Assembly: GCA_030390025.1 (NCBI GenBank)
Contig: CM059432.1
Location: 79,114,001 to 79,178,000, forward strand
Length of the DNA stretch: 64,000 nucleotides
Direction of reading: 5' to 3'
Source: Squalus acanthias
Taxonomy: Eukaryota
This document shows, one piece after another, positions 1-64,000 of this stretch; position 1 is the stretch's first letter; every line of letters begins with the position of its first letter. The notes below the pieces were generated by a model. The model was given only the letters and a program-made list of their open reading frames with translations, ran no database searches and was not told the origin of the DNA. Made by a program: the position numbers and the translations under genes.

Positions 1-11
1 GGCGAGCTTCT

Positions 12-430
12 GAACTACGATTCCCGGCGGGCATTGAAGGGAGCAGCAAGCTGCCCACCGAGCGGAGGACTCGGACTGCTGGACAAGCGAAAGGTGTGCT
101 GGGAGTCGAGGTGATGGTTAGGTCACGTTTGTTTTTTTTGCTTTTGATGTAGTAATTTTGAAAGTCAGCGATAATAGGAATTGTGTGTTTCCTTGACCCC
201 GTGACTTGATTAACCCAATTAAAATGATTTTTAAATTATTTTCCTGGCAAGTTCCACTTTACGATATGATGCCCTTAGTTTATGTATATGCAGTGTAGCC
301 TTTCAAATATGTTTTTCCCCTGTATTGTGAGGACATGAACGAGCTGGTTCGGTGCAGTTGTCAGTTTAGAATGAGCTGTCAGGCCTGCTGCATGGTTACT
401 AAGGAGAAGCGGATGTCATAGTTACCCGTC
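12..430 (+). promoter_or_regulatory. Promoter/first-exon region with ZNF143 (SBS) and RFX X-box-like motifs
   Basis: ACTACGATTCCCGGCGGGC (14-32) resembles the ZNF143 ACTACAnnTCCCAnnATGC motif, with a second reverse copy at 94-112. X-box-like GGTTACTAAGGAGA (394-407) and GTCATAGTTACC (415-426). CpG-rich relative to flanks. Confidence 0.6.
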
Positions 431-802
431 ATTGTCCTGATTTGATGATGTTTAACGTCTTTCTCTGCGTGCGTGCGAAAGAGTCGCCGACGATGTCACA
501 GTTTATCGTTCCCTGTTGCGATTTGATGACGCCACAGCAATTTTATTCTCTGTTGTTTAATTAGAGCACTGAAGGTGTCAGGGTTAATTGTGCGTGAGGG
601 TTGAGAAAGCTTAGTTCCACACCTTTTGCAAAAACAGATTTCATGCCATGTTGGTGACTGCAGTATCATATATTTAGAAAACTGTAAACGTTGGAAATCT
701 GAAATAAATACAGCAAATAGAGGTGGGCAAACCTAATTTTGTTGGAGAAACATCCTGAAAAAGCTCTGAAGCAAAAATATGTTTTACTTTTATATTTCTA
801 AG

Positions 803-909
803 CCACATCCTTGTGGTTCATTCAACCATGCCATCCTTGACAATAAACAGAAACAAAAAATGTTGATACTTCTCATAAAAAAACTCTGTAACTAAGGACA
901 CTGATACTG
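803..909 (+). other. Candidate exon of an unidentified host gene
   Basis: Pyrimidine tract + AG (TTTTATATTTCTAAG) at the 5' end and strong donor CTG|GTAAGT at 909/910. All three frames contain stops as assembled. Confidence 0.4.
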
Positions 910-1379
910 GTAAGTCTGAAAAAACTCTCATTGTTTTACTTCTGTGTCTCATCTCTTCTGTCTCTCATATCCTTCCCTTCTATAAATGTGTCTCTCCATC
1001 TATGGTCATGTTGCTACTTCTATGTGTTATTCACTTCTTCTCTCCTATCTGTCTCACACACCCTGTGTCACCCACTCTTTTGATGTCTCACACTTCTCAC
1101 CTACCTATCTTTTTGTTTTCCTTTCTCTTCCATCCATTTCCTTTCATTCCCCTCTTTATTTCTCCTCCTTCCCATCACTTTCACATCTTTTCCTTCTCTA
1201 TTTCTCTCCTTTTTATCTTTCCTCCTTTCTCTTCTTCCCCTTTTACTTTTATCTTGTTCATGTGTTTCTTCCCACTGTGTCCCCCCTCTCCACTTTCCTT
1301 TCTTCTGGAAGGAGAAATTGGCACACAGGACTGTAGAGCAACAGTGGGATGTTTAAGAAAAGAAATTGTAAAGATACAG

Positions 1380-4110
1380 AATAAGTATATTCCAATCGAA
1401 AAGATGAAACTACTAGTAGTTTTAGAATGCCATGGATAAAGAGGCTAGAAACCACTTGAAGAAGGCATATGAGGACTATAAGAATAATAATGAAACAGCT
1501 AAAGCAGATAATGAGAAAATAAGCAGAGGTTAGGAGTGGCTACGGAAAGATAAGAAAGAATATGAAGGGGAAAAAAATCAAAAAACATCAAAAGGAACAG
1601 TATGGTATTTTAGAAATATATCAACAAAAAGAGAATTGTTGAAAACAAAGTAGGACCTCTGAGAGCAAAGGATTGTCAGTTTGTAGAGAATGATAAAAAA
1701 AATAGCAGATGTAGTTAATAAGTACTTCGCATTGGTCTTTACTAAAGAGAAAGATACCAGAGAGGAAGTGAATCCTGAAGTGGTAGAGAATGAGATGAGT
1801 GATATTGTGATGGATCAGGAGAAAAATTTAGATAAAGAAGAAATAGTTAGAAGTAGCGAGCATGGATTTCAAAAAGAGTCGATTGTGCTTGACAAACTTC
1901 ATTGAGTTATTTGAGAGGGTAACAGACATGGTAGATGGGGGAAATGTAGTGGATGCAGCTTACATGGACTTTAGGAGAGCAACATGGGAAATTACTAGAG
2001 ATGATTAAAGGACATAGAAATAGTGGGAGGATAGCAAACATAAGAACATAAAACGTAGGAGCAGGAGTAGGTCATTTGGCCCCTCGAGCCTGCTCTGCCA
2101 TTCAATAAGATCATGGCTGATTGAAAATTGGTTAGAGGGGAGAAAACAAAAAATAGGAGTTAAGGGCAGTTTTTCAGAGTGGTTTGCACGGTTCAGTTCT
2201 GGCGCCACTTCTGTTCACTGTGTATATGCAGATGCAATTCAATGTCAGTGAGTGAGGTGATGCATTTTGTTAAAAAAAAATAACAGCAGTAATTATGCTC
2301 TAAATGGAAGTAGGCTTGGTGCTGTGGAAGAGCAAATGAACTTGAGGGTTGAGGTTCACATGACATTGTCCACTGCCTCTGTGTTGTCAGATTGCTTGCC
2401 GACATGCAGCCCTGGATGAGCTGCAATTTCCTCCAATTAAATATTGGGAGTATCAAAACCATTGTCTTCAAGCCCCGCCACAAACTCCATTCCATTACCA
2501 CCGATTCCATCCCCCTCCCTGGCCACTGTTTCAGGCTGAACCAGACTGTTCACAAGCTTGGCGTCCTATTTGACCCTGAGATGAGCTTCTGACCCCATAA
2601 TCCTCACTGTCACAAAGACTGCGTACTTCCACCTCCATAACATCGCCCACCTTTGCCCCTGTCTCTGTTCATCTGCTGCTGAAACCCTCATCCATGCTTT
2701 TGTTACCTCCTGACCCAACTATTCGAATGCTCTTCTGGCCGGCCTCCCATCTTCCAACCTCCATAAACTTCAACTCATCCAAAACTCTGCTGCCCGCATT
2801 CTAAACCACAGTAAATCCCACTCATCCATCACCCCTGTGCTCACCGACCTATGTTGGCTGTCAGTCCACCAATACCTCAATTTTAAAATTCTCATCCTTG
2901 TGTTCAAATCCCTCAATAGCCCACCCCTCCCTATCGCTGTAACTTCCTCCAGCCCTACAACCCTCCAAGAACTCTGCTTTCCTCCAACTCTGGACTCTTG
3001 CGCATTCCCCACTTTCTGCGCCCTACCATTGGTGGCTGTGCATTCAGCCATATAGGCTTTAAGCTCTAGAATTCCCTCCCTAAACCTCTCTGTCTCTGCA
3101 ACTCTCTCTCTTCCTTGAAGATCCTCCTTTAAACTTACCTCTGACCAAGCTTTTAGTCAGCTGTCAGATCTCCTTCTTTGGCTCGGTGTCCATTCTTGTC
3201 TTATTACGCTCCTGTGACGCGCCTTGGAACATTTTCCTACGTTAAAGGCACTATATAATTGCAACTTCTTGTTGTTTGTTGTTGTATTAAAGGTAGCACA
3301 AAAAGTGAAATACTGCAGATGCTGGACATCTGAAATAAAAACAGAAAATTTTGGAATCAGCCTGCAGGTCAGGCAGCACCTCTCCACAAATGCTGCCTCA
3401 CCTGCTGAGTGATTCCAGCATTTTTTGTTTTTACTAAAGACAATACTTCAGGTTGATAAGGCTGTAAAAATAGCTAATAGAATTCTAAATTTTATCTCCA
3501 AAGGTATAGAATATAAAAACCGAGGGAATGAGAAGCCTATATAAAACCTTAATAAGACCTCAGTTAGTGTACTGTGTGCAGTATTGGGCTCCACACTATA
3601 GGAAAGATGTTGAGGCTTCAGAGAGGGTACAACACAGATTTGCTAGGATGCTGCCTGGTATGCGGAAATACAAGAAAAGGCTTGAAAAGTTGGGTCTTTT
3701 TTATTAGAACAACACAGATTACAGGGTTTTATAATAGAAGTTTGAAAAATTATGAAAGGATGGACAGGGTCAATAGGAACAGACTGTTTCCAGTAGTTGA
3801 GGAGTCAAGAACAAGGGGACACAGATACAAGATTAAATGTAAGAAATTTAGAACAGAGGGCACAAGAAATTTCTTCACCCAGAGAGTTGTGAGACTGTGG
3901 ATTTCACTTCCAGAGTTGGTGGTTGAGCCAGAAACTATGTCAACATTCAAGATTAGATTGGATAGGTGGATGAAGGAAAAGGGGTTAGTGGAATATGGGA
4001 ACAGGGTGAGTACATGTGATTAGAACAAATTGCTCATGTGATGGGTAAATGAGGACACAGACTGGTTGAGCCAAATGACCTTTTTTCGTGTTGTAACTTC
4101 CATGTATTTC
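1380..4110 (+). mobile_element. Old degenerate CR1 LINE ORF2/3' end, interrupted by an L2 and short repeats
   Basis: Fragments such as IADVVNKYFALVFTKE, SEHGFQK and RTRGHRYKI..RNFFTQRVVRLW resemble the intact CR1 copies in this window. Confidence 0.75.
2365..3265 (+). mobile_element. L2-type LINE 3' fragment
   Basis: WMSCNFLQLNIG, LGVLFDPEMSF, LTDLCWLSVHQYLNFKILILVFKSL; tail AAAGGCACTATATAATTGCAA. Confidence 0.8.
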
Positions 4111-5105
4111 TCTTTGTCTCCTTTATAGTTCTCTTTCTCCCTCCCTCTCCTGGTTTGATATTTCTCTTCTTTGGTTCACTTTCTTTTCTGATTCACTTTC
4201 ATGTTCTCCTTTTCTGGCTTTCTCTCTCCCCACTTCTGGTTTTATAACGCTCTGCTCTTTTTCTTCTCTCTATCTCTTACCTCTTTGCTTTACTCTTTCA
4301 CCTATTTCTGGCCTCTTTGTCACATGTTTATTTCTTCATTGGGAGAGTGTAGAGTGGGAAGCAAGCTGGCAAAGAGAGAGGGAAAAGGGGCCGGTCGGAA
4401 GGGAAGGAGAGCGACAGAGGGGGGAAGAGAGAAAAGAGGAACGGGGAGAAGGAGGGATAGGGAGAAGTGAGAGGGAGGGGTATAGAAGGAAGAGGGGTCT
4501 GAGGGAAGGGTGGGAGTATGAAAGGAAAGGGTTGAAAGACAGAATGGGATGACCAAACGTAATGAGATCCCAAGATAAGTCCAGACAGTGGCATCCAATG
4601 AAAGTGAGCAGGTTACTCCATGGAGAGACCTTCTTTGGAGACTTGTTTTAGAGCTGTCAAAGAAATAGCTGTGGATTGGATATATGGTGTCTTCACTATC
4701 TCGGGAGGATTGTTATCAGCAAGGTAATAACATTGCAATGCAGTCAATGACCAAAAGGCAAGCTGAAGCTTAATGATCATTTGGGAGCAAAGGGAACAAG
4801 TAATCAGTTGAATCAATAGAAGAGTTACGTAACATGATAATACCCAGTGGAAATTGTCACAGTTCCAATTCTGTAGGGAGGACAAAATGTCTTAGTTTAA
4901 ATGAAAGGGAAAAATCACTTTATGCACAAATCTAAGGTGTGTTTTAAATATCACCTGGTCAGAATGCCACACTAAATAAGGATCGTCGTTAACCCAGTGC
5001 TTGAATCTCACTCACCCATCGTACTGAAACCAGGGCCCCAAGAAGAACAGTTGTCTACATAAAAATCTTTAGGTCCTATGCACCACAGGTTCAAAAGGGG
5101 GTTGC

Positions 5106-5445
5106 TCTTTTGGTGCGATCAGTAAACAAAAACTGTAACTTAACAAAAATACATCAAATGAAACTTAACAAATTAAATTAAAATTTGTTTGTCGGGAGTT
5201 GATGCACTCCAGTCCCTGCGGTGCCCACCGGTCGCAGAAGGCCTCGAGCATGCCGGCAGACACCGCATGCTCCATCTCCAGAGCCACCCGGGCGCGAATG
5301 TGGCCGCGGAAGAGAGGCAGGCAGTCGGGCAGAACGACCCTCTCGACCGCCCGCTGCCTGGACCAGTTGATGGCTACTTTGGCCAGGCCCAGGAGCAGTA
5401 CTACGAGGAGGTCCCCCGACCTGCCCGCTCCCCTCCGCACCGGGT
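5106..5445 (-). mobile_element. Tx1 (L1-clade) LINE, 5'-truncated 3' end with 17-bp TSD
   Basis: LLLGLAKVAI..RARVALEMEHA..FCDRWAPQGLEC matches the C-terminus of the longer Tx1 copy. Flanks GTTCAAAAGGGGGTTGC (5089-5105) and GTTCAAAAGGGTGTTGC (5446-5462). Confidence 0.8.
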
Positions 5446-6299
5446 GTTCAAAAGGGTGTTGCAGCCATTTGGTTAAGACTAAATTAACATGTATAAAGGG
5501 GGAAAAGGAGAACTGTTTATATTTTGATGCTCAAAACCATACATGAATTAAGAAATGATTGGATGTTCCCCTAATGAACCATAAGTAGTGGTTCACGAAA
5601 GGCTGGTATTGCTACTTCATAACTTGTATGGATCCTGGTTTGAGATGGTGGTCCACTAGGATGTGTAAATATAAGAACACTAATATAAATCATAGGAGAG
5701 AGAGTTGATGTTTTTGGCAATGCAACACTCCACAAACTTACTTTTAAATTAGGAGCTTTGTTGGCTGGTTGTTTCTTAGAGATCTTGAAAATATCCATCA
5801 TAGGAAACAATGGGTTGACTCGGATGCCGTACCCTCTCAACGGGAAGTCAGTCAACTATAAACCTGCTGGGCTCCAGGTGAAGGATCTGATCTTACAGGT
5901 TAGAGAGGTATTTCTGGTGAGTGCCAAGCCATGGTTTCTGAAGCCAATTGTGGATTATCAGGATCATTTTGCTCCCTCTATTTGTACTTTTTGCAGGATT
6001 CTGGGAATTAACAGAAAGGGTGGACATGCAGAAAGTATATGTGTCCAGAAGAAAGAGAGATGCTCTACTGTTGTCTGTAACCCATAGAGATGAAGCTGGA
6101 AATGATAACAAGAAGGAAAAGGGTTGAATTTTGAGTATCTGCAGGATGGGATCCTGGGCAACCTTGAAATTGATCATTCACTTGTGAGGGTGGTAGTGTT
6201 GGAAGGCTACACTTATCATTTTCAGTACCAAACAGTTTATGTGCTAACCCAATGTCCAGTAGTCTTTAAAGGTGGATTTCCCATCTAGATTGGGATGAG

Positions 6300-7235
6300 T
6301 CAGTCAGCAGAGTGATTGGGGAGAATGGATGGTGGCTGGAGAAGGATGCCACAGAGCATGGACACTGAGCAGAGGGGGTGAAAACATGGTGAAGTTTTTT
6401 AGGAACCTTTTGAATGCAATGGGGAGGGGGGAGGGTGGCAGTGCTGAGGAATTTAGGGAAGGAGTTCCAGAGGCAGGGGCATAAGTCATTGAAAGACTGG
6501 TCATCAATGGCAGAATGAGCAGTAAGCCAATGTCCGAGGAATGACTGGTGTATATGGGTATATATAACTGGAGGAGATTACTGAGCTTTGGTAGGATGAG
6601 ACCATGGAGGGATTTGAAGGTAAAGAGAAGGACCTTAGAATCAACTTGCTGGGCCACTGGAGCTCAGGACTTTGTGCAATGAGGATGCAAACCCTGGTAT
6701 TCTGAGTTACTTGTAGGTTGTGGAGGCTGTGAAGGGATCCACTGGAGATGTCAAATCTTGTTGGTGATAAAGGTATGGATTAGGATTTCAACAAAAATGT
6801 ATGGATGGAGGGGTGTGATATTTCAGAGGTAGGAGAAAGTGGTCATGGTAACAGATTAGATGTGGGAAGGAAGTTGAGCTCAGGATCAAGTAATGTGTCA
6901 AGGTTCTGCATTTCTGGATTTAGTCTGAAGTAGCAACCAGGGAGGTTAATACCGGAGGCACGTGGGTACGGGTAGGGGTAAAATAATGCTTCTTATGTTG
7001 GTTTTTATGACATTTAGCTGGAGAAAAGTTCCTCTCATCAGGATGTAATGTTAGACAGGCAAGTTGGAGAGTGTAGCAATGGGCTTGGGATCGATGGAGC
7101 AGATAGAGAGGTACAGCTGGATGTCATTGGCACACTTGTAGAACCTAGTTCCATGTTTTCAGATGATGTTGGCAGGGAGTAGCACATAAATGATGAAGAG
7201 GTGGGACTCTGGGGTGCTATTGAGGTGACTCCAGT
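6300..7235 (-). mobile_element. Old L2 LINE fragment
   Basis: KVLLFTFKSLHGL..LSNLLQ and degenerate RT-like segments on the minus strand. Confidence 0.65.
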
Positions 7236-7584
7236 GATTGGGGCTCCGACTTTTCTTCTTGGGATGGAGCATGTGCACAGAATTGGTGGAGTGCTCCAGA
7301 AATGTGCTCCATCAGGAGGTAGAAAGCAGCACCCATAATTTAGGTCACTGCTCATTTAAATGTACTGGATGTGCACTAAGTGTGGGAGCACCTCGGATTG
7401 CACACACGTCCATTTGAAAGGAAATTCAGGTGCTGAACTTAAAGGTGCAGTAAGCCATGGAAAACATCAGGATAACTTTCAATAAAAGTGCTGGCAAGTC
7501 CAAAATGTGCAACAGGAAGAAAATAGTTTTAAACATGACTGTCAATATAGCAGTCTGTCAGCCAGGAATCCAGAGTGTAGAGAA

Positions 7585-9796
7585 TTTAAATAAAGGAAAC
7601 TACGATGGTATGAGGCGCAAGTTGGCTAGGATGGATTGGGGAATGTTACTTAAAGGGTTGACGGTGGATAGGCAATGGCAAACATTTAAAGATCGCATGG
7701 ATGAACTACAAAATTTGTTAATCCCTGTTTGGCATAAAAATAAAACAAAAAAGGTGACTGAACCGTGGCTAACAAGGGAAATTAGGGATAGTATAAGATC
7801 CAAGGAGAGGACATATAAATTGGCCAGAAAAAGCAGCAAACCTGAGGATTGGGAGCAGTTTAGGATTCAGCAAAGGAGGACAAAGGGATTAATTAAGAGG
7901 GGGAAAATAGAATATGAGAGTAAGCTTGCAGGGAACATAAAAACTGACTGTAAAAGCTACTATAGATATGTCAAGAGAAAAAGATTGGTGAAGTCAAGCG
8001 TAGGTCCCTTGCAGTCAGAATCAGGGAATTTATAATGGGGAACAAAGAAATGGCAGTCCAATTGAATACATACTTTGGTTCTGTCTTCACAAAGGAGGAC
8101 ACAAATAAACTCCCAGAGATGTCGGGGAACATAGGGTCTAATGAGAGGGAGGAACTGAATGAAATCAGTATTTGTAGGGAAATGGTGTTAGGGAAATTGA
8201 CGGGATTGAAGGCTGATAAATCCCCAGGGCCTGATAATCTTCATCCTAGGGTACTTAAGGAAGTGGCCCTAGAAATAGTAGATGCATTGCTGGTCATCTT
8301 CTAAAATTCTATAGACTCTGGAACCGTTCCCATGGATTGGAGGGTAGCTAATGTAACCCCACTATTTAAAAAAGGTAGTAGAGAGAAAACGGGGAATTAT
8401 AGACCGGTAAGCCTGACATCGGTAGTGGGGAAAATGCTAGAGTCCATTATAAAAGATGTAATAGCAGAGCACTTGGAAAACAGTGACAGGATCGGACAAA
8501 GTCAACATGGATTTACAAAAGGTAAATCATGCTTGACTAATCTACTGGAATTTTTTGAGGATGTAACTGGTAGAATAGATAAAGTAGAACCAGTGGATGT
8601 GGTGTATTTGGACTTTCAGAAGGCTTTCGATAAGGTCCCGCATAAGAGATTAGCGTGCAAAGTTAAAGCACATGGGATTGGGGGTAAGGTACTGACTTGG
8701 ATAGAAAACTGGTTGGCAGACAGGAAGCAAAGAGTTGGAATAAACGGGTCTTTTTCCGAGTGGCAGGCAGTGACTAGTGGGGTACTTCAGGGATCAGTGC
8801 TAGGACCCCAGTTATTCACAATATACTGTATATTAATTATCTAGACGAGGGAACTAGATTTAATATCTCCAAGTTTGCAGACGACACAAAGCTGGGTGGG
8901 CGTGTGTGCTGTGAGGAGGATGCAGAGAAACTCCAGTATGATTTGGACAGGTTGGGTGATTGGGCAGATGCAGTATAATGTGGATAAATGCGAGGTTATC
9001 CACTTTGGTGGCAAAAACAGGAAGGCAGATTATTATCTGAACGGCAATAGATTGGGAAAAGGGTAAGTGCAACGAGACCTGGGTGTCCTTGTGCACCAGT
9101 CGCTGAAGGTAAGCATGCAGGTGCAGCAGGCGGTTAAGAATGCAAATGGTATGTTGGCCTTCATAGCGAGAGGATTCGAGTACAGGAGCAAGGATGTCTT
9201 GCTGCAGTTGTACAGGGCCTTGGTGAGACCACACCTTGAGTATTGTGTGCAGTTTTGGTCGCCTTATCTGAGGAAGGATGTTCTTGCCATGGAGGGAGTG
9301 CAGCGAAGATTCACCAGACTGATACCTGGGATGGCAGGAATGACGTATGAAGAGAGATTGGGTCGATTAGGCTTATATTCGCTAGAGTTTGGAAGAATGA
9401 GAGGGGATCTCATTGAAACTTATAAAATTCGAACTGGACTAGACAGACTAGATGCAGGAAGGCTGTTCCCGATGGCGGGGGAGTCCAGAACCAGGGGTCA
9501 CAGTCTAAGGATAAGGGGTAAGCCATTTAGGACTGAGATGAGGAGGAATTTCTTCACCCAGAGAGTGGTGAACCTGTGGAATTCTCTACCACAGAAGGCA
9601 GTTGAGGCCAATTCATTAAATATATTCAAGAAGGAGTTAGATATATTTCTTAAGGCTAAAGGGATCAAGGGATATGGGGAGAAAGCAGGGACAGGGTACT
9701 GAATTTGGATGATCAACCATGATCTCATTAAATGGCGGAACAGGCTCGAGGGGCCGAATGGCCTACTCCTGCTCCTATCTTCTAAGTTTCTATGTT
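7585..9796 (+). mobile_element. Young CR1 LINE (5'-truncated ORF2: RT + 3' tail), frameshifted
   Basis: ORFs 7457-9702: KSPGPDNLHP, NYRPVSLTS, QHGFTKGKSC, YLDFQKAFDKVPH, GSVLGP, KFADDTK, RNFFTQRVVNLWNSLP; terminal TTCTATGT-type repeat. Confidence 0.95.
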
Positions 9797-10149
9797 AATG
9801 ACGCAGTCAGGCTGCTGTTGCCAGACAGGCTTGGAGCCTAGTTGGGCACCATTTTGGTTGCCGATGCTCAACTCTGAAGTTTGTGCTGCCTGATCTCTGC
9901 TGCTGATGACTAGAAGTTGTCACCTTAGATCAATTGTTTTTTTGGACTATCCATTGTGAGTCACAGTTGGGAAATCTGCAGAAGGAGAAATGCTCAGGGT
10001 GCTGTTGACAATGTTTAGTAAGCAGCATTATTGTAGGAGAAAAGCACTATGGTGGAAGGAGTGTGGGTTCTGTTGAAATTTTCCAGCTTAGTTCAGGAGA
10101 AGGAGTCATTGCTAAGTGTTTGTCTAATGGTCCAACCAGCTCACAGCAG

Positions 10150-11060
10150 GTCTGTTGGTGCAGACTCCATTGCCTGTTCCAGCTCCTCATGGACAGGATC
10201 CACTGATTCTTCTGAAGCACTGTTTATACTGCTCCAAGTCCATGCCTTAATCAAGGGACAGGTTGTGCAGCATAAAGCACACTACAATGATCTTGGACTT
10301 TTTTGCTACCTGGTAGGGCAGGATGCTGTGACTTTTCCAGGCACCAGAACTGCTGCTTCAGAATGCCTATTGTGTTCTCCATGATAGTGGAAGCACAGGC
10401 GTTGTTCCGCTTGATCTGTGCAGAAGTTTGAGGATGGCTGCAGTGGGTGTCCCTGGACCCAGGAGCTAATCCTTTACTCAATGGTGTCTGCAAACAAGGG
10501 AAGTAGTTGACTGCCTGAGAATAAAAGTGTGCGTGCCGACAGGGAATATAGCATTCACATGCATAACCTTACGGTGGTAGTCACACTCAAAATGCACGAT
10601 GACAGAGTAGAAAGCCTTCCTGTTTATATATGTGGGCTACAGTGCAGTAAAGCACTGTGTGTCAATAATAGCTCATTGCACCTTTGGAAACCCAGCTGTT
10701 TAGAAGAAGCTTAGTTCCTGCACCTGCTCATGGTTGGGATCTGTGGAGAATGTAATAAATTCCCCAGCTCTGGCAATTGATGCATTTGTGACTTGGTCAA
10801 TGCTCCTGTGGACTGCAGACTAGCTCATTTTGTCATCTCTGGCTTCCTGGAACCCTGATCTCCCCAGGGCAAAGAGCTTCAAGGCAATGGTCATTTTCAC
10901 CTCGACTAGCCCTGCACCATGACTCCAACTCAAGCTGCAGAGGATCACATAATTTCCGCATGACCTCCTTGGTGAATCTGAGCCTCTGGACACAATAGCC
11001 CTGTGTAAAGTGGGGACAGTAAACGCAGCCAGGACGATAGGTGCAGGAGGGTTCTCTACC
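10150..11060 (-). pseudogene. Decayed PIF/Harbinger (HARBI1-like) DDE transposase
   Basis: Collinear minus-strand fragments: CVQRLRFTKEVMRKLCD, VEVKMTIALKLFA, GFPKVQ*AIID, YINRKAFYSVIVHFECDYHRKVMHVNAIFPVGTH, STIMENTIGILKQQFWCL. Stops and frameshifts present. Confidence 0.8.
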
Positions 11061-11794
11061 ATCTGCGGTGTCAGCGCTCCTTGTTATCGAGACAAGATTA
11101 TTGCATGCGCTTGCCATCTTCCTCCTCGTAAGTTAAATATACTGCAATGTGATCCCCAACAGCCTACAAATTCTGGTGTCAGGGACAGATTTGGCTAACA
11201 CTCCATAGCACCTAAAGCAGAAAGTTTCAAAAAGTCCAATTTCAGTGACACAGCACTTGAACTCAGTAATACTGCTATCACAAGCAACTTACAAGTTTGA
11301 AACTCACTTGTGAAATGCTTCCTGTCTGCTCCAATGAAAGGTGTGGGCTTAGTAAAACAGCCTTTCTGTTTTTTGCCTTTACTTTCATAGAGACAATCTG
11401 CACATAAAATGCATCTGGAGTAAGTAAAGGTAATCCAGGGGCAGGTGCTGATCACATCATCAGAAGGTGGCTTTTATCTTATTTGCATGGAAATACCAGT
11501 GCAATATTGAGGCCAGAGGAAATGGCGGGGCAGTGCAAACACAGAGCAAAATGTGCACAAAATTTCTGTGGCCATTTTCCTCTCGGCTGTGCTCAAAAAA
11601 GGTGGGGGGACAAATTAGAGGAATATTGGGCCCAGGATGTCCACTTCCTGTTCCTGCTCTCACTCTGTCTCTGACTATTACGTATTTTAGGAAAAGTACT
11701 GATGGCGGATCAGAGACCAGTGACATGGCAGATTGCTCTCGAGTACTGCCAATTTTGATAACCTCTCAATCGAAGACTTTAGAGAGCTTAAACT

Positions 11795-11975
11795 AACATC
11801 ACTAAAACAGATTATCTGGTCATTATTTCATTGCTGTTTGTCGGACCTCGCTGTGCGCAGATTGGTTGCCACGTTTCCTACATTACAACAGTAACGTCAC
11901 TACAAAAATACTTAATTAGCTGAAAAGCACTTTAGGACATCTGAAATCGTGAAAGGTGCTATATAAATGCAAGTC
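11795..11975 (+). mobile_element. Deu-domain SINE (SacSINE1-like) 3' part
   Basis: CAGATTATCTGGTCATTATT..GCTGTGCGCAGATTGGTTGCC..GGTGCTATATAAATGCAAGT; reverse complement of copies at 26.9, 38.8 and 48.0 kb. Confidence 0.65.
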
Positions 11976-12224
11976 ATTTCAAAAGGGAATTGGATATATA
12001 CTTGAAAAGGAAAAATGTGGAGGTATATGGGGAAAGAGATGGGAAATTGGCGAGCTCACAGGCACGATGGGCTAAATGGCCTCCTTCTGTGCTCTATGAT
12101 TCTATAAGTCTTCCTTAAAGGGTATAATGTAGTAGCCATTACAGAGACCAGCCTACAAACTGACCATGATTTGGAGCTAAATATTCCAGACTATAGGATC
12201 TTTAGAAAGGACAGAGTCTTGTAT

Positions 12225-12540
12225 GTAGGGTAGATAGAGAGAAGCTATTTCCTCTGGTGGAGGAGTCCAGAAGAAGGGGGGCATAACCTTAAAATTAGAG
12301 CTAGGCCATTCAGGGGTGATGTCAGGAAGCACTTCATCATCTCACCCAAAATGCTGTGGATGCTTGGTCAATTAAAATTTTCAAGACTCAGATTGATAGA
12401 TTTTTGTATGGTAAGGGTATCAAGGGATATGGAGCAAAGGTGGATGAATGAAGCTGAGGTACAGATCAGCCATGATCTAATTGAATGGCAGAACAGGCTT
12501 GAGGGGGCTAAATGGTCTACTCCTGTTTCTATGTTAATAC
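12225..12540 (+). mobile_element. CR1 LINE 3' end fragment
   Basis: CR1 tail CAGCCATGATCTAATTGAATGGCAGAACAGGCTTGAGGGG..TTCTATGT. Confidence 0.7.
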
Positions 12541-13091
12541 GAGATTGAAATTTGGAAAATAAAAATGATTGACACCTGGGCGATGACATGGTAATTAACA
12601 TGGCTCCTCACACTATTAAGGCTTTTTCTGTCTGTGAGTAAAGCCATGGGAGATCAACCAGTTACATTAAGTTATATCATATAATTGCACCAGCAGGCGA
12701 AATTGTCTGCCTGGGATGTCAAAATGAGCTCAGTAAACATCTGTAATTGTTCTCCAGCCCCAGCCTACCCATGAACAATGCTACAGGAGACCTGCTAATT
12801 ATTTTAAGTAGTATTATATACATGTTCAGCGACAGGGGTTGATTCTGAACTTGAGGACAAGCAGCATCAGGTCAGTGAATGACCACAGTGAGAGGCTTGA
12901 AAGGGGGGCCCAGTAATCATCAATAACCATGCTCCAAGCCCCCAACTACACATGAACAACGCTATAGGAGATCAACTAGTGACAACAAAATGAATCATTC
13001 AACTCTATTGTGCATAAATATTATGTATTTGTTAAAATGTTAATATTAGTATGACTTACACAAATAACAATATAAAATGAAACACATGTCA

Positions 13092-14050
13092 AGGTGTTCT
13101 CTGACTGGAGAGAAGTATACAGTGGGGTCCCCCAGAGGTTGGTATTAGGACCATTGCTTTTCTTGTTATATATAAATGACCTGGACTTGGGTACAGGGAC
13201 TACAATTTTGAAGCTTGCGGATGATACAAAACTTGGCAACGTAATAAGTAGTGAGCATTATAGTAACAGACTTCAGGACATAGACAGACTGGTGAAATAG
13301 GCAGACACCTGGCAAATGCAATTTAATGCGGATAAGTGTGGAAAAATGCACTTTGGGAGAAACAACATGGAGAGGCAGTATAATATAAATGGTAATATTT
13401 TGAGGGAGGGGATGCAAAAGCAGAGGGACTTGGGAGTGCATATTCTCAAATCTTTGAACGTGGCAGGGCAAGTTGAGAAGGCAGTTCAGGAAGCATATGG
13501 GATACTTGGCTTTGTAAATAGGGGCATTGAATACGAAACCAAGGAAGTCATGCTAAACGTTTACAAATCTCTGGTTAGGCCTCAAGTCCTTGGAGAGGAT
13601 ACAGAGGAGGTTTACCAGGATGATATCAGGGACTTCAGTTATGTGGAGAGATTGCAGAAGCTGGCATTGTTCATTTTAGAGCAGAGAAGGTTAAGGGGAG
13701 ATCTAATAGAGGTATTCAAAATTATGAGGGGTTTTGATAGAGCAAATGGGGAGACCTCAGTAACAAGAGGTCAGAGATTTAAAATAATTGGCTAAAGAAC
13801 TAGAGGGGAAATGAGGAGAAATGTCTTCACACAGAGGGTTGTTAAGATTTGGAATACACTACCTGAAAAGGTGGTGGAATCAGATTCCATAGGAACTTTC
13901 AAAAGGCAATTGGACATATACTTGACGAGGCCTAATTTGCAGGTTTACGGAGAAAAAGCTGGGGTGTAGGACTAAATTGGACAGGTCTTTCAAAGAGCCG
14001 GCACAAGCATGACAGACTGAATGGCTTCCTTCTGTGCTGTAAGATTCTAT
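13092..14050 (+). mobile_element. CR1 LINE 3' fragment (older subfamily)
   Basis: SGVPQRLVLGPLLFLLYINDL, LADDTKLG, QRDLGV, RRLRGDLIEVFKI. Confidence 0.9.
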
Positions 14051-14960
14051 GAGTTAAACCTTTTTGTGTCAAATCTGCTGCCTGATGACATTTTCAGTTC
14101 TTTTGATCTTCTAACCAACTGCATTGACTCTGAGATAGATCAGCCAGCTAGTCAATCAGTGTGGCTACCTTTCTTTCAATTAACTGTGTACCCATTTGCC
14201 TCAGAGTTATATAGATTGTGACAAGCCTGTTGAATTGTCTGATATTGTAATGCTCAGTGTGAGTGTGAAACTTGCTTTCTGATTGGACAAAAAAGGGCCT
14301 CACCTTGATGATAAAGTGCTTGGCAAACATTTAGACATAATTTTGGGCCTGATGATTGCATGTGGTTTTGTCATTGGAAGATGTGTATTTAAGCAAATTA
14401 ACAAAACATTTCTGAAAAATGGTAGCCTAGACTTGCCCCTCAAGTTTTATTGGCTCCCCAGCATAACTTGAGCAGGTTGGGGCTGGAAATGCAGCAGATA
14501 ATGACAATCCACTGGCACCCTGCTCGTCCCTTCTGTGTCCTGAATTTCCAACTGGAAGTGACAGGAGACATATATGGGTGTGCATTTTGTAACAATATAC
14601 AAATGAGGGAAATTACACTAAAATGGAAAATTTAGGTTAGTGACTCCACTGTCTGTTCTGTTAGTGACATGAGAGGTAATTTGTCTCTTAGCATCAGAAA
14701 CCTCTCTGGGTGCAGTTACATTACAAGTTTAGCATTGGTATAAATTGGTTTCTGCTTCACACTGATGCTAAATTAGGAAGGGAGATTTTCCTCTATATTG
14801 TGCCTTGTGTGCACTTCTTTCCAGTGCACAATAGAGAAGAAAAAGGGAGGAGGCCTCTTAAGCCTGGTTTCTGCCCTGTGTACATTTTGCACACACTTCT
14901 CCTCACATGTCATGTGGGGGCTAAGACATTGTACCTGAAACAAGTTTCCATACAATTTGA

Positions 14961-15392
14961 TTTTTTTTTTAATTTAAAATTTGAACATTTTATTTACAGT
15001 TAATGACATTTACAGAGCTCAGGTCTCAGCTCTTTGTACAAAGTCACAAGCCATCATTCCCTACAAGGCAGGGGTCCCAGTCTCTTCAAGTTGGTGATGT
15101 GATCTCCAAGCTTCTTGATCATCTTCTCTTGTTCATTCAAATAGTGGGTCTCCAGGAATTCACACAGATGAGGGTCCGCGCTCCCAGTGGAGAGTTTGTG
15201 CAGATGCAGCAGACTCTGGTTGACATTCTTCTCCATCTGCAGAGCTCTCTGCGTCGCTGAATGGAGCCTCTCGCTCTCCCAGCCAAACAAATGAACTACA
15301 AAGGAACTTAAGTTTTAAAAATTAATTTAAGTTTTTATCAATTAAACCAAAATTACATTGGCTGGGTCGATGATGCACTCCAGTCCCTGTGG
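14961..15392 (-). mobile_element. Chimeric retro-insertion: Tx1 LINE 3' end + ferritin mRNA fragment + poly(A), 12-bp TSD
   Basis: TSD CATACAATTTGA at 14949-14960 and 15393-15404. T10 at 14961-14970, AATAAA on the minus strand at 14989-14994. Tx1 ORF2 end PQGLECIIDPANVILV* at 15392-15342. Confidence 0.85.
15070..15260 (-). pseudogene. fth1: Processed ferritin (H/M-type) pseudogene fragment
   Basis: [61 protein letters not shown] is the ferritin C-terminal half; contiguous across DPH/LC; followed by 3'UTR-like sequence and poly(A). Confidence 0.9.
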
Positions 15393-15624
15393 CATACAAT
15401 TTGAATTGTAATAAGCTGAAAGTGATGTCATGGGGGGCAGCTAATGCATTAGCTCCAATTCCACTAATTGCAGATCATGTGCAGACAACACTTAAGTAAA
15501 TTGGGAGTTGTTGTAAAAGTCGGATAGCCAGGTGGTGAAGAATAGAACACTAGAGCCTAGTCTTCAGTCGCTTACACCTTTTAAATGCTGATTTCAGTGA
15601 TTGATGGCTGGTGGAATTACCAAT

Positions 15625-17556
15625 TAAAAAAAAGGAAGCAAGTGCCCCCTTTTAAAGGGGCACAACCAATAAACCGTAAATTAAACCAAATTTAAATGAA
15701 ACTTAACAAATCAAATCAGAATTTTGTTTCCGGGATGATGAAACACTCCAGTCCCTCCGGTGCCCACCAGTCGTGGAAGACCTCAAGCGTACCGGCGGAC
15801 ATTGTGTGCTCCATCTCCAGGGACACCCAGGCGTGAACTTAGCCACGGAAGAGAGGCAGGCAGTTGGGCCGAACGACCCCCTCAACCGCCTGGACCTATA
15901 GTGGCCAACTTTGCCAGGCTCAGGAGCAGTCCAACAAGGAGGTCCTTTGATCTGCCCGCTCCAATCCGCACAGGGTGCCCAAGGATCAGGAGCGTGCGAC
16001 TGAAGTGCAACCAAAAATTGAGGAGCAGCCCCTTCAAAAATTGGAAGAGGGGCTGCAACCTCTCACACTCTGTGTATACGTGGAACACGGACTCCTCCAG
16101 GCTGCAGAAATTGCATGTGGCCTGGGAGTCCTTGATCCTACTTAAAAAATTTTGCACGGGACTGCTCCATGCAAAGTCCCCAGTACAAAAGGGGAGGACT
16201 CCTGCGTAGAGAGCCCTCCACTGGAGACCCCGCCTCCTCCGGATTGCAAGATGGCACGCCAAGGCATATCCGAATGGCAGATGAGGAAGACAAAGTGGAA
16301 AGTGTGCAAGAGCTGCCCATCCAGGACACCCCTCCTTGCAGAGTGGAAAGGCACGGAAGGGATCTCCGAGAGACGGCTCAAGCTGTGAGGCGCCAGCTCT
16401 TAGGGAGATTTCGGGGCCTGGTGCTGGTGAGAAATTCCGTCCGAATGGAGGTCAGTTCAGACGGGATCGCTCCACACACTTGAGCCTCCTCGACACACCT
16501 AGTGAAGTTGGGGCCGAATGCCTCCTTTAGCGTCTCAATGGCTTTGACCGTGAACCGGATACCTTGCCAGGACACGCGCTGTGCCAGTTTGTCTGGTGAC
16601 ATCCAGCCCACTCCTCCGCCATCCAGTTCGTCCCTGACTCTGGTCACCTAGCCAGCCAGGGCCCTCCCCTCCACCAGCCATCTGAAACCGCGGTCGCGGA
16701 GATGCGGATTCCTGAGCAGCGTCTCCTGGAGGATAGCCGCTACTCCTGACGAGGGAGAACTCCGGCTGGAGACAATCATGTTCCAGTTCCTGATCAGTTC
16801 CTAGTAAAAGGCAGGCAACTCCTGAATTGAGGCACGGCTACACCCCAGTTTTATAAACAGGAGCTGCGTGTCGGAATTGAGGCCGTGCAGCTGGCGGAAG
16901 AAATACGTTGCCAGCGCACACCATCTGGGAGGATTCTCAACGTACAGGTATCTCTGCAGGGTCTGAAGATGGAAGGTCGCAGCCTAGGTACACATGTACA
17001 GCAGTGCCTGACCGCCCTCCTAAGTGGGAGACTCAGAACCACGGCAGAGACCCGATGCTTCCTTTTGTCCCAGAAGAATTCAACAAGCTTCTTCTGTATC
17101 TTGGCGACAAATTCAGGGGAAGGGATCATAGTGACCACCAGTTGACTTATGACCAGCGCATGACCCCTGTAGGACAGCACTCGGAGCAGTCCTGTCGAGC
17201 GCCTTAGGCGAGCGGTGACTTTGGTTCGCCGGCCAGGCTCCCCCGGCAGGGCTAAAGTAGGCTCTCGGGTAGAGGAGATGAGTGGTACTCCAGACATAAG
17301 GCCTGAGCTCCTCCGGCAGGGAGTCCACCCGCCACTGACCCACCAGGAGTCCAGAACATTTCTCCCAGTTGATCCTCGCAGAGGACATGGCAGAGTAGAC
17401 CTGCTGGCACTTGCGCATCTTCCGCAAGTCAATGGGATCCGTGACCATGAGGAGCATGTCATCGGCGTAAGCTGAGAGGACGACCTCCATGCCCAGCTCT
17501 TGCAGAGCCAGTCCCGTCAACCTCTTCTGCAAGAGGCGCTGGACAGGACTCGCCCC
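15625..17556 (-). mobile_element. Tx1 (L1-clade) LINE, 5'-truncated and frameshifted ORF2
   Basis: VVLSAYADDM (RT), SARINWEKCSGL, IQKKLVEFFWD, zinc knuckle CNFCSLEESVFHVYTEC; GC-rich; 3' hairpin GTGCCCCCTTTTAAAGGGGCAC. Confidence 0.9.
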
Positions 17557-18188
17557 CTGTTGTTTCCTGGAGCCACATCGCACATGCTCCGCACAGACAG
17601 GCAGTCTCCAACCGCACTTTGGAGCAACAACAATAATAATCAATACATATATTCAATTGTATAACTCATTTTATACAGAAAAAATACTTGTGTTGTGTTA
17701 CAGGGGGTCCGTGGAATTTTTATTACATGGGAGGGGAGCCTCAGAAGCAAAAAGGTTGAGAACCCCTGCTGTGCTGTATTATGAATCTGACAGTTATCAT
17801 GAGTCTCCTTTTTCTGTTTCATTTTAATCTCTATGTCTTTAGTCATCCAGGGAGCTCTAGCTTTGGAAGCCCTTTCTTTCCCCTTCATGGGAATGTGTCT
17901 AGTCTGTACCTGAACTATCTCCTCTTTGAAGACCTCTCATTGCTCATTTACTGTTTTGCCTGCCAATCTTTGATTCCAATCCCTTTAAAATTAACTGAAA
18001 TTAGCTGTCCTCCAGTTGAGTATCTTCACATTTGATTTTTCCTTATTCTTTTCCATAACTACTCGAAACCTAATGATATTGTGATCACTGTTTCCCAAAT
18101 CACTGTTCCCCCACTGAAACATGCTCCACTTGCCCTACTTCATTCCTCATAGATCCAGCACTGCTTCCTTCCTTTTTGGGCTGAAAAC

Positions 18189-18331
18189 CAATGTGTGTCT
18201 CTCATTTTTTTTGGGACCGCTCGTACCCTTACCGCGCGGGTCATTCAAAATACCGCGCATGCGGGGTTTTTGCATTGACAAGCCGGCTGTGCGGGATCCC
18301 TGGAGAGCTGCGCAGCTTAAAGGGAACATTG
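18189..18331. mobile_element. hAT-like MITE (143 bp) with 8-bp TSD inside a CR1 fragment
   Basis: Ends CAATGTGTGTCTC.. and ..AAAGGGAACATTG; flanks CTGAAAAC (18181-18188) and CTGGAAAC (18332-18339). Confidence 0.65.
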
Positions 18332-18419
18332 CTGGAAACATATACTCACTAGTACATGGCACTGACAGCAATCCATAGATTACCACCTTTGAGGTCCTGC
18401 TCTTTAACTTGGTGACAAA

Positions 18420-19920
18420 GGTACAGAGTTTCTGGAAGGTGCTGAAGACTATGACATTGGTATTCCTAATATTTAGCTGGAGGAAATTGCAGCTTATTCG
18501 GATGTTGAACAAGCAGTCTGACAACACAGATGCAGTAGAGAGGTCAAGAGGGGTGGTGAAGAGGTAGAGTTGGGTTTCATCAGTATATGTGTGGAAGCTG
18601 ACCCCCATGTCTGTGGATATCATCACCAAGGGGCAGCTTGTAGATGAGCAGGAGGAGAGGGCAAAGAATAGATCCTCGGGGGACATGGAAGGTAACCCTG
18701 TGGGGTTTGGAAGTGAAGTTGTTCTATGAGATGCTCTGGCTAAGATTGAATAGGTAAGAGTGGAACCAAGTGAGGGCAATTCCATTGAGCTGGAAAACAG
18801 AGGAGATGCTTTGGAGGAGGATGGTGTGGTCAAACATGTCAAAGGCTGCAGTCAGGTCGAGGAGGTATGATGCACCATGTTTTAGTTGGGTTGGTTGTTT
18901 TTATTAATGACATTTGTGAGCTTGAATTGGGCCATCTGAGTACTGTGGTGTGGGTGGAAATGGCTGGAGAGAGTCACATAAGGGGTTGTGGGAAAAATGG
19001 GCATAGATTTGAAAGGCAACAACACTTTCAAGGACTCTCTAGAGGAAAGGGAGGTTGGAGATGGGGTGGTAGTTTGCACGGTCAGAGGGGTCAAGAGAAG
19101 GGCAGAGCTAAGGTCAAAGGATTGGGGGGTCTAAGGATTGTCGTTCACGTTCGGCAATGTGGTCGCGATCAGGAATTTAAAGGTTAAGTGAGTAAATTAT
19201 TTGTAACCAGTTTTGGCTAAGTTCTGACATATGAAATTGACCGACCTCAAAGTGATAGGGAGTGGGCAGGAACCATGACCTCCCCTCCTACCCCACTAAT
19301 CAAGGGTGTTTTTTGAGGACCAGGAGGTGATGATGGCAATTTCGAAAAGGGATGGGGACAACATATAAAGATACAGAACCATTTACAATGTCAGCTGGTA
19401 TGGGCAACACGGTGGCATAGTGGTTAGCACTGGTGCCTCACAGCGCCAGAGACCCGGGTTCGAATCTGACCTCGGGTGACTGTCTGTGTGGAGTTTGCAC
19501 ATTCTCCCCGTGTCTGCGTGGGTTTCCTCCGGGTGCTCCGGTTTCCTCCCACAGTCCAAAAATGTGTGGGTTAGGTTGAATTGGCTATGATAAATTGACC
19601 CTTAGTGTTAGGGGGGATTAAATATGTGGGGTTATGGGGATAGGATGGGATATGTTAGGGGGAATTAAATACGTGGGGTTACGGGGATAGGATGGGATAT
19701 GTGTACTGTGGGGATTAAAGCAGGGACAGGGTACTGGATTTGGATGATCAGCCATGATCGTATTGAATGGCGGAGCAGGCTCGACGGGCCGAATGGCCTA
19801 CTCCTGCTCCTAGATTCTATGTTTCTATGTTTCTATGGAAGCCAGGAAGGTATGTTGGGTAGTCAGCAGTTTAGTAGGAATGGAGTTAAGAGCGCAGTAG
19901 GTGGGTCTCATGGACGAGAG
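18420..19920 (-). mobile_element. L2 LINE fragment interrupted by a V-SINE
   Basis: VSFHTYTDETQLYL..CNFLQLNI on the minus strand; similar to 48.4-49.7 kb. Confidence 0.8.
19402..19837 (+). mobile_element. HE1-like V-SINE (tRNA head, V domain, CR1-derived tail)
   Basis: Box A GGTGGCATAGTGG, box B GGTTCGAATC, V domain TGTGTGGAGTTTGCACATTCTCCCCGTGTCTGCGTGGGTTTCCTCCGGGTGCTCCGGTTTCCTCCCAC; tail nearly identical to CR1 9682-9796. Confidence 0.9.
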
Positions 19921-20219
19921 GAGCTCTTTACTAAGACTCATAATTCATAAGGGCAGAAACATAAATCAGTCATCTAAAGCATTTAACAAATAAGGTTACC
20001 AATGTCTTGAAGTCTATTTTATTTATAATATAGTCTTGATTCTTGTTTACAATTTATAATTATTTTTCCCGCTGAAATTTGAAGTGAATTAACGGTGAAC
20101 TACGCATTGGAGCTGGAGGCTCATATGTTTAACTGCCAATAAAGAACACGCACAGTTAATAAAACTTAAATAATGTGCATACAAAAACACATAAATTTGC
20201 AGTAGCTTATCGTAGAAAC

Positions 20220-21340
20220 GTCGTTAGTGAGTGAACTCAATTAAAAGGGTAGAAAGAAAAGTGCCGAGGAAAAGACGGACTCTGGATACGGAGTTGGTGG
20301 GGAGGGGGATTTCTGACGCCGCACTTTTATGTAAGCTTTGAGTATGATATTCCAGCGTAAAATTTCAAAATAAGACTAGAGGCACTGTAAATGTCACTGT
20401 TAAGTTTTCTTACAATGACCCGAAGCTACCAGTAGGGGCTGCACATCAGATGGCGCACCCAATGAAACACTGATAAATGGGCCACTCGAAAGATGGGACG
20501 CCGGCACAAAGTCGTAGCCTAACTTGAAAACATAGGTTGGGGTCCTGCTTGGTAAAATAGAACATTTCATGACATTACTGGGCTGACTGGTTTGTGCCGA
20601 TATTCCTTTATTGACAGTCGATGGAAAGGAGCCAAGAGTTCCGACACGTCAGAGATTTCAGCCAGAAGCTCGGGGAAAGAAAGAAGCAACAATTCTGACT
20701 GAGAATCTGGGACTAGTGGGCTCTCCGATCGCGCCAAAGCTCGTCGATCCTTTCGTTACACAGGCCTGGCCCCTGAAGCGGGACGACTTGTCGTTAAACT
20801 GCAAAATGTAAGTTGAAAGTTTGTGCGAGACTGAAAGTTTGGGTTGTTTGCAGAGGCCTCACCGGTATCACTCACTGGAGCGCAAGTTCTCCACCTATGC
20901 AATTAACTGGAGGAATTTGTAGAACACCATCCGAAAATTAAGTTTTAAGACGTTCTTCTTTCTCAGCCTGCAGTGCAGCTTACACCACCGATTTATAATG
21001 GCTGTTCCGTTCGCCAATGCTAGAAACCTTGAACTGGATATTTATTGCATAAGTGTTACCACCCCCAACACAAAGCGCAGGAAAATTAACACATCAGCAG
21101 CCGAGCGCGCGCGCCCCGGGAGAGTCCGAGCCCGGAGCGGGGACGCGCGCGCGGCCGCGTGAGACTCCAAACGCGGGCTCGGGCTCGGGCTCGAGCTCGA
21201 GCTCGGAATGGGAACGCGCGCAGGTCGAAATCGTGAGCTGAGCCGAGGACTTTGAAAGTGCAGAACGGGGCAAGTGGTAGCAAATTGATAGCTGAGGCCG
21301 AGAACTAATGTTATGAACAAAGACCCTCTGAATGGTATGT
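20220..21340 (+). promoter_or_regulatory. CpG-rich promoter-like island
   Basis: High CpG density without a recognisable repeat; (CG)n runs and GGGCTC/GAGCTC hexamer repeats at 21100-21210; donor AATG|GTATGT at 21334/21335. Confidence 0.55.
20618..20807 (+). other. Candidate 190-nt exon (open frame VDGKEPRVPT..SLNCK)
   Basis: Acceptor TCCTTTATTGACAG| and donor AAT|GTAAGT; one frame open throughout; protein not recognised. Confidence 0.45.
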
Positions 21341-22379
21341 AACACCCGATCTGAATTCAGTGCTCCTCTATTTAAAAAGGTGCAGTCCTCCCAGCAATGA
21401 AAAGTTAATACTGTACTGACTTAACAGCATTTCCGACTCCCCAGAGAGTATTCCGAGTCAGTCTACAAATTGTATGTCAATTGAATGCAGATACAAAGTT
21501 CAGCTGTCGTAATCTACTTACTGCTTTAACGCAAAGGAGGAAAATGAAGTATAGCGTTAGTATATCATAAGTTTGAAGGAAAACCATGTTACATAACTAA
21601 GTTGGCGAGACCAGTGGCCAAAGTGGCGACTACACTAGTTAAATATTTCATTAATGTGCTTTATACTACAGTATATCGCCATCATATGTTTCTGAAAGAT
21701 TTCACCAGACTCGTCTTTGTTTACTTATCGGATGTTAAAGCTCCATATTTTCATCCGTGTAAATGCTGATCTATAATTGTCAACCGGTTTGCACACTAGC
21801 CAACAGCTTTGCTTTATTTGATAGTCTGGATTAAGAACGCCTACTGCTCAGACATCTATTTTTGCCAATGTTTGATCTACCTGAGTCTGAGAATACAGCA
21901 TTGCAGTGTAGAGTTCACTAGGGAAAGAAAGTTCCATTTCTACCGAGTCACCGCTCCCGGCAGATCCACCTCATCATAATAACCTGATTCACAGGATGAG
22001 AAAGAAAATATGAATGACAGTCTGATTATCAATTTCGCTGCAGCTACAATCCCCCTCACTTGAATCCTTAGTGAAAATGTTGAGTCAGTAATGAAATATG
22101 TAGTACAGTACTGGGATGAGACCAAAGGTATCCACATGAAAAGTTGGATTAAGTAAATATTCTGTTCTAATATTTTTGTGAGAGAGGAGCATTCACCTGC
22201 AACCTTTTATGAAGGTCAGAATACCGAACATCTGCATTTTTTTCCTTTGCTTTTAGAGCTAGGAAAATAGATTTACTTTTTTAAAATGAGAATATTATCT
22301 ATTGTTGCTCCAAAATGTTAGATTTTGGAGCTGTTAACTGTTGTTTAACACATACAGTAGAATTCTAATCAAAGTGCTG

Positions 22380-22670
22380 AGAGACTGGCTCAGTTGGTAA
22401 AAACTGTGTGTAACTGCACCATACATATTGGAAGATCTCGTGCTTAATTCCTGGTGTCTGATAGCTGGTTGTACTGTTAGCTGATGTCAACTGGAGTGGC
22501 AGTAGAGGTACTAGAGAGAGGGTTATAATCCAGTGTTCCCATTCCCGATTGCAATCCAGTGATCCCTATTGGGACTCCCAACATGTAGACCTCAGGTGAG
22601 GACAGGATTGGGCTTGACTGGGATGACTTCCAGTCTGTCAGTACAATAACTTGCATTTATATAGCACCTT
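22380..22670 (+). mobile_element. Degenerate tRNA-derived SINE relic
   Basis: Box A-like TGGCTCAGTTGGTAA and decayed box B (CTTAATTCCTGG). Confidence 0.4.
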
Positions 22671-23139
22671 TTTAATGTATCAATATCCTATTATTCACAC
22701 ACAAATATGAATCTTAGATTTCTGTCCTCTTCCTGCCACATCAATTTTTTAATTCAGTAAATTTTGGCATAAATAATGGAATGAAGCTTAAAATGAAAAA
22801 AGTTGTTTTTCAATGAATATTTGTCATTTAAAGAATAACTCTAGGGCTTGTTTATGCCTGGATGAGTGTCATGTAGTTTGTTCAAAAACAATAAAATCTT
22901 AGTTGTAGTTTGTATATTCAGTTCTGCAGTTTCCAATATGATGAGTTCCCAGTCACAGCAATGCAATGCTGCTTAGGTTGGGTGCTTCCACATACGAAGA
23001 GCAACTCAGCCCATGGCATGTTCAACAGTTCCTAAAAGTCAGCTACAGAACTTCGTGATGAGGTCTGGAATCAGGTCTTCCACTAGTCAGCATGGACAGG
23101 AAAGGTGTGAAGCAATGCCATCGTAACCTTGTAGTAAAG

Positions 23140-25053
23140 GGAGGATTTTAGAATTCAGCAAAGGAGGACCAAGAAATTGATAAAGAAAGGGAAAATAGAA
23201 TATGAGAGTAAACTAGCGAGAGACATAAAAAGACTAAAAGCTTCTATAGGTATGTAAAAAGGAAAAGATTAGCAAAAGTAAATGTGGGTCCCTTACAGGC
23301 TGAGACAGGAGAAATTATAATGGGGAATAAGGAAATGGCAGAGAAATTAAACAAATACTTTGGCTGTCTTCACGGAAGAAGACGCAAAAAACTTCCCGGA
23401 AATTGTGGACAACCAAGGGTCTAGCGAGAATGAGGAACTGAAAGAAATTAGTATTAGTAAAAAAGTAGTCCTGGAGAAATTAATGGGACTGAAAGCCGAT
23501 AAATCCCTTGGACCTGATGGCCTACATCCTAGGGTTTTGAAAGAGTTGGCTATAGAGATAGTGAATGCATTGGTTGTCATTTTCCAAAATTCCATAGATT
23601 CTGAAACGGTTCCGCGGATTGGAAGGTAGCAAATGTAACCCCACTATTTAAGAAAGGAGGGAGAGAGAAAACGGGGAACTACAGACCAGTTAGCCTGACA
23701 TCAGTAGTAGGGAAAATGCTAGAATCTATTATTAAAGATGTGGTAACAGGGCACTTAGAAAATAATAATAATAGGATTGGGCAGAGTCAACACAGGATTT
23801 ATGAAAGGGAAATCGTGTTTGACAAATCTGTTGGAGTTTTTTGAGGTTGTAACTAGCAGAATACATAAGGGGGAACCAGTGGATGTGGTGTATTTGGATT
23901 TTCAGAAGGCATTCGATAAGGTGCCACACAAAAGGTTATTAAACAAAATTAGGGCTCATGGGATTGGGGGTGATATACTAGCATAGATTGAGGATTGGTT
24001 AACGGACAGAAAACAGAGAGTAAGAATAAACGGGTCATTTTCAGGTTGGCAGGCTGTAACTAGTGGGGTACCGCAAGGATCAGTGCTTGGGCCTCAGCTA
24101 TTCACAGTCTACATCAATGATTTGGATGAGGGGACCAAATGTAATATATCCAAGTTTGCTGATGATACAAAGCTGGGTAAGTTGTGAGGAGGATGCAATG
24201 AGGCTTCAAGGGGATATAGACAGGCTAAGTGAGTGGGCAAGAACATGGCAAATGGAATATAATGTGGAGAAATGTGAAGTTATCCACTTTGGTAGGAAAA
24301 ATAGAAAAGCAGAGTATTTTTTAAATGGTGAGAGATTGGGAAATGTTGTTCAGAGGGACCTGGGTGTCCTTGTACACGAATCACTGAAAGTTAGCATGCA
24401 GGTACAGCAAGCAATTAGGAAATCAAATGGTATGTTGGCCTTTATTACAAAAGGACTTGAGTATAAGAGTAAAGACGTCTTACTGCAATTATATAGGGCC
24501 CTGGTGAGAGAACACCTGGAGTATTGTGTACAGTTTTGGTCTCCTTACCTAAGGAAGGATATACTTGCCATTGAGGGAGTGCAACGAAGGTTCACCAGAC
24601 TGGTTCCTGGGATGGGAGGATTGTCCTATGAGGAGAGATTGAGTAGACTAGGCCTGTATTCTCTAGAGTTTAGAAGAATGAGAGGTGATCTCATTGAAAC
24701 ATACAAAATTCTTACAGGGCTTGACAGGGTAGATGCAGGGAGGATGTTTCTCCTGGCTGGGGAGTCTAAAACCAGGGGTCACAGTCTCAGAATAAGGGGT
24801 CGGCCATTTAGAACTGAGATGAGGAGAAATTTCTTCACTGAGGGTGGTGAATCTTAGGAATTCTCTACCCCCGAGGGCTGTGGAGGCTCAGTCGTAGAGT
24901 ATATTCAAGACAGAGATCGATAGATTTTTGGATATTAAGGGGATATGGGGATAGTGCAGGAAAGTGGAGATGAGGTAGAAGATCAGCCATGATCTTATTG
25001 AATAGCGGAGCAGGCTCGAAGGGCCAAATGGCCTACTCCTGCTCCTATTTATT
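23140..25053 (+). mobile_element. CR1 LINE (5'-truncated ORF2 + tail)
   Basis: GPDGLHPRVLKE, GFMKGKSCLTNLLEFF, YLDFQKAFDKVPH, RRMRGDLIETYKI; tail interrupted by the MITE at 25054. Confidence 0.95.
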
Positions 25054-25819
25054 GGCCCAGAAATTGGAGTTCGATGGTTGCCGCGGGGGTAAGGATCCCC
25101 CGCGATATTGCACTCCGCGCCTACCTTTATGGTTTTGGCCCACACGAACTTCAGTTCCTGGGCCTCTCCCTGGTGCCGGCGTGCAGTGTGTGCGTGTCCC
25201 AGAGGCGCAGTTAGTTCGATGCTACCTCTGGGATCACGTGGGGCAGTTAGAGCCAATGGCAGCACACCATCTTTCATTCATAGTTTTGACAGCAAGAGCT
25301 GTCAAAACTATGAATACAACAAGCCCCAAAAAGAACAGCTAAACCTCAATTAAATTAAAAAAAAAAGCCATCACATTAATAAAATAACTATAGTTAAATA
25401 AATTAACCACTTTAAACAAAAATTTTAATTTTTGAAAAAATTTAAATTCTTTTTAAAAGTTATAAAAATAAACTTACCTTTCTTTAAAGTCTCTAAAAAA
25501 GATAAACCTGTTGAAAAAAATTTAAAATAATACTTAATTAACTACTTACATTGTTAAAAGGGGGTCTTACGCCTGCTTTCTTTATGTGTAAAATCTTCAA
25601 CACTTACCTGCGCGTTCAAACCTGAAAAAAAAACTAAGTGTGCTGCGTGCGCGCAACCTGTAGCGCGCACGCGGTTCACTTAGGAACCGCCCCCTTTGCC
25701 ATACATGAAGTGCCGGTTTCCCGCGCATGCGCAGTGCATGCAGGAAACCGGCACTTCGGGACCTAATACGCGAGAGTACACGGTGCGTACTCTCCCGCAT
25801 TAGGTCTAATTTTCGGACC
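25054..25819. mobile_element. PIF/Harbinger-type MITE, TSD ATT
   Basis: TIRs GGCCCAGAAATTGGA and TCTAATTTTCGGACC; ATT at 25051-53 and 25820-22; splits the CR1 tail; GC-rich arms around an AT-rich core. Confidence 0.8.
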
Positions 25820-26854
25820 ATTATGTTCTTATAACTAAGGGGAAACTGGAGGAAAACATTTTTATTTTGATGCTTTGCCATTTACGGGCTCTGCACATAT
25901 AGCTCTGTATGTTCTATTTCTTCAGCTAAGTAATGTACTGGGGTAAGGTTATCCAAAATGTTATCATTATTATTTTGAGCGTTGTTCATTTACTTCCTAT
26001 GCACAGGCCCGTTGTCTTAGTCATTCCCTCCCTTATTATCATCCCTCTGACTGAACCACTCATGTCATTATTTACCGCACTTCACATTCAGCTATCCCGG
26101 CAACGCAGTATTTCCTCTTGGCTAGTGGGTTGTATATTTTGTGACATCTCAAGTTCAGAAAATTGAAAATGATGGAAATATACAGTAGGTCCGCCAGCAT
26201 CTGAAAACAGAAAAGAGGGGTTAATATTTTGACTGGAATACCTGAAATGTTAATCTGCCTTTTCTCTTTTCAGATGCTGTAGTTGTATATTTCCAAAATT
26301 TTCTGCTTTTGTTTGATTCCCAATGTTTTTTTTTCTATAACTGCCGCTCATCATTGCATTACAGTAACTTGTTTTTATATAATGTCCTTCACGTAGATTA
26401 ACATCTGACTACTTAAAGTGGATTAATGAAGCTAGCAATACAGTGATGTGATGTCCTTCTTCCCAGAGAGTTTTATAAGAACATAAGAACATAAGAAATA
26501 GGAGCAGGAGTAGGCCAATCGGCCCATCGAGCCTGCTCCGCCATTCAATAAGATCATGGCTGATCTGATCCTAACCGCCAATCTACTATCTATCACAGAA
26601 ACATCTCCTGCATCTAACAGAATTGCACACACGAAATAGGAGCAGAATCAGGCTACACAGTCCCTGGGCCCGCTCCACTACCCACAGGGCCATGACCGAT
26701 CCGAACCTAGACTCATGTCCAAATTCCTGCCCGCTCCCCGTAACCCTTAATGCCCTTTATGGACTGATTCTCCTGGTATCTTCTAACCTTTTCCTTTACA
26801 TAAGCTTGGAACCATTATAGTGCAGCATCCCAATTTGTGTGCTCATTAAAGAAA

Positions 26855-27290
26855 AAAAGAATTTGCATTCATATAGCACCTTTTATCACATCCAAGGTAC
26901 TTTACAACCAATGAATTATTTTTTGAACTGCAGCCACTGTTTGTAGGGAAACACAGCAGCCAATGTACACACAGCAAGGTCTCACAAACAGGAAATTAAT
27001 AAATGCCCAGATAAACTGTTTTTGGTGATGGTGGTTGAAGGAGGAATGTTGGCCAGGAGAAATTCTTGTTCTTCAGCTTGTGCCATGGGATCTTTTATAT
27101 CCACCTGATCAAGGAAGTGGGGCCATAGTTTAGCATCCCAACTGAAAGATGGCACCACTGCTAATTACCACTTCCGCAGTACTGCACTGAAGTGATGGCC
27201 GAGATTATGTGTTGAAGTCCATAGTGGGAACTGATCCCATGACCATCTGACCTAGTGACGAGCATGATCCCAATTGAAATGACCTGACAC
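26855..27290 (-). mobile_element. Deu-domain SINE, degenerate
   Basis: TTGCATTCATATAGCACC..CAGCAGCCAAT..CACAGCAAGGTCTCACAAACAG..GTACTGCACTGAAGTG. Confidence 0.6.
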
Positions 27291-28619
27291 AGACGGTACT
27301 TGATTTCTGAAATGGACTTCAGGCAATATTGTACTTTTACTATATATAAGGAGGTCCTTTGTATTGAGATTACTGTGTAGTATGCAGCTTATTTTCTTGT
27401 TTGTTTGTTTGTTTGTGAATGTGTATATGCATACTATTCCATAGTACACTTTGTTTAAATAAACTTAATTTATCTTTCTTTTACCTCTGACTTCCATTGT
27501 TTCATCATTCATCATTTTCCTGATAGCCAGGATCAGTAAAGATAAGTTTTCAGGTAGTCTGAGCCATCCCTTTGTTTTCTACACATACACCCCATTAGGC
27601 TATTGAGTAGTAAGAAAGAGCATGTCTGCTTTTTTATGCTCCTTACATTTGCTTCTTTTAATTGATAAGTGAAACATTATGACTAGTGCAGGATTGTACC
27701 TGGGTTTAACCACTATTTTTATAAAACAGTGGGAGTGTTGCATATCAGAGAAAAAAACAATTATCAGTCCACAGTTTCTTTGAAATTTACCAAAATCTGT
27801 CCACATTCAAGGATTAATCCTGGAGAGGTACCAGCACTTGACATTTGATACAACTGCCATTTCAAAACTCCACAGTCAATGTTCTGTTGTCGAATGTATA
27901 GGATATTGGTTTAGCAGGCAGTGCTCATTACAAGTTATTGCAATTCTATTCTGTTGGTAATATTAAAATCTGGTAAGCATTTACACAAAACTAAACTTAT
28001 CCAGGAGAAACTACATTTGCGTCCTGTAAAATCTTAGCTGGTTTGGCACAGGATTGGACAAGACAGTCATGAGAATGATTGAATCCAGATAAATTGTAGC
28101 AATGTTCTCTAAATCTACCAATAAGTCAAGCCAGAACTCAGTGTCAGGCTCCCAAACACTGATTGATTTTGATCAGTGAAGTACCACATAGTGCAATCTT
28201 TCAAACAAGGGCACAGATACCAAATCCAGATCATGAGTGGACAGTTTACTAAGCATTATTGCTTAGATTTAACTGCTATAAAGTTTACCAAGTAATTGAA
28301 GTGGAATTTCTTAAAGATTATCACTAGGATTTTGGTAACAGCAACTTGCATTTATATAATGCCTTTAACAAAGAAACATTCCAAGAGAGATTAGGAGGAG
28401 TGACTGAAAACTTGGTCAAAAGATGGACCTTGAGGTTTTAAAACGATGAGCGAGAGGTTTAAGAGTAAAATGGGGTGAGAGGCCATAGAAAAATTTCTAG
28501 GTGAGGAGGTATTGAATATAACGATTTGGGGACTGGGAGCCAATGTAGGTCAGTAAAGATGGTGATGATCTAACAGGACTTGCTGCAGAACAAACGGGAC
28601 TTACTGCAGAACAGGATAT

Positions 28620-29845
28620 GTGTTTTATTCGTTCATGGGATTTGGGTGTCGCTGGCAAGGCCAGCATTTATTGCCCATCCCTAGTTGCCCTTGAGAAGGT
28701 GGTGGTGAGCCGCCGCCTTGAACCACTGCAGTCCGTGTGGTGAAGGTACTCCCACAGTGCTGTTAGGTAGGGAGTCCCAGGATTTTGACCCAGCGACGAT
28801 GAAAGAACGGTGATAGACTTCCAAGTCAGGATGGTGTGTGACTTGGAGGGGAACTTGGAGGTGGTGGTGTTCCCATGCGCCTGCTGCCCTTGTCCTTCTA
28901 GGTGGTAGAGGTTGCGGGTTTGGGAGGTGCTGCTGAAGAAACCTTGGCAAGTTGCTGCAGTGCATCTTGTAGATGGTACACACTGCAGCCACGGTACACC
29001 GGTGGTGAATGTTTAAGGTGGTGGATGGGGTGCCAATCAAGCGAGCTGCTTTGTCTTGGATGGTGTCGAGCTTCTTGAGTGTTGTTGGAGCTGCACTGAT
29101 CCAGGCAAGTGGAGAGTATTCCATCACACTCCTTACTTGTGCCTTGTAGATGGTGGAAAGGCTTTGGGGAGTCAGGAGGTGAGACACTTGCTGCAGTATA
29201 CCCAGCCTCTGACCTGCTTGTGTTGCCACAGTATTTATGTGGCTGGTCCAGTTAAGTTTCTGGTCAATGGTGACCCCCAGGATGTTGATGGTGGGGGATT
29301 TGGCGATGGTAATGCTGTTGAATGTCAAGGGGCAGTGGTTAGACGCTCGCTTGTTGGAGATAGTCATTGCTTGTGTGACGTGAATGTTACCTGCCCCTTA
29401 TTAGCCCAAGCCTGAATGTTATCCAGATCTTGCTGCATGCGGGCATGGACTGCTTCATTATCTGAGGAGTTGCGAATGGCACTGAACACTGTGCAGTCAT
29501 CAGCGAACATCCCCACTTCTGACTTTATGATGGAGGGAAGGTCATTGATGAAGCAGCTGAAGATAGTTGGGCCTAGGACATTGCCCTGAGGAACTCCTGC
29601 AGCTATGTCCTGGGGCTGTGATGATTGACCTCCAACAACCACAACCATCTTCCTTTGTGCTAGGTATGATTCCAGCCAGTGGAGAATTTCCCTCTCAATT
29701 CCCATTGACTTCAGCTTTACTAGGGCTCCTTGATGCCACACTCATTCAAATGCTGCCTTGATGTCAAGGGCAGTCGCTCTCACCTCGCCTCTGGAATTCA
29801 GCTCCTTTGTCCATGTTTGGACCAAGGCTGTAATGAGGTCTGGAG
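28620..29845 (-). mobile_element. CR1/L2-group LINE of a distinct family, 3' part, nested in an L2
   Basis: WHQGALVKL, GVPQGNVLGP, MFADDCTV, YKAQVRSVMEYSPLAW; tail GGGATGGGCAATAAATGCTGG, also seen at 53350-53390. Confidence 0.85.
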
Positions 29846-31465
29846 CCGAGGTTCAGATAGGTTAGAGCTTATGGAGGGTGCAGGATGGGCTGCTAGCAAG
29901 GAGAGTGTTAGAATAGGGTGCATTGGGAAGTGACAGAGGCATGTATAAAGTTATCAGCTGTGGAGGGGCTAAATGCAGGGGTGGAGATGGGCACTGTTAC
30001 AGAGGTGGAAGTAAGCAGTCTTTATGTTTTATAGGATTTGGGGCTTAAAGGTCAGCTCAGGGTTGAATAGGCCACCAAGATTGAGTGGTTTGGTACAGCC
30101 TGAGAGAGTGGCCAAGGAGGGAGATGGAATCAGTGACAAGTGAGTGGAGTTTGTGGCAGGGGTTGTAAAAATTGCTTTGGTCTTTACGTTGGAGGAAGTT
30201 ATGGTTCATCAAAGACTTGATGTCAGATATGGAGGCATTTGAGGAGATAAGAGAAGCATATTTGGTGGATGATGCAGCTTGGATGGACCTCACTCAACAT
30301 TAACATTGCTATCTGGCGTTGTTTGGATGCCTGCAATTCTGTGATGTCTGTTTGTTCCACTGTCCAGAAAGCACACTTGAATAAACATTTCTTGCAGAGA
30401 AAGGGAACTCTTCCACCCTCCTCTTATAAAATCTGGTGCTTAGAACCAGTTAGGAATGCGGGAAAGGAGAGCCAGAGATGGCTAATAATGGAAATGCGCA
30501 AACGTCAAAATACAACATTAACTATCTGCTTTGCAAGTTCATCTTGAAAATATTTTGTACTAATTTCCAATATTTTCTAGCATCTACCCCATTTCCAATT
30601 CAAACTTTTGCAACATACGTTTATGTACCTTTTGGTAAAACATTTGAAATTCAGGGCTTTTATTCGTAACCCCCTGTTCAAACTTGAAGAATTGTATAGT
30701 CCATCCAGTAGTTGCTACTTGTTATGTGAACAATCATTATTTTTGAGTTCTTGGAGTAAAATGAAAACAGCAGCTATAACCATTTAGAATACAACACAAC
30801 ATATAAAGGTTCCATTTTGAAGTTTGGGATTGTTTAAAGTTTCATTTTTCACACATCTGATAAGTTGTTAAAAAAATCATACCGTTAAAGGTACCGTTAT
30901 TGTTTCTTTCAAGAATTACCTCTGAAAAAAGTTTGAAGTTCATGTTTTACTAGGTCTTTAAATGTTTTATACAAAAAAAAACAAATTCTGGTTAATTGCA
31001 CTGTCATAAAAATGATTTCCATGGAGGTTTTTATTCTCAGTAATTTTCTATTGAAAATGCTAGGTGGAGAAGGGATGGGACCTACAGCAAGTCACGGCTT
31101 GCTCTGTGGATGGCCTATCTTGTCGATCATAAATTCTAGAAGTTCTACCATATGTGCATGTTGGGAACTGCAGCTTGCCAGTGTGAGTTGCTTCAGCTTG
31201 GAACATGTATGAATTTTTAGGCTCAGGCTTCTTGCTCAATAACAGAAAGCATTATTGCAATCACTTCAAACACACAAAACCTAATGTATAGGACTTTTTA
31301 ATTTTGTTGTAAATATTAAAATGTATTTCCATTGCCCGCTGAAGTCCGGGCCGCTTCCCATGGAAGCGTTGCTCATTGTTATTTAAGAAGGGCAACAAAT
31401 AGGACCTTAGTAATTATAGGCCTGTGCGCTTGATACCCATTGTAGGGAAGCTGTTGAAAAACGTT

Positions 31466-32212
31466 GGCCCTGAATTTGTGGTCGGAGGCTTCCCATGGGG
31501 AAATGCCTCTGATTCGCAAAAAAGATGCCCGTGTACCTGGTGATCTGGGAGGTATGGAGATTCGCGGTCCTGGGCCTCTCCGGGTACCCGCGGGTAGAGG
31601 CCCACGAACTCCAGGGGCGCAGGCAGTACGCAAGTGCCCCTGGGATCACATTGGCCGGCCCAACAAATGAAAGAAGGGGATCCCCATTCATGCTTATGGG
31701 GATTCCGAATGTACGGAAACTCCATAAGTATGAATAAGAATACCCCAAAAAATACATGTATACATCAAATAAATAAAAACAAAATTACATATTTAAAATT
31801 AATTAAAATTCCATTTAATTAAATATTTAAAACAAAAGTTTAATTTTTTGAAAAATAAATGTAAATGTTTTAAAGGGGCTAAAAATAACCATACCTTATT
31901 GTACAGGTTTTTTAATGTTTAAATGATTGAAAAAAAATTATTTTTATGTTTTTTAACTCTTACGCTGGTAAAAGAAGGCCTTATGCCTGCTTTTACCAGA
32001 TGTAAGAATTTTCTGGGCATTCGCTGGGCAGAAGTTGGGCAAATAGCACAACTCTCCGCCTGCGGATGCCCTTTTCCCGGGGATGCGTTGGATCTGTCAA
32101 GAAGATTCTTGACAGATCGCAAGTTCCAGGTTTTCGTGCATGCGCTTTGCACCAAAAACCCAGAACTTGCATGGCCCTTATGGGTAGGGGTAGTGGCCCA
32201 AAATTACGGGCC
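31466..32212. mobile_element. PIF/Harbinger-type MITE, TSD GTT
   Basis: TIRs GGCCCTGAATTT and AAATTACGGGCC; GTT at 31463-65 and 32213-15; internal hairpin GATCTGTCAAG..CTTGACAGATC shared with 35632-36385. Confidence 0.8.
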
Positions 32213-32239
32213 GTTATATTGGATTTGATTTGATTTATT

Positions 32240-33450
32240 ACTACCTGGAGAGTCAAGTAGCTATTTGGAATTTCTAACATGGCTTTAGGAAAAGTAGATC
32301 TTGCCTCATTAAACTGACTAAATTCTTTTGAGGAAGTGACTCCTATATGGTGGAAAATTCTGTTGATGTTTTATACAATGATTTCCAATAAATGTTTGAT
32401 AAGGAACCGCTATTGGAAAAGTTAAATCATGTGCGATTACAGGGCAGATATTGCCGTTCAAGATTCCAACCAGTTACTTCAAGCATATGGGTTGTTATGA
32501 ATGGGGCCTTGTCACAAGTGGAGTTCCACAAAACTTCGTATTGGAACCATTGTATAATTTTTATTAATGATTTGGATAACAGCATTAGTAGAACCATTCT
32601 TGAAGTACTTGTGCACAGTGGTTAGTTTAGACCAAATCAATAGGTTGCCAGTTTAGACCAGTTAGTTGCAGTGTGGCAGATACTCCTTAATGTGGACAAA
32701 TGCAAATTCACGTATTTGGGGTTGGGAAACTCCAAGCTTATTTATACCATACCGATTACTATATCAAGAAAGAGACCTGGGGGTAATAGTTTTGATTCCA
32801 GCACATGGTGAAGGAATTCAAGCTCTGGAGAAGGTGCAGAGGAGGGTCACCAGGATGATACCTAGCTTAAGGCTCTTGGGTATGAGAATAGGCTCCAAAG
32901 GTTAGGGCTATTTACTTTGGAGAAATACTGGCTTAAAGGGGATATAAATGAGGATTTAAAATGAAGGGATTAGATTCTATCCAATTGACAGGTTATTTAA
33001 GATGGTAGAACTAGAGGGTATATCTGTAAAAACTTATAGGCAGAGAATTGGGTTAGATGATATGAAATTTCAACAGAGAGTATTACTTTCTGGAACAGAC
33101 TATAGAAACATGCAGTGGGTATAGATTCACCACAGTTTTTTGAAAAGGAACTTAAAAGTTCCTGAGAAGAGAACGTTTCTATTTGTCGACTGTAACTTGC
33201 TAGTTAGCTGTAACTATGAGGCATTAAAGGTTTCTGTGGTGGTCTAGAGTCTTTCTTGATTGTCTTCGGGAGTCAGGGAAGAATTTCCCAGAGATTTTCC
33301 TGAATTGGCTGCAGGATTTTTCCTGTTTTCATTTTGCCTGTTCCATGAGAATCCATGGTTATGAAGTGGGTCAGTAGTAGAAGTGGTTGCAGCATTGTTT
33401 GGATGGGGCAGGTACTTTGTATCTGATCTTTTCCTGGCCCCCTTTTCATA
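32240..33450 (+). mobile_element. Very old CR1 fragment
   Basis: FINDLDN, ERDLGVI, LEKVQRRVTRMIP remnants. Confidence 0.6.
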
Positions 33451-34734
33451 TTTTTTGTCTGTTCAGTGGTAAATGCTCATTATGGTGAAGAAATCAAAAG
33501 GAGGGGCCCAGAAGATTTTTGGAACAATTTTGTTTTTTCTTCTCTTTCCTTAATTTGCTTATGCTTGTTTTGTTTTCATATGTCCCTAGTACCTCATTGA
33601 ACTTTTTCTACCCAATGCCCTTATGGTTGATTTTGTACATTTCCTATATCTTCAGTTGTGATTATGGTTTAAATTTTGTGTTCCTACTTGCAAAAATGTT
33701 GCATACATAATGGTGTAATATCCAACATATGATGCAAGAAGTGTGATTTTGTTGTGTGATATAATAGCTTTTAGAGGTCTCCTTTGCTGCTCTTCAAAGA
33801 GGAATTGTCATTCCTCTGACACATTGGCCAGAATTTTAATCTGAAGGCAGGTTGGGAGCAGGGGGGCTAAAAAGCGGTCGGGATAATGGGTTTCCCGCAG
33901 GCGCTGTCGGATTTAACGGCAGGGCCTGAGTAACGTTTCAAAGCTCTGTCTCCTGCCCGCAGCCAACTAAATGGAGAGGCTGGCTGGCTACAGGCGGGTA
34001 GGCCTGCGGCACTAGGCCGCAGAGAGGAGGGAGGGAGCGATCGGGGCCGGAAGAGGAGTGGGGGGGTGGGGGGGTGGTCAGGGGCCGGAGGAGGATCGGG
34101 AGGGATGGTCAGGGGCTGGAGAAGCATCTGGGTGTGTGCATTGGGGTGTGTGAATCGGGGCCGGAGGAGGATGGGGGGGTGGTGGTCAGGGGCCGGAGGA
34201 GCAGCGGGGCAGGAGAAGGAAGGCCGAAGGCGATCGGGGGACGGAGGGGGCAAGGTTGGAGGCCAGAGGAGGGATAGGATCCCTCGTGGTGGGGGAGGTC
34301 GGGGGTGATCGGAGGCCTCATGGGGGGGGGCAGGGTCTGATCACGGGGGATTAGTGAGGCAGGGACACTGGATCCAGCAGCTAAGTGGAAAGGCAATTAC
34401 CTCCTGAATCCAGCACTCCTCGCCTTACTTTAGCTGGTGGGTTCCCCGGGGCCTAGGAAACCCGACCAGCCAGAGTTGAATTTGCGCTGATATTATTTGC
34501 ACGAACACCTTTGTGGCCTTCTGCGCGTGCGCGCTATATACCGGAACCGCGCATGCGCAGTACCCAACAACGCCACAGTTGCGTACTGCACTGCCTTGCT
34601 TTCCTCGGCTCCATGCGGTGAAGGTCAAGGAATCCATTGGTGGCCAGAGTGGGGCGGAGGGGAAGAGAGAGGATCGAAAGTGGGTGGAAGAGTGTGGATC
34701 GAAAGGGAGTGGGGCAGGGGGGCGAATTTGTGAG

Positions 34735-35590
34735 AGAGAGAGAGAGAGGAGATCGGGGATCTGGGGGGCGAAGAGAGAGAGAGGGGATCGGGGGGGCGAA
34801 GAGAGAGAGAGAGGGGATCGGGGGGGGGAAGAGAGAGAGAGGGGATCGGGGGGGGAAGAGAGAGAGGGGATCGGGGGGGGAAGAGAGAGAGGGGATCGGG
34901 GGGGGAAGAGAGAGAGGGGATCGGGGGGGAAGAGAGAGAGGGGATCGGGGGGGGGAAGAGAGAGAGGGGANNNNNNNNNNNNNNNNNNNNNNNNNNNNNN
35001 NNNNNNNNNNNNNNNNNNNNNNNNNNNNNNNNNNNNNNNNNNNNNNNNNNNNNNNNNNNNNNNNNNNNNNNNNNNNNNNNNNNNNNNNNNNNNNNNNNNN
35101 NNNNNNNNNNNNNNNNNNNNNNNNNNNNNNNNNNNNNNNNNNNNNNNNNNNNNNNNNNNNNNNNNNNNNNNNNNNNNNNNNNNNNNNNNNNNNNNNNNNN
35201 NNNNNNNNNNNNNNNNNNNNNNNNNNNNNNNNNNNNNNNNNNNNNNNNNNNNNNNNNNNNNNNNNNNNNNNNNNNNNNNNNNNNNNNNNNNNNNNNNNNN
35301 NNNNNNNNNNNNNNNNNNNNNNNNNNNNNNNNNNNNNNNNNNNNNNNNNNNNNNNNNNNNNNNNNNNNNNNNNNNNNNNNNNNNNNNNNNNNNNNNNNNN
35401 NNNNNNNNNNNNNNNNNNNNNNNNNNNNNNNNNNNNNNNNNNNNNNNNNNNNNNNNNNNNNNNNNNNNNNGGGGAGAGAGAAAGAGGAGATTGGAGGGAG
35501 AGAGAGCAAGAGGAGATTGGAGAGAGAGAAAGAGGAGATTGGAGGGGGAGAGAGGGGAGATCGGAGGCGGGTGGGAGAAAGAGGGGAGAT
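34735..35590. repeat. Purine-rich minisatellite (GGGGATCGGGGGGG-AAGAGAGAGA)n spanning a 500-N assembly gap (34971-35470)
   Basis: Direct inspection; unit about 25-27 bp. Confidence 0.9.
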
Positions 35591-35631
35591 CAGAGAACAG
35601 TTCTGATGAAACGGCATCGACCTGAAGCATT

Positions 35632-36385
35632 GGCCCGTATTTCTGATCGCAGCCCTCCCGCGGGCGGAGGCCTGCGATCTGGAAAAATCTGTGACCTTAC
35701 CTGAGGGCTCCCGGGACGCGCACAGTTCCGATGCTGGGCCTCACCAAACTCCAAGTGTGCAGGGCCCACGTATCCCAGGGGCGCATGTAGCTCGCAGCAT
35801 CCCTGGGATCAGGTGGGCCATGGGGAGCCAATCACAGAAAGGAATCTCCCTTCATATATTTGACAGGAAGACCTGTCAAATATATGAATGGAGATCAATG
35901 AAAAAACATAGTAAAACTTTAAATAAATTTTTTTTAAATGACCTTTTTAAAATGACTTGAAATTACAATAAATTAAGTATTTTAAACAAAAATTTAATTT
36001 TTTGAAAAAAATAAAGTATTTCACGGGGCTAAAAATAAACTTACCTTTTTTTAAAGTATTTTTAAATGATAAATCAGTGAAAAAAAATGTTTTAAATACT
36101 TTTTTTCTACTCTTATCCTGGTAAAAGCAGGCCTTACGCCTGCTTTTACCAGGCGTAAGAATTGTAAGGGTTTTCTGCGGGCGGAGGGTCTCCAAAAAGC
36201 GGAGCTATCCGCCCGCAGAGGCCCTTCTCCAGGGCAGCCGCAGGATCTGTCAAGACCATTCTTGACAGATCGGAAATGCCGGTTTTCAGCGCATGTGCTG
36301 TGCATGCCTGAAACCAGCATTTCCGATGTCCGTACGGGTGGGTGCACAGCGTCTACTCACCCGTAGGGATTAGAATATCCGGCCC
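35632..36385. mobile_element. PIF/Harbinger-type MITE, TSD ATT, inserted in a Penelope-derived repeat
   Basis: TIRs GGCCCGTATTTCT and AGAATATCCGGCCC; ATT at 35629-31 and 36386-88. Confidence 0.8.
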
Positions 36386-38039
36386 ATTAACTCTGTTTTT
36401 CTCTCCACAGATGCTGCCTGACCTGCTGAGTATTTCCAGCACTTTTTGTTTTTATTTTAGATTTCCAGCATCCGCAGTATTATGCTTTTGTATTAGGGGA
36501 ACATTGTCCACCAACACCTTGATTTTAAAATTCTCATCCTCATGTTAAAATCCCTCCATGGCCTCATCCCTTCCAGTCTGAACTCGGCAGTGTGAGTGCT
36601 CCTAACCGCATTATTGAGCTCTGGAGCTGGCTGTCACAATGAATGGATCATATTACACATTGCAAAGTACTTGATTCTTCAGGCAGGCAGAATCTAATTG
36701 CACATTCCAGACTGGTGCGTCTTGTCCTCCAAGGGGACCAATCAGAAATCTGGTCTTGCCCTCCGAGGGAACCAATCAGATCTTTGGTGTTACAAATAGT
36801 TACGGCCTTAAATTTGTAATGGAGAACACCACGAGGCAAGCCAGATTCATTATAATATTTAAATGGTCAGACCGCCTCCCGGCAGCGGGTTGGCTGCACC
36901 CCCCCCCCCCACATCCCACCTTCCACCTCCATTAAAACCGGAAGTAGGTGGGTTGGGGTCGGGATTTAGTTTTTAAATTCTTTAACCTCCCACCCGGCTC
37001 CAACCCACCTGTTTTTTGGGCTTAAAATTACCCATAGCTTCAGTCTTGTGTCTCTTCTCTGCACTGACTCCAGGGTTCCTGCCTTTCTGTGAAGGGAGTA
37101 CTGAAGGTAAATTCCCATGGGGTGTACAGGAAAACAAAAGGAGAAATTTACATTATTTTTCTTTGTTTTTATTTATAATCCTTCACAAAATTTTCTTCCA
37201 TGTATCTCCTGTGTTTATATTACGTCTGAGTTCACCAATGCTGTTCTTGCTTTGCTTTAATTTTTTGTGAAGTAATGAAGGTTTTCTGATTGAACACACA
37301 GTTGGACCAAAACTCTAATCTGAATTACAAATCAAGTGATGTACTGGCAGTCATGTATAAGATCATGACTGAAGCAGCAAACCAACAGTTGCTCATACTT
37401 AAACCATATCTCTGTTTATGCCAGTTGCATCTCAACATCCTGCATCAATCCAAAAGGTCAGTGCAGAATACCAGCAAGCATGTGTCGCCCATCATTTCTC
37501 TTGCTCGTGGAACTACCTCCAATCTGTCAATGATTGAAACTGTTCCTTTGCAGAAGCAGTTTATAAATAATTTAAATGTGGAGCGAGCTATCACTTGCCT
37601 TCTCACTATATTTACTCAATTTTTTCCAAAAATTATCTGGTTGGCTCTTGAACCTACTTATATTATTGGTTTCTATAGCATTCCCTGGCAACTTACTCTA
37701 TTTATTATCCTTTGTGTTAACGAGTTCTGCTGGGGTTTCCTATCTACTCCCAACTCTTAAATGATGTACTCTAGTTTTGAAACTTTCATCAGTATGAGCA
37801 ATTTGTTCTGATGAGCTTTCAATTCCAACACAATTTTAAATCTTTTATTAAGGCATCTTGAAGTCCTTTCTCAACGAGAATAAGCCTAACTTCCTTCACT
37901 GTTCTTGTAATGTGGATTCTTAAGGCCTGTTGGAATCTTTGTTGCTCTAAATGTACCTTCTTGAAGGCAATAACATTCTTCTTATGGTACGGCGACCGTT
38001 ACTGCTGTATTTCAGTATTTCAGATGGGGTCTAATCATG

Positions 38040-38640
38040 CTGTGTACAAAACAATATCACCTCTTTTGATTTATACTTCTGGTGCTTCCCAACATGACCT
38101 TTTGCACCATTCACACCTTCACTGCCATCAACGCATTATCCACACTTTCATCACCACTAAACGCTATTTTCTTCAGTGCCCTACTCACCAGCCACCCGGC
38201 CTCCACTCTCCACACACTGCATCTTGTCCAAAGCTCTGCTTCCTGTTCTATACCAAGTCCACCCATCACCCTTACCTTTTCTGATCTACACTGACTCCCT
38301 GTCCCCCAACACATTGAATTTAAAATCCTCATCTACAAATCTCTCACTTCACTTTACCTCTGCAACCTCCTCCAGCCTTCTGTATCCTCTGACTGGCCAC
38401 CACTGTATTCTCCGCTTTAACATTGGCAGTGGAGCCTTCAGACGTCTTGGCCTTTCCTTAATGAACTCCCTCACTGCTCCATCCTCAAAAGCCCCCGCAA
38501 AACCTATCTCTTTTGACCAAGCCATTGATGACCTCACCAGTCCCCCACAAAGGTTCAACATCAGTTCCTGGCTTCCTCTGTGAAGTGCCTTGGAACTTAT
38601 TTCTACATTAAAACGGCTATATAAATGCAAATTGTTGTTA
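38040..38640 (+). mobile_element. Old L2 3' fragment
   Basis: TTTAAAATCCTCATC core and tail CTATATAAATGCAAATTGTTG. Confidence 0.6.
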
Positions 38641-38784
38641 CGCAACTCAATACCTTGTTTCTCAGTTTTACAGCAGCCATGCTTTGAGCTGATAACTTCC
38701 ACAATAACCTCTTTCCTGCTTTATTGCTACACCAGTAAAATTTCTTGAGGTCCTTCTACGCTGTCAGCAATCATCTGGGTAAAA

Positions 38785-39230
38785 GAAAGAACCTGCATTT
38801 AAAAAGCACCTTTCACATCCTCAGGATTTCCCAAACACATTATAGCCAATGAGTTACTTTTGAAGTACGATCACTGTTTTGAAGGCAAACACAGCAGCCA
38901 ATTTGCACAAAACAAGGTCCCACTAACGGTCATGAGATGAATGACCAGTTAAACTTTTTCTTTGATGGTGTTGGCCAGGACACTGGATAAATGTTGACCA
39001 GGACACCGGGTGAACTTCCCTGTTCTTCAATTGTTTTGGAATCTTTTACACCACCTAAGCAGGCAGATGGGCCCTTGGTTTAACATCTCATTGGAAAGAA
39101 AGCACCTCCAATAATGCAGTACTTCTTCAGTGCACTGAAGATAATGTGCTCAAGTCCTGGGGTGTGACTTAAACTCACAACCGTCTGATTCAGAGAAGAG
39201 CGTGCTACCACTGAGCCAGGGCTGATGACA
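38785..39230 (-). mobile_element. Deu-domain SINE with tRNA-like head
   Basis: GCAGCCAATTTGCACA..AAGGTCCCAC; head on the minus strand TGGCTCAGTGGTAGCACGC. Confidence 0.65.
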
Positions 39231-40739
39231 TAGCTGTCCTTGTTACTCATCTCTCTGGCTGCATGCTGTTTTATCACCAGTTCTTTTTTTAAAAGCAAAG
39301 TACATCATCGCTTTGAACACTGAATTGGGTACAATAATTTTAAACATTTCTGATGATTCTGGTTACAATGACAGATTTATTGCTGTCAAAATACTATTTT
39401 GGTTCTTTACACTTAATTGCACAACTTCAATGTTCTTGTCTCCAGATTATTCTGGATGGGGTTTTTTTATCATTGATATTGGAAGAAGGCTGCAACACTG
39501 CATCTTATACACTGAAAATTACAGTGAATAATGTAATTTCCCCAAACGTTTGAGGGAAAGGCCAATATAATGTCTTTAAATGCTGATTTTATTCTCACTT
39601 GATTGACTTCTGTCTCCAACCTGTAAAGTTACCATTTGAATTTCTTGTTTTTTCACAAATTTGAATATATTTCTGATCATTCTAAATGGGCAGTAATAGT
39701 GCTAAACTCTGCATTCTTTAAATAGCATCTTATGCCTCATTTATACTGCAGCTTCTGGGCTCAGATCAGTAGCTGCAGTATTGGTTTCAGTCAGCCACTA
39801 CCCCATTTATACCACATGACTGGAATTCCAATTCTCAGCCCAGCAGAGAGTTCTCAACATGCATGGTTCCACATGTGCAGAACTGTTCTTCAGCTGTTAA
39901 AATTTAAATGTGTAGAAAGGTCAGGCAGCCAATTTAAGCATTTAAATTATACCAAGTAAGTTAGTGTCCAGGAGGTTCGAGAGACTCCTTGGGTACTTTT
40001 TAATCCCTGTTTGCCACCGCGCAGGAGTTGCACATCAAACCCAAGCAGTGTGAGACTGTCCCTCCAAGATGCCCGGTTGATATTGTATACTTGTATTTTC
40101 AAAAGTTTTTCACAAGGTGCCACACAATCGGCTACATTTTCAGGTAGAGCCCTGTGGGATTGGCGAGATACTGAGATGTATGCAAGTTAATGGAAACATT
40201 CATTTAAGTTTCATATGTGACATGCAAGGTCTATGGTATTTCCCTAAGTGGCCCAAAAAGACTAAAGTTTGGACTAAATCTGATTTTAGTGTTGGATGAG
40301 GGAGAAGTGCTGACGAAAACACTGGGAGGACTCCCTGCTCTTTGAATACTGCTATGAGATCTTAAAATGCATCAGGACGAGGCAAACAGCAACTCCGTTT
40401 AACATCCTACCAAAGGGCAATTTCCTCAGTATAGCTTTGGAGTGTTGACATAGCTTTTGTGCTCAAGTCCTGAAGTGGGGCTTGAACTCACAATGTTCTG
40501 ACTTAACTTAAGGGTGTTGCCAAGCTGACACTTGTGGGCTAATTTTCCGACTTTGTGTTGAGATACCAGAATTGGAATTACACTATGTACAATTTCTTGA
40601 CCATTTTGGAAAATTGTACAATGCGCAGTTTGGTTTCTGTTATGTGCTGCCAGCGAGTGAGGCTCTCCACATGCAGTGCAAAGTCAGAAAATGACCCCGA
40701 AGTGTTTCAAAGTGCGATGTGAAGGCAAAGTGAGAGCAT

Positions 40740-41465
40740 GGTCCGGATTTTGCAGTGGGTATGGCGACGTACTCTCAGGGTACGCCATCCTACCGCCTTT
40801 GAAATCCACCGCAAGTTCGCACGCGCGAAATCCAGAACTTGCAGTCTGTCAACGCCATCCGCTCCGCCATAGAAAACCTAATTGCTGGTGTAGAGTTGGG
40901 CTATTTGCCCACCAACTGCCTGGCAATTAAGTACGGAAATTTTACGGGCTGGTGGAAACAGGCACAGGGCCTGTTTCCACAGCGAAAGGGGATACCTGAA
41001 ATGAAAAAAATGCTTTTTGTTTAATTAAATGACTCAAAAGCTTTAATGAGAAGCAATCCTAGTGTATGTTAAAGCTGCAGGTTTTTAAAAAACGTTTACA
41101 TTTCATAACTTTCTGCACAGTGCACAGTATTTGTTTAGAAGTGGGAATTATGAGTAATGAATTGGATTCCCATGATATAAGCTAAATCTGTAATGTATTT
41201 TAAAGGCTGTAATAATTAAGTAATGTAGTCATTTAAATGAATGAAAGACAATCTGTTTTCTGATTGGAGGACCAGGCCCACGTGATCCCAGGTAGGCTTC
41301 CACACAGGCTGCGTCCCTGGGATCCGTGGGCCATTACGTTGCCCTCCAACACGCAGCGTCAGAGCACAAGGTTATGCAGGAGGGCCGCCATCGGGTAGGT
41401 GCATATTCTTTTCGCAGGTCAGCAGCGTACTTCGGAGGTACGCCGCCGACCGCAATTTTTGGCCA
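40740..41465. mobile_element. Harbinger-type MITE (diverged)
   Basis: Ends GGTCCGGATTTTGC and GCAATTTTTGGCC; same GC-arm/AT-core layout; contains the reverse complement of the TGGGATCACGTGGG motif seen in the 25-kb copy. Confidence 0.55.
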
Positions 41466-44400
41466 GATGTCGTCTCAGGGAGGAAGAGAAAACTGGTGCA
41501 AAATTTATCGTGAAGTGCTCTTGAATGCCACTTAATGATGAGCTCAAGCAGTACTGGGAGCCTGGAGGTAGACTGCTCTCTCGTCTTAGGTGCATAGGCT
41601 GGTGAGACAAGTAAAGTGAGTAAAATCCAGGGTAGCTTTATTAGAATGTAATGTCATTCCTCAAGAAAACTGAATTAATTCTTTACTTTCTGAAAAATGA
41701 AAGTGTCTGCCTATAGTACACAAGGACCTAAATATCTCCGCATTGAGTCTTGGGGATTTGCAAGCACGTTAAATCCAGAAAGCCAAGGCTTTGCATATTT
41801 CAGCTCTTATCATTGACCTATCTCTTTTCGGAAATTCAGAGACTATTAATGTATTTAGGAGTTTTAAAATGTCTTGTGCTTGGCAGAATCAACCTCTTTA
41901 ATGCAGGATACCAAATGAATGAAGCTCCTTTCTCCTTTATGGTGAGGATTACATTGTTGACTATTGTATTGCAAAATTAGTTTTCTACAGCATTGCACAG
42001 CCTCCCTATGCTCCCAGTGCTGCATACCTGTTCTAGAATAGCTCACATGATGTTTCTCCAATTCTGCACTAGGGTTTTGAATCAATGCTTTCTCGGTGTT
42101 AAGCTCTCTGACGTCTTTTCAGATTGCAATAATAAAAACGAAAGGCCCATCTCCGGCAGTAATGTGGAATGCAGGATCTGGCAGGCTGATCAGATTCAGT
42201 AAAACCTACTTTGATTAGAATTTTAAAAACTTTGCCGATAGTGACCAACAAACTTTTCATAACTGGGTACAATGTATATTGGTACCCACATAAGTGCTGT
42301 TATAGCATTATGTCCTCATTGCAGCGAATGGCTTGATTCTTGGAGCACAGAGATGTATACGATGATCAGTGCTTTAGATCCAGAAAATGAATGCAGAGCT
42401 GTCTTATTTCATCTTGTGGAGAAGTTTTTTTATGGAGCTATACACCAAGTCTATATCCTCTCACCCAGGAAAGCTAGAGATTAGGCCATTCTATTGAATA
42501 ATAGCTCTTAGGTTATCCAGTATCTCTCAAACAGAGCATCGCAATTTGCCTCAATCTACTTTTTGCACTTGTTATCCTGTTTAGTAATATATTGCTGTTG
42601 CTTCATTGCTCTGTGATACAGTGTAGTACAAACTCCAATATGTCTGATTTCTCCAAATACAGCAATGCGAGTTCCTGGCACAACCTGTTAAGTCCAGGCT
42701 TTGTGCCTTCTCTGCAAAGAGAGGAAAATGAAGGGACACTTTTTTTTTCTGGTTTGCCCTTGCACTTGTCCTAGTGGTTAGTTACAGAATGGCTGGCTGG
42801 AACTGCAATCAGGAACTGAATGGTGTGTGGCCAGGCCCAAGGAGACCTTAAAAAGGGAAGGAGAGGAAGTGAAACAACTTCTTGCATTTTTGCATCGGTT
42901 TCCAATTTAAAATGCCCAAATGGTGGTTTTTGTTCTTCTTCATAATTTGAAGGAGAAGCTCAAAAATAAAGTGCAGGTAGTGGAAAACAATGTACAAGAT
43001 CAAAACTTGAGATCCAAAGATGAGACTAAAACAAAAATTTAAATTATTTCTTAGACTCAAGCAACTATATGCATTTCGATGTGTTAGCTTGGTTTCTGGG
43101 GAAAATCTACAGATAACAAGAAATGTTCAGGGGAATTTCTTAAGAACTAAACATCTAAAATTGTAATAGTTCTTGCTATTCTCACGTTGTTATTTTCTAG
43201 TTTTGAAATGTAAGGCACATTATTTGTTGCATAACTGGAACTGGTTTGGGAGCTGCTTACCCTACAAACACTGAAAATTTAGAATGGGTCGAAAAAAATG
43301 GAGACAGAGGCCAAGTGGCAGTCTCTGAGATGATTGCAGAGTTACGGTTACCAGATTTGACAGCATAAATGCCAGGAGCCAGCTCACAGATGTTGGGCTC
43401 CCAGAATCCAAATTACAAGAATTGTATAAAAGCAACTTTTGTTTAACATTTGGAGTTTTATTGTGATTGTTATGTGATTTGTCATTTTTTTCCATGAAGC
43501 TGCTATTCTTTAGATGATGGTGATTGACAGCAGAAGCATTAATGGGCAAAATAAAACTAAAACATTTTAAAAACCAGATATATTAATCAGAAATATGTTA
43601 CTGACTTTAAATGAATAGTGCCATGGAATCTTTTACGTCCACCTTATTACATTTTTAAGACTTTAAAAATTATAAATGGGGAAAGACTACTTCCTCTGCT
43701 TGGATAGTCCACGATGTCATCAATTTAAAATTGTAGCAAAGCGAGTGAGGAGGGAAGTTAGGAGGAATTCCTCAACTCGAGGGTTTTGGAGCATGGAATG
43801 CTCTGCCACAAGCAATGGTTGAGGCAGAGAACATTGCATCTGTTGAGGGAAAATTGGATAATTATTTGAGGCAGAGGAAGATACAGGGTTATGGGGAGAG
43901 AGCAAAGTTGTACAATTAGTTTTGGATTGCTTAAGCAAAAAGCTGGCGCTGTCAAATGTCCTCCTTCTGTGCTATAAATCTCTGGTTCAACCTGAAGAGA
44001 CTAATGGGGCATCGATTCAAGGTCTCATCCCACTTGGGGAGTCAAACCCAAAGTGTAGTCTTTAGTTAAAATGGGGTTAGAGACTGGGGGTATTTGGACA
44101 GGGCACGCAGACAATTCAGTCCACATTTTAAAGGCGTACCTTCTATCCTTTTTTTATAATATTCTGTTATAAATTCCTTTTCCACATTTATAATGGAAAG
44201 TACCTATGCAAACTTTTCATGCTGTAATTATACCCTCCTACCAGTGGTGGCACTGCAACAACTCCATTGTCATTCTAGCCTGACAAGTTTACATAGGCAC
44301 TTTTCACTATAAATGTGGATAAATGAATTTATAATGGAAGAGGTTAATGGGCAGTGCATGCATATGTAAGATTTTTAATATATTATAGTTGGAGGTATTT

Positions 44401-45056
44401 GTGATTTGACTAAAGTTCTCAATAGTGTTTGTACTTTCAGGAAAGTGAGATTCCTGCTGTGAAACCTAAAATAAAATGGGCATTATCACAATTTCAGTGG
44501 TTTAACCATTGTTGTACTTTCATAGATATCTGTGGTATTTTATATTGAAAATAACTCGGGCGAGCAGTCTGTTGCATCTTTATAAGGCAGTCTCACAGTG
44601 GGTTAGTGCCCCAATACCGTGATCCGTGAAGAGGTAGAAAGAAAGAACTTGGATTTATATCATGCCTTTCACGTCCTCAGAACACTTCAAAGTGGTTCAC
44701 AGCCAATGCATTACTTCCAAAATGTTGTCACTGTTATGTAGGCAAAAGCGGCAGCCAATTTGCACACAGCATTCAACACTGCTTTAGGAGGAGACGATCC
44801 GGTTTGACCAGCTTCCTTAGTTTCTTTGAGGAAGTGACAACTCAATTCAACTATGGTAAACTTTACATTACAACAGTGACTACACTACAAAAGTTGGGGA
44901 GACCAAACGCAGATTGGGTGACCGCTTTGCGGAACACCTCCGTTCAGTCCGTAAGGGTGACCCCGAGCTTCCGGTCGCTTGTCATTTTAATTCACCTCTC
45001 CACGTCCACTCAGACCTCGAGTTCAACACTTTCAGATCATAACCTCGGCCCCTACC

Positions 45057-45118
<62 letters not shown>
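45057..45118. repeat. (CATA)n(TA)n microsatellite
   Basis: Direct inspection. Confidence 0.95.
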
Positions 45119-45121
<3 letters not shown>

Positions 45122-45379
45122 ATCCACCCTTTTGGTTTGTGCCTTTTCCCTTTTTTTCTCTCTCCCCGCCCCCCCCCCAACGGCAGCTGTCTCTCATTCT
45201 GCCAGCATTTCACACTTCTGAGCCACCTTTTGTTTCTTAACCTGTCCTATTACCATCTCGTCTTGCCTTGAGCATCTCTTAATGTCTCTACTTACCATAG
45301 ACCACCCCTTTTGTTCTTTTATTCCTCCCCCCAGCCTCCCCCTTGCTTTTTTATCTGTTTCATTTCCTGCTTTTTTCTC

Positions 45380-45415
45380 AGTTCTGACGAAGGGTTTCGA
45401 CCTGAAACGTTAACT
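45380..45415 (+). ncRNA. Minimal type I hammerhead ribozyme motif
   Basis: AGTT-CTGACGA-A-GGGT(TTCG)ACCT-GAAA-CG-TT-AACT: stem I AGTT/AACT, stem II with a UUCG loop, palindromic stem III ACGT. Confidence 0.75.
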
Positions 45416-47969
45416 CTGTTTCTCTCTCCACGGATGTTGCCTGGCCTGCTGAGTTTTTCCAGCGTTTTCTGTTGTTGATACAAAAGTATTTCATTGGCTG
45501 TGAAGCACTTTGGAATGTCCTGATATGGTGAAATGCAAATCGTTCCTTTTCTTACTTTCCTTTCTCCTTCCTTCTTCCTTCATTGTACTTTGCGTACTGT
45601 GTCCAATTCCAATCACCAAGAGAGCCATTCAACTGCTGGAAGCAGTGCAGAGGAGAGCAACAAGACTGATCCTCAGTGTTGGCGTCTGACTTATGAGGCA
45701 AGAGTGGAGAGACTTGAGCTTTTTCAGCCTGAAAAGGAGGCATCTGAAAATTAATTTTGTAGTGGTAAATAAGATAGCAAATGGTTTGGTAAAAGTTCAT
45801 CTGGAATACTTTAAATTAAACTGGAAGTAGGACAAGGGGACATGGGTTCAAAGTATTAGAAGGTAACTTTAGGACTGGTATCCGGACGTAGTTCTTCATG
45901 CAAAGGTCAATCAATACTTTGGGAGTGATGGAGGTGAAAACCGTAGAATCATGTGGCAGTTTAGGGTTGTTCTGGATGGATGAATTAAGATGGACCAAAT
46001 GGCCTTCCTCATCCATACGTATCTTGTAGTCAGCCTCCCTCTGTCCACTTTCAGATTCCTTATATCATAGTCCATATCAATGCTACCTATCACGACTCTG
46101 GATCACAAGCATTTTTAAAATAGTTTTAAAAAGAGTGGACTTAATTGATACCTTATTAGCTTGATCCAACAGTTACTGTTTCTTCTGGATGATGGAAAAA
46201 TCACTGAATAAAATAGTTACTAGATGGAAACTTCTTGTCTTCTGAACCACAGCATCTTCTGTATGAGGAAGCTTCAGAGAATCATTTTGCAAAAAAAGTC
46301 TGGCCTTTTTTTGTTGAAACAGACATTTCCCTTTAATAATTATTGGGTCTTCAAAGTTTTTAGATTTTAGAAACCTGTGAAGAGTTGCTCAAAACATTGA
46401 TATTTAGATAACATCATCTTATGAGTTACAGATATGTAGCACCGTACTGAGCAAGGGAAGAATCTGGTGGCACAAATTGCTGACCATGAACATAAGATGT
46501 AGTCTGCTCTACTAAGATCAACTATTTTTCAGTTATCAAATATTTTATATTGTTGAACAAATGCAATCTCTTTATACAATAGCAAAATACTGCGGATGCT
46601 GGAAATCTGAAATAAAAACAGAAAATGCTGGAAATACTCAGCAGGCCAGGTCTGGGACCCTTCATCAGAACTTATAATCTCTTTATAGTTGCCCAACTCT
46701 CTATATCTTGGATATTTGCTTAGAGATGCAGGATCTATCTGTAGCTGTGCATAAGTTTAATCAGTACATAATTGTGTTTCTCCATCAGTTGAACATTTCA
46801 CACGGTCTGACTTGAGTAACTGGAACAAGCAAAGGTAGTAAACATCTCATAAATATTTAATGAGAAAACTACTAATATAATAATTCCTAAATGCCTATGC
46901 CTTCATTGGGATTTGTATCCTACATGTTCAATTGCACTTGAAATGTAAAAAGTTAAATGTGTCACAGGCTTTACTGCAATCTTATTTTTCCATTTTGCTA
47001 AGTATTTTTAATAATTGTTACTTTTGTTTTTAGGTGTATGGGTGTAGTGCTTTGGTTGTCAAATTTTTGAATTATGAATTTTCTTTTTGTATCTTCAGGA
47101 GACTCAAATGTTGCTACTTTTTTAAAAGGGCAAGTTACCATTCTATAATAGATTTCTGATGAAAAATAGATTTATATATAGAATAGTGGAAAGAGAGGAC
47201 TGATTAAAATGCTGGAATTTAATTGAGATAATGCCATAAGCCATGTTGGCTCAGCTGAATCCCAAGACAAGTATAGCCTTGCAATCACTTTTTATTTATT
47301 ATTATTTTAAAATGTTTTGGTTAGCTATATAAAAATGGCTTTCCTTGTTGATTATTTAAAATAAAAGATTGACGTAAGTAGATTGATCTGGACTCTTCAG
47401 TTCATTTAGCTGCTCTGACATTGTAGCTACTCATTTTCTTACTTGCATCTGTCATATTTTCATTAGTAGGGAGTTTGTAATGTTTCAGAACATGGATTTC
47501 TTCATCGCTTATGCCAAATCTGCTCTTGTGATTGGGCATTATGAGTAGTGATTTGAGAGGAGCAGATGGATATTGTTAGTTTTTGTTACCTGGTTTTGGG
47601 CTATTCAATTAATTCACTGGAGCTGAAAAAAGGACTTGATTCAGCTAGTTAATATGAGGAATTCAGTGCCCTGGAAATGAATGGTATGAAATTTGTAAAT
47701 ACTTTTTTTTTTCAAGTAAAAAATAGTGTCTCATATTTTCCTGCAAACCAGTCATGTAGCACCATTGAATTTGGTAACCATGAGGGAGGATTGATCTGGC
47801 TCATTCATCCTTGCCGAAAGGTGTGGGAAATGGAAGGTTGTAAAAGGAGAAAAAATGTATTGGTAGATTTAATCTTTTGATGTACTTTCTAGTATTTCTA
47901 AATGGTGATTTTTCTCTGATTAAATGTGCAGTTTACAGTTTTCTGGTATTTTAATGTTTTTGTCGATAA

Positions 47970-48375
47970 TAACTTGCATTTATATAGCGCCTTTAATGTA
48001 ATAAAACCTCCCGAGATGCTTCACAGGTGCATTCAGACAAAAATTGACACCGAGCCAAAGAAAGACTTGCATTTATATAGCGCCGTTCACGACCACCGGA
48101 TGTCCCAAAGCGCTTTACAGTCAATGAAGTACTTTTTGAAGTGTAGTCACTGTTGTAATGTAGGAAACGTGGCAGCCAATTTGCGCACAGCAAGGTCCCA
48201 CTAACAGCATTGTGTTAATGACCAGATAATCTGTTTGTAGTGATGTTGATTGAGGGATAAATATTGCCTAGGACACCGGGGATAACTCCCCTGTTCTTCT
48301 TCGAAATCGTGCCTTAGGATCTCTAATGTCCACGTGAGCGGGCAGACGAGGCCTCGGTTTAACATCTCATCCGAA
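47970..48375 (-). mobile_element. Deu-domain SINE (well preserved) inserted in an L2 tail
   Basis: ACTTGCATTTATATAGCGCC..GGCAGCCAATTTGCGCACAGCAAGGTCCCAC..GGCCTCGGTTTAACATCTCATCCGAAAG. Confidence 0.75.
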
Positions 48376-49660
48376 AGAAAGGAGACATTAGGACAGGTGT
48401 CCAAAAGTTTGTTTTATGGAGGGTCTTAAAGGAGGAGAGAGAGTTGGAGAGGCCTGGGGAGGGAATTCCAGAGCTTGGGGCCTAGATGACTGAAGACATG
48501 GCCATCAATTATGGGGTGAAGGATGTTGGGGATGGACAAGAGGCCAGAGTTGGAGGAATGCAGAGTTCTGAGGGTTGTAGGGCTGGAGGAGGTTACTGAG
48601 ATGGGGAGGGGTGAGGGCACATAGGGATTTAAACACAAGAATGAGAATTTTAAATTGGAGGCTTTAGTGGACTGGGAGCCAGTGTAGGTCACCGAGCACA
48701 GATGGGTGAATGGAACTTGATACAACTTAGGATACGGGTAGTAGACTTGGGATGAACTTAAGTTATGGAAGATGGGAGGCCGGCCAGGAAAGCATTGGAA
48801 TAGTCGAGTCTGGAGGTAACAAAAGCATGGTTGAGGGTTTCAGCAGCAGATGGATTAAGGCGGGGCAGAGATGGATGATGTTACGGAGGTGGAAGTAAGT
48901 GGTCTTGGTGATGGAGAAGATAAGGGGTCGGAAGCTCATCTCGGGGTCAAATAGTTAGCCAAGGTTGCAAACAATCTGGTTCAGCCTGAGACGGTGGCCA
49001 GGAAGGGGGATGGAATTGTTGGTTGGGGAACAGAGTTTGTGGCAGGGACCGAAGACGGTGACTTTGGTCTGTCTTAAGTGGAGGAAATTTCTGCTCATCC
49101 AGGACTGGATAACCCAGAGGCAGTGGAGTGGTTGAAAGGGATGGTGGTGAGGTAGAGCTGGGTGGCATCCGCATACATTTGGAACCTGATGTCATGTCTT
49201 CGGATGATGTTGCTGAGGGGCAGCAGGTAGATGAGAAAAAGGAGGAGACCAAGGATAGATCCTTGGAAGACTCCAGAGGTAATGGTGTGGGGGCAAGAAG
49301 AGAATCCATTGCAGGAAATTATCTGGCTACAACTGGATAGGTAAGAGTGGAACCAGGTGAGGGTGGTCCCACTGAGCTAGACAATGGAGGAGATGCTTCG
49401 GCGGAGGATGGTGTGGTCAACCGTGTGAAAGGCTGCAGAGAGATCGAAGGATAAGGCGGGATAGTGCACCACAGTCACATAGAATGTCATTTGTGACTTT
49501 GATTAGGGTCGTTTCATTGCTGTGGCATGGCAGAAACCTGATTGGAGAGGTTCAAACACGGAGTTCCGGGAAAGATGGGCACAGATTTGGAGGTGATGAC
49601 ACGTTCAAGGACTTTGGAGAGGAAAGGGAGGTTGGAGATGGGGTGATAGTTTGCACATTG
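48376..49660 (-). mobile_element. L2 LINE 3' region
   Basis: Reverse complement of the L2 at 2365-3265 plus upstream RT-region sequence shared with 18.4-19.1 kb. Confidence 0.85.
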
Positions 49661-51088
49661 GTCTAACTGGACATTCACTCGTCAGACTGGGCATAAATAC
49701 ATTCTGAATTTGGATGGAGAGTCATTGACAGGCAGCTGCTGAACAAAGACGACAGTTATACCACCACTTTGAGTTGAAGCAGTTTTAGGTGCATTTTAAT
49801 AGAAAAGTCTCGATTGTAATTTGGGAGTCAGGTTTCAATTTGACTCCTGAGCTCATTTAAAGCCTAGTGGTGTGACTCACACTAGTTGTCCCAAGTGCAT
49901 ATAACTTTAGTCTGGCATGAAGCCAGATTTGAAACAATGCCCAGGCAGTCCACATAATTTTATTTTTTGACAATATTAGGAAGAAACAGATACTCCCATC
50001 TGCACTATTTTAACATTAAAAATGAGCTCTCAAGGTAGCAGAACTCTGCACGTGTGTCCAATGTTCCTTTGCTGCTGACCTTTTTGCAGTCTGCAGTGAT
50101 GTGCAAGTGGCAGTATAGCTCTGATCTGCCAGCTGAACATTGCAGTCTAGAACTACTGGCTTGAGAACAGTAGCTGCAGCAGTCTTTTTTTATCGAGCAA
50201 TTCCTATGTTCCTAATATATATTTCCTGAGGTTCTGTGCCCAACACTAAATGCAGTACTCCAATGGGGTTTGACCCAGGCTCTGTACAACTAAAGCATGA
50301 CTTCCAAACTTTTGAATTCCAACCTTCTGGAGATAAAGGCTAACATTTAATTAGCCTATTTGATTACTTTTTGCATTTAGTTATTTGTGTACATGGATGT
50401 ATAATTCACTTTACTCCTCCACAGCTCCGAGCCTCTTACCAGTAAGAAAATATTCAGATTTGTCTTTCTCGGATCCCTTTCATGGCCTCCACCTTCCTAT
50501 CTCCTCCAGCCCTACACTCTCCTCCAGCTTCTTCTGCACCGTCCCTTCCCCTTTCATCCCACTATGCTTTTAGCAGCCTAGCCCCCCCGCTCTGAAATTC
50601 CCTCCCTAAACCTTCCACTTCCGCCTCCTTCTTTAAGACCATCCTTAAAACCCACCTCTTTGAAGCTTTTGGTCACCCCTCCTAATATCTCCTCCTTTGG
50701 TTCAGTGAGTTTTTCTCTCTTACACCTCTCTACGTTAAAGGTTCTATATAAATACTTGTTTATTATTATTACTGGCAATGGTGAAGGTTTGAGAGCAGAT
50801 CTCCCTTGGCTGCCAACAGGAAACAGGATGAAAAAAGGAAGGGATCTGAAGAAAAACAACTGGCTACAAAAAAAATCCTTTGGTTACTGAAAAATGCACA
50901 GGTAGTTTAATCCACAATATCTAAAAGATCTGATGATTTTTAATTTATTGTTATGTTTGGCTAATGTTGTTGAATTTCTTGAGCAGAAATAATATTTTAT
51001 CTATCATGTTAAAAATGATATGGTCACAAAATTCCAAAGATATTGCACCTATAGGTGGCATTGTGAGCATAATGTTACATGACATAAT

Positions 51089-51822
51089 AGCCCAGATTTT
51101 GTGTTAGCAATAAATGTGTGGCTATCAGCGCTCACCGTTATTAAGGAGTAAATCGGACAGCAACTTCCAGCGTCTGTACATGCGCAATTAAATGTGGAAA
51201 TTAGGAAGTTGCTGTCCGAGAGACTCTGCATTTAAACACATGAAGGGCGTGAAGTTGTGGTACTTGCCCACTGGATACCCACTAAACACGCCTGAAAAAG
51301 TTAGGGCTTGTCAAGTGTAAGTGAATTTTTAATGGAGTGATGAGTCTTAATTTCTACCAAACAACCTCTCTGGCACTGAAAATTTACTTTTACAAGTGTG
51401 GAGTCTCATTCCTTCAGATTTTAATTATTGTTGGAGATGTTTTTTTAAATTTAAAATTAAAATAAAACTTTTTTTTACTTTTTCTTTGTCTCTTTTATCT
51501 CTCTCTTAATCCCATCTTTCTCTCCCCCTTAATTTCACCTTCTGTGCATGATTTTACATTGAATTAAATATTCTAACTTACACTTCCTGGTTTAGACTCT
51601 GCGTGCCTCAGTAACGATTCTTCAATTTGATTAGTTGAAGAGCTGCGCTGTTGCTTGTCCTGTTCACACAGGTCCCAGATCCCTTGTAGAGGACGCTGTG
51701 CTGTATCAGGCTCCTGATGACCGTAAGTTGCCGCTCAAAAGCCCACGAAAAGTCTGTGCGCAGCTGCAAGCGTAATGAACGGTGAGGGCCGTTCGTTCGC
51801 CGCTTACTGCAAAATCCAGGCC
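51089..51822. mobile_element. Harbinger-type MITE (diverged)
   Basis: Ends AGCCCAGATTTTGTGTTAG and CTTACTGCAAAATCCAGGCC; about 735 bp with an AT-rich core. Confidence 0.55.
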
Positions 51823-52643
51823 GTTGTTACGCGATGAGGACACCTGTTGAATAAACTGTTATCTCATGTTTACATTCATACAGCAAGAAAATATTTTTTT
51901 TTTAAAAGAATGGTCTATTTAAGTAGAGTTTCAAAAAAAAAACGTAGAAAAATGGCTTGCACCAGAAAACAAATCTAAATCAAAACTAACAATGAGAAAA
52001 AAGATCTGGCAGATCCTGCAAAAAGAAGGTTCAGTGAACGTTTGAGTATTAAAACAGAATGAAGAATGAAACATGTTGGCCGGGGGGAAAATAACAATTG
52101 AAGGGGTCAGTGGCTTTGACGTGTTGTATTCCCTTACACTAACGATGAAATAACCCCCAAAATTGATAAACATAAAAAAAAAAGTTAATTTTGAAACCGT
52201 AAAAATCTAATTATTCTTAAATTGTCAATCTTCTATTCTGAAAATCCTGATGATCCACGGAACTACACTAGCTTAAAGTTAAATTTATCAGTATAGGCAC
52301 CTAAAGCCGTGCTTTTACTCTACTTTGTATTGTAGTGGGTTAATATTTGCTGTGCGCGTGTCGATTGAAAAATCACATGACCTTTCAAATGGAATTGTAA
52401 TTGATTACCACTCTCCGTGACCAACTGCATTATTCTAAATCGGGTTTCTTTGACAACCATGTAATTACCCATCATCTAGCAAATTACTATTTAAATGCCA
52501 CTTGCTGTAACTCTTCCATAGTAGATAAGAGTTTATTTTTAAAATCCCACTTTAGCATTTAACTATGTAGGAAGCACGCTATTAAAATTGAATTACAAGA
52601 TCATGACTTTACAATTTTCAGAGGCTTCTTTAATTATACATTA

Positions 52644-53100
52644 TATGGCAGGAATGACGTATGAAGAGAGATTGGGTCGATTGGGCTTATACTCGCTGGA
52701 GTTTAGAAGAATGAGAGGGGATCTCATTGAAACTTATAAAATTCTGACAGGACAGGACAAACTAGATGCAGGAAGGATGTTCCCAATGGCGGGGGAGTCC
52801 AGAACCAGGGGTCGCAGTCTAAGGATAAGGGGTAAGCCATTTAGGACAGAAATGAGGAGGAATTTCTTCACCCAGAGAGTGGTGAACCTGTGGAATTCTC
52901 TGCCACAGAAGGCAGTAGGGGCCAATTCATTAAATAGATTCAAGAAGGAGTTGGATATATTTCTTAAGGCTAAAGGGATCAAGGGATATGGGGAGAAAGC
53001 AGGGACAGGGTACTGAATTTGGATGATCAGCCATGATCGCATTGAATGGCGGAGCAGGCTCGAGGGGCCGAATGGCCTACTCCTGCTCCTATCTTCTATG
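52644..53100 (+). mobile_element. Young CR1 3' end fragment
   Basis: MAGMTYEERLGRLGL..GYGEKAGTGY*, near-identical to 9331-9790. Confidence 0.95.
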
Positions 53101-55049
53101 AAAATGGAAGTACCTTTTCCCAGCTGGAGCACAAAGTGATAAGATCATGTTAATAGAACTAGCAATAGATTTAGATTTGAGTTTGACTTTCTTTTTTATT
53201 CTAGTGAGGCCCGAGACTGTACTTTACTAAAGTGAGCATTTATATTCCAACAATGATATTCAATTAATATTTTTAAATAGTTAAGAATGTAACTACTGGA
53301 AAACTTACCTGTGTGGGGAATGCAAAATAGGAGGTTTTGTTAATTTTTTATCCATGGCAAGCCCAGCATTTATTGCCCATCCCTAATTGCTTTTTATTTA
53401 GATGTGACAACACCAACACCAGAATTTGTATGTATTTATGTTCCGCTGATCCAGTGAGGGAAGGACGGAAAACCAAGATGAAAAGTGAAATGAGCGAATG
53501 ACATACAAAATAATTAGAGCAGAAAAAAAGGAGAAAGTAAAACAATGACTAAGAAAATATTCTTTTATATATGTATATACAAGAAGCAGGCCACAGAAGA
53601 GATCCACAGAACCAGCCCTCTGTGTGGACTGGTGGTGGTCTCATTCATTTGTTTCCTTCCCTTTTTCCTTCTGTGACTTCTGTTGGTCTCTTCAGTGTAC
53701 TTCTGCACCACTCCCGTAGTACTGCTTCCGAGTTAACTGACAGGAGGGTTATTTCAGTAAGGTGAACTTGTTCCTGCAATGGGCATTGCCTATCAATCTA
53801 TGTGGAACCACCAAAATTCTGCTAGAATTTGGTAATGAATATCTGACCCTCAGGCATACTCTTGCCTGCTAGATGCAAGTTTAGCATTCTGTTATTAAAA
53901 ATACTATGCCAGCATAACCAGTTAGTATGTTGTATGTGTTTTAGGATTCTGATTAAGATGTAGCTACTTTTTTTCCTATTTCTTTGGGAAAGCTTACTTA
54001 ATTTGTTGGATTTTGAGACATTTCAGTTCCTTATAATTCTTGTCCTTTACACTTAGGATCAGTCTTGTTTCTCTTCTCTGTATCCTTTTCAATGTATTTA
54101 TATCTTTTTATGGTATGGGGTCAAGAACCGAACACAGTACTCCAAGTATCATTTAACCAGTCCATTATGAAGTCTGAACAAAATTTTTGTAGACTTGAAA
54201 ATACTAGATATCCTAGCATCTGATTATGTGTTTTTTCACGATGTCTAGACATGAAAAGGAACTTGGTATACTTAGTAACCTCCTCACTTTCAAAGTCCCC
54301 CTGTGCTGATTGAGTTCTCATAGAAACATAGAAAAATAGGAGCAGGAGTAGGCCATTCGGCCCTTCGAGCCTGCTCCGCCATTCAGTATGATCATGGCTG
54401 ATCCTCTATCTCAATACCATATTCCCGCTCTCTCCCCATACCTCTTGATGCCTTTTGTGTCTAGAAATCTATCTATCTCCTTCTTAAATATATTCCGTGA
54501 CTTGACCTCTACAGCCTTCTGTAGTAGAGAATTCCACAAGTTCACCACCCTCCTGAGTGAAGAAATTTCTCCTCATCTCAGTCCTAAATGTTCTACCCCG
54601 TATCCTGAGACTGTGCCGCCTCGTTCTAGACCCCCCAGCCAGGGGAAACATCCTCCCTGCATCCAGTCTGTCTAGCCCTGTCAGAATTTTATACGTTTCA
54701 ATGAGATCCCCTCTCATTCTTCTAAACTCTAGTGAATACAGGCCTAGTCGACCCAATCTCTCCTCATACGACAGTCCTGCCATCCCAGGAATCGGTCTGG
54801 TGAACCTTCGCTGCACTCCCTCTATGGCAAGTATATCCTTTCTTAGGTAAGGAGACCAAAACTGCACATAGTACTCCAGGTGTGGTCTCACCAAGGCCCT
54901 GTATAACTGTAGCAAGACATCCTTGCTCCTGTACTCAAATCCTCTTGCAATGAAGGGCAACATACCATTTGTCTTCCTAACTGCTTGCTGCACCTGCATA
55001 TTTGCTTTCAGTGACTGGTGTACAAGGACACCCAGGTCCCTTTGTACAT

Positions 55050-55250
55050 TGTGCGGAGATGCCGGTGTTGGACTGGGGTGGACAAAAATGAGAAGTCGCA
55101 CAACACCAGGTTATAGTCCAACAGTTTTATTTGAAATCACGAGCTTTCGGAGCGCTGCTCCTTCGTTACCTGACGAAGGAGCAGCGCTCCGAAAGCTCGT
55201 GATTTCAAATAAAACTGTTGGACTATAACCTGGTGTTGTGCGACTTCTCA
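55050..55250. mobile_element. 201-bp non-autonomous Penelope-derived hairpin insertion, 11-bp TSD
   Basis: TSD CCTTTGTACAT at 55039-49 and 55251-61; perfect 78-bp arms 55089-55166 and 55173-55250; sequence matches the 3' end of the element at 60557-63117. Confidence 0.9.
55165..55204 (+). ncRNA. Minimal hammerhead ribozyme motif
   Basis: GTTAC-CTGACGA-A-GGAGC(AGC)GCTCC-GAAA-GC-TC-GTGAT; palindromic stem III AGCT. Confidence 0.7.
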
Positions 55251-56324
55251 CCTTTGTACATCAGCATTTCCCAATCTATCACTATTTAAATAATACTCTA
55301 CCTTTCTGTTTTTCCTACCGAAGTGGATAACTTCACATTTATCCACGTTATACTGCATCTGCCATGTATTTGCCCACTCGCTCAACTTGTCTAAATCACC
55401 TTGAAGCCTCTTTGCATCCTCCTCACAACTCACAATCCCACCTAGTTTCGTGTCGTCAGCAAACTTGGAAATATTACATTTGGTTCCTTCATCCAAATCA
55501 TTGATGTATATTGTGAATAGCTGGGGCCCAAGCACTGATCCCAGCGGTACCCCACTAGTCACCGCCTGCCACCCCGAAAAAGACCCATTTATTCCTACAC
55601 TCTGTTTCCTGTCTGTTAACCAATTTTCAATCCATGCCAGTATATTGCCCCCAATCCCATGTGCTTTAATTTTGCACACTAACCTCTTAAGTGGGACTTT
55701 ATCAAAGGCCTTCTAAAAATCCAAATACACCACATCTACTGGTTCTCCCTTATCTATTCTACCAGTTACATCCTCAAAAAACTCCAGTAGGTTTGTCAAA
55801 CACGATTTCCCTTTCATAAATCCATGTTGACTTTGTCTAATCCCGTTGATATTTTCTAAGTGTCCTGTTATCACATCCTTTATAATAGACTCTAGCATTT
55901 TCCCTACTACTGATGTTAGGCTAACCGGTCTGTAGTTCCCTGTTTTCTCTCTCCCTTTTTTAAATAGTGGGGTTACATTTGCCACCCTCCAATCTGCAGG
56001 AACTGTTCCATAATCTATAGAATTTTGGAAGATGACAAGCAATGCATCCACTATTTCCATGGCTACCTCTTTTAGTACTCTGGGATGCAGATTATCAGAC
56101 CCTGGGGATTTATCAGCTTTCAGTCCCATTAATTTCTCCAGCACTTTTTTTTTACTAATATAATTTCCTTTAATTCCTCCTTCTTACTAGACCCTTGGTT
56201 CCCTAGCATTTCTGGGAAGTTATTTGTGTCCTCTTCCATGAAGACAGAACCAAAGTATTTGTTTAATTGCTCTCCATTTCCTTGTTCCCCATTATAAGTT
56301 CTCCTATTTCTGACTGTAAGGGAC

Positions 56325-57240
56325 ATATAAACATGGAAGATAGGAGCAGGAGTAGGCCATTCAGCCCCTCGAGCCTGTTCCGCCATTTAATGAGATCATG
56401 ACTGATCATCCAAATTCAGTACCCTGTCCCTGCTTTCTCCCCATATCCCTTGATCCCTTTAGCCTTAAGAAATATATCTAACTCCTTCTTGAATATATTT
56501 AATGAATTGGCCTCAACTGCCTTCTGTGGTAGAGAATTCCACAGGTTCACCACTCTCTGGGTGAAGAAATTCCTCCTCATCTCAGTCCTAAATGGCTTAC
56601 CCCTTATCCTTAGACTGTGACCTCTGGTTCTGGATTCCCCCGCTATCAGGAACATCCTTCCTGCATCTAGTCTGTCTAGTCCTGTTAGAATTTTATAAGT
56701 TTCAATGAGATCCCCTCTCATTCTTCTAAACTCTAGTGAATATAAGCCTAATCGACCCAATCTCTCTTTATACGACATTCCTGCCATCCCAGGTATCAGT
56801 CTGGTGAATCTTCGCTGCACTCCCTCCATGGCAAGAACATCCTTCCTCAGATAAGGCGACCAAAACTGCACACAATACTCAAGGTGTGGTCTCACCAAGG
56901 CCCTGTGCAACTGCAGCAAGACATCCTTGCTCCTGTACTCGAATCCTCTCGCTATGAAGGCCAACATACCATTTGCCTTCTTAACTGCCTACTGCACCTG
57001 CATGCTTACCTTTAACGACTGGTGCACAAGGACACCCAGATCTCGTTGCACGTCCCCTTTTCCCAATCTATTGCCGTTCAGATAATAATCTGTCTTCCTG
57101 TTTTTGCCACCAAAGTGGATAACCTCGCATTTATCCACATTATACTGCATCTGCCATGCATCAGCCCAATCACCCGACCTGTCCAAATCATACTGGAGTT
57201 TCTCTGCATCCTCCTCACAGCACACACGCCCACCCAGCTT
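56325..57240 (-). mobile_element. Younger CR1 3' fragment nested inside the long CR1
   Basis: Host sequence ..TAAGGGAC|CTACATTTG.. is split; the insert is near-identical to 8890-9790. Confidence 0.9.
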
Positions 57241-60200
57241 ACCTACATTTGTCTTCACTAATCTTTTTGTTTTTACATACTTGTAGAAGCTTTTACAATC
57301 CGCTTTTATGTTCCTTGCAAGTTTACTCTCGTACTCTATATTTCCCATCTTAATCAATCTCTTGGTCCTTTTTTGCTGAAGTCTAAACTGCTCCCAATCC
57401 TCAGGCTTGCTACTTTTTCTGGCAACTTTATATGACGACTCTTTGGATCTAATACTATCCTTAATTTCTTTTGTTAGCCATGGTTGGGCCGCTTTTTCTT
57501 TTGTGTTTTTGCGCCAGAAAGGAATGTATAACTGTTGCAATTCATGCATTTGTTTCTTAAATGTTAGCCATTGCCTATCCACCGTCATGCCTTTTAATGA
57601 AGCTCCCCAATCTATCATAGCCAACTCACTCCTCATACCATAGCAGTTTCCTTTGTTTAGATTTAGGACCCTAGTTTCGGATTGGACTTCTTCACTTTTC
57701 ATTTTAATGAAGAATTCTATCATGTTATGGTCACTCTTCCCTAAAGGACCCCGCACAACAAGATTATTAATTAACCCCTTCTCATTGCACAATACCCAAT
57801 CTAGGATAGCCTGTTCCCTAGTTGGCTCCTTGGCGTACTGGTCTAAAAAACCATTTCGTACGCACTCCAGGAATTCATCCTCCACAGTATTATTACTAAT
57901 TTGGTTTGGCCAGTCTATATGTAGATTAAAGTCACCCATGATTACTGTAGTACCCTTGTTACATGCATCTCTAATTTCCTGTTTGATGCCAGCCCCTACA
58001 TTACTACTACTGTTTGGAGGCCTATAGACAACTCCCACCAATGTTTTCTGCCCCTTGGTGCTTCTTAGCTCCACCCAGACTGATTCTACATCTTGATTTT
58101 CTGAGCCAATATCCTTTCTCACTATTGCTCTGATTTCATCCTTTATTAACCAGGCCACCCCACCACCTTTTCCTTTTCGCCTGTCCTTCCTAAATATCGA
58201 ATATCCTTGGATATTCAGTTCCCAGCCTTGGTCACCCGACAGTCATGTCTCCGTAATCGCAATTATATCACATCCGTTTACATCTATTTGTGCTGTTAAT
58301 TCGTCTTCCTTATTACGAATGCTTCATGCATTCAGATACAGTGCCTTTAGATTTGTCTTTTTAACATTTTTAGACATCTTAACATTTTTTTGTACTATGG
58401 CCCTATTTGTCTTATTAGCACTTTTTCTTACCCGGACCCTATTTGTTAGTGCACTCCTTTGTTTGTACGCTCTGTCCCTTCCTGACACAATCGGGTTATC
58501 CTTGCCCCAGTCACTTTCCTGCACTGCTTCCTTGTCTTTTCTCTTTAGCATTCTAGATTTCTCTCCACCGGGACCCTTCCCCCCCGCCCCCCCCCTTATT
58601 TAGTTTAAAGCCCTATCTACCTCCCTAGTTATTCGATTAGCTAGAACTCTGGTCCCAGCATGGTTCAGGTGTAGTCCGTCTCAACAGAACAGCTCTCTCT
58701 TTCCCCAGTACTGGTGCCAGTGCCCCACGAATTGAAACCCACTTCTCCTACACCAATCTTTGAGCCATGCATTCATCTCCCTGATCCTATTGACCCTATG
58801 CCAATTTGCTCGTGGTTCTGGTAATAATCCAGAAATTATGACCTTTGTGGTTCTGCTTTTTAATTTAGTCCCTAGCTGATCAAACTCTCTCAGCAGAACC
58901 TCTTTCTTTGTCCTACCTATGTTGTTGGTACCGACGTGGACCACGACAACTGGATCCTCCCACTCCAAGTTCTTCTCCAGCCCGGAGGCAATGTCCTTTA
59001 CCCTGGCAACATAGCCTTCGGGACTCACGCTCCTGGCTGCAGAGAACAGTGTCTATCCCCCTAACTATACTGTCACCTACTACAACCACCTTCCTTTTTA
59101 CGGCTTCCTGTACCACGGTGCTTTGGTCAGTTTGCTCGTAGTCCCCGCACTGGTCCACAAGGGTAATCATTGTATACTTATGAAGCATATCATTTCAACC
59201 TCCTTTGCAATACTTTACATTTCTAAATATTTTTTTAAAATGGCAAATTAAATTTTATTTGCTTAAATTATAATGGTTATTACACTAGTAGGAAGGTGTA
59301 ATGAAGTTGTACAAATCAGGACTACAGTAGATGATTAACACCTAAAATGGCTGACTCCCTAATAAATCGTCAGCTACTCCAAAAGATAGTTTTTGATTTT
59401 TATATTGATTGCTAGTTTTAGATATGGCAGTAAAGATCAGGTCCTGGAGTGATGGGAAAGAGATGTATAGATCACCTAAGAATTTGTGAGTAATCATGCA
59501 TGCAAGTAATCAATGATTTTACTTGCTAATCAGTGATTTCCCTGCAAAATCAACCTTGATGCCTAACGCTAACTGATTTCATGTCTTCTCTAGTCTGCAA
59601 GTCCTCAGTGATTTTTCACTTGGACCACCAGACACCTAATTTTTGTACTGCCATACCTAAAACTAGCAATCATTACAAAAGTCAAAAATCATTATATTTT
59701 GGAGTACCTCACTATTTAAAAGCTATAGTCAGACAAAGTAAAATGTTAGTACTAATTTCTTGTGACAAGCATTTGCCTCTTTCTCTGAGCTAATTGCATG
59801 GTTTCTGCATAGCCAAAATAAATCGGGTACTAAATAACACTCCCAAGTGCCACTGTATTTAGAAATTTAGTAACGACCTTTGTTGCTAACATTCTGAAAA
59901 CATACTACCTGTGAAGAATACTGTAGAAACTTCATAATGCACTTATTCATTACACTTGAAACTGTAGTATTGGTTTTAGCCCAAAACTAACAGAAGAATT
60001 AATATTTTTATGAATAATATAATTTTAAATGCTCCCAAGACATGACTGAATTAAAAAGTTAGAAACATTCAAGGTTAATTGTCTTATCGTTGTTTAGTTG
60101 TATGAAATACAGAATTGTTTTGAGTAGCTCAGTAGTCTGGATGGTATTGGACTTGATTGTGGATATTAGTTCTTTGGGTATCTTGCTGCTTGATCTTGGC

Positions 60201-60762
60201 TCTTGGGAATGAGTTCTACCATTTCTCAGTTGATTTGTTAGATGGAGAGCCTCTTTTTGTGGTGGGGAAAAAAAAATACTCCAGTGCAAACACTATCTTT
60301 ATATATACCATTTGCCAATCTGTTGTCCAGACTATACTGGTCTCTAGCTTTTGAGGAAAAGAATAAAAGTTGTTTTGAAGTTGTTCAAAGTCCAGAAAAA
60401 TTACTTATTGGTTAGTTGTTGTATATATGCTAAAATCATATTAATATTTTAACATAGATAATAAGGCATTCATTCATTCAAGGCCCCGAGTCCTGTGATT
60501 CTTTAGATGTAATCAATAGATGTTTTATTTCTGGGTACACAATCTGATAGAAAATAAAAATGAGAAGTCGCACAACACCAGGTTATAGTCCAACAGATTT
60601 ATTTAAAATTACAAGCTTTCGGAGCTGTCGCTCCTTCTTCAGGTAGGGTAGCTGTGAGAGAATCTCCCAGAATTCACAATATAAACACAGAAAAAATCTC
60701 CCTACATCAACATTCCTAATGAGACAATCAATGATCCGGAACAGCAGACAGAGGGAACCGCA

Positions 60763-62763
60763 GTGCTACAACCGAGGAAGAAAGAGTCAAATTGGACCCC
60801 TCCGGAGGGTCGCAGCCCTAAGCTTGACATGTATGCTCAAGCTGTCAGGAAATGCATCAACGCCAGATTCATCAGCCGTACTCACAAGACAGTCCAGAAT
60901 GTCACCCGAGCACAACGCAACGCCATCCACGCTCTCAAGACCAACCGCAACATCGTCATCAAACCAGCGGACAAAGGAGGACCCATCGTCATACAGAACA
61001 GAATGGACTATTGCAAAGAAGCATACCGACAACTGGACAACCAGGAACACTACAGACAGCTACCCGCAGATCCGACCAAAGAACACACCCGCCAACTCAA
61101 TAGACTGATCAAGACCTTCGATCCAGACCTTCAAAACATCCTACGCGCTCTCATCCCACGTACTCCCCGCGTAGGAGACTTTTACTGCCTCCCAAAGATA
61201 CACAAAGCCAACACACCCGGACGTCCTATCGTATCAGGCAACGGAACCCTGTGTGAGAACCTCTCTGGGTACGTCGAGGGCATCCTGAAACCCATCGTAC
61301 AGGGAACCCCCAGCTTCTGTCGTGACACCACAGACTTCTTGCAGAAACTCAGCACCCATGGACCAGTTGAACCAGGAACACTCCTCGTCACGATGGACGT
61401 ATCGGCACTCTACACCAATATCCCCCACAATGACGGCATCGCTGCGACAGCCTCAGTACTCAACACCAACAACAGCCAATCTCCGGACACCATCCTACAA
61501 CTCATCCGCTTCATCCTTGACCACAATGTCTTCACCTTCGACAACCATTTTTTTACCCAAACACACGGAACAGCCATGGGGACCAAATTCGCACCCCAAT
61601 ACGCCAACATCTTCATGCACAAGTTCGAGCAAGACTTCTTCGCTGCACAGGACCTCCAGCCAACGCTGTACACCAGATACATCGACGACATCTTCTTCCT
61701 TTGGACCCACGGCGAAGGATCACTGAAAGGACTACACGATAGCATCAACAGGTTCCATCCCACCATCAAACTCACCATGGACTACTCCTCAGAATCGGTT
61801 TCATTCTTGGACACACGAATCTCCATCAAAGACGGACGCCTCGGCACTTCACTCTACCGCAAGCCCACGGACAACCTCACGATGCTCCACTTCTCCAGCT
61901 TCCACCCTAACCACGTTAAAGAAGCCATCCCCTATGGACAAGCCCTGCGAATACACAGGATCTGCTCAGACGAGGAGGAACGCGATGGACACCTACGGAC
62001 ACTGAAAGACGCCCTCGTAAGAACGGGATATGACGCTCGACTCGTCGATCGACAGTTCCGACGGGCCACAGCGAAAAACCGCATAGACCTCCTCAGAAGA
62101 CGAACACGGGACACAACCAACAGAGTACCCTACGTCGTCCAGTACTTCCCCGGAGCGGAAAAACTACGCCATGTTCTTCACAGCCTTCAACATGTCATCG
62201 ATGACGACGAACACCTTGATAAGGCCATCCCCACGCCTCCACTACTCGCCTTCAAGCAGCCGCCTAACCTCAAAAGTACCATCGTTCGCAGCAGATTACC
62301 CATCTTTCAGGAGAACAGCAACCACGACACCACACAACCCTGCCACGGCAACCTCTGCAAGACATGCCAGATCATGGACACAGATACCATCATCACACGT
62401 GAGGACACTACCCACCAGGTACATGGTACATACTCATGTGACTCGGCCAACGTTGTCTACCTGATACGTTGCAGTAAAGGATGCCCCAGAGCATGGTACA
62501 TCGGCGAGACCATGCAGACACTGAGACAACGTATGAACGGACACCGCGCAACAATCGCCAGGCAGGAGGGTTGCCTCCCAGTCGGGGAACACTTCAGCAG
62601 TCAGGGGCATTCAGCCTCGGATCTGCGGGTAAGCGTTCTCCAAGGCGGCCTTTGGGATACACGACAGCGCAAAATCATAGAGCAGAAACTGATAGCCAAG
62701 TTCCGCACTCATGAGGATGGCCTCAATCGCGATATCGGGTTCATGTCACGATACAGAACGTGA
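60763..62763 (+). CDS. Penelope RT + GIY-YIG endonuclease (open frame, N-terminus truncated)
   Basis: IKPADKGG, LPKIHK..GRPIVS, MDVSALYT, GTAMG, YTRYIDDIF, LYRKPT, linker PCHGNLCKTC, VVYLIRC..WYIGET..LRQRMNGH, GLN. No stops over 666 codons; the frame is open back to the junction near 60711. Confidence 0.92.
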   Translation: MLQPRKKESNWTPPEGRSPKLDMYAQAVRKCINARFISRTHKTVQNVTRAQRNAIHALKTNRNIVIKPADKGGPIVIQNRMDYCKEAYRQLDNQEHYRQLPADPTKEHTRQLNRLIKTFDPDLQNILRALIPRTPRVGDFYCLPKIHKANTPGRPIVSGNGTLCENLSGYVEGILKPIVQGTPSFCRDTTDFLQKLSTHGPVEPGTLLVTMDVSALYTNIPHNDGIAATASVLNTNNSQSPDTILQLIRFILDHNVFTFDNHFFTQTHGTAMGTKFAPQYANIFMHKFEQDFFAAQDLQPTLYTRYIDDIFFLWTHGEGSLKGLHDSINRFHPTIKLTMDYSSESVSFLDTRISIKDGRLGTSLYRKPTDNLTMLHFSSFHPNHVKEAIPYGQALRIHRICSDEEERDGHLRTLKDALVRTGYDARLVDRQFRRATAKNRIDLLRRRTRDTTNRVPYVVQYFPGAEKLRHVLHSLQHVIDDDEHLDKAIPTPPLLAFKQPPNLKSTIVRSRLPIFQENSNHDTTQPCHGNLCKTCQIMDTDTIITREDTTHQVHGTYSCDSANVVYLIRCSKGCPRAWYIGETMQTLRQRMNGHRATIARQEGCLPVGEHFSSQGHSASDLRVSVLQGGLWDTRQRKIIEQKLIAKFRTHEDGLNRDIGFMSRYRT

Positions 62764-62992
62764 CTTGACATCATGGCCGGTCTTTCCAGGTTTTAAAAAA
62801 AAAACTAACACAAGAACCAAACACAAATGGAGAGGATATGCAGCCAGCAGGTGTTTTGACACGTTGGACCCCCTGGGACACATCTCATTGTCTTGGCTGT
62901 GCTCTTAGTGTGTCTTTGATGTAGGGAAAGATTTGAATACATTTTTTCTGTGTTTATATTGTGAATTCTGGGAGATTCTCTCACAGCTACCC

Positions 62993-63029
62993 TACCTGAA
63001 GAAGGAGCGACAGCTCCGAAAGCTTGTAA
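62993..63029 (+). ncRNA. Minimal hammerhead ribozyme motif in the Penelope pLTR (antisense copy at ~60609-60645)
   Basis: TAC-CTGAAGA-A-GGAGC(GACA)GCTCC-GAAA-GC-TT-GTA. Confidence 0.75.
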
Positions 63030-64000
63030 TTTTAAATAAATCTGTTGGACTATAACCTGGTGTTGTGCGACTTCTCATTTTTGTCCACCCCAGTCCAACG
63101 CCGGCATCTCCACATCATGATAGAAAATAGATTAGTGTATACAGAATATAAATGTAATTGATCATTCCCCAGTATTTTTTTAAAATTCTTGCAGTGCCTC
63201 TCTTGACCTTTGGGGATAAATTAAGCTTTACTGGTGCATGTAATATTAAAGCTGTTATCGTTACATACATCTATTGCATGTTCTGCTATAGATCCAGTCA
63301 GCTCATGTTTGCAATTGATTCAGTCAGCTGAGTGATTGGGAATTTGGGGGGGGGAATTTGGCCTGGGAACATGTAGCTGATAAAGGTAGTGTAATGAATA
63401 GCATTTACTATATATTAGTTTTGCTTTGCCATATCATGTCCTTCACAGATATGAAATTAAAATATCAATTATAATCTATTTTTGTTTTGTGTTCCTCAAG
63501 AGGTTTAGCAATATTAGTGGTATCGAATGGAACACAGACTTTAAATCATTCAAAGGCTGAAATGCCAACTGCAAAGTAAAGCACCCTGTATTCAACTTTA
63601 TTCAACATCTCTACTATGCCGGATTGAATTCTTCCTTTTCTATCCCTGTGACCTTTACTGACATTGCCAGTTTAATGCTCACAGGCAGTTTTTTGAGCTG
63701 TGGTGTGCAGATTGAGATTACCCAACTTAATTTTGAACACTCCAAAACTAACGAGAACAGTAAATACTCCTTCCATTTCCTTTTCTGGCTGTTAATTTTA
63801 ATATTTTGCATAAAAACTTAAATTGGGGACTGATTATTGCTGCCAGATGGAACAAATAACATTTAAAGTGGTTATTGAAATCGCTCTACAAATTTCAAAT
63901 AGCTTATTGTATACTTATTTTTATTTAAATTAACCAAGTTTTAAGTTCTTCTCTTCTGAATTTAAAAAGTAGAAAATCTCATGCCTGCATATATTTTTTT

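Follow-up and report, generated by a model that had tools for sequence, protein, structure and literature searches.

A Tx1 LINE family of Squalus acanthias that ends in spliced ferritin mRNA sequence

Introduction

A case of 3' transduction involving AMAC is said to have been described by Xing in 2006. The 3' transductions of L1 and SVA elements and their transduction groups are treated in two reports (PMC12593883, PMC13009371); the human transduction groups described there are small and recent (PMC12593883). The ferritin-tailed Tx1 elements of the spiny dogfish described here resemble these systems (PMC12593883, PMC13009371) in the apparent reading-through of their own end to a downstream poly(A) signal, in having offspring that act as sources, in spreading pseudogene pieces, and in adding further extensions. 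They differ in that the carrier is a Tx1 element with an autonomous layout, the cargo is a multi-exon spliced mRNA, and at least 116 copies permanently end in ferritin, the junction being present in other organisms as well.

Spliced-on host exons have been described in SVA subfamilies, with exon 1 of MAST2 in SVA_F1 (84 copies) and exon 1 of STK40 in the chimpanzee pt_SVA_D6 (94 copies) (PMC6139936). The Tx1 family is similar in that a spliced-on host exon is fixed in a subfamily of about a hundred copies, and the source genes are gonad-expressed in both cases (PMC6139936; 10.1101/2024.09.09.611499). However, the SVA captures are 5', joining a host donor to an element acceptor and placing a host first exon on a non-autonomous element (PMC6139936), whereas the apparent capture by Tx1 is 3', joins an element donor to a host acceptor, and places host last exons on a full-length Tx1 such that its priming end is replaced. 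The SpIREs of human L1 likewise involve a splice donor in a LINE 5'UTR, and one Tx1 copy described below (L285) is spliced within its 5'UTR in the same manner, but SpIREs are mostly dead ends (PMC5860796), whereas the same Tx1 donor, situated in a downstream element, appears to have founded a successful lineage. Chimeras of mRNA or U6 RNA with L1 also contain LINE and host RNA in one target-site duplication (TSD), some with joins at splice sites, although their host RNA is 5' and they are mostly single events (10.1101/2025.02.02.635956), in contrast to the 3' and family-inherited ferritin part. Finally, the features of the Tx1 clade and of Xenopus Tx1 (PMC4494074), namely an APE endonuclease and reverse transcriptase (RT) in ORF2, an ORF1, TSDs, and 5' truncation, are found here too, but with a host-derived 3' end and with no single target sequence evident by inspection among the TSDs.

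A literature search found no description of a ferritin-carrying Tx1 or of LINE copies with inherited A-to-G editing; it did not extend to Repbase, Dfam, subscription journals and bioRxiv supplements, which may hold a consensus, and the accessible part of 10.1101/2025.02.19.638963 does not mention ferritin. The family described here is a vertebrate LINE with an autonomous layout whose priming end appears to have been permanently replaced by spliced host mRNA, and which still amplifies, with intermediates preserved.

Results and Discussion

A Tx1-ferritin insert within a single TSD

In the 64-kb window (the whole stretch of DNA analysed), CATACAATTTGA occurs exactly twice, at 15393-15404 and at 14949-14960, and these constitute the 5' and 3' copies of a 12-bp TSD that encloses a 432-nt insert on the minus strand. 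Read on that strand, the insert begins at its 5'-truncation point with the last 16 codons and stop of a Tx1 ORF2 (15342-15392), which read PQGLECIIDPANVILV and match the C-terminus WAPQGLECIVSPGNVILI of an intact Tx1 ORF2 in the same genome, each followed by a stop. There follow about 58 nt of a T-rich variant of the Tx1 3'UTR (15284-15341), a family-specific linker of about 25 nt (15259-15283), and a ferritin coding fragment of about 63 codons (15076-15258; E 4e-26 to ferritin H chains) that begins 35 nt inside exon 3, away from any splice acceptor, and extends into exon 4 across a spliced exon 3/4 junction between positions 15168 and 15167. The distal ferritin 3'UTR (14971-15075) contains AATAAA at 14994-14989 and is followed by a poly(A) tail of 10 A (14961-14970). 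These parts agree with the preliminary description, which had reported a Tx1-ferritin chimera inside one TSD. It had also noted a jump into 3'UTR-like sequence; the jump is real, and can be specified as a 123-nt deletion between two ACCCCTG repeats, with the microhomology at 15069-15075, that removes the last ~20 ferritin codons, the stop and the start of the 3'UTR, and lands in the 3'UTR of ferritin itself. Because the DPH/LC position is interrupted by an intron in the ferritin genes of this genome, as had been supposed from vertebrate ferritin H genes, the ferritin in the insert is spliced. The insert thus represents a Tx1 LINE lineage ending in spliced ferritin mRNA, in the form of a 5'-truncated copy.

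The T-rich 3'UTR variant has 90 matches in the genome, nearly all of which adjoin a linker or ferritin match. No significant match to the linker was found in the long form described below, 16 of 300 shuffled sequences being equally good, and its interpretation as an edited leader or an inverted piece of ferritin was discarded as insignificant relative to shuffles. Two ferritin-free Tx1 3' fragments are also present on the minus strand of the window. One (15744-17547; 80% to the C3 element described below) is a separate insertion with a GC-rich hairpin at its end, 300 bp away from the ferritin-Tx1 insert, and the other is located at 5172-5446 (87% to the C3 element).

The short-form family

With the insert as query, the best 40 of 549 candidates all cover nearly its whole length at 87-92% identity, the window itself aside. 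The linker has at least 116 genome matches with no more than one mismatch (control, 0), a number that is a floor since the window's own linker is too diverged to be counted, and the 100 that were listed are spread over 21 large and 10 small contigs. We examined 70 copies, 30 from the whole-insert search and 40 chosen from the linker matches. They have 55 distinct 3' flanks, and a single alignment spans the Tx1-ferritin junction in 69 of them and the deletion in 64; segmental duplication accounts for just 15 of the 70 copies and was rejected as the cause of the copy number. TSDs were scored by boundary-anchored scans, an unanchored scan having been discarded for its many chance 8-10-mers, and were present in 6 of the 20 assessable copies of the first set (10 others ran off the flank) and, at 10 bp or longer and with two internal matches dropped, in 16 of the 40 copies of the second. 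All of these TSDs differ; by inspection, no single target sequence is evident among them, and several copies are situated within other Tx1 sequence or next to it. Five of 40 copies are at least 6.9 kb long with 5'UTR, ORF1 and ORF2, and one copy of 7.3 kb lies within a 20-bp TSD; both ORFs are intact in none of the 40 copies checked. In each of four other organisms that were examined (B, C, D and E), contigs span the point at which ferritin begins, and the listed pieces from three of these bridge the deletion.

The ferritin-tailed Tx1 copies thus almost certainly form a family. Many copies with the same junction and different TSDs were what the preliminary description had proposed to look for, and its suggestion that a Tx1 subfamily adopted ferritin as its 3' end holds, full-length members included. 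A one-off template switch as the origin of this insertion, which it had named as the alternative, is refuted by a family with common junctions.

Second 3' extensions past the ferritin poly(A) are present in 9 of the 70 copies, and such 3' ends were noted in L002, L027, L255, L260, L261, L266 and L278. At the 5' ends of full-length short-form copies (L254, L268, L269, L247) there is a stretch of the Tx1 ORF2 end in reverse orientation; the masters may have been located within nested Tx1 arrays, in which long hairpins could form.

The Tx1 carrier and its 5'UTR splice donor

A ferritin-free full-length Tx1 at C3:124673700-124680692 (L216-L217) has two uninterrupted frames, of 705 and 1306 codons, with endonuclease and RT domains in ORF2. 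This ORF2 is 51% identical to that of Xenopus Tx1 over 99% of its length, and its most identical partial matches (68-74%) are from sharks and rays; this ferritin-free relative is 88.7% identical to the short-form copy L034. The carrier family has the TPRT hallmarks of TSDs, an A-rich 3' end and variable 5' truncation. On these comparisons the carrier is classed as a Tx1 clade LINE, with a predicted APE endonuclease and RT in ORF2 and with Tx1 as its closest relative. AATAAA was absent from the 130 nt of tail examined in all 16 ferritin-free Tx1 tails. The ferritin-tailed family implies that 3' recognition has become relaxed and of the poly(A) type in one lineage of Tx1; this mode is discussed mainly for mammals and plants (PMC3747384).

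The 5'UTR of Tx1 contains a splice donor. AG/GTGGGT is present in 25 of 26 genomic Tx1 5'UTRs at the point matching the end of a leader found in the long form (see below), and a pyrimidine-rich acceptor follows ~230-260 nt after it. The unspliced donor pattern has 499 genome matches and the spliced-donor pattern has four, one of them exact (control, 6). A ferritin-free Tx1 on C559 (L285:1173-3022) is without exactly the 230-nt GT-AG 5'UTR intron and is 96-98% identical to the unspliced C3 element on both sides of it, and the donor therefore works.

The long form and its splice join

A search with the segment deleted from the short form, in which 40 of 131 matches were scored, gave 25 intronless loci at 88% or higher, the next matches being genes at 83% or lower. 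Ferritin exon 1 is absent from all 25, and five extend 5' past ferritin into a purine-rich leader, so that ordinary processed pseudogenes were rejected as an explanation; for the 20 long-type copies that are truncated, a host gene missing from the assembly could also be the source. The leader is Tx1 5'UTR, as seen from the presence of ORF1 downstream of it in genomic copies, and in four of the five leader-bearing copies it is preceded by the end of Tx1 ORF2. In the long form, the complete 3' end of a Tx1 is therefore followed by an exon of Tx1 5'UTR and then by ferritin exons 2-4, the UTR and poly(A). In L161 the leader (...ATACAG) runs directly into ferritin exon 2 at its first base, such that the join coincides exactly with the Tx1 5'UTR donor (AG/GT) and the start of exon 2. 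This join is kept in L161 only, being deleted in the other four leader-bearing copies, and no convincing TSD was found around L161. As in 3' transduction, a complete Tx1 end is followed by other sequence and one poly(A), and a single TSD surrounds short-form copies; a junction composed of donor and acceptor, as in splice capture, is seen in one copy.

We consider it likely that the founder was a read-through transcript spliced from the Tx1 5'UTR donor to ferritin exon 2. A Tx1 would have been positioned directly upstream of, or inside, the 5'UTR of a second Tx1, in the sense orientation and 5' of ferritin exon 2, and its transcription would have continued past the element's end, where AATAAA is absent, with the RNA being spliced into ferritin. 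The chimeric RNA would then have used the ferritin poly(A) signal and retrotransposed in cis, and daughter copies would have become masters. Microhomology deletions, possibly with a tail swap onto another Tx1 lineage, could subsequently have produced the compact form that amplified most, the ferritin part being non-coding cargo that supplies 3' end formation. Such a history would provide a concrete route by which the intron donor in a LINE's own 5'UTR acts as a 3' exon trap in nested elements.

The long form could also be explained by successive events in DNA, in which a ferritin retrocopy with a leader from a Tx1 promoter was inserted first, a second Tx1 was inserted later just upstream, and the pair was then moved together, or in which a genomic deletion occurred at ACAG. 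The position of 5'UTR sequence immediately after a natural and complete Tx1 end is consistent with this, as are the four nucleotides, ACAG, that the end of the Tx1 exon and the end of ferritin intron 1 both carry; a microhomology join there, in DNA or pre-mRNA, would give the identical junction. Against it, no copy was found that has the 5'UTR sequence upstream of the leader and is without a Tx1 end in front, and the first variant still requires the same splice. We regard these successive events as extremely improbable.

Relationship of the two forms

In majority sequences, the short form is 96.5% identical to the long form and 92.6% to the best gene, and 11 derived columns are common to the two forms. 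A ferritin tree was constructed with 71 rows (30 genes, 28 short and 13 long copies), rows under 200-250 columns and identical rows having been dropped and a midpoint root used for drawing only. It separates LINE-borne copies from genes with support of 98/95, and the short form constitutes one group (100/97), nested among long copies at weak values (88/41 and 95/75, bootstrap not settled). The short and long copies are shown by these comparisons to share one ferritin source apart from today's genes. The short form seen in the window probably derives from the long form by deletions, possibly with a tail swap. In a tree of ORF2 ends (36 rows), short and long copies are not joined and the short copies are not one group, a topology with weak support that hints at tail swaps between Tx1 lineages.

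These relationships bear on a different origin, in which RT started cDNA on the poly(A) of a ferritin mRNA and jumped to Tx1 RNA, the product then being amplified. The junction in the window, 35 nt inside exon 3 and with an unexplained linker, resembles the outcome of such a switch, for which ~100 ferritin genes could yield abundant mRNA, and the scatter of short-copy ORF2 ends apart from the long form suggests tail swaps, albeit with weak support. However, the long-form join agrees base for base with a donor that is functional and with the acceptor of exon 2, spliced mRNA offers no microhomology at that point, and the ferritin of the short form descends from the source of the long form and not from a present gene. 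Template switching is thus quite improbable as the first capture, although it may account for the step from long to short form.

Ferritin genes and the search for a donor locus

An 800-kb stretch of C27 (5.49-6.26 Mb; L071-L150) contains 105 ferritin groups, of which 100 are genes that have introns and exons 2-4, together with 111 exon-1 matches, and includes many tandem near-copies. This cluster of ~100 genes fits the ferritin clusters with ovary-specific expression described in sharks (10.1101/2024.09.09.611499). Short-form copies are located between the C27 genes and have been duplicated along with them; they are mostly on the same strand as the genes, with one antisense copy at 5706879-5707125. 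A search for the spliced exon 1/exon 2 pattern recovered 77 genes in which GT is present, a single ordinary retrocopy, which is degenerate, and three further matches (control, 3), indicating that ordinary ferritin retrocopies are rare next to LINE-borne ones.

A donor locus was not found in the assembly, and neither was a source element adjacent to the transduced sequence, by which transductions are recognized. The junction of the Tx1 end with the leader is present at four places in the genome, all of them retrocopies, and the sole Tx1 5'UTR in the 800-kb cluster is antisense. Two candidates were rejected. At C27:5986066-5988290 a short-form copy is interrupted by a 2.2-kb insert precisely where exons 3 and 4 meet, as if an intron were retained, but the insert has no GT-AG, recurs as a repeat, and is missing from sibling copies, and is a chance insertion that mimics an intron; we take it to resemble an antisense LINE fragment. 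On C3 a full-length Tx1 is located 1.8 kb upstream of a ferritin gene in the sense orientation, but it is followed by a 5'UTR in antisense, and in exon 4 and UTR the gene shows just 83% similarity.

Since no donor locus was found, cis- and trans-splicing are indistinguishable here. In the trans-splicing version, read-through RNA of tandem Tx1 elements was joined to a separate ferritin pre-mRNA and a donor locus never existed, which accords with the result of the search; trans-splicing has also been proposed for human mRNA/L1 chimeras whose genes are without an intronic L1 (10.1101/2025.02.02.635956). However, the ferritin cluster turns over fast and is full of Tx1 insertions, such that a cis donor is easily lost, and the leader is just 74-80% identical to living Tx1 5'UTRs, so that the capture event is old. 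We consider trans-splicing very improbable, and favor read-through and splicing in cis. The preliminary description had proposed a donor Tx1 in a ferritin gene that used its splice and poly(A) signals. The splice join of the long form to exon 2 agrees with that proposal, whereas the locus it predicted, a Tx1 in an intron-containing ferritin gene, was not recovered, and the window junction is a later derivative with no splice site. Its two suggestions, a donor Tx1 in a ferritin gene and an adopted tail, correspond to two stages of one history.

A>G changes and coding status of the ferritin part

Three copies (L168, L169 and L170) have 36-40 A>G changes versus 1-4 G>A, and L158, L164 and L165 have 13-19 A>G changes. 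Many of the sites are common to several copies, and the changes are therefore inherited. They are concentrated in the ferritin coding part, at 34-39 of ~99 A, compared with 0-3 of ~45 in the UTR, and the sites avoid a 5' G (13 of 41 versus 36 of 48, p 5e-5); ORF2, the Tx1 UTR and the leader show no comparable A>G excess. Strand-specific A>G clusters that avoid a 5' G are a signature of ADAR. It is likely that in one sublineage the ferritin coding part was double-stranded as RNA and was A-to-I edited before re-insertion, so that hyper-editing of RNA would be recorded in the genome and passed on by further retrotransposition.

We also entertain, as a possibility that we hold to be doubtful, that the ferritin tail is a LINE adaptation. 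A Tx1 that has no canonical poly(A) signal of its own would thereby obtain its 3' end from an mRNA abundant in the ovary, with advantages in processing, stability or shelter from piRNA silencing, and this would be why the tail has moved from one Tx1 lineage to another; the tail could also couple the element to the ~100-gene cluster through sense-antisense RNA, with the inherited A-to-I hyper-editing as a fossil.

An in-frame TAG is present in 37 of 49 scorable short copies. Raw pN/pS values of 0.68 and 0.45 suggested purifying selection, but this was lost under a context-matched null, for which synonymous changes numbered 13 against 13.5 expected and 21 against 17.4 (P 0.63 and 0.17). A functional ferritin retrogene, with its whole frame under purifying selection, was rejected. 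With no exon 1 and neutral evolution, the family spreads ferritin fragments and not genes. The LINE-driven multiplication of ferritin copies that had been envisaged thus holds for non-coding fragments but not for genes, and ferritin copy counts in shark genomes can include such LINE-borne fragments.

Follow-up and report, generated by a model that had tools for sequence, protein, structure and literature searches.

The 201-bp insert at 55050-55250 of the 64-kb window (the whole stretch of DNA analysed here) is a perfect hairpin lying between two copies of a short target site duplication (TSD), and most likely represents a minimal case of the known insertion pattern of Penelope-like elements (PLEs). 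Instead of founding a new mobile family, it is likely to be an insertion that is dead and heavily truncated. The features of this insert, referred to below as the mini, of its host site and of a related long element in the window are:

55039..55049, no strand: left TSD, 11 bp, CCTTTGTACAT
55050..55088, minus strand: Penelope 'tail' of 39 nt, found on this side only, which aligns with 63078-63117 of the long element
55089..55166, minus strand: tail-bearing copy of the element 3' terminus, which ends within the hammerhead core and lacks C3-U4-G5
55167..55172, plus strand: loop of 6 nt, TACCTG, with element-sense letters on the plus strand, containing the start of the hammerhead core
55173..55250, plus strand: tail-less copy of the 3' terminus, 84 nt including the loop, ending at the tail boundary
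55251..55261, no strand: right TSD, 11 bp, CCTTTGTACAT
55166..55202, plus strand: minimal type I hammerhead motif, assigned by motif and folds, with a predicted cut after 55198
54319..56327, minus strand: CR1-type LINE fragment, host of the mini, delimited by self-BLAST and split by the insertion
60556..63117, plus strand: 5'-truncated Penelope-like element of about 2.6 kb, with a 692-aa open RT-EN frame at 60685-62763

The arms of the mini pair at 78 of 78 positions (55089-55166 with 55173-55250), and in the loop one T.G mismatch and one A-T pair flank a CC centre; the mini is one base change short of an 80-bp palindrome with a 2-nt spacer. As compared with 200 shuffles, the fold has a z score of about -25 on both strands. 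The TSD is exactly 11 bp long, being identical at 11 of 11 positions and not extendable. The anatomy given in the earlier note (11-bp TSD, 39-nt tail, 78-bp arms and 6-nt loop, inside a CR1) was thus confirmed from the sequence. The mini has neither the ORF nor the upstream portion of the terminal repeat. The frame of the host CR1 includes an RVT_1 match on the minus strand (55251-55712, E 8.6e-20). As the three other CR1 copies in the window that cover the insertion site all run on uninterrupted, without an insert, the 11-bp repeat is a genuine TSD. Together with the empty sites and the presence of a tail on one side only, the TSD makes an assembly artefact unlikely. The insertion is young, as judged by the identity of the arms (divergence <3.8%) and the unmutated TSDs.

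All 201 bp of the mini align to the 3' terminus of the long element, at 91-92% identity. The long element has a perfect inverted arm of 142 bp (60556-60697 and 62941-63082), a one-sided tail of 35 nt and a 12-bp TSD (60545-60556 and 63118-63129), and carries the full hammerhead in both arms. The outer architecture of inverted arm, one-sided tail and TSD is therefore common to both insertions, and their tail-less arm ends fall within 5 nt of the same place. The RT domain was detected in the frame of the long element (RVT_1, E 1.4e-08). The Pfam GIY-YIG model gave no direct match to its window protein, and its C-terminus shares 41% identity with the GIY-YIG region of a relative, P0020 (E 6e-33); the RT and GIY-YIG combination of EN+ Penelope elements is thus found in the neighbour that is 91-92% identical to the mini. 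The best protein relatives come from sharks, Heptranchias perlo (91%) and Scyliorhinus torazame (84%), and about 190 N-terminal residues are missing as compared with an 881-aa relative. The mini had been described as consisting only of the 3' terminus of the Penelope family at 60.5-63.1 kb. The whole insert does align there, but the mini is a member of a sister subfamily and not a copy of that element. Its subfamily is very abundant in organism A, with 14,427 contigs (4,232 of them at least 99% alike) on a 231-nt stretch, 54960-55190, that includes CR1 flank; in organism C, 4,260 contigs (423 at least 99% alike) were aligned to the same stretch.

Several further observations concern the long element. 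At 60698-60710, the inverted copy apparently resumes about 10 nt past the 142-bp arm, for about 13 nt, before the ORF; this was read by eye, was not recovered by pairwise alignments, and suggests a template slip near the junction. On the element sense strand, an ATG follows the tail end in both insertions (63117-63119 and 55047-55049), and the loose ends of contigs in X15, a run guessed to be RNA, suggest that the element continues with ATG past the tail, with an agreement of only 0.44-0.61. The tail may end where the ORF starts, with short target homology. A run resembling a 3' splice acceptor lies at 62977-62987, 9 nt upstream of the hammerhead core; in D. virilis Penelope, the 5' end of helix I marks the end of an intron (PMC4209133).

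The hammerhead motif of the mini is made up of stem I TTAC/GTGA (with one G.U pair), the core CTGACGA, an extra A, stem II GGAGC/GCTCC and GAAA, and an AGCT palindrome stands in place of stem III. The cut is predicted after ..GAAAGCUC (55198/55199). CTGACGA and GAAA are complete on the plus arm only (55170-55198), the other copy beginning ACGAAGG; the full core is hence confined to the plus arm and the opposite arm is broken inside the core, as had been noticed before. The motif has the features that Cervera and De la Pena give for minimal PLE hammerheads (PMC4209133), namely CUGANGA and GAAA, an extra nucleotide after A9, the G10.1-C11.1 pair and a palindromic 15.2-16.2. As the Rfam hammerhead models gave no match at the mini, the ribozyme call rests on the motif. 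A match to Rfam mir-1597 (51.9 bits) is that of a generic hairpin below the gathering score of 93, and was rejected. By fold prediction, the motif alone forms stems I and II, and two copies pair via AGCU. Substitutions said to preserve stem II pairing were not found, stem II being unchanged with respect to the long element, and the differences between the two hammerheads lie in loop II, N7, N17 and stem I. Stem I seems to covary, with T-A in the long element (62992-63026), C-G in the parent type of the mini, as read from contig loose ends, and T.G in the mini (55166-55202).

Within the full hairpin, the predicted pairing probability of the hammerhead stems is 0. Freeing the core is predicted to cost at least 55 kcal/mol, a lower bound because the constrained fold left stem I unenforced, and the antisense arm of the mini is transcribed before the hammerhead arm. 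The opposite strand, with the tail in sense, lacks C3-U4-G5. With the plus-strand motif trapped in a duplex and the other strand lacking these nucleotides, the ribozyme of the mini is predicted to be inactive whichever strand is read. The co-transcriptional cleavage proposed earlier would hence be unlikely in the hairpin context, given the order of the arms, the stem probabilities and the predicted energy. Minimal PLE hammerheads are described as inactive as monomers and weakly active as dimers (PMC4209133, PMC6765202), and that of the Anolis PLE as dependent on the protein of the element (PMC11167929). The proposal that the mini would give 78 bp of dsRNA still holds on the predicted fold, provided that the locus is transcribed.

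Whether the mini belongs to a family or is a one-off was assessed from fold-back junctions in public contigs, for which 4 of 22 public runs, none of them listed as RNA, were aligned to 54960-55190. Among the best 15 of 22 joints, 13 tie the left arm to the 5' edge of the hammerhead, at 55165-55168. Their left-arm partners take 12 different positions between 55083 and 55132, many of them at depth 14-30. Of the other two, one is an opposite-strand joint within the arm and one joins the CR1 to 55084. The latter comes from an organism A contig that joins CR1 position 55048 to the start of the tail-less arm at 55084 (depth 17.5; the short side has 24 letters), possibly an independent insertion at a homologous CR1 site. 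The clustering at the hammerhead edge exceeds that expected from uniform truncation (13 or more of 21 at an expected share of 12%, P 8e-8), a crude null that assumes opposite-strand joints to be reported equally well and uses contigs, which drop rare variants. The clustering could be inflated by under-reporting of opposite-strand joints, by the tool or in the contigs. Many other short fold-back junctions thus exist with a different geometry, and there is no single fixed fold-back point.

Some junctions recur. That from 55124 to 55168 has a depth of 310 in 3 contigs, a 3-nt deletion at 55165 has a summed depth of 7,632 in 10 contigs, and a C insertion after 55167, one base off the junction of the mini, has a summed depth of 2,659 in 10 contigs, although contig depth is not equal to copy number. 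Both indel classes at the loop also occur in organism C, at depths 1,145 and 539. These classes could represent lineages of hairpins, joins that recurred at built-in microhomology, or effects at the ends of parent contigs; the C-insertion class may be an amplified lineage or merely a parent variant. A separate 80-nt contig of depth 12 crosses the loop (55118-55190) with 7 other letters and 2 gaps and represents a near-symmetric hairpin. In the raw-read run X21, only 17 reads were aligned, too few to be informative. The exact mini locus was spanned by none of the 24 pieces listed, beside which there were 21,077 further pieces. The depth over 55168-55190 (53,639, 39,739 and 18,969 in X2) was rejected as a hairpin copy count because parent contigs can run into this interval (5 of 9 letters match, by a loose-end reading). 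Short gaps of 1-9 letters between the sides of a joint were likewise not taken as evidence by themselves, as short contigs can show no others. The 24-nt family motif had 0 matches in metagenome, viral and prokaryotic genome contigs.

A second short PLE-like insertion family was observed at 45380-45478, 36387-36493, 46577-46675, 3301-3433 and 26165-26303. It has a minimal hammerhead motif of its own (at 45384, with an AACGTT palindrome) and includes two old fold-back hairpins, with arm similarities of 78% and 70%. One copy, at 46.6 kb, is flanked by a 12-bp TSD, carries an internal deletion and starts about 7 nt or less upstream of the core. Imperfect inverted-repeat elements unrelated to the Penelope terminus lie at 59363-59718, 44167-44334 and 35844-35895, and are possibly derivatives of DNA transposons. 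An assembly gap of 500 N occupies 34971-35470, in a purine-rich simple repeat.

On balance, the mini probably arose when both nicked target strands primed reverse transcription in a single abortive integration and the two short cDNAs were joined. The data show how the mini is built, that the site without an insert exists, that the mini is kin to an RT/GIY-YIG element of like layout and that its family has many other short fold-back junctions; the priming steps that follow are inferred. The protein of the element would have nicked both strands of the CR1 at positions 11 nt apart. Of the two target strands, one would have primed at the tail end, giving a 117-nt cDNA, and the other at an internal start site at the tail boundary, aided by partial pairing with the RNA, giving an 84-nt cDNA. 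Synthesis of both would have ended in the 5' portion of the uncut hammerhead, which is likely to be a zone where RT preferentially stops. The cDNAs would then have been joined head-to-head, most simply via TCA/TGA complementarity with one later C-to-T change; the junction would be explained equally by the loss of 1 nt from the C-insertion class or by a single untemplated base. Unless it is read through, in which case it may supply dsRNA, the product is likely to be inert.

Both copies in the mini extend 27-33 nt beyond the predicted cut site. As the loop letters are sense on the plus strand, the tail-less copy is the longer cDNA of the terminus. A snap-back copy of that strand would not supply the tail, which favours two primers, in an argument from loop polarity that involves 2-6 letters only. 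The first 10 nt of the right TSD and of the tail are identical at 7 of 10 positions and pairable at 9 of 10 if G.U is allowed, and the target strand is predicted to pair at 9 of 10 positions with the element RNA at the tail-less end, just past the arm. This match was noticed post hoc; among 126,980 window 10-mers, pairing at 9 of 10 is reached by 395, and identity at 7 of 10 by 917 in register and by 4,912 (3.9%) in any of 8 registers. At the tail-less end of the long element, the match between target and RNA is only 2 of 10. Together, the longer tail-less arm and the 9 of 10 pairing favour two separately primed, then joined cDNAs. A Poseidon protein is reported to cut and extend both target strands, with RT starting at two sites that bound the tail and an uncleaved RNA as template; in the same Anolis study, initiation proceeded without target homology (PMC11167929).

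The main mechanistic rival to the two-primer route remains self-priming, in which one cDNA, having ended at the hammerhead 5' edge, folded back and primed itself, and resolution by the EN produced the asymmetry of the tail. Self-priming has been proposed from palindromes at inverted PLE junctions (PMC3846280), as has tail formation through EN resolution (PMC8557442). The near-symmetric junction and perfect arms come naturally to a snap-back, and a single fixed end whose partners are scattered fits it too. However, the strand that could fold, that with the antisense loop, is tail-less and has no tail to copy, the 3-bp TCA/TGA register requires a loop of 2 nt, and two RT start sites acting on both strands have been shown in vitro for a relative (PMC11167929). 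We therefore regard self-priming as possible but unlikely. A longer inverted insertion, like that at 60.5-63.1 kb, could also have lost its centre later, through a deletion that spanned the inverted repeat. Long palindromes are known in general to undergo deletions of the centre, and the nearby long element is alike in outer architecture, its arms being 142 bp long. Nevertheless, the unmutated arms (78 of 78) and TSDs (11 of 11) indicate a young insertion, and junctions at the same edge in many other copies and in the second family point to truncation at the time of insertion, which makes a later deletion highly improbable.

A separate question is whether a fold-back copy, once read through, was recopied by a tail-recognising Penelope protein, so that the mini would belong to a small non-autonomous family. 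The mini keeps the tail and both RT start sites, a separate contig crosses the loop, and the near-symmetric variants reach depths of 2,659 and 7,632, against 14-30 for many single joints, and occur in two organisms. It is also reported that pLTR sequences suffice for mobilisation in trans (PMC3846280) and that non-autonomous PLE derivatives exist (PMC8557442). Against this, the junction partners are spread over 12 positions, the high-depth variants are explicable by short parent contigs and recurrent joining at built-in microhomology, the insert has no promoter-type head and consists entirely of the PLE terminus, the RT must open a 78-bp duplex, and no second copy was found within the 64-kb window. 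Such a family is accordingly quite unlikely. The earlier note had offered two readings. The analysis supports the first, in which fold-back integration of Penelope left an extremely truncated product. The second, a MITE-like non-autonomous family, is weakened by the scattered junctions, though a few recurring types may represent small amplified lineages. Fold-back points scattered at random among copies had been taken in advance as the mark of simple truncation, and scatter was found at one end, over 12 positions, with clustering at the other. It is quite probable that the mini is a one-off truncation product, whether two-primed or self-primed.

As a single locus the mini matters little, being the smallest form of a published pattern. 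Hammerhead pairs about 100-700 bp apart on opposite strands were already reported in 2014 (PMC4209133). It is nevertheless a clean record of a still unproven Penelope integration pathway. Loop polarity, the one-sided tail and the match between target and RNA can be scored across thousands of young shark copies, which bears on two-primer priming versus snap-back, and the position of cDNA ends at the hammerhead 5' edge as opposed to the cut site bears on the role of PLE hammerheads. The part worth following is thus statistical, namely the position of cDNA ends with respect to the ribozyme and the question of whether priming involves two strands. A more speculative and rather doubtful idea is that the 5' edge of the uncut hammerhead is a preferred RT end, at which this shark lineage continues to produce hundreds of self-complementary minis of about 200 bp; some of these would be amplified again, as a hairpin family with a silenced ribozyme, and feed dsRNA to small-RNA silencing. 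If this were true, the role of the ribozyme fold would be that of an RT terminator or template boundary and not that of scissors. In Drosophila, siRNAs arise from inverted Penelope copies (PMC3681739), and abundant perfect hairpins could therefore matter for silencing. In a full-text search, outside which most subscription papers lie, no literature on shark PLE hairpin minis or on truncation clustering at the hammerhead 5' edge was found.

The mini was compared with known systems. It is not a MITE with DNA-transposon TIRs at both ends, as the 39-nt tail stands between the left TSD and the arm and the arms are a retroelement terminus; nor is it a SINE, as no Pol III head derived from tRNA, 5S or 7SL was found in Rfam and all 201 bp are PLE terminus. 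In L1 twin-priming inversions, both target strands prime cDNA, and head-to-head joining proceeds via microhomology. The proposed origin of the mini is similar, but L1 copies different parts of the RNA, whereas both copies in the mini cover the same 78 nt. Metazoan retrozymes (PMC7229834) are, like the mini, short, non-coding and hammerhead-bearing, with a proposed use of PLE machinery. However, they form head-to-tail tandems with canonical active hammerheads and circular RNAs, whereas the mini is a single inverted insertion with a minimal motif, and the assignment to this class was rejected on these grounds.

The closest likenesses are to PLEs. The minimal metazoan PLE hammerheads (PMC4209133) share with the mini the core, the extra nucleotide between 9 and 10.1, the G10.1-C11.1 pair and a palindrome for helix III, but in the mini one copy is broken in the core and the motif lies inside a perfect duplex. 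In PAc, the Poseidon element of Anolis carolinensis (PMC11167929), a tail with an RT start site at either boundary likewise lies just downstream of the hammerhead, cDNA synthesis proceeds through the uncut ribozyme, and both target strands are extended. The PAc ORF starts in stem II; no such start inside the hammerhead was found here, where none of the frames that span the terminus is similar to the N-termini of relatives, and PAc initiation proceeds without target homology, whereas the mini has a partial match at one end. The described PLE insertion pattern is an inverted 5'-truncated copy with a tail of 30-40 bp at either end (PMC8557442), and Pen2a_Av of Adineta vaga has an inverted pLTR, a 31-bp tail and a 9-bp TSD (PMC3846280). 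Correspondingly, the insertions in the window have an inverted 5'-truncated copy, with a tail of 39 nt in the mini and 35 nt in the long element, and the mini has an 11-bp TSD. Like these EN+ PLE insertions (Pen2a_Av, PMC3846280; scheme, PMC8557442), the mini is a head-to-head inverted 5'-truncated copy with a one-sided tail of 30-40 nt, a short TSD and a palindromic junction, and it differs from them in that only 84-117 nt, the terminus alone, were copied around a 6-nt centre.
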